IMG/VR virus record: IMGVR_UViG_3300010222_000011
Span: 1 to 34,055 of that record
Source: a virus
Taxonomy: Duplodnaviria > Caudoviricetes
Strand: one strand, 5' to 3'
DNA length: 34,055 nucleotides
Shown here in pieces: positions 1 to 34,055 of the stretch. Under the pieces are notes generated by a model. The model saw only the letters and a list, made by a program, of their open reading frames with translations. It did no database searches and was not told the origin of the DNA. Each line of letters opens with the position of its first letter. Within the stretch, counting starts at the first letter, position 1. The position numbers were made by a program, and so were the translations under genes.

Positions 1-55
1 AGCTTGTGCCGGAGCCGTTTCCGAATTCTTGGGCGGTGGTGCCGCCGTCAAAAAC
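1..55. repeat. Terminal direct repeat, left copy (circular assembly overlap)
   Basis: Bases 1-55 are identical to 34001-34055, and an ORF reads through the junction. Confidence 0.97.
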
Positions 56-193
56 ATCGCTGACGTATGTATGGTTGTCGGGGTCGAAAGTATAGTTTGT
101 GGAGTTGTTTCCTAGTGCGACTTTAAGTGTGTCGTTGTTGAAGTCGATGCCGGCTTCCAGTAAAAGTTTTTTCAAATTGTTCGGCGCTGCCAT
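1..193 (-). CDS. 5' part of a 159-aa origin-spanning virion structural protein, join(193..1,34000..33714); not in the ORF track
   Basis: ATG at 193 gives MAAPNNLKKLLLEAGIDFNNDTLKVALG... and continues in frame across the junction to ...FPFTTNGSNIEIVWSNEGILSIG*. It resembles a widespread phage fibre-associated family (GIDxxxDTLKVAL...TNGxNIxIxW). A TATA-like TTTAAATA lies about 25 nt upstream. Confidence 0.85.
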   Translation of the reverse strand, partial: MAAPNNLKKLLLEAGIDFNNDTLKVALGNNSTNYTFDPDNHTYVSDVFDGGTTAQEFGNGSGTS

Positions 194-271
194 AACACAG
201 TTTTGTTGATTCCTTATTTAAAACATCTTTAAAGCTGTAATCATGAGAAAAACATGAGATAATCATCAGAT

Positions 272-1534
272 CTACCAGTCCTGTTCGGTTACTAAGTTGA
301 ATTTGGCGTCGCCTCCGCCAATCGAGGATTTCGCCATAACCACGACCACATCACCGGGTAAAATGTTTCTCTTGACCTCTCCCGATTTTTTGATGGCGCC
401 TGAGCTGTAGTCATCGCCTACCGGATTCAGAGAAACATACGACAGGATGTGACCGCCGAACTCGAAACCTGTAGTACTAGGATTTATTTGTGTACCGGAT
501 TCGTTCGGTACCTCGCTGACGTTTTCCGTATCCTGTAGACAACTGTTCTGTGCGCTATGCAGCTCCGGTACACCAAAGTTACTGGCGTCGGTCTTGCTTG
601 GGTCGAAACTGATGGCTGTTAACTGTAAGGCAGCGTCTTTAGAATAATTAATTACCTGTAAGTTGGCCAGTCTAGTGTTGACTGCGGAGTCTTCGGGTCG
701 TATCCGCATGGCGTAGATCGGATGCCAGACATCGTTCGCCGTAGGCAGAGTCACGGTTTTCTCTACGGGTTTTGATCGTAACAGGCTTTCGGTCTGTGCC
801 TGTGTCAACATCGACATGCTGCCAGCCTCAAACTCTAATCCGCTGGTTGAGCTGCTGGCTTCTACTTCTTGGTAAGCCCGTAAGTTGGCTCGTGCCGGAC
901 CTGACGTACCTGTCTCCGTACTGGTCGTGGCAATGTCTTCATTAGTCTGCTCATTGCCGTTTGAAAAGGTTTGAACCCAGCGCTGCTCCCCGACATTATA
1001 CCAGTTGTAGTAACACGTCACTGTCGTCTTCTTCGTCAAGGGAGCGCCTAACTCTACATCGGCTTCCAACGTGGTTTCTACACCGTTCCTGAGTTGTTTA
1101 ATATCGGCCTGTGTATCCGTGTGGTCCGATCCTCTCTGCTCCAGGAACCATCCATTGCTCTCGGTTCTAGGTCCTACACGGACCACGTCACCATTGTTCA
1201 GGGACTGGCTTAACCGGAAAGCCATTGAGGCTCGCATCTCCGTACCGACAATATAAGTACAGGGCTCAGCCGATTGTAAACGCATTTTATCACCACCGGC
1301 GGGTTGTAAAACCCAGCGATCATCGTCATCTAGGAATTTGCTGACGTTTTCGTACTGGACAAACTGTCGGTTCTCGTTCAGGAAAAGCCGTAGTCTCTCC
1401 GGAGAAAACTTGTACTGAGAAGCAATGTCTAAATCGTTTTTAACGCCTTGTGCAATCACTCTGTCGAAGGCGTCGCTGCTGCTCTGCATCAAAGCGTTTT
1501 GCTCTTTAATCGGTTCTGAAGGTGAAAAAGTCAT
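272..1534 (-). CDS. Putative virion/adhesin-associated protein, 420 aa, beta-rich
   Basis: Long acidic ORF in the structural block, downstream of the LamG genes; no motif recognised. Confidence 0.6.
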   Translation of the reverse strand: MTFSPSEPIKEQNALMQSSSDAFDRVIAQGVKNDLDIASQYKFSPERLRLFLNENRQFVQYENVSKFLDDDDRWVLQPAGGDKMRLQSAEPCTYIVGTEMRASMAFRLSQSLNNGDVVRVGPRTESNGWFLEQRGSDHTDTQADIKQLRNGVETTLEADVELGAPLTKKTTVTCYYNWYNVGEQRWVQTFSNGNEQTNEDIATTSTETGTSGPARANLRAYQEVEASSSTSGLEFEAGSMSMLTQAQTESLLRSKPVEKTVTLPTANDVWHPIYAMRIRPEDSAVNTRLANLQVINYSKDAALQLTAISFDPSKTDASNFGVPELHSAQNSCLQDTENVSEVPNESGTQINPSTTGFEFGGHILSYVSLNPVGDDYSSGAIKKSGEVKRNILPGDVVVVMAKSSIGGGDAKFNLVTEQDW

Positions 1535-1558
1535 ACTATAATTTCGTTGTCCTCTTGT

Positions 1559-2197
1559 TTATACGTATCTGTGTTTTTCTATCCGTGTTTGATAAAGCCT
1601 GTTAACTTCGTCTTCTGTCATCGCCTTCCTGTAGATCTTGGCTTCGCTCAGCGATCCCTGAAAAGCCTGTGCCTCAGAAGGCCTCGAGCCGATCCGCATC
1701 GTATTACTGTTATCGACATCAGAGGGCGTAATACTTCGACTGTCTTTGACCTCGCCACCGTTCAAATAAACACTGATCGTGTCTTGGCTTCGGACGGCTA
1801 CGTAGTGATGCCACTCCCCAAAACTGGTTAGCTCCGGTGCAACTTCGTCGCCCTCGCTGAAATGCCGTATACGCCAAGCACCGTTCGCCTCCTTCAAACC
1901 ACAAATAATACCTTTACCGCCGTAGTTCGACAAGAAGGTTGGAAAGTTCGAGGTCTGGCTTTCGTCAGCGTTAAACCATACCTCAGCCGTATAACTATCA
2001 GTCCCAAGATCGACTACCCAGCCCGTATCAATATTCGAGTTTTTCCCGCTGAAGTCCACGGATTTACCGATTGGTCCAGAATCATCGATCGGGAAACTAC
2101 CTGAACTAGGTTCACCGTGTCTATCGTAAGCAGACTTGTCTCTGTAACTGTCGTCGTTCAAAGTCCACCAACCTTCGACTTTCTCGTTTAGACTCAT
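1559..2197 (-). CDS. LamG/concanavalin A-like domain protein, 212 aa
   Basis: WxL..D.S start, YTAEVWF, EWHHYVAVR..ISVYLNG, RIGS..FQGSLSEAKIYRKAMTEDEV. Confidence 0.9.
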   Translation of the reverse strand: MSLNEKVEGWWTLNDDSYRDKSAYDRHGEPSSGSFPIDDSGPIGKSVDFSGKNSNIDTGWVVDLGTDSYTAEVWFNADESQTSNFPTFLSNYGGKGIICGLKEANGAWRIRHFSEGDEVAPELTSFGEWHHYVAVRSQDTISVYLNGGEVKDSRSITPSDVDNSNTMRIGSRPSEAQAFQGSLSEAKIYRKAMTEDEVNRLYQTRIEKHRYV

Positions 2198-3567
2198 ACC
2201 TTGTACCTCTTTACGGGTTCGGTAACATTCGCCAGCTTTTCAACTTCCGCATCCGAAAGACTTCGGCTCAAGATTCTTATATCATCTAAGCGTCCTGTAA
2301 AGATTTTTCCGCCGTTCTGGTCCTGCCAGCAACCGATGCCGAGGACTTCTTCCTCTTTACCGCCGTAATCAATGCTAGTGTACTGAGTGTTTTCCCCGAC
2401 TTGGGCTCCGTCTACGTAAAGCGTGACTCGTTCCCCGGCTTCGACTGTAACCAGTACGTGATGCCATTGTTGATCGCTGAGGTCTCCGCCCATGATTTCA
2501 TAAGTAGAGCCGGATTGACTGTTCCAGATAAAACGAGCACCATTATTCAAAGTGTCTAAGCGGTAGCCGTCTCCGTTCCCCACAGAAGTGCTATGATTGC
2601 TTATTAAGCCGACGTAGTCCTCGATGTTTCCGGTATCTGCTTTCACCCAAGCCGCCAGTGTCAAGTCCTGAGTGTTAGGCATCGGCGGCGTCACCAAGGC
2701 TTTACTGCTAGAACCGCCGTTATCCACGCATTGAATCGCTTGATTAATCTTCCCCTCCACTAAATCCGGTTGAGTAAGTGTGCCGCTGTCAATATCTCGA
2801 CCGTTCAATGATAGGTCTTTGAACGGTTTGCTGTCCTGCAGCTTCACGTCTACGTTGTCGAAACTGTAATGCGCCTCCAAACCGGTAAGTGCCTCACTGG
2901 CTTTCAAGGCATGTGTTCTATCACTCCTGATTTTGTAAAGTTGGTTGATTTCTTCGTTTGAGAGTCTTCTATCGTAGATACGTATGTCGTCCAGTCTTCC
3001 TTCTAGGTAGGCTTCTTGATCGCCAAAGCTTCCGGCGAACGTTTTCACGCCTCCGAAATCAGTTATATCACCGCTGACACTCCTTGAATCCTTCAACTCG
3101 CCGTCAAAGAATATCTGTATCTTCCCGTTCCCGAATCTAGCGGTAACATGTGTCCACACACTTTCGGGAAGCGGATCGGTATTGTATTCGTTGTCCGAGT
3201 CGCATTCAACGTAGAACCCGAACTCATCTTTTGTAGTCTGCAAACCGAAGACATCGTTGTTTCCGTTCGTATAATTACCGATAAGGCTGTCGACGGAGCT
3301 GTTTGTGTCGTGGCCGTTCGTTGTTCCCGGTTGAAGATTACTGGGTCTACACCATAGAGAAACAGTGAAACTTTCTTTGCCCGTAAAATCATAGTTCATC
3401 TCTAGGCTAGAATCCGTGCCGTTAAAGCCGTAAGCACCGTTGATCTTGCCGTTTTCGCCGGTTGTGACGCCGCCGTTCTTCGTGGCATGCCTATCATACG
3501 CACTGCTGTCGTAAGGAGTATCCTTGTCTAGTTTCCAGTGACCGACCAACTGTTTCTGCAGACTCAT
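2194..3567 (-). CDS. Tandem two-domain LamG/concanavalin A-like protein, 457 aa
   Basis: Two LamG units: FTVSLW...WTHVTA..IFFDG..GRLDDIRIYDRRLS and LTLAAWV...WHHVLVT..LYVDG..GRLDDIRILSRSLS. Confidence 0.92.
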   Translation of the reverse strand: MSLQKQLVGHWKLDKDTPYDSSAYDRHATKNGGVTTGENGKINGAYGFNGTDSSLEMNYDFTGKESFTVSLWCRPSNLQPGTTNGHDTNSSVDSLIGNYTNGNNDVFGLQTTKDEFGFYVECDSDNEYNTDPLPESVWTHVTARFGNGKIQIFFDGELKDSRSVSGDITDFGGVKTFAGSFGDQEAYLEGRLDDIRIYDRRLSNEEINQLYKIRSDRTHALKASEALTGLEAHYSFDNVDVKLQDSKPFKDLSLNGRDIDSGTLTQPDLVEGKINQAIQCVDNGGSSSKALVTPPMPNTQDLTLAAWVKADTGNIEDYVGLISNHSTSVGNGDGYRLDTLNNGARFIWNSQSGSTYEIMGGDLSDQQWHHVLVTVEAGERVTLYVDGAQVGENTQYTSIDYGGKEEEVLGIGCWQDQNGGKIFTGRLDDIRILSRSLSDAEVEKLANVTEPVKRYKV

Positions 3568-3579
3568 AGGCTAAGACAC

Positions 3580-5094
3580 CTACCATACGCCCCAGTCATC
3601 GTTAAGAGAGTTGTAAACCAAAGTCACGGCTTCATTATCACTCGCCAACGTAATGCTTGAAGAGTCGTCGATGGTTTGTCCGCCCTCCGTATCAATAGTG
3701 ACATCAAAAGTGCCGTTCCTCTTCACATTGATCTCCTTACCATGCTTGGCATCGCTATTCGATAACGTAACGGTTCTCAGGCCGCCACTACTGTCGACGG
3801 AAAGATAGGCTTCGCCATCCGTAACGACATCACCGTTTTCATTATGTAAATTGTTTACTGGTCGGATACCGGCGTTCTGCGTCCCGCCGCTTCCATCCGC
3901 TTCGGCATAAAGCTGGAACACTTTCGTACTATCCAACGCTAACGTATAACCAACTTGATCGCCCGCTGAGAGGCCGTCCGTAACACCCATATCAACTAAC
4001 TGGGAATACGAGTCTTCCGGTGCCTCGATCGTACCCGCCTCCAAGCCCTGATAAAACCTAGGGGTTTCGCCTTCCGGAAACTCCGCTACGTCGACATTGT
4101 TTTCTTGGTCTCTAATCAGGAACGGAGAACCAGTCTCTAACTGGTCATCTGTATTCGCTTTCAGGAACTTGATGTCCGTACTGTTCGAAGAATCACGGCC
4201 TCTAATCCAAGCATTATTAGCCAGACGTAACACGCCTTGGTTCGCATCATTTACGCCGCCTAAACCGCCGATCACGTTACCGTTCAAATTAATGTTTGAA
4301 TTACTTCCAACGCTTCTGAAATCGTCGTTCGAGTCGAAACGCCATTTCTCCTGCCCGCCATGCGACACTCCGATACGACCTGTATTAGGCCGGAAAAAAC
4401 CGGTGTTAGTATCTGTTGTGAAACTGTAACTGGGGTCGGACTCGGTGCCGTGCTGCAGCTTCAACTGTCCGTTCACAATCTCCACAGAAGCGTTTGCATT
4501 GACTTTAAAAGCTTCCTCAATTGTGTCTGTCCCGTTCTTCACTAAGACACCGAAGTGATCACCGCTTGAGTTTGCATCGATCTGTACATAAAAGTCTCGG
4601 TTCTCCGGAGCTACAAGCCTCCCGCCCGGTCTACCCGTAGCCGGGTTGTCACCGTCGTTACCTATCATTCTAGTAAAGTTGCCGCCGTCACCGCTGACTG
4701 TTAAACCGGTTCCCCCTATGTTGACGGAGCCGTCGCTGCTAGCCGCGTTACCGATTTCTAGGTCGCCGTTCAAGACCTCGACGCCGCCGCCCTCACTAAG
4801 CTCTAAAAGCTTGTCGTCGCCGTTGGCTGCATCCAAGAAAGTGATAGAAGAGCTGCCGTCGCCTTTTGTCTTCAAAACATTGAGATTCCGGATCTCATTA
4901 CCCAGCAAATTGAAGAAAGGTGTCGGATTATCACCATCCAACTCAAACTGCAGATTCTGGTTATCATCCTCGACTTGGATATTGTCAACGATCTGTGTCT
5001 CAGACTCAACAGTATTACTCGTAACAAGAGAACCGTTTACAACCACATCATCGAACTCTACATCACTGTTCTCAAAAGCATAATTAATTGTCAT
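3580..5094 (-). CDS. Fibre/spike-like structural protein, about 504 aa (likely start MTINY at 5094)
   Basis: G/N/D/S-rich beta repeats, the phage fibre motif PSYSFTTDTNTGFFRP, and a C-terminal TVTL..G...VKR..VTI..TID..L...VTLVY domain typical of fibre tips. Confidence 0.7.
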   Translation of the reverse strand: MTINYAFENSDVEFDDVVVNGSLVTSNTVESETQIVDNIQVEDDNQNLQFELDGDNPTPFFNLLGNEIRNLNVLKTKGDGSSSITFLDAANGDDKLLELSEGGGVEVLNGDLEIGNAASSDGSVNIGGTGLTVSGDGGNFTRMIGNDGDNPATGRPGGRLVAPENRDFYVQIDANSSGDHFGVLVKNGTDTIEEAFKVNANASVEIVNGQLKLQHGTESDPSYSFTTDTNTGFFRPNTGRIGVSHGGQEKWRFDSNDDFRSVGSNSNINLNGNVIGGLGGVNDANQGVLRLANNAWIRGRDSSNSTDIKFLKANTDDQLETGSPFLIRDQENNVDVAEFPEGETPRFYQGLEAGTIEAPEDSYSQLVDMGVTDGLSAGDQVGYTLALDSTKVFQLYAEADGSGGTQNAGIRPVNNLHNENGDVVTDGEAYLSVDSSGGLRTVTLSNSDAKHGKEINVKRNGTFDVTIDTEGGQTIDDSSSITLASDNEAVTLVYNSLNDDWGVW

Positions 5095-5392
5095 CCGTTG
5101 CACCACCCAAGACAACGTCAGCCGTATCATTCACCGTAGACGTGTTCTTGATCCGGGTGCGGAACGCCTCCGGTGCAACCATTCCATCATCCACACTGTT
5201 CACACCGCTGTACGCCTCTATATCATACCAGTTACTGCTGTCCTCAGGCTGGATCTGCACCTTGTAATCCGTGGATCCACTGGCTTCTATCTGCCAGCCA
5301 ATCTCCAAAAGTGTATCCGTATTAATCTCCACGATTGTGCCTGTAGTGGAAAGGTCGTAACCTGTTACTTCTGTACTTGTCTTCAAAGCCAT
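5084..5392 (-). CDS. Small beta-rich structural protein, 102 aa (possible capsid decoration)
   Basis: Acidic ORF translationally coupled to its neighbours just downstream of the MCP. Confidence 0.6.
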   Translation of the reverse strand: MALKTSTEVTGYDLSTTGTIVEINTDTLLEIGWQIEASGSTDYKVQIQPEDSSNWYDIEAYSGVNSVDDGMVAPEAFRTRIKNTSTVNDTADVVLGGATDDN

Positions 5393-5509
5393 TTAATTAT
5401 CATCCTCTTTCTCTTGGTTTATTTCGTCTTTCAACTCTTGGATTTCTTCTTTTTTGTTTTGGTTGACTGGTTGGGGTTTCCCGTTCTCAGTCTTCAGTTT
5501 CCGCGCCAT
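5393..5509 (-). CDS. 38-aa microprotein MARKLKTENG...EKEDDN
   Basis: The C-terminal part of track ORF 5393..5665 has genome-typical composition. ATG at 5509 follows GAGGAAG, and the stop abuts the next ATG. Confidence 0.45.
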   Translation of the reverse strand: MARKLKTENGKPQPVNQNKKEEIQELKDEINQEKEDDN

Positions 5510-5969
5510 CTTCCTCATTTTCTTCAGTACTTTCATCCTGGTTTTCAACCTCACCATCATCGTCTTCTTCTTCTTGGTTTTCTTTGTTGTGGTCATCCTT
5601 CTCAACGCTACCTTCTCCGTCTTCCTGATCTCCGTGTTCTCTGACTTCTTGTATTCTTTCATCAACGGCTTCCTTACCGGTCTTACGATCCTCCAATTCC
5701 CTTAATTCTTTTAACCGGTCAACGTCTTCAATGTCCCGGACATACTCTTGTACTTCGTCAACGGTTTTATCACTAAGCACGTGATCGGGTTCCTCATCAT
5801 CATTTATTTCGAAGAAATCAGAATAGTTTTCAAGAAGTGCCTCTTTCTCTGCTTTATTATCTACTTCTACAGTACCGTTTTCATCTAGTTCAAGGTTTTT
5901 GACTCTGCCATCGTACTGGACAGATATTTGTGACGCTGCCTCGTTGGGTTGTTCGTGCTGAAGTTTCAT
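5487..5969 (-). CDS. Capsid-adjacent acidic protein, 160 aa, with a small helical module (TVDEV...ELEDRKTGKEAV)
   Basis: Follows the MCP; helical RKT motif like those in post-MCP proteins of haloviruses; acidic low-complexity tail. Confidence 0.7.
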   Translation of the reverse strand: MKLQHEQPNEAASQISVQYDGRVKNLELDENGTVEVDNKAEKEALLENYSDFFEINDDEEPDHVLSDKTVDEVQEYVRDIEDVDRLKELRELEDRKTGKEAVDERIQEVREHGDQEDGEGSVEKDDHNKENQEEEDDDGEVENQDESTEENEEDGAETED

Positions 5970-6019
5970 TTCGTTCTTTATGTTTTAGTATTTGGTTAAT
6001 GCTTTATTTAAAAAGAACT

Positions 6020-6072
6020 CAAAAAAAAAAGAGAAAAGAAGAAATGGGAGAAAACGGATTCCCCCGGGGAAC
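6020..6072 (-). terminator. Terminator after the MCP
   Basis: Minus strand: short TTCCC/GGGAA hairpin, then a pyrimidine tract ending in a run of 10 or more T. Confidence 0.7.
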
Positions 6073-6073
6073 G

Positions 6074-7321
6074 TTAGAGGGTTGCACCGTAATCTTTGAG
6101 ATGTCTGACAAAATTCCCTTCCGATTTCTCAATCAAGGCGCCGAACTCTGCCAGTGCCATGTCTTCTGATAATCCGTCTTTGCTGAGCGGGACCATGGAC
6201 ATAGGCATCAAGGATCTGAACCGTGCGGTTCTTGTCGACATAACAAATACATCCGTTTTAGATCCGGCGTTGTATGTTGTGCCGTTTCCTTGGTCTGTGT
6301 AACTGTCAACGTTGTGATCTGTTAGGACCGGTGCCTCAGCAATATTCAACTGCTGCAAACCGACATCTACTGTACTGGTTTCAGGGTCGGTTGTAACGTT
6401 GTCGAAGTCTGCTTCGTTCTCCAGTTTGTCGTAGAACGATCCACTGGTCACAACTACAATGTTTGCAGGGTTCACGTTCTCTTCATCGATCAGTTGCCGG
6501 ACCTCCGTCTTAATATCTTTCACAAAACCACTGGATACACCACTTTTGTCTACGTCGTTACCCTGGCTGGCTGCGTACTGCGCTAATCCTTGGAAGCCTT
6601 CGGCGTCACCGATGAATCCTGTCTGGGTGTCCTGGCTTGGATCACCGTAAAGAATTTGCTGGGCCTTCCTCTGTGTATGCTCAGCAACTCTCTCACCTAA
6701 AGTGGTATCTTCTAGGTTCATGTAATGCGCTGCCGCTTCCTGTGAAAAGTCTGAGATGGCTAAGCGGTCGGCGAAGATTGTCATATCGACCTCGGACTTA
6801 CTGAAAGTAATATCGCTTTCAGTATTGTTTTTGAGGTCGACTGCATCGCTTTCGGAAACGTATCCTATCGGATCATCCCGGTCACTGACAACGTTGTAAA
6901 CAGCTTTGTATCCTTCCTGTCCTTCCTCATCGATCAGGTTGACTAATTCGCTGTTCTGTTTCTCAATGCTGACAATTTCAGGGTCAAACACCAGCGGTGT
7001 ATAAGCCTGGGTGGCTCCTGCGTCCATTGTCTTCGAATCCATTTCTTCTCCGTTCTGAAGCTTTTGGATATGCTTAACAGCACGTCCTTCAAAGTCCTCT
7101 ACGTCGAATTCGTCGCTGTTTTTGATTTTTCTCCTTGATTTTTCTGTAAGTTCTCCGTCCCGGTTAACTTCTACAAGTCTTTTGATTGGAGGGGTTCTTT
7201 CTTTCCCGCCGTCTGTGTAGCCGGCAGGCCATCCCTGGTCCTCCCATGCTTTTTCAAAGACTTGTTTTGCTGAACCGGATCGTCTACCGATTTTTTGTAG
7301 TGTAAGCGTGTTAGTTGTCAT
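6074..7321 (-). CDS. Major capsid protein (HK97 fold), 415 aa
   Basis: Follows the prohead protease. Size and motifs fit (TPLVFDPEIV, ILYGD..GFQGL, EFGALI), and a strong terminator follows. Confidence 0.88.
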   Translation of the reverse strand: MTTNTLTLQKIGRRSGSAKQVFEKAWEDQGWPAGYTDGGKERTPPIKRLVEVNRDGELTEKSRRKIKNSDEFDVEDFEGRAVKHIQKLQNGEEMDSKTMDAGATQAYTPLVFDPEIVSIEKQNSELVNLIDEEGQEGYKAVYNVVSDRDDPIGYVSESDAVDLKNNTESDITFSKSEVDMTIFADRLAISDFSQEAAAHYMNLEDTTLGERVAEHTQRKAQQILYGDPSQDTQTGFIGDAEGFQGLAQYAASQGNDVDKSGVSSGFVKDIKTEVRQLIDEENVNPANIVVVTSGSFYDKLENEADFDNVTTDPETSTVDVGLQQLNIAEAPVLTDHNVDSYTDQGNGTTYNAGSKTDVFVMSTRTARFRSLMPMSMVPLSKDGLSEDMALAEFGALIEKSEGNFVRHLKDYGATL

Positions 7322-7347
7322 TGGTTGGTTGTTTTCACCATATAGTA

Positions 7348-9021
7348 TTAGTTTTGAAGTGTTTCCCTGACCTTGAACGGGTCACTGCTCTCTTGTTCTT
7401 GGTTTTCCTTGCTTTCTTCGTTGTCTTCATTGTTGTTGATTGTAGTCATTGTCCGGCCACTATCATCACTGTTAACTGTTTTTTCATCCTCACTTAGACC
7501 GGATCCTTCGTTTTCTTGTTTTTCCGATTCAGCGGACCCACCATCTTTCTCTCCTTCATCGTTGCCGGGGTCTCCGTTTTGATCGGAACCTTCACCATTG
7601 TTTGTTTCCTCTGGTTCTCCAGCATCTTGCTGTTCGTCTTCATTGTGTTCACTGTCTTCATCCATATCACTATCTTCTTCATCGCCGTCTTGTTCCATAC
7701 TGGCTAATTCTTCCTGGATGTCTTCTAATGCAGCGGTCATATGATCGTTGACTGCAGTCCCGACAACACTGGTAACCTGTTCGACCTGTTCCTCATCAAG
7801 TTGTTTTATCTCGGATTTTGAATCATTGTTTTGTTCTTGACCATCAGAATCGTTTTTATCGGTCATAGTATCATTTAAAGCAGTTCTAACGTTATCTACA
7901 ATCTCGTTTTTGTCGAAACCGGCTTCCATCATTTGTTTGGCTGCAATTGCCGTGGTCTGACTAGCGGCTTGGTTCATTGCGTTCGGCATTGCATCAGGAT
8001 TACTTGGAATACCTACAGCAGATACCTCCATTAGATCAAGGTCGCTGATCTGTTCGCCTTCACCTGATTCCATCGGTTCAGTATCTCTAGGAATAAAACC
8101 TATGCTGAAACCAACCGGCATATTTTGATCTAAAAGATTGACAAGTTCCTTACCCATAGGATGTAATTCATCAGCATCTACCTCGGTTTGCCCTCTTCTA
8201 AGAGTTACTTCTCCCACGGTTGTTTCATTCATCATTTCTCCGTCATCAAATCTCCCGAAAATATCTCTGAAGTCGTACATGGCTTCGCCTTCTCCAACGC
8301 CGTGATTCGGGAACAAAGGTACTGTACCGGACTCTAGTTGTTTTATAGTCCTGTTCTGCCCGTTTTCATCCAAGAAGTCGCCGTCTCTATCCTGACTAAG
8401 TGCCTGGACCGGTACCTGCAGTTTGGTCTCACCGTTATCTTTGCTGATGACTTCAACATCTTTCCCAGAAACATTCACTCTCTTTATTTTATCCTGATTG
8501 TTACGGGCCATTTCTATACGTTCCTGCATACTTAGTTCCTTGTCTTTGCCTTTGCTTCTTTCTGCTGCCGCCGGTCTATCCGCAGAACTTAGAGAGTCTT
8601 CAAACTTGACAACATTGTTGGTATATTCGCCGTCCTCGCCCTCGGTTTCATCCCACTCCACCATTTTGTATAGTGGGCCGTCACCTTCCTCTATCGTAAA
8701 TGTGTTGCCGCCAGCGCTCATAGAGTCGCCGACCTCGGTTTTCCTATCTATTACCTCGCCTTGACTGGTTCCATCTGCGAACTCCCATTCAACGAAATCA
8801 CCTGTACTGTAACGTGGGTTCTCCAAACTATCCGTATTACTTGGCTCACTGTTCCCGGACTCCAGTTTAGAAAGACAAATCGCTATAGCCTGTTCCTGAT
8901 CTTTACCGTTCTCCAGTTCTTTCCCTATGCAGTCTGCGACTTCGTCCTCAGTAATATCTTTATCGGCTATTAGTTGTTTTTGTTCTTCGGAAAACTTGAG
9001 ATCCGGCTGTGTTGAAGGCAT
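7348..9021 (-). CDS. HK97-type prohead protease with N-terminal extra domains and acidic scaffold-like C-terminus, 557 aa
   Basis: DRDGD, LFPNHG, GFSIGF and LMEVSAVGIPSNPDA motifs; N-terminal QAIAIC module and a Tudor-like GDFVEW..GTSQGEV domain. Confidence 0.92.
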   Translation of the reverse strand: MPSTQPDLKFSEEQKQLIADKDITEDEVADCIGKELENGKDQEQAIAICLSKLESGNSEPSNTDSLENPRYSTGDFVEWEFADGTSQGEVIDRKTEVGDSMSAGGNTFTIEEGDGPLYKMVEWDETEGEDGEYTNNVVKFEDSLSSADRPAAAERSKGKDKELSMQERIEMARNNQDKIKRVNVSGKDVEVISKDNGETKLQVPVQALSQDRDGDFLDENGQNRTIKQLESGTVPLFPNHGVGEGEAMYDFRDIFGRFDDGEMMNETTVGEVTLRRGQTEVDADELHPMGKELVNLLDQNMPVGFSIGFIPRDTEPMESGEGEQISDLDLMEVSAVGIPSNPDAMPNAMNQAASQTTAIAAKQMMEAGFDKNEIVDNVRTALNDTMTDKNDSDGQEQNNDSKSEIKQLDEEQVEQVTSVVGTAVNDHMTAALEDIQEELASMEQDGDEEDSDMDEDSEHNEDEQQDAGEPEETNNGEGSDQNGDPGNDEGEKDGGSAESEKQENEGSGLSEDEKTVNSDDSGRTMTTINNNEDNEESKENQEQESSDPFKVRETLQN

Positions 9022-9060
9022 ACAACTGTATAATTAAAGCCTTTTTAAAATTACAGTGTA

Positions 9061-9106
9061 GAAAACCGGGGTAAAAAAGCAGAGAAAAAATTGAGAAGAG
9101 GGTTTT
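9061..9106 (-). terminator. U-rich terminator of the inserted cassette
   Basis: Several T5-T6 runs on the minus strand directly after the GIY-YIG stop. Confidence 0.5.
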
Positions 9107-9568
9107 TTAAACGCTTAGTTCTGCGGTTTTCTCCGCCTCCCTGATTTTCTGTCTGATACGGTTTCTCTTGTTTGAAGCAGTTCCGTACCCTATATTCATT
9201 TCATCGGCCGCTTCTTGGACTGTGTACCCGAGTTTTTCTGTTAAAATATAGACTTTGGCTTCTTTTTTCGCTAATCTAGTATTTTCTTCTAATTCTTTAA
9301 TACTGTTTTCATCAAAATTATCTACATCCTGTTTTTCCTTCAAATATTCTTCTCTATTTAATTCAGGAGAATATTTCTTTATCAGCTCTTTTTCTCTTTG
9401 TTTTCTAGTACTAGCATTCTTGATCATTTCAGTCTTTACATCTACAGTATCTCTTGCAGTTATAATATGCTGTCTTAAACGCCTCTTAACGTTCTCAGAG
9501 CTCCCGATATAGATAATTTCTTCATCTTCTATAATCTTATAGATGCCTGCCTTATTTGGAAAACTCAC
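9107..9568 (-). CDS. GIY-YIG nuclease domain fused to a C-terminal HTH, 153 aa
   Basis: GIYKI..IYIGSS..VKRRLRQH..E...IKKYSPELN, followed by the HTH TVQEAADEMNIGYGTASN. Confidence 0.88.
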   Translation of the reverse strand: MSFPNKAGIYKIIEDEEIIYIGSSENVKRRLRQHIITARDTVDVKTEMIKNASTRKQREKELIKKYSPELNREEYLKEKQDVDNFDENSIKELEENTRLAKKEAKVYILTEKLGYTVQEAADEMNIGYGTASNKRNRIRQKIREAEKTAELSV

Positions 9569-9705
9569 TCTTTATCTTCCTCTATTTCATCAAGTACCGC
9601 AATCTCCAGTTTTTTACCGGCAAACTTTTTGGATGGGAGAGAGATTCGGCCGCTTGAATCGGCCTTTCTCTCATAGAGCTGCTCCTTCCGAATCTCAGCT
9701 TTCAT
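9565..9705 (-). CDS. 46-aa AbrB/SpoVT-like (DUF2080-like) microprotein
   Basis: MKAEIRKEQLYERKADSSGRISLPSKKFAGKKLEIAVLDEIEEDKE; GGTGAGGAG RBS; stop overlaps the next GTG. Confidence 0.75.
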   Translation of the reverse strand: MKAEIRKEQLYERKADSSGRISLPSKKFAGKKLEIAVLDEIEEDKE

Positions 9706-9708
9706 TTT

Positions 9709-9882
9709 TTACTCCTCACCCCATTTTTCTTTGAAAGTACCTTTTGACAGGGCGGAAAGCTGCTCTTGGCTGTAGTTGTAATCCTTGAAAAGCTTGTTTC
9801 TGGCAGGCGTATGGTCATATTCCCGTACAGCATCTTTCAGCTCCTCTTTCGACATCTCGTCAACATCAAAACAGACAACCAT
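9709..9882 (-). CDS. 57-aa hypothetical protein
   Basis: MVVCFDVDEMSKEELKDAV...KWGEE; TAATG coupling to the upstream gene. Confidence 0.7.
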   Translation of the reverse strand: MVVCFDVDEMSKEELKDAVREYDHTPARNKLFKDYNYSQEQLSALSKGTFKEKWGEE

Positions 9883-10130
9883 TATTCTACCACCTCCTTG
9901 ACTTTCTCCACAGCTTCCTCACGGCTTTCAAACTCGCCGATTCGATGTTTGATCATCCAAGGATCGTTGTCTGTTCCGCCTGTCATTGAGACAATCCAGT
10001 CTTCTACTCCTCGGCTTGCACCGACTGTGATACCTGATTTTTCTGTGAAGTCGACTGCGACTTCGAATACTTTTTCGTTGTTTTTGAGAACTTCTGCGTT
10101 TTCGTTTTCAAGTTGCATGTTCTTTGTCAT
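9882..10130 (-). CDS. 82-aa hypothetical protein (start MTKNMQ)
   Basis: The ATG lies just after the conserved GAAGGTAG leader; the longer track start runs into the promoter. Confidence 0.7.
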   Translation of the reverse strand: MTKNMQLENENAEVLKNNEKVFEVAVDFTEKSGITVGASRGVEDWIVSMTGGTDNDPWMIKHRIGEFESREEAVEKVKEVVE

Positions 10131-10134
10131 GGTC

Positions 10135-10182
10135 TTTCTACCTTCTATACTTATATTATACCTTAACACTTATAAAGGCTTC
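10135..10182 (-). promoter_or_regulatory. Conserved early-type archaeal promoter, copy 1
   Basis: Minus TTTATAAG (10176-10169), then about 20 nt, then TATAGAAGGTAGAAA. Same layout as at 17.36 and 21.82 kb. Confidence 0.75.
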
Positions 10183-10243
10183 CCAAATAAGAATGTTTTA
10201 TCCCAAAATCTAATATATCTAATAGGGAAAAATCAAAGACAAT

Positions 10244-12970
10244 CTAACCTGACCAGTTATAAACCGTTGAATTACTCATACTGAAATCCTCTGCGATCTC
10301 CGTCTTACTCTTCTCATTAACTACCCGGCTCCAAAACTCTTCAAAACTATCCTCATCTTCTTTTGAATGTTGTTTCCAGACCTCAAACCTTCTCTTACTC
10401 ATACCCAAGTCCACCAGAATATTGTCAAAGTCTTGGTCAAGCTGCTGCACGGTATCCGGCATATCCTCAGCAAGCACCGGGCTCTGTGAACACCTGCAGT
10501 TGAAGGGCTGGTCCTCTCCTACAACCCTCGCCGACCTAGGATAATCATTCGGTTGATCATCTGAAACACTGGGTACTGTGAACTGGCCATCTTTCTCTAC
10601 TATAGTTCCATCCATTGTTTTATGCCATTCCCGGACCCGTGAATCTGACGTAGAAATCCACTCTTTTCCTTGAACTAGGTCTGTGGATTCAGCTAGTGCC
10701 TGACTGCCCTTCCTACTGCTTTGTAAAGTCTCGGTCCGGGCAACCAACTCCGCATGATTATCTGTAATATCCTCAGAAACCTTGGATACTCGGTCCGTGA
10801 TCTCCGGAATACCCTCTCCTTTCTCCGCACCCTTCAAAATCTGTCTTTTTAATCTGTTTTTGATACTGCTGTCAATCTCTGTAGCCGACTGCAACGCTTC
10901 CTGCCGGATAATATCAGCGGTGAACGTATCTAGTACATTAAAACTGATTTCGACCTTCGTCTCCTCCGGAATATTATATCTTTCCTCTGTCTCGTTTTCT
11001 ACGTCTTCTTGGAAATGTTCAGCGCTCATTTCCAAAGCCCCAAGATTGTTGGATTCCAATACACTGCTGATTCTTTCCTTAATACTTAACTGGTCCACGA
11101 TTTTGTCGGCGTCAACCAGTACACCGTTTTCCTGTGACTCTTCCGGGAACTCCTGCTCAACAATTCCCTGCAAATCACTTAGACTTTTTTCGAAAGCCTG
11201 GGCAACATCCCTCTGCATACTTTCTTTATGCCCGACCAATCCGTCCACATCATCAAAACCTCTTTGATTTCTCAGTGCATCTTTAGTTTGATTCAATAGT
11301 TGGTCGGTATGTTTGAAAGCTTCCCGGTAACCCTCTATTTTTGTGGGGGCGGTGCTTCCCGACCCGTCCTCATCTATTTCTCCGTCCGAACTATCTTTTG
11401 ATCTATATTTTTTTCCGTGCTCTGTTCTATCTTGTCTGCATCCATCATCGTCAATAACTCCTTTTTTGTTTTGGTCTAAGTTAATGTTCAGGTCTTGGAA
11501 CGGGTTGTTGCCGCCATCCCCCGAAGGAACATCATCCAAACCAGTCAGTTGTTCTACTACGTATGCCGGGTTGTTACGGGCGTACTGCTCAAAAGCTGTC
11601 TTCGGAACATCACCCAATTCTCCGAACGTTTCCCGGTCCTTTCTTTCACGGGCCTCATTAATAGTCATGGAATCACTGTTTAACTCGTTTTCTATTATCT
11701 CGTTCTCTATCTTCTCCATGAACTTGTTGTCCGGCCGGTACACAACTTTCAGGTTTCCGTCTACGGCTTCGTACTCCCGCATAAACGGTAGGACTTGGTT
11801 GTTCCACCTGTTCTCAAACATTTCAATAAGTCCACTGGTGACTCTTTCCCAGATCTGCCGTTTCCCATTATCGCTGATACCTTTGTTAGCGTTTTCTAAT
11901 GCACCGCCTTCAATATCGTTTAATCCGTAGCTCCAGACCAGTTTTTTAGTGTACCACTTTTGTGACTCCAGGAACTGCATTTTCTCCGGTTCCGGATCCA
12001 ACGGTATGTAGTCAATGTCTTCTTTGCTTCCGACTACCGGTAGTTCGTGTTCGTTTCCTGCCGTGCCCTTCAACTTGTTTTTAATGCTTTGTACTTGGTC
12101 CTGTGAAAGGTCGGCGCCGACCGCCATCACACCTTTATGGAACTCGTTATCCAGGAAGAACTTGTTTCTATGGATGTCGCCGTTGATCATGATTTCTGCG
12201 GCATCCTTCACTTTTTCTGTCCGGCCACGACCATACGGACTGTACGTCTTTTTGTTCTGTGACTCGGAGAACCAGACGATTTGGTCACGGCTGAACTCTT
12301 TAGTATCTTTTTTGGAGAAGATACGGGAGAACTCGAGTTCTGACATATGGTTACGGATCTTGTTAACATCTATTCCGTCATTGCTGTGTCCGAACAGGTT
12401 ACGGGCATGGTTCGTTAACCCGAACTGGTAATACGCTGGTTCACCGGTGTCAGGGCCTGGCAACCGGCCGTACTCATCTTGGTTGATTGTGAAGGTTACG
12501 CCGTCCCGGACATACATTTCATCCAAGTAACCATCATTATCTGATATTAGTTCTAGGACGCCGCTGTTCAAATCCAGTACATCATCCAAGAGTTGGCCGT
12601 GCAAATCATCCACGGTCTCCTGGTTTTGGTTGAAGTTTCCATTGAAAAACTGTTTAACGTTTTCAGCCGCTTCTATTTCTTGTTGACTGGGTTCCCGACT
12701 TTCGCCATCCGGTACATCAACTACTACATCAAAATCTATACTGGCGATCTGGGACTTGATAATATCCTTCAACCATTCAACTTGACTGGTCTGACCAAGG
12801 GCTCGGATAGTAAATAGATCGGCTTTCCGCGGGACTCCATCCATACTTTCGTTGAAGAAAACACTGCTGATTTCTCCCAGTGGTTGGCTGGTGTCGTTGC
12901 CGCTTACTCCGTCAATACTTGCCTTCGAATTACTACTATTGTTTAGTGAGATGATGTCGCCGGCTCCCAT
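10244..12970 (-). CDS. Portal protein fused to a MuF/SPP1-gp7 head morphogenesis domain and a C-terminal HTH, 908 aa
   Basis: Portal motifs (YSPYGRG, KMQFLES, MTINEARE), MuF motifs (LVARTET, KEWISTSDSRVREWH, FNCRC) and HTH KSKTEIAEDFSMSNSTVYNW. Confidence 0.92.
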   Translation of the reverse strand: MGAGDIISLNNSSNSKASIDGVSGNDTSQPLGEISSVFFNESMDGVPRKADLFTIRALGQTSQVEWLKDIIKSQIASIDFDVVVDVPDGESREPSQQEIEAAENVKQFFNGNFNQNQETVDDLHGQLLDDVLDLNSGVLELISDNDGYLDEMYVRDGVTFTINQDEYGRLPGPDTGEPAYYQFGLTNHARNLFGHSNDGIDVNKIRNHMSELEFSRIFSKKDTKEFSRDQIVWFSESQNKKTYSPYGRGRTEKVKDAAEIMINGDIHRNKFFLDNEFHKGVMAVGADLSQDQVQSIKNKLKGTAGNEHELPVVGSKEDIDYIPLDPEPEKMQFLESQKWYTKKLVWSYGLNDIEGGALENANKGISDNGKRQIWERVTSGLIEMFENRWNNQVLPFMREYEAVDGNLKVVYRPDNKFMEKIENEIIENELNSDSMTINEARERKDRETFGELGDVPKTAFEQYARNNPAYVVEQLTGLDDVPSGDGGNNPFQDLNINLDQNKKGVIDDDGCRQDRTEHGKKYRSKDSSDGEIDEDGSGSTAPTKIEGYREAFKHTDQLLNQTKDALRNQRGFDDVDGLVGHKESMQRDVAQAFEKSLSDLQGIVEQEFPEESQENGVLVDADKIVDQLSIKERISSVLESNNLGALEMSAEHFQEDVENETEERYNIPEETKVEISFNVLDTFTADIIRQEALQSATEIDSSIKNRLKRQILKGAEKGEGIPEITDRVSKVSEDITDNHAELVARTETLQSSRKGSQALAESTDLVQGKEWISTSDSRVREWHKTMDGTIVEKDGQFTVPSVSDDQPNDYPRSARVVGEDQPFNCRCSQSPVLAEDMPDTVQQLDQDFDNILVDLGMSKRRFEVWKQHSKEDEDSFEEFWSRVVNEKSKTEIAEDFSMSNSTVYNWSG

Positions 12971-13020
12971 AATAATCTTTTTTACAGGTAAAGATTAACT
13001 GGTGTACAATTTAAAGGTGA

Positions 13021-13323
13021 CTACTTTTCCCGTTTTGAATAATTCTGGACCTCAAGCTCTACATGAAATGCTTCAACCAGGTTTTTCTCTACTTCAAATT
13101 TGTAAGTGCTGCATTCAGGGTTCCGGCAAACTTTCTGCTTTCTAATTCCCGTAGTCATTACGGTAGTATCTACTGTGTAGTCACATTCATTGTTCGGGCA
13201 TTTGATAACTACAGATTTTCTCTGTGTTACTGTGTTTTCAAAGTTTGAGAACCATTCCCTGATTTGATCCGGCTCAATTTTCACTGATTTTTTCCCTCGG
13301 TTTTTTGTGCTTGGTCTAGCCAT
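13021..13323 (-). CDS. Zn-ribbon protein, 100 aa
   Basis: CPNNEC...CRNPEC. Confidence 0.65.
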   Translation of the reverse strand: MARPSTKNRGKKSVKIEPDQIREWFSNFENTVTQRKSVVIKCPNNECDYTVDTTVMTTGIRKQKVCRNPECSTYKFEVEKNLVEAFHVELEVQNYSKREK

Positions 13324-13601
13324 GGCCCGAACACTTCACGGATCTGGCCCGGCCCCATCTCACTGAAACTGTCAACATTGTTCAGTACGACGTGGATGGC
13401 TTGGGGGTCACGGTTATTCCTTTGAATGAACTCTGACTTAATCCGTTTCTTTAATCCTTCGGCCTGCTGGTCAGTGCAATTTAGGTCCCATAAATAAACA
13501 ACGTCTCTCCGGTCCTCCAGTTTATGTATTTCATTAACCGGGGAAATATCTATTTTTAATAGGTCGGCCAGTTTTTTCAAGAACAAGCGGCGTTTATTCA
13601 T
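13281..13601 (-). CDS. Hypothetical protein, 106 aa
   Basis: ATGA coupling upstream; genome-typical composition. Confidence 0.65.
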   Translation of the reverse strand: MNKRRLFLKKLADLLKIDISPVNEIHKLEDRRDVVYLWDLNCTDQQAEGLKKRIKSEFIQRNNRDPQAIHVVLNNVDSFSEMGPGQIREVFGPWLDQAQKTEGKNQ

Positions 13602-13762
13602 TTCTCAATTACCTCTAATTCCATAGCGCTGTCAGCGAACACTTTTAAATCCGCTTTTTTGACCATGTCTTTTCTATCCTCAGGTATGTAGCCGTGTTCA
13701 ACAAGGAGATTAAGCAAATCTTTCTCAAATTCAAGGTCCTTATCTAAATTAATTATACTCAT
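13598..13762 (-). CDS. 54-aa hypothetical protein (not in track)
   Basis: MSIINLDKDLEFEKDLLNLL...EVIEK fills the gap exactly, with an ATGA overlap. Confidence 0.65.
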   Translation of the reverse strand: MSIINLDKDLEFEKDLLNLLVEHGYIPEDRKDMVKKADLKVFADSAMELEVIEK

Positions 13763-13764
13763 TG

Positions 13765-14037
13765 TTACTCGGTCTCTTTTTCTATGTTTTTAGCGAACTC
13801 GATAAGCTTTTCATTTACTTCTTCCTTAGGTAGGTTAACACTGTTTATTTGCTGTGTTTTTCGTTCTTTGTAATTGCATTCCTGGCATTTTCTGATCTTC
13901 CTAGTGAAAATTTTACAGCCTTCAGAACAAAGTTTGGGAGTTACAGTAATTGATTTTTCATGAAATTTGTATGCTGGTTTCCAATCTCCTAAATGATGCG
14001 TTCTCTTGTTTTTCAATCCTAGTTTTTCCAAAATCAT
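13765..14037 (-). CDS. Cys-containing basic protein, 90 aa
   Basis: CSEGC...CQEC; ATGA coupling. Confidence 0.6.
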   Translation of the reverse strand: MILEKLGLKNKRTHHLGDWKPAYKFHEKSITVTPKLCSEGCKIFTRKIRKCQECNYKERKTQQINSVNLPKEEVNEKLIEFAKNIEKETE

Positions 14038-14366
14038 TTTTCCACCTCTCCAAGTTTAACAACTTTATAGAAATAAAGAACATAAGGCATACATCCTTGA
14101 TGATTAACAACTTCCTGCCTCCAATCATCTGGCATATCAAAACCAGATAAATCATAATAATTTCTGAACATATCTTGTTTTGCCAGTGACTCTTTAGTTT
14201 TTCTAACTTCTTTGATCTCTGCCTCAAATAATTTAGGTCCTGTTCTTGTTCCTCTCACCCAAACTTTTTCTCCTTCTTTTTTAGCATTGGTTCTGGCTGT
14301 CCAGACTTTGCCTTTGACACTTAGCTGAGAAAGCGCCGGTTCACTAGAGAAAACCATTGGTTTCAT
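14034..14366 (-). CDS. ASCH/PUA-like domain protein, paralog B, 110 aa
   Basis: F......GKVWTAR...GE.VWV...G...AEI..V...SGF....W pattern; aligns with 16550..16873. Confidence 0.6.
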   Translation of the reverse strand: MKPMVFSSEPALSQLSVKGKVWTARTNAKKEGEKVWVRGTRTGPKLFEAEIKEVRKTKESLAKQDMFRNYYDLSGFDMPDDWRQEVVNHQGCMPYVLYFYKVVKLGEVEK

Positions 14367-14725
14367 TATTTTTCCATCTCTGTTAGGGTAGCCATATTAT
14401 CTACATCGGCTTGTTCTAAGTGTTTCTCGCATAAAGGAATTGCTACGTCTAAATCTCCGCCAAGATTCACTCTTAAAGCATTTGTTGCTTTTTTACTGCA
14501 TCCCGATGTCCCTGAATGACAGCAGTTCTGCTTGTAATCCAGTGATCCTATTCTTTCAGTGTAGTTTCGGCCTCTGAACTGTTTTAAGTAGTCTCTGATT
14601 TCTTCTGTTATTTCTATTGTGGTTGTATCGTCTTTTTTATGCGGGTTCAATGATTTTTGTCCGGCTTCTTCTAGTTCTTCCCAGTATTTTCTACCTATCG
14701 ACTTACCGTATGTCTCCATAGTCAA
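14366..14725 (-). CDS. RHH-like plus Zn-finger protein, about 119 aa
   Basis: TTTIEITEEIRDYLK..GRNY..I (RHH-like), followed by C..C...CEKH. Confidence 0.55.
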   Translation of the reverse strand: MTMETYGKSIGRKYWEELEEAGQKSLNPHKKDDTTTIEITEEIRDYLKQFRGRNYTERIGSLDYKQNCCHSGTSGCSKKATNALRVNLGGDLDVAIPLCEKHLEQADVDNMATLTEMEK

Positions 14726-14760
14726 ACAATAACATTACTATAGTTTTAAATGTTTTTATC

Positions 14761-16221
14761 TTAAATCACAAAGCCGGTGTTGGGCTCAAACATTGACATC
14801 ATTAAAGAATCACTGAAGTCAGGGCTGCCGCTGTCAGGATCAACAATCCGGACCTTATCCTTAGCCCGGCGCTCCGTCCTTATATGAGTCAGTTCATGCA
14901 CCAGTTTGTTACTCGGCATATCCAGATCATTATTACGCCAACCATCCATGAAAGAAATTGTCTGGTCCTGCAAGTGATCCCGGAGCTTGAAATAATTCCG
15001 GGCCTTCTTATTCTGAAACCTGTCCCCTTCACTACTGGGGTTGGTGCCGGCCCGGAACTCCGAAACACTGTACCCGTATTCTTTTAGTTTGCTGTAGACA
15101 CCGGCCCCAATACCTACACTATCGACAATCACTCCGTCAACTTTTCCTGGTTCCTCTTTAATCCGGTTACGTATCCACTCCGCGGTACTCCCGGTATCAC
15201 TACTGTACTTCTTACTGAATTGATCCGTAACCAAGTGCTCGCCCTTCAAACTTTCTTTCCGGCTTACGACTATCAGGTCTTCGCCTTTCCCGGCTATATC
15301 GGCTGAGTATTTTACATCAGTATCAAGATCCAGGTCACGGTTTTTACTGGCTTCAATAAAGTTAACTCTGCGTTCAGCTCTCTTAATCCAAGAATGTTTG
15401 ATCAATGCGTTATCAACTTGATCCGGAAACCTTGACTTGTACAAGACTTTGTACTCCAATGAATTTTTTCCGCCAACATCTTTAGCCTTCTTATCAAAAA
15501 ATCTTTCTGAGTGGCGACCGATTTCTATTCCTTTTTCATCATCGACATGGAAACACTTGAAATCATCACTGATCCAATGACTATAGAACTGGTTGTCCTT
15601 ATGGAAAGGGTTCCCGGCCTCAATCAGGACTGCGTCCTCAGTGTTCAGCATACGGGCAATATTCTTCTTCCAAACACTTTCACTGATACGATTACTTTCG
15701 TCCATTACAACGATGTCGGCGCCTGACCCCATCAATCCTTGGCCCTTACCACTACTCCCTGAACTAGCGGATAAACACTGGATCCGTATATCTCCATCGT
15801 TCAAAGTAATCAATGACTGACTAGCACTTTTCTTTAAGTCTTCAGGATCACTGCCCCGACTAGTATCAATCATGTCCTTGAACTCCTTGCTTTCCAAACC
15901 AGCCTCAAGTAGATCGTCTCTTACGTTTTCTGCATCATTCATTGCCGGGCCGATAATACTTATTTCAAAATTACTTAGGTTTTCACCGTTCAAGATAAGG
16001 TGGAGCGCAAGGCCGACTCCGATGCTGAAAGATTTTCCGAATTGGCTGTATGTGTTGAGAAGTAAACGGTTTTCAGTTTGGAATACAATAGTTTTTACAA
16101 TGTCTTCTTGAATCGGGTATAGTTCTATGTTGAAGAAGTAGTCTACCAGGACTTTGACATCCTTTTGTTGAATAGCTTTCTCCAGTAAATCACTTTCACT
16201 TTCCTGTCTTTGTTTTGTCAT
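14761..16221 (-). CDS. terL: Terminase large subunit (likely start MTKQR at 16221)
   Basis: Q motif LYPIQ, Walker A SQFGKS, Walker B IVVMDES, AGNP, and RNase H nuclease motifs SADIAGKGED, DSVGIG, SPDFSDS. Confidence 0.93.
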   Translation of the reverse strand: MTKQRQESESDLLEKAIQQKDVKVLVDYFFNIELYPIQEDIVKTIVFQTENRLLLNTYSQFGKSFSIGVGLALHLILNGENLSNFEISIIGPAMNDAENVRDDLLEAGLESKEFKDMIDTSRGSDPEDLKKSASQSLITLNDGDIRIQCLSASSGSSGKGQGLMGSGADIVVMDESNRISESVWKKNIARMLNTEDAVLIEAGNPFHKDNQFYSHWISDDFKCFHVDDEKGIEIGRHSERFFDKKAKDVGGKNSLEYKVLYKSRFPDQVDNALIKHSWIKRAERRVNFIEASKNRDLDLDTDVKYSADIAGKGEDLIVVSRKESLKGEHLVTDQFSKKYSSDTGSTAEWIRNRIKEEPGKVDGVIVDSVGIGAGVYSKLKEYGYSVSEFRAGTNPSSEGDRFQNKKARNYFKLRDHLQDQTISFMDGWRNNDLDMPSNKLVHELTHIRTERRAKDKVRIVDPDSGSPDFSDSLMMSMFEPNTGFVI

Positions 16222-16562
16222 TGTTTTTTGGTCCACATCTTATGCGTTGTGATTATTTCAATGATCCCTCTTTCTTTAATATTGTAATAATAATAGACAT
16301 CGTTTTCGTCATCCAATTTCCTGGTTTCCAATGCTTGAAGTACAGGGTTCTCCTTCAAGTAAATGTTGTATCCGCCTCTATCACTTCTAGCGGTCAGAGA
16401 ATAGTTTTTACTGTAACCGAGTTCTCTTAATTTGTTGCTTAATGCACGGCTTGGATAGCTGTAGTTGTATTCTTCCGCTATTTCCTTGACTGTCTTGTTT
16501 TTGTCTAGTTCTTTCTCTAACTGTTCCAAACTTATCTTTGATTTACCTGTCATTCTATCCAC
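16218..16562 (-). CDS. HTH protein with a possible AbrB-like C-terminus, 114 aa
   Basis: KTVKEIAEEYNYSYPSRALSNKLRELG. Confidence 0.6.
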   Translation of the reverse strand: MDRMTGKSKISLEQLEKELDKNKTVKEIAEEYNYSYPSRALSNKLRELGYSKNYSLTARSDRGGYNIYLKENPVLQALETRKLDDENDVYYYYNIKERGIIEIITTHKMWTKKQ

Positions 16563-16873
16563 CTTGCATTAAGATAGAGGATCCATCCGTCTTTGATGTG
16601 GCCGTGCATTTCTATTATACGGTCGTACCATTCATGGGCATGAGTAAATCCTGTAGGCATTTCACCAAACGATTTCTGCAACCTGTAAATATTGTCTTTG
16701 CTTATACGCACCGCTTTAAACAGATCGGCTTCACCTACTTTAGGACCTGCTCTTGCTCTTTTTACCCAGAATTCTTGATCACTCGGTAGTTCACCTGTCC
16801 TGTATGTAGCGATTTCTCCTTTGTTTTTGAATGCTTTGAATACGTTGTCTTCTTGGAAAATAATCGGTTTCAT
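16550..16873 (-). CDS. ASCH/PUA-like domain protein, paralog A, 107 aa
   Basis: MKPIIF...GEIATYR...WVKRARAGPK...TGF....W; clear paralog of 14034..14366. Confidence 0.6.
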   Translation of the reverse strand: MKPIIFQEDNVFKAFKNKGEIATYRTGELPSDQEFWVKRARAGPKVGEADLFKAVRISKDNIYRLQKSFGEMPTGFTHAHEWYDRIIEMHGHIKDGWILYLNARWIE

Positions 16874-16984
16874 TTAATAAGTTTCTTCCCAATTTGTTTT
16901 TTCTCTGTTTCTTTGATGCCGGGCTTCTGCTTTTGCATCATTGATTTCAATGTTTTCCGGGTCAATCCAGAATGGGTAACTCAA
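16874..16984 (-). CDS. 36-aa microprotein (TTG start)
   Basis: MSYPFWIDPENIEINDAKAEARHQRNREKTNWEETY; TTGA overlap upstream, and TAA abuts the next ATG. Confidence 0.5.
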   Translation of the reverse strand: MSYPFWIDPENIEINDAKAEARHQRNREKTNWEETY

Positions 16985-17076
16985 TGAGAATCACTTTTAG
17001 TTAGGAGCCCATAAGTTAGACTGCCGGTAGTTATTCCCAAAGAGAGTGATCCAAGGTATAGAAAGTATTCTATCAT
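16981..17076 (-). CDS. 31-aa membrane microprotein
   Basis: MIEYFLYLGSLSLGITTGSLTYGLLTKSDSH; ATGA overlap. Confidence 0.55.
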   Translation of the reverse strand: MIEYFLYLGSLSLGITTGSLTYGLLTKSDSH

Positions 17077-17195
17077 AGTTCTTCCCAGTTGTCGCATCTA
17101 CAAGGGTTTTCACGGCACTGACTACAAGTCTCTGGTTCTTGAAGTTCTATTTCTTCTTTGGGGAAGGTCGGCGGCAACTTGTTTTTACTGCTCAT
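17073..17195 (-). CDS. 40-aa Cys-rich microprotein
   Basis: MSSKNKLPPTFPKEEIELQEPETCSQCRENPCRCDNWEEL. Confidence 0.6.
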   Translation of the reverse strand: MSSKNKLPPTFPKEEIELQEPETCSQCRENPCRCDNWEEL

Positions 17196-17196
17196 T

Positions 17197-17322
17197 TTAC
17201 TGCATCCCGTTTAGTTCTTTTTCTCCTTTCTCGGTTTTTTCTAGGTCATGGTTGCTGCCTTTGAAGTGTCTGCATTTTTTGTTTTGTGCAGGTATTCTGC
17301 ATTCGGGGCATTGGCTCATCAT
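17197..17322 (-). CDS. 41-aa Zn-finger microprotein
   Basis: MMSQCPECRIPAQNKKCRHFKGSNH...; AGAAGGTGA RBS directly upstream. Confidence 0.65.
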   Translation of the reverse strand: MMSQCPECRIPAQNKKCRHFKGSNHDLEKTEKGEKELNGMQ

Positions 17323-17330
17323 TGTGTCTT

Positions 17331-17381
17331 TTCACCTTCTATACTTACATGGACACGCATTACTTATAAACATTTTCATTG
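17331..17381 (-). promoter_or_regulatory. Conserved early-type archaeal promoter, copy 2
   Basis: Minus CAATGAAAATG-TTTATAAG-TAATG, about 20 nt, then TATAGAAGGTGA; 24 bp identical to 21813-21836. Confidence 0.8.
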
Positions 17382-17407
17382 CATTGCTATGAATCATAAT
17401 TACTGAT

Positions 17408-17602
17408 TTATCGCCTATCCTGCATAATACCAGGAAACAAATCATTTATAACCTCCCTAACAACATCGTCAACGTCATCATGTGACATTGTGTTAACATC
17501 TTCCTTCCATTTCACCATTTTCTCGCTGAAAGAACCGCCGGAATACTGCTCTATCTCCTTAACCAGATCCGGTTGAATCCGCTTATGCTTGCCTTCTACC
17601 AT
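17408..17602 (-). CDS. 64-aa putative RHH-like regulator
   Basis: KRIQPDLVKEIE..GGSFSEKM pattern; near-leaderless start with TGTTAACA boxes upstream. Confidence 0.55.
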   Translation of the reverse strand: MVEGKHKRIQPDLVKEIEQYSGGSFSEKMVKWKEDVNTMSHDDVDDVVREVINDLFPGIMQDRR

Positions 17603-17616
17603 ACACAGTAACTTTG

Positions 17617-17696
17617 TGTTAACAGTTAAAAAGACTGACTAGAAAACCTCCTGCAAAAATACTGGTTTCCCACCACCTGTTAACAAATTGTTAACA
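17617..17696. promoter_or_regulatory. TGTTAACA operator boxes
   Basis: TGTTAACA at 17617-24 and a perfect 19-bp palindrome TGTTAACAA-A-TTGTTAACA at 17678-96. Confidence 0.55.
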
Positions 17697-17711
17697 ACAA
17701 ATATTATAGAA

Positions 17712-17876
17712 CTAATTCCCGACCTGTTTGGCCTCAAGTCTGATCAAACTGTACCTTTGTTTAGTCCAACAACTTTTACAGGTAATACGGATAAAATCCT
17801 GTCCACGTAGTTCCTCCGATAATTTCAGACGCTGAAGAGTTTTACAGCCGCTGCAGATAAACTTCAGAGAACCCAT
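17712..17876 (-). CDS. 54-aa Zn-ribbon microprotein (not in track)
   Basis: MGSLKFICSGCK...ITCKSCWTK..., with two CxxC pairs. Confidence 0.7.
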   Translation of the reverse strand: MGSLKFICSGCKTLQRLKLSEELRGQDFIRITCKSCWTKQRYSLIRLEAKQVGN

Positions 17877-17880
17877 CTAT

Positions 17881-18132
17881 TCACTCTACTTTTTCCACAC
17901 GGGCACGGTAAACAGGCAGCTTCTCCCACAACTTCCAGCACCAAGCCTCTCTATCAGTTACATCCGCCATGAAATAAAAATCATAGGGCTTGGAAGCTTG
18001 TCTCGCCGCAAACACTAACGCCAGAACAACGCCCAAAACCAGCTTTCTTACTAAATAAGTTAGGGCCGGCGGCAGCAAATGCTCCAAAAAAGTCTGGACC
18101 TGATCTTCTTCACCATAATTACTCTGAGGCAT
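17881..18132 (-). CDS. 83-aa membrane protein (start MPQSN)
   Basis: Hydrophobic segment LVLGVVLALVFAA; overlaps the TerS end. Confidence 0.55.
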   Translation of the reverse strand: MPQSNYGEEDQVQTFLEHLLPPALTYLVRKLVLGVVLALVFAARQASKPYDFYFMADVTDREAWCWKLWEKLPVYRARVEKVE

Positions 18133-18694
18133 CCGCCTTCTCCCCTTCTTCTTCTTTTTCTCTGTGGTACTTACTGTAGATCTCCGATAGTTCTCTGCGT
18201 GTTTCCTCAGTATCATCTTCTACATGGTCTTGGTCTCCGGATTTGTCAAGTACATTGAATTCTTGCAGTAGTGAAGCCATTCTTTCATCGGCTTTGATCA
18301 GTGATAATCCGGAGTTAGCCAGGACCTGTGGACTGACTTCCGGGTTTTCACGTGCTCTTTTTTCGGATAAAGCGATTGCGTTGATTGCTATATCGTAGTG
18401 TTTTCCTAGTTGTTGTTGAAGCCATCTTTCTATTTCGTGTTTTTCTTTGTCGGTGAAAAGTCTTTCGAATGCGTTGGCTCTGTCGCTGTCCAGGTATTTG
18501 GCTACTGTTCTCCGTGTTAAACCCATTTCTTCTGCTACTTGGGCTTGGGTATTGTATTGGTTGTTCCCGTAGTAAAGTCTTACGGCTTTTCTGATTCTCT
18601 TATCTTTTTTGTCAAGCTGTGAGTCTTCTATAAGTCCCTGTGTTCCTGTGAAGATTTGTGAACTTTTGTTTTCTTTTTTCTGTGGCTGGCTCAT
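18119..18694 (-). CDS. Putative terminase small subunit, 191 aa
   Basis: N-terminal HTH TQAQVAEEMGLTRRTVAKYL followed by helical oligomerisation segments; upstream of TerL. Confidence 0.6.
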   Translation of the reverse strand: MSQPQKKENKSSQIFTGTQGLIEDSQLDKKDKRIRKAVRLYYGNNQYNTQAQVAEEMGLTRRTVAKYLDSDRANAFERLFTDKEKHEIERWLQQQLGKHYDIAINAIALSEKRARENPEVSPQVLANSGLSLIKADERMASLLQEFNVLDKSGDQDHVEDDTEETRRELSEIYSKYHREKEEEGEKADASE

Positions 18695-18730
18695 ACCTGT
18701 TTGTTTACTACTTGTTTTTTAAATAAAGTT

Positions 18731-18829
18731 TTACTGTCCCGGTAAAGCATTCAATAATAGTTTCAGGAAAGCGATACCGAGCTTGATCAATAGCTCTAGG
18801 ATCTTCATCAGCAACTGTTCTGTTGTCAT
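18731..18829 (-). CDS. 32-aa amphipathic/hydrophobic peptide (not in track)
   Basis: MTTEQLLMKILELLIKLGIAFLKLLLNALPGQ; ATGA overlap with the 61-aa gene. Confidence 0.6.
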   Translation of the reverse strand: MTTEQLLMKILELLIKLGIAFLKLLLNALPGQ

Positions 18830-19011
18830 AAATCAGTGTCTGCTTCGCTTTCAAAGTCTTGGGTTTGTTTTCGGCAGTGCTTATTAACTTGTTCCCTGCT
18901 TGAGAAGGTGTCACCGGTTCTCTTATCCTCATATCTTTGTGTTTCACCGTTTTGTTTATTTATCCAGATATGCTGGGTGAAATACTGTAGAGGAGTCAAT
19001 TTTTTGGCCAT
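18826..19011 (-). CDS. 61-aa hypothetical protein
   Basis: GGAGAAG RBS; coupled to neighbours. Confidence 0.6.
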   Translation of the reverse strand: MAKKLTPLQYFTQHIWINKQNGETQRYEDKRTGDTFSSREQVNKHCRKQTQDFESEADTDL

Positions 19012-19295
19012 AACAACTTCTCCTCCTGTTTTTGTTCTTTTTTAATGTCGTATAATTTATGCCCGTCTTTAGTGCCGACTTGTTCAATAACGTTAAAGTT
19101 GTCTCTTAATTCGTTTATACGGCCTGAGAACTTGTGCTTGTTTTTTCCCATGTGCAATTCCATTTCTTCACTGGTCAGCGGGCCGTACTTGTCAATGATT
19201 TTGAAGACTCTTTCACGATCTGTTTCTACGGTACCGTCTTTCAGTTTCTGTCTGAAGGCTTGTAAACTGGTCTCCGCCATACCATTATTAGTCAT
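18996..19295 (-). CDS. Winged-helix DNA-binding protein, 99 aa
   Basis: TS..AF...RERVF..I...GPLTSEEM...SGRINEL. Confidence 0.75.
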   Translation of the reverse strand: MTNNGMAETSLQAFRQKLKDGTVETDRERVFKIIDKYGPLTSEEMELHMGKNKHKFSGRINELRDNFNVIEQVGTKDGHKLYDIKKEQKQEEKLLWPKN

Positions 19296-19462
19296 TTTTT
19301 ATCATCTTCTCCCATCATTAGTTGTACTGCTTGTTTCTCCGGCTGCAACAAATCCTTCACGTTTCTAATCATTGGATCCTCCAGTAATGGGCCGTCTTGA
19401 ACTAAGTATTTTTCATCGTTAACCGTTGCTATTTCATTGTATACATTACTGTAATCACTCAT
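19292..19462 (-). CDS. 56-aa hypothetical protein (not in track)
   Basis: MSDYSNVYNEIATVNDEKY...; ATGA overlaps at both ends. Confidence 0.65.
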   Translation of the reverse strand: MSDYSNVYNEIATVNDEKYLVQDGPLLEDPMIRNVKDLLQPEKQAVQLMMGEDDKK

Positions 19463-20202
19463 ACGGTTTCTGCACCGACTTTTTCTTTGTCTTTGAGGCA
19501 GTGTTTTAACTGTTGCTCCGCATCTTCGCTGAGTTTGTACTTAACGTATTTCCCGTTGCGCTTGCTTTCAAAATCCAGTTTTTCACGTAACTCGGAGACA
19601 CGGCTCCTCAACGCCTTAACTTTTTCCGGTTTCCCTATTTTCTCAGCTAAATCACTGTATGATACAAAACCGTCAAGCTCTATGAAAGCAGAAAGGATTT
19701 TTTCCTCGTTCTCATTGAAACGTGCATCATCAATTACATTGGCAACATCCTGCTGCATTTCCACTGCTCCAGAAACACTGTACAACTTTTTCCCGTTCTC
19801 CATCTTTGTATCCAGCAGGTCTTCTTTCTCCAGTTTCTCCACATATTCCTGTAAAGCCATTGGTGCCTCACCCAGTTTATCAGCCAAATCATCTAAAGAA
19901 AGAAACTCGTCTTCCTCAAGAAAAGCCCACAAAACTGTTTCCTCCTTATCAGGGCTGAACGGATTAACGTACTCCAACTGGTTATAAGGCGGTTTAAACT
20001 CGTTTATCAAATGCTTCTCCATTAACTCCCGGATATTTTTCTCTGTTACAACCTCGAACGTGGCTTCATCCCACAACGGTTTGTCATGCGAGGTCACTCT
20101 TTTCCTTAGGCTGGATGCCCGGCCGATGTAAACCAGTTTGAGGTCGCCGCCGGCTTTCCGGCTGTAAAGTTTGTAGATTCCGGGCCGGTCAGGGACGTGC
20201 AT
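19459..20202 (-). CDS. GIY-YIG nuclease with two tandem winged-helix domains, about 247 aa
   Basis: PGIYKL...VYIGRA..LRKRV..H...E..LI...KPPYN, then two wHTH repeats (LSLDDLADKLG; VSYSDLAEKIG). Confidence 0.85.
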   Translation of the reverse strand: MHVPDRPGIYKLYSRKAGGDLKLVYIGRASSLRKRVTSHDKPLWDEATFEVVTEKNIRELMEKHLINEFKPPYNQLEYVNPFSPDKEETVLWAFLEEDEFLSLDDLADKLGEAPMALQEYVEKLEKEDLLDTKMENGKKLYSVSGAVEMQQDVANVIDDARFNENEEKILSAFIELDGFVSYSDLAEKIGKPEKVKALRSRVSELREKLDFESKRNGKYVKYKLSEDAEQQLKHCLKDKEKVGAETV

Positions 20203-20206
20203 TGCG

Positions 20207-20542
20207 TTACGCCTGCTCTGCATCACAGTTTTTATCACCTTTCTTGTTATAATGTTCTGGATTTAGGTCGTAGAAAGTATGCCTATCAAGTCTCTCAACT
20301 AATTTTGGGAAGTCAAGTAAATACCTTGATTTCCGGTTTTGATGCACTGTAATAGGTAGAACAGCAAACCTTCTGTCAAGTTCATTTTGGGTTACTTCCT
20401 CGTATTCTGTGTGAGTTCCATCAGTTACCTTGTACTCCCAGTCTTTGGTCTCCATGTTGAACTTGTAAGCAGAGACTTCGCAGATTTCTTGTTTTTCTCT
20501 ATCGTAGATCAGTCTACCTCTCCGTACAGGATTATCTGTCAT
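20207..20542 (-). CDS. Hypothetical protein, about 111 aa
   Basis: ATGA coupling; beta-rich N-terminus. Confidence 0.6.
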   Translation of the reverse strand: MTDNPVRRGRLIYDREKQEICEVSAYKFNMETKDWEYKVTDGTHTEYEEVTQNELDRRFAVLPITVHQNRKSRYLLDFPKLVERLDRHTFYDLNPEHYNKKGDKNCDAEQA

Positions 20543-20949
20543 TGATTCCATTCACCTTCGAGAACTGTTCCTATTTCGTCTACGTTCTCGTGGTATTCCT
20601 GTTTTTCTTCAAACCCTGTTAAAGCTTTTTTCAGTCCGTTGTTTACTACCATTGTGAACTTGATATGATTGGTTCCATGCTCCTCAACTACAAAATCCAT
20701 TAAGTCTGTGAAGTCGTTGTCGTATTCCATCCAAACCATGCTGATATACAGAATATCTTGATCGGGGACATGGCAGTAGTGCATACAGGATTCTCCTTTC
20801 CTAACATGGAAGAATGGGTATCCTTTAGGTGTCTCACCTTTTCTGTTTAACTTGATTTCAGGTTCTTGGCCTTCCCTCTCCGGCAACTCTTGATTCCCTT
20901 TTTCCAATCTATCTACAACTTCCGCTACAGTATCCTCTAAATCACTCAT
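20539..20949 (-). CDS. Hypothetical protein, possible degenerate GNAT fold, 136 aa
   Basis: LYISMVW...FTDLMDFV...IKFTMVVNNGLKKALTGF resembles GNAT motifs A/B. Confidence 0.5.
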   Translation of the reverse strand: MSDLEDTVAEVVDRLEKGNQELPEREGQEPEIKLNRKGETPKGYPFFHVRKGESCMHYCHVPDQDILYISMVWMEYDNDFTDLMDFVVEEHGTNHIKFTMVVNNGLKKALTGFEEKQEYHENVDEIGTVLEGEWNQ

Positions 20950-21389
20950 TTGCTATCTCCTCCTAGATCCTGTAAAATGTTGTAGTAACCGTTCGTCAAA
21001 GATTTAACAAGATCGATGTGTTCAGCTCTCTCCCTTTCATCACCTAGATCCAAATTGGCTTGGCGACTGGTTTCACATGCTTCTTTCAACGCTACCTGCA
21101 GTTCTGGAGGAATATAGGAGTCAGTGTTTTCCCCCCTGTCACTCCCTGCGCTTTGTGCGCCTTCATTGTCACTTGACTCCTTAATAACATCTATCTTCTT
21201 TATATCAATGAACTGGTCTTGATTGGTTTTGACTTTGACTTTATCGCCTTTACTCCATTCACTTGGTATGCTGCCTTCACCGTTCAACCATTTTTCTTCC
21301 TGGCCGTTGTCTACAAGGATACCGTAATATCCTTCATCAGGTTTCGGGCTGAAGTTCTTTAGAACACCTGTAAAACTTGACTTACTCAT
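20946..21389 (-). CDS. Putative OB-fold ssDNA-binding protein, 147 aa
   Basis: FTGVL...YGILV...WLN...KGDKVKV beta barrel, then a linker and a helical C-terminus. Confidence 0.5.
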   Translation of the reverse strand: MSKSSFTGVLKNFSPKPDEGYYGILVDNGQEEKWLNGEGSIPSEWSKGDKVKVKTNQDQFIDIKKIDVIKESSDNEGAQSAGSDRGENTDSYIPPELQVALKEACETSRQANLDLGDERERAEHIDLVKSLTNGYYNILQDLGGDSK

Positions 21390-21586
21390 TGTTGTTTGAC
21401 CTCCTTTAATGCTTTGATCAAGTCATCAATTTCGTTAGAATCCACATAAACCACTTCTTCATTATTTGACCAAAAATTCACCAATGCTACGTCTCCTTTC
21501 ATTGGATGTTCTTCATTTACTCTGATATATAGGCCAGCAGTTTCAGGGTTATCTCCAACAGGTTCGGAAATTACTTTTCTTCTCAC
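21386..21586 (-). CDS. 66-aa hypothetical protein
   Basis: ATGA coupling at both ends. Confidence 0.65.
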   Translation of the reverse strand: MRRKVISEPVGDNPETAGLYIRVNEEHPMKGDVALVNFWSNNEEVVYVDSNEIDDLIKALKEVKQQ

Positions 21587-21774
21587 TGGTTCATCACCTC
21601 GTTTTTCAGGTACTGTGCTGCCGCTGTCAGTAGTTCCTTGTCCCAGTTACTTTCCGTGTCTTCTGACTTACTTTGCAGTACTTTAACTGCTTTAGCTGTA
21701 TCGGATTTTTGTTGGTCGAGTATTGATGGACTTGCGTCCCTTAGTTCGTTCATAGTTGGATTATTCGTTTGCAT
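21583..21774 (-). CDS. 63-aa hypothetical protein
   Basis: First gene after promoter copy 3. Confidence 0.65.
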   Translation of the reverse strand: MQTNNPTMNELRDASPSILDQQKSDTAKAVKVLQSKSEDTESNWDKELLTAAAQYLKNEVMNQ

Positions 21775-21783
21775 AAACTAGTG

Positions 21784-21836
21784 TTCTACCTTCTATATCA
21801 TACATTGGTATACATTACTTATAAACATTTTCATTG
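21784..21836 (-). promoter_or_regulatory. Conserved early-type archaeal promoter, copy 3
   Basis: Minus CAATGAAAATGTTTATAAGTAATG, about 20 nt, then TATAGAAGGTAGAA. Confidence 0.8.
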
Positions 21837-21842
21837 TTTTAC

Positions 21843-21870
21843 TAAAGAAAAAAGAAAAAATTTGGAAAAG
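21843..21870 (-). terminator. Oligo-U terminator
   Basis: TTTTTTCTTTTTTCTTT on the minus strand after the 21871 stop. Confidence 0.6.
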
Positions 21871-22242
21871 TTAGAAATCTCTCTTCGGTAAACCTGTATC
21901 CAACTTCTCATGTGTATGCTCCTTCAAATCATCAATTGCTTTCTGCATACCAGTTGTTCTTTCATGAATATCATCAAGCCTATCATCATGCTCACTAACT
22001 ATGTACCGGTTGGCAGCTTTCATTCTCTCCTTAAGAATATCCTGCACAGAAAAGACTTGATCGGCAACTCCTTCATCTATATCCCATAACTCGCCGTAAT
22101 CAACTTTTCCCACGTGGTCTATGAGAAAATCCTCAACCGCCTTAACCTTATTTCTTAGCTCTCGAGAAGTCGTTGATTCTAAATCAGATTTTGAAAGTTC
22201 TGCAAATTCTTCTAGTTGTTCTGGTAATTCCATTACATTCAC
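21871..22242 (-). CDS. Acidic helical protein, about 120 aa (likely ATG at 22233)
   Basis: Monocistronic, with GGTGA RBS, its own TATA (22310-19) and a terminator. Confidence 0.7.
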   Translation of the reverse strand: MNVMELPEQLEEFAELSKSDLESTTSRELRNKVKAVEDFLIDHVGKVDYGELWDIDEGVADQVFSVQDILKERMKAANRYIVSEHDDRLDDIHERTTGMQKAIDDLKEHTHEKLDTGLPKRDF

Positions 22243-22349
22243 CTATACTCTATCTATTTCCTTTACTCGCCGATAAAGGGCGAAACCCAATCAATAATTA
22301 GTCTATAAGCTTTAAAAAAGAAAGGAAAACTTGTGGGGAGGGGTAGACC

Positions 22350-22495
22350 AAAAAAATATTTGAGGAGAATATGTAGGGGGAGAATTTAGAAGAGCGCCCA
22401 ATCCCCCCTCAAATAGGCCCGGTATAAAGACCTGCGGCGCTTGAAGGTAGAAAAAACCAGTGTTCTGGAGACACTTGCGTTTTTTCCTCTAAAAG
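22350..22495 (-). ncRNA. Putative structured (pseudoknotted) small RNA, about 145 nt
   Basis: TATA at 22517-26, five helices with G-U pairs favouring the minus strand, and a U7 end at 22356-50; no ORF. Confidence 0.6.
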
Positions 22496-22553
22496 CTGGG
22501 CTTGAATAGACCAACTTCTATAAAAACAAATATTACCAGCCAATCCTAAAAAA

Positions 22554-23117
22554 CTAATGGTTATTCAACGCCTGACGAGTCGCACGATCACAAACCCGTA
22601 AATCCACACGCCGACTCGTCTTATAGATAGAATCCTCCGTCTTATCCAAATCCTCATCATGTTCATACTCGGGGAACAAGTTATGCAGAACTTCATGATT
22701 ACATACCGTATCAAACTGTGTAGCCGTCAAACCCGTCTCAACAAAAATCGTGTTATTATGAGTAAAAGTTTTGCCCATAACATTTCTCCCACTTTGTGCC
22801 TTTACCTGGTCTACCACATGAAACCGGTAAACACCTGATGAAAAGTTCTTCTCCTGTGCAACAATCCGGCTGTTATTGTAGGGTTCTCCAAGAATGTTTC
22901 TAGCGTTCTCCGAGCCCTCACTGTAGCCCTGCCGGTAGCCATCATTCCATTGCTGAGACTTTATCTCCTGCCGTATCTCTTTTTTCTCTTCAAGATGATT
23001 CTGTTTCATCTCCTGTATCTGCTCGGTGTGCTCCGCCTGAATACTATGGAATACGCCTAAGAAACCTATAATTATCAACGTGTTTAGAATTATCTGTAAA
23101 ACAATGAGTCGTCTCAA
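22554..23117 (-). CDS. Membrane-anchored zincin-like metallopeptidase, 187 aa
   Basis: N-terminal TM helix, coiled coil, GYRQGYSEG, then GKTF...IFV...HEVLH (HExxH). Confidence 0.7.
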   Translation of the reverse strand: MRRLIVLQIILNTLIIIGFLGVFHSIQAEHTEQIQEMKQNHLEEKKEIRQEIKSQQWNDGYRQGYSEGSENARNILGEPYNNSRIVAQEKNFSSGVYRFHVVDQVKAQSGRNVMGKTFTHNNTIFVETGLTATQFDTVCNHEVLHNLFPEYEHDEDLDKTEDSIYKTSRRVDLRVCDRATRQALNNH

Positions 23118-23392
23118 TTTTCAACAGGCTCCTTATCATATTCTTCTTCCTTTGATTTTTCATTCTGCATATTCCGGAGCTGTTTCTTAACATCCTCCGG
23201 CAGTTTTACAATCTTCCAAGTACCTGGAGCAGTCCTCTCCACCAAATCATGTAGTTCAAAAGTTTGGATCGCCGATTTGGCAGAACTTTTTCCGCTGTAC
23301 ATTCTCTCAGCAAAACTCAAAGTAATCACACCATTATTCTTCTTCACAGCCATCAACAAAAGATTGGACTGTTTCTCAGAAAGACCTGTCAT
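23114..23392 (-). CDS. Winged-helix protein, 92 aa
   Basis: LSEKQ..LL...ITLSFAERMYS..SAKSAIQTFE..LVER..G.W. Confidence 0.65.
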   Translation of the reverse strand: MTGLSEKQSNLLLMAVKKNNGVITLSFAERMYSGKSSAKSAIQTFELHDLVERTAPGTWKIVKLPEDVKKQLRNMQNEKSKEEEYDKEPVEN

Positions 23393-23922
23393 CGCAGCCT
23401 CTCCACCTTCTCATCATACCCTCGGTTTTCAGCTTCTTCTAACAGTTGCTTCTTGAATCTAGGTCTCGGAACCGTATCAAAATTCTTCTTATACTTCTTG
23501 TATCTCCCATCAAACCATCTTTTGAACCTTGACTCAACCTCCGCTGGATCACTCTCGCTTCTACGAACCATGATCATTTCAACTGTATTGTCCCAGAACT
23601 CCTTATCATCAACATCCCTAATCTTCTCTTGGGACTCTTCCTCTGTCTCTACTTCAATCTCTTCAATTTCTGCCTTAAGACCTTTCCTTTGGATCTTCAA
23701 CTGATCTATTTCATCTTCCAGTTTCTCAATCCTGCTATCCAAAAGTTCTCTTTTGGCTTCCAACTTGGTTTTGTCATCTCCGTATTTCATAAGCATATCA
23801 CGAAAAAACTCCGATCTTCCTCCATCATAAACTTCATTAATATCGGTTTTCAATTTATCCCAGAGCGATTGGGCTGTTTCATCAAGGCTGATATTCACAC
23901 GGTCAGTCATAAGCCCAATCAC
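23389..23922 (-). CDS. RHH-like domain plus coiled coil protein, about 175 aa
   Basis: RVNISLDE...W..L......GRSEFFRDML, followed by a long heptad region. Confidence 0.7.
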   Translation of the reverse strand: MIGLMTDRVNISLDETAQSLWDKLKTDINEVYDGGRSEFFRDMLMKYGDDKTKLEAKRELLDSRIEKLEDEIDQLKIQRKGLKAEIEEIEVETEEESQEKIRDVDDKEFWDNTVEMIMVRRSESDPAEVESRFKRWFDGRYKKYKKNFDTVPRPRFKKQLLEEAENRGYDEKVERLR

Positions 23923-24038
23923 TCTTTCTCTTCTATTCCTGCAGCTTTTTCAAGCATTTCAAGCCATGTTCTGTCGTTTTTCTCTGATTTAAGTTCTTTG
24001 TGCTTATCGTCGTCCATCGGAATCCGTACTTCCTTCAT
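23919..24038 (-). CDS. 39-aa RHH-like microprotein (not in track)
   Basis: MKEVRIPMDDDKHKELKSEKNDRTWLEMLEKAAGIEEKE; near-leaderless behind TATTTAAA (24062-69); GTGA overlap. Confidence 0.7.
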   Translation of the reverse strand: MKEVRIPMDDDKHKELKSEKNDRTWLEMLEKAAGIEEKE

Positions 24039-24131
24039 GTCTGTGATATGAGTGTGTGTTGTTTAAATAACCTTGTGTACTTTTCATCTGGATAAAAGAC
24101 AAGTATTTATAAACAGAAAAACCTTAAACAG

Positions 24132-24181
24132 TCCCTAGAGGCCAAAGTTAGGCCTCAGCCCCACGATTTCTAGTGGAGGGA
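24132..24181 (+). ncRNA. Putative three-way-junction small RNA element
   Basis: TCCCT/AGGGA closes GAGGCC/GGCCTC and CCAC/GTGG hairpins; TTTATAAA at 24106-13 just upstream. Confidence 0.4.
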
Positions 24182-24210
24182 AGAAAAATTGAACTCCATA
24201 TGTGATCAGG

Positions 24211-24472
24211 CTTGTGTACATACACAACATACATACACAAGGTCACCAACATACTCATTCTCATACAAAAACCTACTTTCATTTATAAAATCCACAAGTA
24301 GTCTTGTGTATTGTGTATGACTACTTATGCAATACAACACAATAGTTTGAAGAAATAGGCTCGAAATTACAAAGTATGCTCTTGAAGTTTAAACTGAATA
24401 ACAAAACAAATCTTTTGTTTCAAGATATAATACAAAAAACCGAATCTTTGTTTGATACTATAATACAAAAAC
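24211..24472. repeat. Iteron/operator array, candidate replication origin
   Basis: Repeated TTGTGTA/TACACAA, two inverted repeats, and two TTTGT-N13-ACAAA units 33 bp apart; AT-rich. Confidence 0.55.
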
Positions 24473-24583
24473 TAGTTTTTTGATCCGATTAAATACTCTT
24501 GAACCTCAAATTCCTCCCTAGAAATATTAGGATTCCAGTATCAACTTTTTTCGGAAAAACCGGGATCGCAGTACCAGTTTTTT

Positions 24584-25069
24584 TTAGAGGCCGCCGAGCA
24601 TCGCCAGTACTATCTGACTGAAATTGATTTCCGATAACATGAAACCTGTGCAATAATGGAAAACCATTGCTGTCAGGAATCCGAATGCTGCGGTGTACGC
24701 CCATTCATGGATGACATCTCCTAAGTGGCCGGGCAGGTGTTCTTGGGTTCTACAGCTTTTTAACCCGGTTCTCAGCATTAGTAACAGGCTTATTACGAAT
24801 AGTTCTCCGATGGGTGTGGGGAATATGTAGCCCATGCCGACCATGCTTATTCCGATTATTGTGGCGTGGAACTCGCTTCTACTGACTAGTTTCTCTTTGG
24901 TTGTCAGTAATCCGTTGCTTTGATTCATTTGTTTTTTCCGGGCTTCCAGTTTTGTTTCTAGTTCTTCTGTGATCTCTGCAAGTTCCCTGCTTAGTTCTTC
25001 TTTGTCCTCGGATTGTTTTCCCTGTTTACATTGATGGCTTTGTTCATTGTTTTTATTGGATTCCGGCAA
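24584..25069 (-). CDS. Multi-pass membrane protein, 161 aa
   Basis: Three to four hydrophobic segments; EFHA...H..D..HE.AY motif. Confidence 0.75.
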   Translation of the reverse strand: MPESNKNNEQSHQCKQGKQSEDKEELSRELAEITEELETKLEARKKQMNQSNGLLTTKEKLVSRSEFHATIIGISMVGMGYIFPTPIGELFVISLLLMLRTGLKSCRTQEHLPGHLGDVIHEWAYTAAFGFLTAMVFHYCTGFMLSEINFSQIVLAMLGGL

Positions 25070-25583
25070 GTTTCACCACCTCCACCAGTAAAATAATTAG
25101 GCTGCCGGCTTTCATCCAAGCCACAGACTGATTATTCAACACGATAAAGTAGTAAGCGGCTAGTGTGACTCCGGTAATGTAGTAAAACATTTCCAAGCCA
25201 AACGCATCAAGTCTCTGCCAAAAATTACTTTCATCACCTAAGTCATTAATGCTGTCTTTCAAAACTTTGTAACCCCCCATCAAAACCAAAGATGCAGTAA
25301 GCGGATGCAGTTCAAACACCAATCCGGTTCCCAATAATCCGTACAGTAGTGCATCGTTTTTATCGTAGTCAAAGTCACGGCCCTTCTTCCTCAACTTTTC
25401 CAAAGTATTAATTGAATGGACCTGGCTTTGCTGCTGTAAAAGGTTCTCCAGCATAGACCGGTCGCCTTCGTTCTCCCATTGGTCGTATGCCTCAACCCAT
25501 TTACTCTCGTAATCTTCTTTGTTTTGTTGTGTTTCTAGTTTTTCCTTTATTTCCTCCAAGCTATCATCGTTTTCACGGCCCAA
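25053..25583 (-). CDS. Multi-pass membrane protein, 176 aa
   Basis: Charged N-terminus plus four hydrophobic segments; same architecture as its neighbour. Confidence 0.7.
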   Translation of the reverse strand: MGRENDDSLEEIKEKLETQQNKEDYESKWVEAYDQWENEGDRSMLENLLQQQSQVHSINTLEKLRKKGRDFDYDKNDALLYGLLGTGLVFELHPLTASLVLMGGYKVLKDSINDLGDESNFWQRLDAFGLEMFYYITGVTLAAYYFIVLNNQSVAWMKAGSLIILLVEVVKLAGIQ

Positions 25584-25588
25584 GTCGG

Positions 25589-25846
25589 TCAGTTACTACC
25601 ACCCTTACTTTCATTGGGTTGAACACATACCTTTCTCTCGTAATCATAGTAAGCACTATTATTATCCTCGTTGAAGTGTTGTGTGAGCTTGCAGGCAGTA
25701 ACATTTGTTTCAAAACCTATATCCTGGTCCTGCACGTTTTGAGGTCTTAGTTCGCTGTTTATGTAGAAACCGGTTAACAGGAATACAACCAGTAGGACTG
25801 CGGCAAATACTCCGATGTAGAAATCTGTATGCTTCAAAGGATCCAT
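25589..25846 (-). CDS. Single-pass membrane protein, 85 aa
   Basis: TM helix FYIGVFAAVLLVVFLLTGFYI; external domain with two Cys. Confidence 0.7.
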   Translation of the reverse strand: MDPLKHTDFYIGVFAAVLLVVFLLTGFYINSELRPQNVQDQDIGFETNVTACKLTQHFNEDNNSAYYDYERKVCVQPNESKGGSN

Positions 25847-25894
25847 TTATAAACAAGTTATGAAAGCGCTCAGTTAAAAACTTTGCCTGACAAC

Positions 25895-26119
25895 TTATAA
25901 AACGTGTTTCTCTCCGGTCACATCAGGTACATTGTCTGCTTCACGGTTCTTTAAATGCTGCCGGACATGTTTCTTCCAATCTTTGACCTGGCCAGGCTTC
26001 AAATTAAACCATCTATCATTTTTGCCTTCAATATCGAAACTGACTTTGATTCTTACAGCTTGCGGGTTTTCCTTACTGGGAATGTATTCTTGTTCTACGG
26101 CTTCAAAATGCTGACTCAT
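25895..26119 (-). CDS. 74-aa protein at the end of the tail module (possible fibre chaperone)
   Basis: Follows the hub gene; AAGGA RBS. Confidence 0.55.
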   Translation of the reverse strand: MSQHFEAVEQEYIPSKENPQAVRIKVSFDIEGKNDRWFNLKPGQVKDWKKHVRQHLKNREADNVPDVTGEKHVL

Positions 26120-26133
26120 AAATTATTCCTTAC

Positions 26134-28179
26134 CTATCTGTCTGTTTTTTCTTCTGTAGCTGTATTAATGTTTTGCCCGTCCTCGGTTCTGCCTTCCAAC
26201 CGGTGTGTGCTGGAGTCATTTGTACCGCCGTGCCCAGCATCTGAAGCACCTACGTTATGGTCGTGGCTGTCCGTGTTCCCGCTGGTGCTGTGATCATGGA
26301 AACCTAATGCATCAAGTGTTTGATCAATACTTATTTCAGCGGCTGAACCTGTTTCGTTTTCCACAGTTGTCTCTATTTGATCGCCGTCCGTTATCTCTCT
26401 TTCAATTATTGTGATTGTTCGGGCGGTACTGTTTTGAACCAGGCTGATTTCTTCGAAGAAGTACTGGTTGTTGCTGCTTTTGTTTTCTATTATTACGTCA
26501 ATGTCGCCGGCGCTTCCGTTGAAGGAAACGTTTACACTTATTAGAAGGTATTCTGTGAAGTTGGTTGAGAGATCAGGTGCGTTGTCCGAAACACTTATTG
26601 AACTGTTGTCTGATACTGTGGCACCTGTTTCCCTGTATTCGTACTGTCCTTCTGCTATAGGGAATCCTGTGCTTCCATTGGTGTCAGGGCTTTTGCTTTG
26701 CTCGCTTGTGCTTACATCTGCATTCGCTGTCTGTGTGTAACTGTTTTGCGTGTCAATGTTTTGACCGCCGACATCTTGTTGGCTGCCTGGGTATAAACGG
26801 CTGCGTTCATCTCTCAGGTTTTCTCTGCCTGTGGCTGCACGTTCTAGGTTCTCTTTCTCAAATTCTAGCTCTAGTTCTGTACTGGCTTCCGGCCAGTAGT
26901 TCCGTTGCTGTACCACAGTAAATGTATCATCAATGTTACGTGTGTTGTCCACGACCTGCACGCTGTCGTTGACGATGTTGTTGGAGAATACACTGGTTTT
27001 CAGGGTTCCGGATTCCGGTATCTCTGTTTTATCTGTTCCATCATTTTTTAAACCGGGCTGCAGGAAGTTTTCAGCAATGCTGTCGGCTTCGTTATTGTTT
27101 TGGACGTAACCGATTTTTATTTTTTTGAAGCGTTCGCCGTACTCGTTTTTGATCGTACTGTTCTCTGCTGTCCCTGTGACTTTGTCTCCGTCTGTGTTGG
27201 TGGCTTCTACTCTTACTTTGTTGATTATTTCATCTGTTTTTTCTTTTTCCCAGGTTTTGAAGATTGCTTGGCCGCCGGGAATGATTGTGCCGTCTGCAGT
27301 ACTATCCGTTATGTTGTCTTTTACTTCTATGTTGGTTTGGTTGTTGGAACTGTCGAAACTAAGGTCTTTGATTGTATATGTACCGTTGTTACCGGTTGAT
27401 TGAATGACTTCTATTTCCTGGTCTACAGCCATTTCACTGGTTACATCGCCGTTAACTTTGAATACGTTGTTACCGGTATCGACCCCTGTTATTTGATGTG
27501 AACTGGCTTGACTGTTCGGTATTAAAGTTGTGACTGTGCCGCCGTAACCAACCGGTTCATACTTTACCTCTGCATCACCGTTACTGTCTATATTACCTGT
27601 AAATGTTAATGCATAACTATAGTTCCGGGAAAGCTCGTAGTATCCTTTCTCACGATCTGCCTCACCGTTTTTACTTAAAGTATAATTATCTACACCTGGA
27701 GCTGAAACATCGCCAGGTATTTTGGCAACGTAGCCCTGGGGCAGGACACTGTTCAAAGCTGCTTCAGTATCACTGCTTACATCAACAGTTTGGCTTGGCT
27801 GTTGTCCTGTGTAACGCATAAAGCTGTAAAGTTTCCAGGCCAGATTCCCGTTTTCATCTATTGTTCCCTTGTTTTTAGGGTAGAACCGGTTCTTTAACTC
27901 AAAGCTTCCGGTTTCCGGGTTGTATTGTTTGTAACGGATTTCCGGTTCATTGGTTCCGTTGCTGCTGGTGCCGAACTCGCTTTTACGTGTCGGTATCTCG
28001 TTTCCAAAGTTTTCTCCTTCAAGCCAGACCTTCAACATATCAGGATCATTTTTTCTACGGATATGGACGTGGCGTTCAATCGCCAAGGCGCCAGTGTTTT
28101 GAAATGCTTCAGCTATTATCTGAGTGTTCCCGTTGTTGTCTGTGTATTCTAGTTTCCAGCGCCGACTAGTGTTTACCAC
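26134..28179 (-). CDS. Tail tip hub / central fibre protein, 681 aa
   Basis: IINKVRV...EYGER...A..IA..L hub motifs, an inserted beta domain (STGNNGTYTI), and C-terminal HDH..HDH. Confidence 0.7.
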   Translation of the reverse strand: MVNTSRRWKLEYTDNNGNTQIIAEAFQNTGALAIERHVHIRRKNDPDMLKVWLEGENFGNEIPTRKSEFGTSSNGTNEPEIRYKQYNPETGSFELKNRFYPKNKGTIDENGNLAWKLYSFMRYTGQQPSQTVDVSSDTEAALNSVLPQGYVAKIPGDVSAPGVDNYTLSKNGEADREKGYYELSRNYSYALTFTGNIDSNGDAEVKYEPVGYGGTVTTLIPNSQASSHQITGVDTGNNVFKVNGDVTSEMAVDQEIEVIQSTGNNGTYTIKDLSFDSSNNQTNIEVKDNITDSTADGTIIPGGQAIFKTWEKEKTDEIINKVRVEATNTDGDKVTGTAENSTIKNEYGERFKKIKIGYVQNNNEADSIAENFLQPGLKNDGTDKTEIPESGTLKTSVFSNNIVNDSVQVVDNTRNIDDTFTVVQQRNYWPEASTELELEFEKENLERAATGRENLRDERSRLYPGSQQDVGGQNIDTQNSYTQTANADVSTSEQSKSPDTNGSTGFPIAEGQYEYRETGATVSDNSSISVSDNAPDLSTNFTEYLLISVNVSFNGSAGDIDVIIENKSSNNQYFFEEISLVQNSTARTITIIEREITDGDQIETTVENETGSAAEISIDQTLDALGFHDHSTSGNTDSHDHNVGASDAGHGGTNDSSTHRLEGRTEDGQNINTATEEKTDR

Positions 28180-28181
28180 TA

Positions 28182-28679
28182 CTAGATTGTCACCCCTAGT
28201 TTCATGTTTATCTCGGCTTCCGCTGCTTTCCGACCGGCCACACGCCTATGATTAATGTTCTCTATAACTACGTTGGTGCCTTCGCCGTTCCCGTTTCCGT
28301 CCCTGTCTGTGAACCGGCCGCCGAACAGTAGCCAACGCGGGTTACTGGTGTTGTCAGCGATATACTCTGTAATCCAAATCACTTGCTCCTTCACTGTTGT
28401 AACTGTGTCGTTGGAGAACCTTGAATCACTGATACCGGAACTGCTTAGGGATCCGTTGCTTTTATCCTCCCCGTTATCGTAGATTGTCCATTCCAAGGAA
28501 GGGTTTTCTTGGCCTGGCTGGAAAGCAAAATGCCGTGCTGCCTCCGGATCTTGGTTGCTGATTGTTGTCAAGTTTCTTTCCCGGCCATCAGGTTTACGTT
28601 TCACCAAAGGCTCAAAACTGTACTCCAAATCAACGCTGTACGCTGAAAAGTTGTTTTGGAGAACGATTTTGAAGGTCAT
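28182..28679 (-). CDS. Distal tail (Dit-like) protein, 165 aa
   Basis: Position after the tape measure; size; beta-rich. Confidence 0.5.
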   Translation of the reverse strand: MTFKIVLQNNFSAYSVDLEYSFEPLVKRKPDGRERNLTTISNQDPEAARHFAFQPGQENPSLEWTIYDNGEDKSNGSLSSSGISDSRFSNDTVTTVKEQVIWITEYIADNTSNPRWLLFGGRFTDRDGNGNGEGTNVVIENINHRRVAGRKAAEAEINMKLGVTI

Positions 28680-29329
28680 GGACCAGTGCTGCCTCCACCC
28701 AGTCTCTCCTTTATCGGGTCATCAATACTGTTTTTAATATAATCTTTTGTAACTTCACCGGTTTGATCCGCTGTCTTACTTGGATCGGTTAAGAACTCTG
28801 AAACCAGGCCAGCCGATCCGTTGCCAGAGCTGGAACTGCTTGAAGAGCCGCCGCCTTCTATTTGATCCTTCAACAACCTGAACAGTTCTGCGCCGGTACT
28901 ACTGGTTACAGCACCTTTTACATCACCTTGTAAGAGGCTTGGAACACCTCCCAACGTCAGGTTCCGGGCTGTATTGGCAGCACTGCCTGTATTACTGGCA
29001 ACATCATTCACAAAATTTATTACCGGCCGCAGAAAATCAGCTATATCCTCAATAACCGGTACCAAAAAACGCGAGATAGCTCCTAGGATTGCTCCAAGTA
29101 AAGCCGTAATAGGTTTCAGACCTGAAAGCAAAGCCAGTAAGCCTGTAGCTTTCAAAGCTGTTCTAAATCCTCCTGCAATACTGCTTTCTCTTTGATCACG
29201 TTCAGCCGGAGACAAATCATCATCGTTGCCTCCTCCTTGATTGTTTACATCTGCCTCCAACTCATTGTTTACTTCTTCAACTTGGCTGTCATCAATTTCC
29301 AGCATTGCATCTAACTCAAAATCCGGCAT
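28676..29329 (-). CDS. Very short tape measure protein, 217 aa
   Basis: Directly after the G/GT chaperones; A/G/L-rich amphipathic helices with periodic Pro (LKPI, LVPV, LRPV). Confidence 0.6.
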   Translation of the reverse strand: MPDFELDAMLEIDDSQVEEVNNELEADVNNQGGGNDDDLSPAERDQRESSIAGGFRTALKATGLLALLSGLKPITALLGAILGAISRFLVPVIEDIADFLRPVINFVNDVASNTGSAANTARNLTLGGVPSLLQGDVKGAVTSSTGAELFRLLKDQIEGGGSSSSSSSGNGSAGLVSEFLTDPSKTADQTGEVTKDYIKNSIDDPIKERLGGGSTGP

Positions 29330-29330
29330 C

Positions 29331-29573
29331 TTACTGGGTTACACCTTGCATTTTTTGTTTCATTTTTCTCTGCTCCCGTGATTTTTGTTCATTGATTTTG
29401 GTTTGAATCATTGATACGAGTTCTGCATCAATTTTTGATACGTTTTCCAGATCAACTGAAAACCTTTCTGTCATTTTAAACAACTTTACTGCCTCACATA
29501 TTTCCGGGTCATCAATACTAGGGCTGTGATTCTTGGCCCATAAATCTACGTAACTATCTAGCTTCCTTGATTT
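29331..29573 (-). CDS. -1 frame extension (T part) of the tail assembly chaperone GT, 80 aa
   Basis: Open -1 frame from the A9 run: KSRKLDSYVDLWAKNH...MQGVTQ*. Its stop lies 1 nt before the tape measure ATG. Confidence 0.8.
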   Translation of the reverse strand, partial: KSRKLDSYVDLWAKNHSPSIDDPEICEAVKLFKMTERFSVDLENVSKIDAELVSMIQTKINEQKSREQRKMKQKMQGVTQ

Positions 29574-29896
29574 TTTTTTAACTTGACATCAAGTTCTTCC
29601 GGGTCATCACCGTACATCTTTATTATTTGTTTAACAGTCTTGACTTTTACTTCATCTAGATCAATGTTTTGATGGTTCAGTATTGCCTGTGCTATTGCTT
29701 CTTGAAGCTCTACGATGAACTGGTCTTGGTTTATCTGAATCTCCTGAATCTCTCCATTTCTATCGGTTGTTGCGTTAAGTTTCAAAGTTTTCTCTATCGG
29801 TTTATATTCCTGCCAGGAAAGGTCGTAAAGATTGTCGGGAAAACCTAGTTTTTCTGTTTTTCCGTCCCTAAAATTTACTTTAATAGTTTTGGTCAC
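29558..29896 (-). CDS. Tail assembly chaperone G, 112 aa
   Basis: Between tail tube and tape measure; ends TTA AAA AAA AAT CAA GGA AGC TAG. Confidence 0.8.
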   Translation of the reverse strand: MTKTIKVNFRDGKTEKLGFPDNLYDLSWQEYKPIEKTLKLNATTDRNGEIQEIQINQDQFIVELQEAIAQAILNHQNIDLDEVKVKTVKQIIKMYGDDPEELDVKLKKNQGS

Positions 29897-30780
29897 AGGT
29901 TACGCACCTTGATGTTTTCCGCAAAAATGTTTAGTTCTATTGTACGGGTTTCCTTGTCTTCAAGCATTTCAAATTCATTGATCTCCAGTTTGGCGTTAGT
30001 TACTACTAGTTCGCCGTTACCTTGGCCGAAGTCAAAACTGATTTCATTGACTGGGCTGCGTTTGTCCTGTACTTGTAACGGGAAACTGTTGTTGTCTAAC
30101 AGTTTTTTCCAGGGCTCTGCGTCCTCTACCTTGACCACGAACGATGGTTGAATGCTGAAGTTACCTTCCACTATCTCTGCTGGTTCCCGGCCACGGCCCA
30201 GACCATACTCCGGCGAAATGTTCCGGTCTAACATAGATCCGGCAATCGACTCTACGGTTCCAAACTGGTTGCCATCAATTTTGACCTTGGTATCTTTCCA
30301 CTGCAACGGATTGCAGTCAGGGTCAAAACTTGCGGTACCGGAATCCACTATCTCCCCGTTTTTGGCTTGTATCGGGTCAAAAGTTATTGTCAAGGTTTCA
30401 TCGACACCGGATTCCAATGTGAAGCCTCCGTTTTTGAAATCGGTGAACTTGAAGCTTTTACCCGGTACATATTCTCCTTTCAAGACTTGGTGTTCCGGCA
30501 GTTTTTCATCGAAAACTATGGTCCCGTTACTGCTGTCAAATGTTCCCATCAACTTCAGGATCTCCAGCGTTTCTGGTTTTGTTGTCAGAGAAGCACGGTT
30601 TTCTACCGGGCCGTCCTGTATCACCGCGGGCTTGCCTTTTGTAGTTACTCCTCGTTCCTCCCTGCTGGATTCATCGATGATAAAGTTTGCCGAACCAAAT
30701 GCCCCGACCAAACTGGTTACGTTGTTGCCGTTTGAATCCACTATTTTGATGTCTTCCGCTAACCCTGAACTTATTGTCAT
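29893..30780 (-). CDS. Major tail tube protein, 295 aa
   Basis: Position after the tail completion gene; beta-rich; YGLGRGREP..I.EG motif of tube proteins. Confidence 0.75.
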   Translation of the reverse strand: MTISSGLAEDIKIVDSNGNNVTSLVGAFGSANFIIDESSREERGVTTKGKPAVIQDGPVENRASLTTKPETLEILKLMGTFDSSNGTIVFDEKLPEHQVLKGEYVPGKSFKFTDFKNGGFTLESGVDETLTITFDPIQAKNGEIVDSGTASFDPDCNPLQWKDTKVKIDGNQFGTVESIAGSMLDRNISPEYGLGRGREPAEIVEGNFSIQPSFVVKVEDAEPWKKLLDNNSFPLQVQDKRSPVNEISFDFGQGNGELVVTNAKLEINEFEMLEDKETRTIELNIFAENIKVRNL

Positions 30781-30784
30781 AATA

Positions 30785-31267
30785 TTATTTTATAGTCCTC
30801 AGTTCTGCATCAATATTGTTTTGTAGTACACTGTTTTTACTGTCCTGTACAAGTGTTTCGTTTGTTGTCAAAAAATAATGCACACAGTCATCTACTTCTT
30901 TGAACTTGCTTTGGTTACTGTTCAAAATCTCTGTAACTCTTTGATTTAAGTAAGAAATGATCTCCCGTGGACCTTCCTTTTCGCCGTCGTTATCTATGTC
31001 AAACTTGTTGTTGACATGGCAGAAAACCGAGATCTGGACCTGTGTATCTACTTGACGGTCCGTGCTTCCTACACTGAATCCTGTATGCGTTGCACTTGTC
31101 TCCGTGATATGTATCCGGGGGTACTGGGCAATATCAAAACTTATGGGAATTGTGTAGATCCAGCGGTTGCTCCCGTTTCTATCATTGTTCGGATCATCAA
31201 TGTTTTCTTCCAGAACTGTCTGCAATTTTTCTACAGCATTAAAATTTACAGCTTCAGCATTAGCCAT
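30785..31267 (-). CDS. Tail completion/terminator protein, 160 aa
   Basis: YPRIHI...VQISVF pattern; synteny. Confidence 0.7.
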   Translation of the reverse strand: MANAEAVNFNAVEKLQTVLEENIDDPNNDRNGSNRWIYTIPISFDIAQYPRIHITETSATHTGFSVGSTDRQVDTQVQISVFCHVNNKFDIDNDGEKEGPREIISYLNQRVTEILNSNQSKFKEVDDCVHYFLTTNETLVQDSKNSVLQNNIDAELRTIK

Positions 31268-31359
31268 TTTTTTGATTCTCTTTTTCGCCCTCTTTGAATC
31301 TTAAAGGTCTTCACGGTAGCAGTTGGAAAACCCTTATCTTATTTATTGACTGTCTTTAT

Positions 31360-31641
31360 TTATAACTGTCCTGCTTTCAGTCGCTGTAATGCCGGTCTTA
31401 AGTAAGGATCCGGAGGACGGTTTACAGTGCCGAACTCTACATAAGGAGCGTACTCAACATTTGTACCGACTACAACTTTGGGCAAAGTATTCGTGTTAAT
31501 TACTTGTAAAGTAATACTTGAACGCAACCTACCGGTATCGACCGGTGCCTGTCTCTTACTTTCTCTTACAACTTTCAAACCTTTTTTCTTCAGTTCTTTC
31601 TTTATTTTTTGCCGGCCTTCATCTGTGATTTTGTTAGCCAT
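31360..31641 (-). CDS. HK97 gp10-family neck protein, 93 aa (start MANKI)
   Basis: APVDTGRLRSSI...VGTNVEYAPYVEFGT...PYLRPA. Confidence 0.9.
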   Translation of the reverse strand: MANKITDEGRQKIKKELKKKGLKVVRESKRQAPVDTGRLRSSITLQVINTNTLPKVVVGTNVEYAPYVEFGTVNRPPDPYLRPALQRLKAGQL

Positions 31642-31645
31642 AAAC

Positions 31646-32239
31646 CTATATACGGTGTCCGGGAAAGTTAAAGTTCGGTGCCAAAGTATCACCGGCATCC
31701 CTGTCATCAATATTTTGACTAGTCCGATTAATCTGCCGCACCAGATTTTGGCGTCGGTCCTGGTAGTTTTCGAACATTGCCCGTGTTTCATCATCACCGG
31801 TTTGTACTGCTGAAAGATTCATTATTTCTTCTAATGCCAGCATCAGTTCAAGGTCTTTGTACAAGCTGGGTTGGTAGAATACTCGGAGATTATAATCATT
31901 GTTGAAAAGGTTGTTTTCAGCCCATGAACTCTCAAATAATATTTTTGCCGGTGATTCTGTAAGACTGTAGTTTGATTCATCAACCTTTTTCGGCTGGGTA
32001 TGATTGTGCGTCCTAATCTCAACCTGAGTGATACTCTCTACCTGATTAAATGCCAGTGAGAACTCTCTTTGATCCTTGATGGTTGGCTGTATTTTTTCCT
32101 GTATACTATGGCCGACCAAACCACTTAATTTCCGGTTAGCGGAATCCAGTATGTCTTGTAGTTCCCATTGATCCGTGTTCGGCCCTAGAAACTTGAGCCG
32201 GGCCTGTAAGTCATCCGGTTCATTCAAACTATTTGTCAT
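31646..32239 (-). CDS. Head-tail adaptor-like protein, 197 aa
   Basis: Helical termini around a beta insert (VDESNYSL); precedes gp10. Confidence 0.6.
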   Translation of the reverse strand: MTNSLNEPDDLQARLKFLGPNTDQWELQDILDSANRKLSGLVGHSIQEKIQPTIKDQREFSLAFNQVESITQVEIRTHNHTQPKKVDESNYSLTESPAKILFESSWAENNLFNNDYNLRVFYQPSLYKDLELMLALEEIMNLSAVQTGDDETRAMFENYQDRRQNLVRQINRTSQNIDDRDAGDTLAPNFNFPGHRI

Positions 32240-33675
32240 TAGGCATCACCTTCAACTTCCACTGAAAAGAACCCGTCATTAGGGACGGACTCTGGGTCTT
32301 GGCCGCCGTTAAAGATTTTGAACTTCCCACGGTAAACACCTGTAGTTTCAATCACTGCATCACCTTTACTCCATTGATATTCTACTTTGCCGTTCTCTGC
32401 ATCAATAATACTTACTTCCTGATTAAGAACAGTTGTACTGATTCGATTTTTGATCTTTACTGTTACTTTGTCAACACTTCTCAAATCTATTGCGCCGTCT
32501 TCATCTTTCAATGTGGCTTTTAACGGATCTCCATAGTCGTTGACTGTGAACGTGTGCTGGGTCATTGCTACAAACTTATTCTTCGTTGTTATTAAAGTGG
32601 AACGGTTTGAACTGGTGATTACTGCAAAACAGTCACCCACAATGTCAAGCAAACGAGTCAAACCCGGAGCCAGTGATGTTAAAGATATTTTTGTTGTCGG
32701 TGTTTCCAGTTTCACGTTTCCGGTTCCGGAAACATTGGGGTTCGGTGTTTCCAGTTTGGCTGTGGTTGCCGGCATGTTAAGTTTTTCTGCCTGCAACGGT
32801 GTTTCCGATCCTACTGTTTTACTGGGTTCGGGTGTTGTATACGTCCTGATTTTAAGGTTGTCGTATCTTAGGTATCCTTGTCGGTCGAACTTGGTTCGGT
32901 TACCTAGTATGTAGCTTACGTCGCCGCCGGTGAAATCTGTTTCATTTTCCGCCAGATCGTTTTCCCCCTCTGTTATCAAAACGTTCTGGTTGTTTGCGGG
33001 ATCTACTTTGAAGGTAACTGTTTCAGGCGTGTTGTAGGATGCGGAGGCGGAGCTGTTGTTGCCGGCTCTGTCGTACACAAATTTTTCATCATTTTTCAGC
33101 CTGGAGAAAAAGGTTTGGTTGGAGAAGTCTTGGTTACCTGAGAAATCTATATAGTCTCGTGTGTTGTTTCCATCAGGATCTGCTATCGTTTTCTCCACCA
33201 AGATAGGGAAGGAGAAGGTTTGGTTAGGACTGAAGTATGAGACTTCGTTTCCGTCCTGACCTGCGTTCTCCCAGTACAGTTGGTTGTTGTCGAAACTGAA
33301 TTCGCCTGACAACTGTTTTTTATAATCGCTTAAGCTGTGGTAGTTTCCTGTGAAGTCGTCGTACCAGTTCCAACGAACACTGTTCCAATCATTTTCAACA
33401 TTCGAGGCGCTTGAGTTGCCGTAATAGATTCTGAAGTTCTTGGTTGTGGAAGCCGGTAAATCTGTTTTAAATGTTATGTCGAAGGTTCCATCAGCGTTGC
33501 CTTGGGCTGAATGCGTGATCAGGTTATCGTTCGCATCAGCAACTCTTATTGAGTCTCTGGAAGCTGTTCCGATGTCAACGTTTTGAACTACTAATGGATA
33601 ACTTTTTTGTTCTATACCTGAGTTTTCTGTAACATCTAGGTCTCGGAACAAGTTCCAGTCATCTGGGAAAACCAT
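32239..33675 (-). CDS. DUF2341-like domain plus C-terminal BppU-N-like domain protein, 478 aa
   Basis: W...L.V.E.SG...SIRV.D...DLPASTTK.FRIYYGN; C-terminal ND...L.ATL.D...IDL...DAENGKVEY.W..GD...G.Y. Confidence 0.75.
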   Translation of the reverse strand: MVFPDDWNLFRDLDVTENSGIEQKSYPLVVQNVDIGTASRDSIRVADANDNLITHSAQGNADGTFDITFKTDLPASTTKNFRIYYGNSSASNVENDWNSVRWNWYDDFTGNYHSLSDYKKQLSGEFSFDNNQLYWENAGQDGNEVSYFSPNQTFSFPILVEKTIADPDGNNTRDYIDFSGNQDFSNQTFFSRLKNDEKFVYDRAGNNSSASASYNTPETVTFKVDPANNQNVLITEGENDLAENETDFTGGDVSYILGNRTKFDRQGYLRYDNLKIRTYTTPEPSKTVGSETPLQAEKLNMPATTAKLETPNPNVSGTGNVKLETPTTKISLTSLAPGLTRLLDIVGDCFAVITSSNRSTLITTKNKFVAMTQHTFTVNDYGDPLKATLKDEDGAIDLRSVDKVTVKIKNRISTTVLNQEVSIIDAENGKVEYQWSKGDAVIETTGVYRGKFKIFNGGQDPESVPNDGFFSVEVEGDA

Positions 33676-33713
33676 TTTTAGTCTCTGCTACCTCTCTTTT
33701 TCTTACAATGTTT

Positions 33714-34055
33714 TCAGCCTATACTTAGAATGCCTTCGTTGCTCCAGACGATTTCAATGTTTGAACCGTTTGTAGTAAACGGGAAGTCGGCTACGTTTCC
33801 GGCGCTGTCATCGTCTAGGATTGTGATTATCGGGTCGTCGCCGGGCGTGGATTCGTCGCCGCCTACCTCTTTGTAGATCATGATGAACTGTATATCGGCG
33901 TTATCAAGGTTTGTGATTATTACGTTGTCTCCGGTGAAAACTCCTTCATCATCCGTGTTGTCTTGATTGGTGCTTGGGTTGGAGATGGTTTGCCTGTTGT
34001 AGCTTGTGCCGGAGCCGTTTCCGAATTCTTGGGCGGTGGTGCCGCCGTCAAAAAC
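33714..34055 (-). CDS. 3' part of the 159-aa origin-spanning structural protein
   Basis: In-frame continuation of the ORF starting at 193; TGA at 33716-14. Confidence 0.85.
   Translation of the reverse strand, partial: VFDGGTTAQEFGNGSGTSYNRQTISNPSTNQDNTDDEGVFTGDNVIITNLDNADIQFIMIYKEVGGDESTPGDDPIITILDDDSAGNVADFPFTTNGSNIEIVWSNEGILSIG
34001..34055. repeat. Terminal direct repeat, right copy
   Basis: Identical to 1-55. Confidence 0.97.

Follow-up and report, generated by a model that had tools for sequence, protein, structure and literature searches.

We predict that a non-coding gap in the genome of a tailed virus encodes a small antisense RNA of about 146 nt, which would act in trans to block the translation of the three genes with the strongest promoter motifs, its 3' pseudoknot and U-tract ending and protecting the transcript. 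We assign this reading a probability of about 0.75. The genome was analysed as the IMG/VR record IMGVR_UViG_3300010222_000011 over its 34,055 nucleotides (hereafter the window). A preliminary description of the gap had proposed a self-contained pseudoknotted RNA gene on the minus strand, with an alternative pairing suggestive of a switch. That RNA is probably real, and its meaning probably lies not in the switch but in an antisense seed (22461-22442) that the description missed and that is likely the working part. The real support comes from the relatives of the virus and from the pairing of the seed with gene leaders, not from the fold alone.

The window is a 34-kb tailed-virus record with direct terminal repeats, and its minus strand carries nearly all of its long ORFs. 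A profile scan of 45 window proteins recognised portal, head, neck and tail genes; no integrase and no replication protein was recognised among these 45. The terminase has 36 further homologs (41-75% identity), which include the environmental halophage eHP-35 and proteins in Nanohaloarchaea MAGs. Genomes of Nanohaloarchaeota contain two contigs related to the window, and the winged-helix gene upstream of the gap has chromosomal homologs, in non-viral surroundings, in 6 of 70 Nanohaloarchaeota genomes (E<1e-8). The host of the virus is therefore likely a nanohaloarchaeon. The reads of one DNA run, possibly the source of the record, exhibited no sequence variants. Elsewhere in the window, two genes on the minus strand combine GIY-YIG and helix-turn-helix domains (9107-9568 and 19459-20238). 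Two further minus-strand genes (16550-16873 and 14034-14366) are likely paralogs, because both of their proteins match one and the same gene of a related virus, G038.

The features of the predicted RNA, its targets and its neighbours are listed in Table 1. The five helices drawn in the preliminary description, the 13-bp helix that crosses the others, the alternative partner of the G-run, the U7 tract and the TTTTTATAG motif were all found at the positions given there. The non-canonical pairs had been described as mostly G-U on the minus strand; this holds for 6 of the 6 non-Watson-Crick pairs. When both strands of the 13-bp helix are blocked, ViennaRNA folds the remainder into P1-P4 of that description. 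P1 is weak, forming only once the crossing helix is set. The probability that the toehold is unpaired is 0.99-1.0 with the pseudoknot set and 0.56-0.96 in the free nested ensemble. A 12-nt direct repeat (22495-22506 and 22434-22445, 83% identical) offers the 5' end of the RNA as a second possible partner of the S1 3' strand. The extra pyrimidine tract could possibly take part in a triple helix, which would need runs of protonated C; a parallel match of this tract to the purine strand is present in the window and in the related virus L034 and absent in L036 and G038.

Table 1. Coordinates of the predicted RNA, its parts, its putative targets and the adjacent genes in the window
Feature	Position	Strand	Remarks
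Predicted small antisense RNA	22350-22497	-	about 146 nt; 5' end inferred
T-rich TATA-like motif TTTTTATAG	22518-22526	-	without purine BRE
P1 5' strand	22487-22493	-	pairs with 22391-22385; 6 Watson-Crick + 1 G-U
P2 hairpin	22450-22486	-	8 + 5 pairs; 3' arm is the distal part of the seed
Antisense seed	22442-22461	-	complementary to leaders of genes 21774, 10130 and 17322
Single-stranded toehold	22442-22448	-	complementary to SD-containing part of target leaders
Pseudoknot stem S1, 5' strand	22436-22441	-	P3 of the preliminary description; pairs with 22398-22393; 6 Watson-Crick
S1, 3' strand	22393-22398	-	
P4 hairpin inside pseudoknot loop 1	22415-22433	-	4 Watson-Crick + 2 G-U
Pseudoknot stem S2, 5' strand	22403-22415	-	13-bp crossing helix; 10 Watson-Crick + 3 G-U
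S2, 3' strand	22357-22369	-	
Loop-3 pyrimidine tract	22375-22384	-	alternative partner of the G-run
U7 tract	22350-22356	-	predicted 3' end
BRE-TATA-like motif of downstream 120-aa gene	22301-22314	-	separate from the RNA
Target site 1	21777-21793	-	leader (-19 to -3) of first early gene 21774-21583, 63 aa, helical
BRE-TATA promoter motif, target 1	21818-21832	-	
Target site 2	17326-17339	-	leader of 41-aa cysteine-motif gene 17322-17197
BRE-TATA promoter motif, target 2	17363-17377	-	24-nt near-copy of target 1 promoter
Target site 3	10130-10145	-	leader of 82-aa gene 10130-9882; best partner of the seed among gene starts
BRE-TATA promoter motif, target 3	10169-10184	-	
Winged-helix gene, MarR/Z-alpha-like fold	23114-23392	-	weak matches, none below E 0.001; upstream of the RNA
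Putative ribbon-helix-helix regulator	23389-23922	-	N-terminus by eye; no profile hit

The description of the gap as free of ORFs stands for ORFs of at least 60 aa over 22243-22553, although two minus-strand frames with TTG starts (42 and 44 codons) overlap it. A covariance scan against Rfam, which had been proposed as a check, matched no family (best hit ylbH on the opposite strand, 12.4 bits against a cut-off of 50, E = 3.5), and ARAGORN found 0 tRNA or tmRNA genes. The element was thus rightly set apart from tRNA, SRP, RNase P and known ribozymes. A scan for sigma-70 promoters and terminators was empty, and it is inapplicable to archaea. The notion of a self-contained gene with its own TATA box fared less well. 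The TTTTTATAG motif is present, but it lacks the purine-rich BRE typical of the clear promoters of this virus and, in a rough matrix, scores at most 1.6 against 10-12 for them. An own promoter is therefore uncertain. The motif may act as a weak promoter or else terminate the operon that lies upstream, and the RNA may be released from the 3' end of that operon instead. It is not the leader of the downstream 120-aa gene, because that gene has a promoter-like motif of its own.

Five other viruses cover the region: L034 (record G002), L036, L040, L048 and G038:C2 (L065/L068). They were found by terminase-based locus searches and by a search with the first early gene; L049 was left out, being too distant for its gap to be placed. 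All six viruses share the family of the small helical gene that opens the early cluster (21774-21583 in the window), with a non-coding gap in front of it. This gap follows the winged-helix gene in L034, L036 and L048 as in the window, and in G038 the regulator operon points the opposite way from the element. No such gap lies behind the chromosomal winged-helix homologs of Nanohaloarchaeota. Searches with the element itself identified no relative. A helix-pattern search of viral contigs returned 31 loci, none of them related; blastn against phages gave one 22-nt match only; blastn and nhmmer against 14 terminase loci found only the identical record L035; and the G001 and G002 records exhibited no sequence match to the element. 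A pattern common to L034 and L036 returned L034 itself and one apparent chance match in coding sequence. Locus searches with a single protein (the upstream gene or the terminase) gave no relatives, and capsid-based searches no additional locus spanning the gap. What is conserved in this putative RNA family is its logic alone, and for that reason searches by sequence and covariance miss it. A MAFFT alignment of three of the RNAs was meaningless. The RNAs do not align by sequence, so that family membership rests on position, seed logic and architecture.

Compared with the remainder of the same genome, each gap has its longest complementary matches at gene starts. A seed of 10-20 nt, complementary to the SD/start region of the gene that opens the early cluster, lies in each of the six gaps, and the seed sequences differ among the viruses. 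In a matrix of the six gaps, read on both strands, against the six leaders, the own sense-strand gap was the best of 12 in 6 of 6 columns. Dinucleotide-shuffled gaps did as well against the own leader in 0/300 cases for the window and in 4/300, 0/186, 0/300, 0/300 and 2/300 cases for the others. Equal-length stretches from elsewhere in the same virus did as well in 2/287, 3/247, 0/41, 1/138, 1/132 and 8/270 cases; in three viruses the best competing stretch is the antisense strand of a second target leader. The leader window had been widened from +12 to +18 after L040 was seen to pair in codons 1-6, and the portions of the gap used for L040 (250 of 729 bases) and G038 (220 of 393) were chosen after inspection. 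By an alignment score with the leader taken to +12, the own pair was the best in 5 of 6 columns, and the shuffles that were as good numbered 42 (window), 3, 2, 176 (L040), 0 and 1 of 500. Unconstrained whole-gap RNAduplex, which is too noisy to rank targets, placed the first early gene only at 124/220, 12/233, 34/128, 7/94 and 6/175. The match of the window itself is among the weakest, with 10 perfect pairs: with the whole gap as query its first early gene ranks 27th of 246, and a search of the whole genome with the seed places at least nine matches ahead of the one to this gene.

In every case the seed is complementary to the mRNA strand, over a region centred on SD/AUG. The 16S tail of the host, GGAUCACCUCCA in 4 of the 5 genomes searched, places the SD within the part of the leader covered by the seed; part of each seed is plain anti-SD. 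The complementarity is virus-specific and directed to the SD/start regions on the mRNA strand. RNA-mRNA pairing was better than its strand-flipped counterpart in 11 of 15 pairs, worse in 1 and tied in 3. RNA that uses G-U pairs should give this outcome, although the comparison is biased by U-rich seeds meeting G-rich leaders. The seed of the window complements mRNA leaders in the minus reading only (-20.5 vs -14.5 kcal/mol), which settles the strand as minus, as had been proposed. In the predicted folds each seed has an exposed part in a loop or linker. L036 and G038 exhibit the layout of the window (hairpin arm, short linker, pseudoknot), and the seed of L034 and L048 lies in a loop or tail.

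With the seed fixed, genes 10130, 21774 and 17322 of the window take ranks 1, 2 and 3-4 among 246 ATG windows. Similarly, two promoter-proximal leaders rank 1 and 2 of 276 in L034, two leaders rank 1 and 2 of 116 in L048, and two rank 1 and 3 of 78 in L036, where all three of the best genome-wide seed matches are leaders. The second leaders of L040 and G038 are not within the top six partners of their seeds. All 15 leaders examined follow a BRE-TATA-like motif. A promoter pattern blind to the leaders, although written after these promoters had been seen, finds four sites in the window, and the three of them with a gene behind are exactly those of 21774, 17322 and 10130. Target leaders in one virus are near-copies of one cassette and therefore do not constitute independent evidence for the seed. 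The three window leaders differ outside the part covered by the seed; in two of them the duplex is extended, each time differently. After opening costs, the predicted net binding is -2.8, -10.3 and -8.2 kcal/mol for the three window targets. The leaders indicate what the seed would control: the first genes behind the strongest host-type promoter motifs, resembling immediate-early genes, where "early" is judged from promoter strength and position. The target proteins had no Pfam match above the cut-off and no useful Atlas match. The leader of the winged-helix gene matches the seed less well (rank 5 of 246).

The same matches might be read at the level of DNA. The leader motif would then be an operator of the winged-helix or ribbon-helix-helix protein, the seed an inverted copy of it, and the helices the terminator of the regulator operon. 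The target leaders are indeed duplicated promoter cassettes, the regulator genes adjoin the RNA gap, the TTTTTATAG TATA motif is weak, and a helix followed immediately by a U-run is terminator-like. We nevertheless consider this reading unlikely. The copy in the gap is antisense in 6 of 6 viruses, and it covers SD/AUG, including coding sequence in L036, L040 and L048, not the TATA region; no TATA motif stands at the corresponding distance from the inverted copies. The extensions of the duplex use G-U pairs, and a different inverted-repeat motif is already operator-like. Moreover, the G038 element cannot be the 3' UTR of a regulator operon, because that operon points away from it.

Action in cis, as an attenuator or switch, is a very improbable explanation. 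A read-through transcript would choose between the pseudoknot and the alternative pairing of the G-run, thereby controlling entry into the early operon, and the seed would pair in cis with the first leader. The G-run has several possible partners, and target 1 lies on the same strand only 650 nt downstream; yet every target has its own promoter motif, and the second and third targets are 5 and 12 kb distant. The switch suggested in the preliminary description found no support: a comparable second partner is present only in L034, on the other side of the helix, so that the alternative pairing is not conserved.

The combination of a variable, guide-like segment with a pseudoknotted scaffold and several genomic targets also recalls an RNA that serves as scaffold and guide of a protein binding early-promoter DNA or cutting mRNAs. 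This too has little to recommend it, since no guide-using nuclease family was recognised among the 45 window proteins, the position of the seed in the fold differs among the viruses, and the scaffold sequence is not conserved.

The fold of the window sequence, taken by itself, is modestly better than shuffled sequences on both strands and is suggestive only. The nested MFE of the minus strand has a z of -1.62 (8/200 shuffles as good), that of the plus strand -1.39 (18/200), and in a scan of the whole window 15 of 1131 minus-strand windows fold equally well after GC correction. A simple pseudoknot folder, written for this analysis and run with shuffled controls, recovered unaided the full structure of the preliminary description (z = -2.44, 4/600 shuffles), and the gain of the pseudoknot over the nested fold was reached in 5/600 shuffles. 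The comparison with shuffled controls that had been proposed there thus came out modestly in favour of a fold on the minus strand, but the plus strand does equally well in the same folder (z = -3.07, 1/286). We also used an H-type descriptor, stricter than the folder and written after the locus and two relatives had been seen. By this descriptor the locus is the first of 43 on the window minus strand, it exceeds all but 2 of 500 whole-gap shuffles (and all 500 if a U-run is demanded), and the best hit on the antisense strand is -19.0 against -36.5 for the locus.

The same gap also folds in the relatives. The L034 pseudoknot is the first of 63 by the descriptor, and the whole-gap shuffles reaching the observed value number, per 500, 2 for the window, 0 for L034, 49 for L036, 47 for L040 and 22 for L048. 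Among the syntenic gaps, 4 of 5 have a U-run after their best pseudoknot, compared with 2 of 32 among the other gaps; four further loci lacked a gap of 150 nt. The pseudoknot of G038 is small and stands in front of a U-rich tail (0/300 shuffles), with bounds chosen by the analyst and a size below the descriptor limits. In L048 and L040 the 3' end is a strong hairpin, and a pseudoknot brings no significant gain. A 3' pseudoknot with a U-run is thus found in the window, L034, L036 and G038, and folding predicts a stable 3' module shared by the six viruses, being a pseudoknot in 4 of 6. In stem S1 of the window, L034 and L036, pairing is kept at variable positions, as judged from three rows aligned by hand and not as a test. 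These observations support the proposal of a new viral minus-strand structured RNA with a pseudoknot.

It might still be argued that these are chance hairpins in a purine/pyrimidine-skewed spacer, functionless as RNA, given a nested z of only -1.62, a plus strand that folds equally well and the 15 windows of similar quality. The virus-specific matching of seed and leader in 6 of 6 viruses and the pseudoknots in the same gap of L034 (0/500 shuffles) and G038 (0/300) make this scarcely credible. Least credible is a replication-primer RNA or a single-stranded origin element beside DNA-binding genes: no replication gene was recognised in the window, iteron-like repeats lie just upstream in L040 and the RNA has a G6 tract, but the G-rich tract is at different ends in different viruses and the complementarity to the leaders would be left unexplained.

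We therefore return to the antisense RNA, for which the following course of events is proposed. The minus-strand RNA would arise from the T-rich motif or by release from the upstream regulator operon. The 5' hairpin and the 3' H-type pseudoknot are predicted to form, leaving open a toehold of 7 nt. This toehold would pair with the SD part of a leader, and the duplex would grow into the hairpin arm to 10-17 bp; the complementarity is observed, and the binding is predicted from it. Ribosomes would then be excluded, turning off the first gene of each early unit and possibly, by polarity, the whole unit. Such a translational block would follow the example of bacterial and phage antisense RNAs. The purpose would be to hold or turn off the early programme, either in a carrier state with superinfection immunity or in an early-to-late switch; we regard the carrier state and a shut-off within the lytic cycle as equally probable. 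Since the seed differs from virus to virus along with the leaders, silencing would be confined to viruses of the same kind. The pseudoknot would serve as a protective cap, and a host Lsm protein, present in 55 of 70 host genomes, may help the RNA. We propose more tentatively, at slightly less than an even chance, that a programmable RNA repressor is spread across this family of DPANN viruses, in which a scaffold of hairpin, seed and pseudoknot has its seed rewritten together with the leaders of all strong early promoters and confers virus-specific immunity.

Several known systems are comparable. The CI RNA of phage P4 is a small structured immunity RNA that pairs with short complementary stretches in early leaders. 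It lies within the leader that it controls and causes premature termination. In contrast, the window targets each have their own promoter, and the pairing covers SD/AUG. The C4 RNA of P1/P7, according to the published account, occludes the RBS with one loop, derives its phage specificity from another and has a role in immunity (PMC5320573). C4 acts in trans on the mRNAs of its own phage, varies among relatives and is tied to immunity and lysogeny (PMC5320573); the window RNA, too, would be a small RNA acting in trans on the mRNAs of its own virus. C4 is described as an RNA of three stem-loops and two pairing loops that RNase P trims to about 77 nt (PMC5320573), whereas the window RNA, from an archaeal virus, is predicted to have one contiguous seed of toehold plus arm and an H-type pseudoknot end. 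Membership in C4 was rejected: the window has no covariance-model match at the gathering score or at E<=10 and does not exhibit three stem-loops with two loops; four relatives gave no C4 match at E<=1.

The T-ant RNA of PhiH1 is reported as an antisense RNA of a haloarchaeal virus that inactivates the RBS region of an early lytic transcript, in connection with immunity (PMC4284463, PMC6210493). The window RNA resembles it as an archaeal-virus antisense RNA aimed at the ribosome-binding region. T-ant, as reported, acts in cis from the opposite strand of a single target (PMC4284463, PMC6210493), unlike the window RNA, which would act in trans on several partly complementary targets 0.65-12 kb away and is pseudoknotted. 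A cis antisense RNA of the T-ant type was dismissed because the targets (21777-93, 17326-39 and 10130-45) are on the RNA's own strand. Trans-encoded sRNAs of bacteria and archaea are described as having partial complementarity to RBS/start regions, several targets, a structured 3' end with a U-tail and possible help from Hfq/Lsm (PMC3432209). Their features recur here as partial SD/start complementarity to distant mRNAs, co-change of seed and target, and an accessible nucleation region in the predicted folds. Unlike cellular sRNAs, the window RNA is virus-encoded and aimed at the virus's own genes, its seed and target leaders are rewritten together in each virus, and its 3' module is a pseudoknot in 4 of 6. 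We would class it with the antisense repressors of phages; it belongs to no Rfam family and its architecture is new, and the archaeal viruses that carry it are poorly known.

Other classes were rejected. tRNA and tmRNA were discarded on the ARAGORN result (0 genes) and the lack of an Rfam match, and the riboswitches, ribozymes, SRP and RNase P of Rfam gave no covariance-model match. In an HDV-like ribozyme a P3/L3 hairpin links the 5' strand of stem two to the 3' strand of stem one; here the corresponding link is only 1-4 nt. A translational riboswitch sequestering the SD does not fit, as a U-run and a separate promoter follow rather than a start codon and gene. Type III toxin-antitoxin RNAs consist of tandem pseudoknot repeats before a ToxN-like gene, and the window contains neither a tandem unit nor a ToxN-like protein family. 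A telomerase-like core, a group I intron and a frameshift signal were considered and dropped.

Our literature search found neither a trans-acting antisense RNA encoded by an archaeal virus nor any non-coding RNA from a nanohaloarchaeal virus, the precedent being the cis-acting one of PhiH1. In the available text of a preprint on nanohaloarchaeal viruses (10.1101/2025.02.15.638363), the terms non-coding, noncoding and pseudoknot do not occur. The accessible part of PMC7002113 mentions one 266-nt nanohaloarchaeal intergenic RNA, and that of PMC10690425 over ten thousand viral RNA candidates. The sRNA table of the former or the candidate models of the latter could already hold this RNA without a function. 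If the more tentative reading of a programmable repressor is true, no earlier antisense RNA of an archaeal virus would have been both trans-acting and multi-target, nanohaloarchaea with their minimal genomes would support translational control of the sRNA type, and one RNA would be a master switch of the viral life cycle. Most genes of the viruses of DPANN archaea are unannotated, and for the timing or restraint of their lytic genes the finding offers a concrete candidate regulator with predicted targets. The six seed-leader pairs, matching only within a virus, form a built-in natural control, so that the proposal is directly testable by compensatory mutations. Such RNAs might be sought as gaps complementary to several gene leaders in the same virus. 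A toehold seed with a pseudoknot cap at molar salt could suit the design of compact gene silencing in archaea.

The region around the RNA is probably a control module of the virus, in which the RNA would be the repressor of the early programme. The regulator genes are followed on the minus strand by a gene for 187 aa (22554-23117) with an N-terminal hydrophobic helix and an HEXXH motif, possibly encoding a membrane-anchored metalloprotease. Scans against Pfam and PHROG gave no match to it and a search of viral contigs no relative, and it is absent from the gap region of the relatives. A 14-bp helix with a stacking energy of about -28 kcal/mol lies near the start of the putative regulator gene (23800-23945, minus strand). 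A second non-coding gap (23923-24488) is the most stable minus-strand folding region after GC correction. A 7-nt motif occurs 10 times in the genome, counting both orientations, and 6 of these copies lie in this gap; they are likely operators of the regulator operon or an origin.

Further observations concern the relatives. G038:C2 (L068, L069), a closer relative of the window with 62-70% identity in three tail-region proteins, lies in a Nanohaloarchaeota genome bin and is possibly a provirus; it has a second structured gap (L068 13979-14485). A T-rich segment of 30 nt upstream of the RNAs is 87% identical between L036 (1800-1828) and L040 (1300-1329; E = 1e-4), and may be a promoter or terminator element at the 5' side of the RNA. 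L040 also exhibits, by eye, many iteron-like copies of a short repeat (840-1290) after a coiled-coil gene and before the structured region. Finally, at 6254-6413 (minus strand) L040 carries a tRNA-like sequence with long inserts in the D- and anticodon-arms (Rfam tRNA, 31.3 bits), on the strand opposite to the viral genes.

Follow-up and report, generated by a model that had tools for sequence, protein, structure and literature searches.

A segment of the minus strand at 22459-22443 in the complete, circular 34.0 kb virus genome IMGVR_UViG_3300010222_000011 is probably the seed of a virus-encoded small RNA (sRNA) that would pair in trans with the predicted 5' ends of three mRNAs and block their translation. 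The segment is complementary to all three of these 5' ends, at a set position behind three TATA boxes that match one another, and the complementarity co-varies in a virus-specific manner in five relatives. The window referred to below is the entire record of 34,055 nt, the ends of which overlap by 55 nt; the features discussed are listed in Table 1.

Table 1. Coordinates of the candidate sRNA, its predicted targets and associated features
Feature	Position	Strand	Basis or remarks
Small gene upstream of candidate sRNA	23114..23392	-	Alignment; synteny in 4/6 viruses
Candidate TATA box of sRNA, TTTTTATA	22519..22526	-	Sequence
Candidate sRNA, ~145 nt	22350..22496	-	Both ends predicted; non-coding gap between ORFs
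Predicted 5' hairpin	22439..22496	-	3' arm holds most of seed; seed end ACCUUC partly open, predicted toehold
Antisense seed, 17 nt	22443..22459	-	Perfect core 22443-22453; duplex energies
Two further predicted hairpins, 3' of seed	22357..22438	-	Last one alone no more stable than shuffles (z -0.18)
U7 run, likely terminator	22350..22356	-	Sequence; on the model of archaeal poly-U termination
TATA box, local target promoter	21818..21825	-	TTTATAAG
Target leader 1, starts GAAGGUAGAA	21774..21795	-	10 perfect pairs and 4-6 pair extension
First gene of local operon, 63 aa	21583..21774	-	Alignment; homologues in all six viruses
TATA box, target promoter 2	17363..17370	-	TTTATAAG; 44 nt direct repeat, 82% identity to 21.8 kb promoter
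Target leader 2	17322..17340	-	14 pairs (6+8), one bulged A; small Cys-rich ORFs, then terminase block
Terminase gene	14761-16236		Downstream of target leader 2
TATA box, target promoter 3	10169..10176	-	TTTATAAG
Target leader 3, best target	10130..10146	-	16 pairs, one G-U, one bulge; reaches A of AUG

Identical TTTATAAG boxes start at 10176, 17370 and 21825, lying 31, 31 and 32 nt ahead of a GAAGG motif respectively; the initial annotation had placed the three leaders at the same distance behind a shared promoter, of which the shared box stands while the exact equality does not. The seed, found 0.6-12 kb from its targets on the same strand, can form 14-16 pairs with each leader, the predicted duplexes having energies of -21.7 (10.1 kb leader), -17.7 (17.3 kb) and -16.9 (21.8 kb) kcal/mol. 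The 11 nt complementarity originally reported for the 10.1 kb leader was confirmed and found to extend further, to 22459, and the 10 nt complementarity to the 21.8 kb leader (21793-84) and the pairing with one bulge, a single A, at the 17.3 kb leader were both recovered. Counting exact copies on both strands, TTCTACCTTC occurs exactly three times, at 10136-10145 (+), 21784-21793 (+) and 22443-22452 (-), against 0.13 expected, a total reached in 0/100 shuffles for a pattern that was picked after the fact; an 11-mer version of the seed has its sole match at 10135, and with one mismatch allowed the motif occurs at chance level (six seen, 3.8 expected). The three leaders are the top three of 39 TATA-like sites for pairing with the seed, the 10.1 kb leader ranking first both among these and among 225 candidate start codons, with the start codons of the three target genes ranking 1, 3-4 and 7. 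When sites are instead ranked by pairing with any part of the candidate RNA, several unrelated start regions score like the targets.

A fourth TTTATAAG box is present near 25901, ahead of the ORF at 25589-25846, and has a leader that does not match the seed. The target TATA boxes are preceded by a purine-rich element that the candidate sRNA promoter does not have. Several other genes, including those for the portal and protease, have TTTAAA-type boxes instead, so it is by promoter class only that the targeted operons may be termed 'early'. Besides small unassigned proteins, these operons encode two proteins of the GIY-YIG/HTH type and one that may have an OB fold, the last based on a hint of an OB-type fold in an Atlas search with 20946-21389. 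The GIY-YIG and HTH proteins, at 9107-9568 and 19459-20238, are each in an operon behind a targeted promoter. The 63 aa protein has no match in Pfam or PHROG, and its best Atlas score, 0.79, is to no named family. Between the candidate sRNA and the local target lies a 123 aa ORF (21871-22242) with a possible promoter of its own; the relatives have no ORF as large between these two regions.

Within this genome alone, such matches could reflect chance or a generic anti-Shine-Dalgarno complementarity. The best antisense match of 31 arbitrary TATA-led 5' ends, searched genome-wide, averages 9.5 nt, and at least five of the 31 have an 11 nt antisense match somewhere in the genome, making the seed match unremarkable in this single sequence. 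In addition, GAGG, AGGT and GGTG form the genome's ribosome-binding motif, found at 16, 16 and 15 of the 53 starts against approximately three expected; part of the seed is correspondingly anti-Shine-Dalgarno-like, and other Shine-Dalgarno-rich starts pair with energies of -17 to -18.

Relatives were collected through a terminase alignment that gave 16 loci, one being this genome itself. Four were usable, having both a homologue of the 63 aa gene and its upstream region (L054, L056, L060 and L067); the counts exclude the other 11, in whose available DNA the target gene has no homologue and which are either fragments or, like L068, distant. A separate search of 70 genomes from the nanohaloarchaeal phylum contributed one new locus, L094; L105 likewise was without the region. 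No match was obtained against phages with blastn of the region or with the terminase, the DNA search of five related records returned only chance matches of 14-27 nt, and a promoter-pattern scan of viral contigs yielded 52 single-match loci, of which 51 were unrelated and one very distant. A single-protein terminase scan found nothing, and further viral scans mostly gave the same contig. L094 lies, together with L097 and L098, on a 40 kb contig (G039:C2) in a genome of the nanohaloarchaeal phylum. This contig has tail genes and the module of sRNA, promoter and 63 aa gene in common with the genome studied here, and its terminase, portal and capsid genes do not match those of this genome; it is a mosaic virus in which the sRNA module persists.

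All five relatives with the region carry, on the gene strand of the syntenic intergenic region, an antisense copy of their own leader. In a first test the longest perfect match was 13 nt in L054, 12 in L056, 8 in L060, 9 in L067, 12 in L094 and 10 in this genome, lengths reached by 0, 1, 45, 7, 1 and 3 of 200 shuffles of the intergenic region. L060 failed this test because its mRNA appears to be leaderless, and passed only after the target window had been moved post hoc to the predicted start (TATA +29 to +50), where the duplex has an energy of -27 kcal/mol and a 2 nt bulge. In a six by six matrix of regions against leaders, the longest perfect matches of cognate pairs are 10, 12, 12, 8, 9 and 12 nt, as against 5-8 nt for non-cognate combinations. 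For the local leaders, no other of the 720 permutations scores as well as the cognate one, whether by length or by energy, and cognate pairs are best in all six columns; on the opposite strand the corresponding figures are 552/720 and 118/720. For the distal leaders, 1.8-12.3 kb away, the cognate permutation again comes first of 720, narrowly so by energy, and cognate pairs are best in four of the six columns; here, too, the opposite strand gives no such result. Background windows reach the observed match at 0-1% of positions in five of the six viruses and at 15% in L060.

The sequences of L067 and L094 were read after the prediction had been written down, and both fit. Leaders of different viruses have only 4-8 of 12 nt in common, which indicates wholesale compensatory change rather than common ancestry of one motif. 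When structure is included, net binding favours the cognate leaders in L056, L060, L067 and L094; in L054 the local target, with hand-set RNA ends, has a net binding of -8.0, weaker than four of the five foreign leaders. Co-variation of seed and leaders was thus found in every one of the five relatives, always on the gene strand, and the permutation test largely refutes the chance explanation, which we regard as highly improbable. A further promoter, at 2403-2450 in L061, a fragment that does not include the sRNA region, has a leader nearly identical to that of L054, a sequence resemblance that suggests these two viruses may form a common specificity group.

The position of the pairing bears on how the RNA might act. 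In 13 of 14 targets it begins at TATA +28 to +32, which is the predicted transcription start, and in a few it reaches 1-2 nt upstream of the predicted +1. It covers a Shine-Dalgarno-like GAAGGU or GGAGG, or the AUG, in every virus, and among the targets are a leaderless start (L060) and regions around the AUG (L056 and L067); the presence of targets other than Shine-Dalgarno sites in three viruses argues against an anti-Shine-Dalgarno artefact. The blocking of ribosome-binding sites proposed in the initial annotation therefore holds as regards targeting of 5' ends, but as it is mainly the AUG region that is paired in three relatives, 'anti-5' end' is the better description. Pairing from +1, extending slightly upstream in places, would also suit an RNA that acts on transcription, by binding the mRNA 5' end as it emerges, or the promoter in its open state, with early termination or decay as the outcome; P4 CI is described as terminating transcription (PMC4825925) and phiH Tant as triggering cleavage (PMC4284463). 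Steric blocking, however, directly explains why a Shine-Dalgarno-like site or AUG is reached in every virus, there is no common PAM- or TAM-like flank and no Cas or TnpB match was found among the 53 ORFs, such that an effect on transcription appears unlikely. A PAM-dependent mode was rejected, as no flank is common to 13 targets.

Action in trans is favoured by the distribution of the targets. A second promoter of this class occurs in every virus, at a distance of 1.8-7.1 kb, and this genome and L067 have a third. Across these paralogous promoters, 59/72 positions of the paired segment are kept, as against 62/126 in the spacer and 48/126 in the sequence downstream (Fisher p 4e-6), both of which drift; the proteins encoded downstream do not look related. 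In this genome, L054 and L067, pairing with the distal target equals or exceeds that with the local one, and in L056, L060 and L094 it is weaker; equal or better distal pairing in three of six viruses favours action in trans. Together with co-variation in all five relatives, this supports the original proposal of one trans-acting sRNA directed against three dispersed operons. A competing possibility at the RNA level is an anti-leader acting in cis, with a read-through transcript folding the seed onto the adjacent leader and the distal matches being leftovers of promoter duplication. The promoters are indeed partly duplicated, no more than 89-124 nt separates seed and local leader in L094, L067 and L060, and the predicted read-through fold of L094 pairs the two. 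In this genome, by contrast, 648 nt containing an ORF and U runs separate seed and local leader, and cis pairing in a read-through RNA has a predicted probability of 0.19; better pairing of the distal leaders in this genome, L054 and L067, and the retention of their paired segments amid drifting flanks, also make an exclusively cis-acting element a poor candidate. The two modes could coexist, and the short distances in L094, L067 and L060 mean that cis folding may add to trans action. The third promoter of L067, at 2298-2345, has a leader beginning GAAGGTG, like that of this genome, and its pairing with the L067 seed is confined to the AUG region; it is possibly an imported module caught mid-adaptation.

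From the flanking signals we infer both transcription of the sRNA and its two ends. Archaeal transcription can end at poly-U runs, and one such run follows the candidate hairpins. All six viruses have a TTTWWW run at 67-141 nt upstream of the seed, although T-rich runs are common anyway; the pattern of T runs upstream and downstream, which was defined post hoc, is matched by 3-14% of all positions, so it provides weak support. A bacterial promoter and terminator scan, ill-suited to archaea, gave nothing useful. The fold of 22355-22496 has a z of -2.3, with 3/200 shuffles equally stable. The seed had been described as an unpaired junction, which fits its partly open 3' half (probability unpaired 0.68) but not its 5' half, which is in a stem (0.03); opening the seed in this fold costs 6.5 kcal/mol. 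Net predicted binding in this genome is -7 to -9 kcal/mol, and one foreign leader reaches -11.7, using hand-set RNA ends.

The ends of all six candidate RNAs were set by hand from a T-rich box approximately 30 nt upstream and a downstream U run, giving lengths of 88-192 nt and fold z of -0.8 to -4.0, with the 3' half of the seed having a probability of being unpaired of 0.27-0.86 and opening costs of 1.3-11 kcal/mol. In this genome, L067 and L094 the 5' part of the seed is predicted to be in a hairpin arm, with the part facing the mRNA start more open and a hairpin and U run following 3' of the seed; only in L054 is the seed in a loop. The half-open layout in these modelled structures suggests that strand displacement could be initiated from a toehold. 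No alignable common core was found in the six RNAs. At gathering thresholds, Rfam has no match in this genome and the five relatives except a weak tRNA in L060 (6254-6413, minus strand; 31 bits, 160 nt, possibly intron-containing), and at E<=10 the only match is a ylbH leader (E 3.5).

The gene strand folds better than the opposite strand in five of the six viruses, the exception being this genome, the two strands of which fold alike (z -1.9 and -2.0). An RNA from the plus strand, which is purine-rich here, might then carry a sense copy of the leader and act as a decoy. As all genes and U runs are on the minus strand, the opposite strand folds worse in the five relatives and the partner of a decoy would need a new specificity in each virus, this is scarcely credible. 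The complementarity could also exist at the level of DNA, as an inverted repeat: a second copy of an operator, a promoter in inverted orientation, or the two ends of a promoter segment capable of inversion. Either orientation is possible for a DNA site, the two members of the local pair flank the TATA box, and the G-U asymmetry (11 and 8 G-U pairs, the main strand being stronger in 10/14) is weak and does not separate RNA from DNA pairing. The wholesale replacement of the sequence between viruses is something a protein-binding site would not easily allow, though, and the inverted orientation in all six viruses, the occurrence of bulges and G-U pairs and the lack of an integrase or recombinase match likewise speak for RNA, leaving a DNA element very unlikely. 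An inverted promoter was rejected, as none of the six viruses has a TATA box on the opposite strand at 22-34 nt ahead of the sense copy. Among the sequencing runs listed for the region there was one of DNA, possibly the run from which this sequence came, and none of RNA, which counts neither for nor against transcription; contigs from the DNA run, a source that drops rare variants, had no joints or inversions.

The initial annotation had described the RNA as conceptually like P1 C4 or P4 CI. In phages P1 and P7, c4 is encoded upstream of its target in the same direction and is cut from the operon that it controls, through RNase P processing of the target transcript, with two loops acting on one mRNA. 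The candidate sRNA resembles c4 in its predicted pairing around the ribosome-binding site and in a specificity that differs between related viruses, but would direct one seed at the 5' ends of two or three operons, each with its own promoter and as far as 12 kb away, belongs to an archaeal virus and has no conserved RNA scaffold. The pairing segments of c4 are in loops of a conserved fold, whereas the candidate seed is predicted in a hairpin arm or, in L054, a loop. The C4 target is an antirepressor operon; the first target gene here, of 63 aa, matches no known family. The candidate does not match the Rfam C4 covariance model. The proposed mode of action is like that of P1 C4, and the likeness in logic stands, but the candidate is not itself a C4 RNA, there being neither an Rfam match nor a C4 fold. 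Guide RNAs of the CreA/TldR type are protein-bound and have a repeat or scaffold, a PAM or TAM beside their targets and an effector gene; a guide of this type was rejected, as there is no repeat family at the site, no flank common to 13 targets and no effector match among the virus ORFs.

The c4 antisense RNA pairs around a phage mRNA ribosome-binding site, blocks translation and underlies heteroimmunity between relatives (PMC12197685), and P4 CI is a small antisense RNA silencing the element's own lytic and replication operon (PMC4825925). CI arises by processing of the leader under regulation and, via seqA/seqC, terminates transcription, whereas the targets here are dispersed mRNA 5' ends. 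The view that no such system is known in archaeal tailed viruses needs qualification, since antisense control is known from phiH, in which Tant is directed against an early lytic transcript, the ribosome-binding site is lost and immunity results (PMC4284463; PMC6210493). Tant is cis-encoded on the opposite strand and has one target; the candidate is trans-encoded, with a short seed and multiple targets, and its seed is on the same strand as the target genes. The antisense RNAs described for HFTV1 are opposite-strand transcripts too (PMC12542753). An archaeal sRNA that masks a ribosome-binding site in trans, sRNA162, has been described in Methanosarcina mazei (PMC3510493); it is cellular, with an internal target and a single-stranded linker, and the sequence relation, compared by Rfam scan alone, gave no match. 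As in trans-encoded sRNAs as a class, the candidate has short, imperfect complementarity to targets elsewhere and a seed that co-varies with them (best of 720 permutations). No trans-encoded, multi-target sRNA from an archaeal virus was found in the literature outside most subscription journals and bioRxiv supplements, and the main text of a preprint on nanohaloarchaeal viruses (bioRxiv 10.1101/2025.02.15.638363) does not contain the terms 'antisense', 'small RNA' or 'promoter'.

The host of the virus is likely to be a nanohaloarchaeon. The genome, the genes of which are on the minus strand, encodes a portal, prohead protease, terminase, and neck and tail proteins. Its terminase and that of halophage eHP-35 have 63% identity, and the identity to proteins from Candidatus Nanohaloarchaea assemblies is 41-46%; eHP-35 and eHP-23 were tentatively assigned to Nanohaloarchaea (PMC3316494). 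The capsid protein matches that of HRTV-28 at 30%, which nests among nanohaloarchaeal viruses in the same preprint (bioRxiv 10.1101/2025.02.15.638363), and the proteome is acidic (E+D 17.5%). Neither an integrase or recombinase nor a Cas or TnpB protein was matched among the 53 ORFs. The protein of the small gene at 23114-23392 is likely to bind DNA, one homologue having a weak HTH-type Pfam hint (E 0.03); cellular homologues occur in 6/70 genomes of the nanohaloarchaeal phylum, and the housekeeping genes on their flanks suggest host-virus exchange. An AT-rich non-coding stretch at 23930-24480, with T-rich runs and a 33 nt tandem repeat at 24403-24468, is possibly the replication origin, and similar gaps are present in L060 (851-1300) and L067 (3300-3620). 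Two adjoining LamG/concanavalin-like genes at 1559-3567 are likely to encode host-attachment proteins.

In the mechanism we propose, the sRNA would be made from its own T-rich promoter, running from 22496 to approximately 22350 on the minus strand and ending at the U run. Contact with the first mRNA nucleotides would be made by the seed's 3' end, which is partly open, and the duplex would then zip into the hairpin arm by strand displacement, covering the Shine-Dalgarno site, the AUG or both and so, we infer, blocking translation. The RNA could jointly switch off two or three dispersed operons that have strong promoters of a single class, as a lytic shut-off or as immunity in the carrier state. 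If seed and leaders change together and fast, each virus would acquire a specificity of its own, as is the case for c4 of P1 and P7. Such turnover of specificity fits immunity groups, and the lack of an integrase match is compatible with a plasmid state and with a lytic timer alike.

More tentatively, and with less confidence than in the sRNA itself, these viruses may represent a nanohaloarchaeal (DPANN) family with a scaffold-free RNA master switch, in which toehold binding and strand displacement take place at the first mRNA nucleotides and seed and leaders are rewritten in each lineage, generating private RNA addresses and RNA-coded immunity groups in Archaea. Almost nothing has been described of gene control in DPANN viruses, and archaeal sRNA-target pairs with compensatory evolution are rare. 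The six cognate sets of seed and leaders, with complete turnover of sequence, constitute ready-made orthogonal pairs, which could be used to test whether pairing at the 5' end blocks archaeal translation initiation, including that of leaderless mRNA, and whether this needs Lsm, LSM being present in three of five genomes of the host phylum searched.
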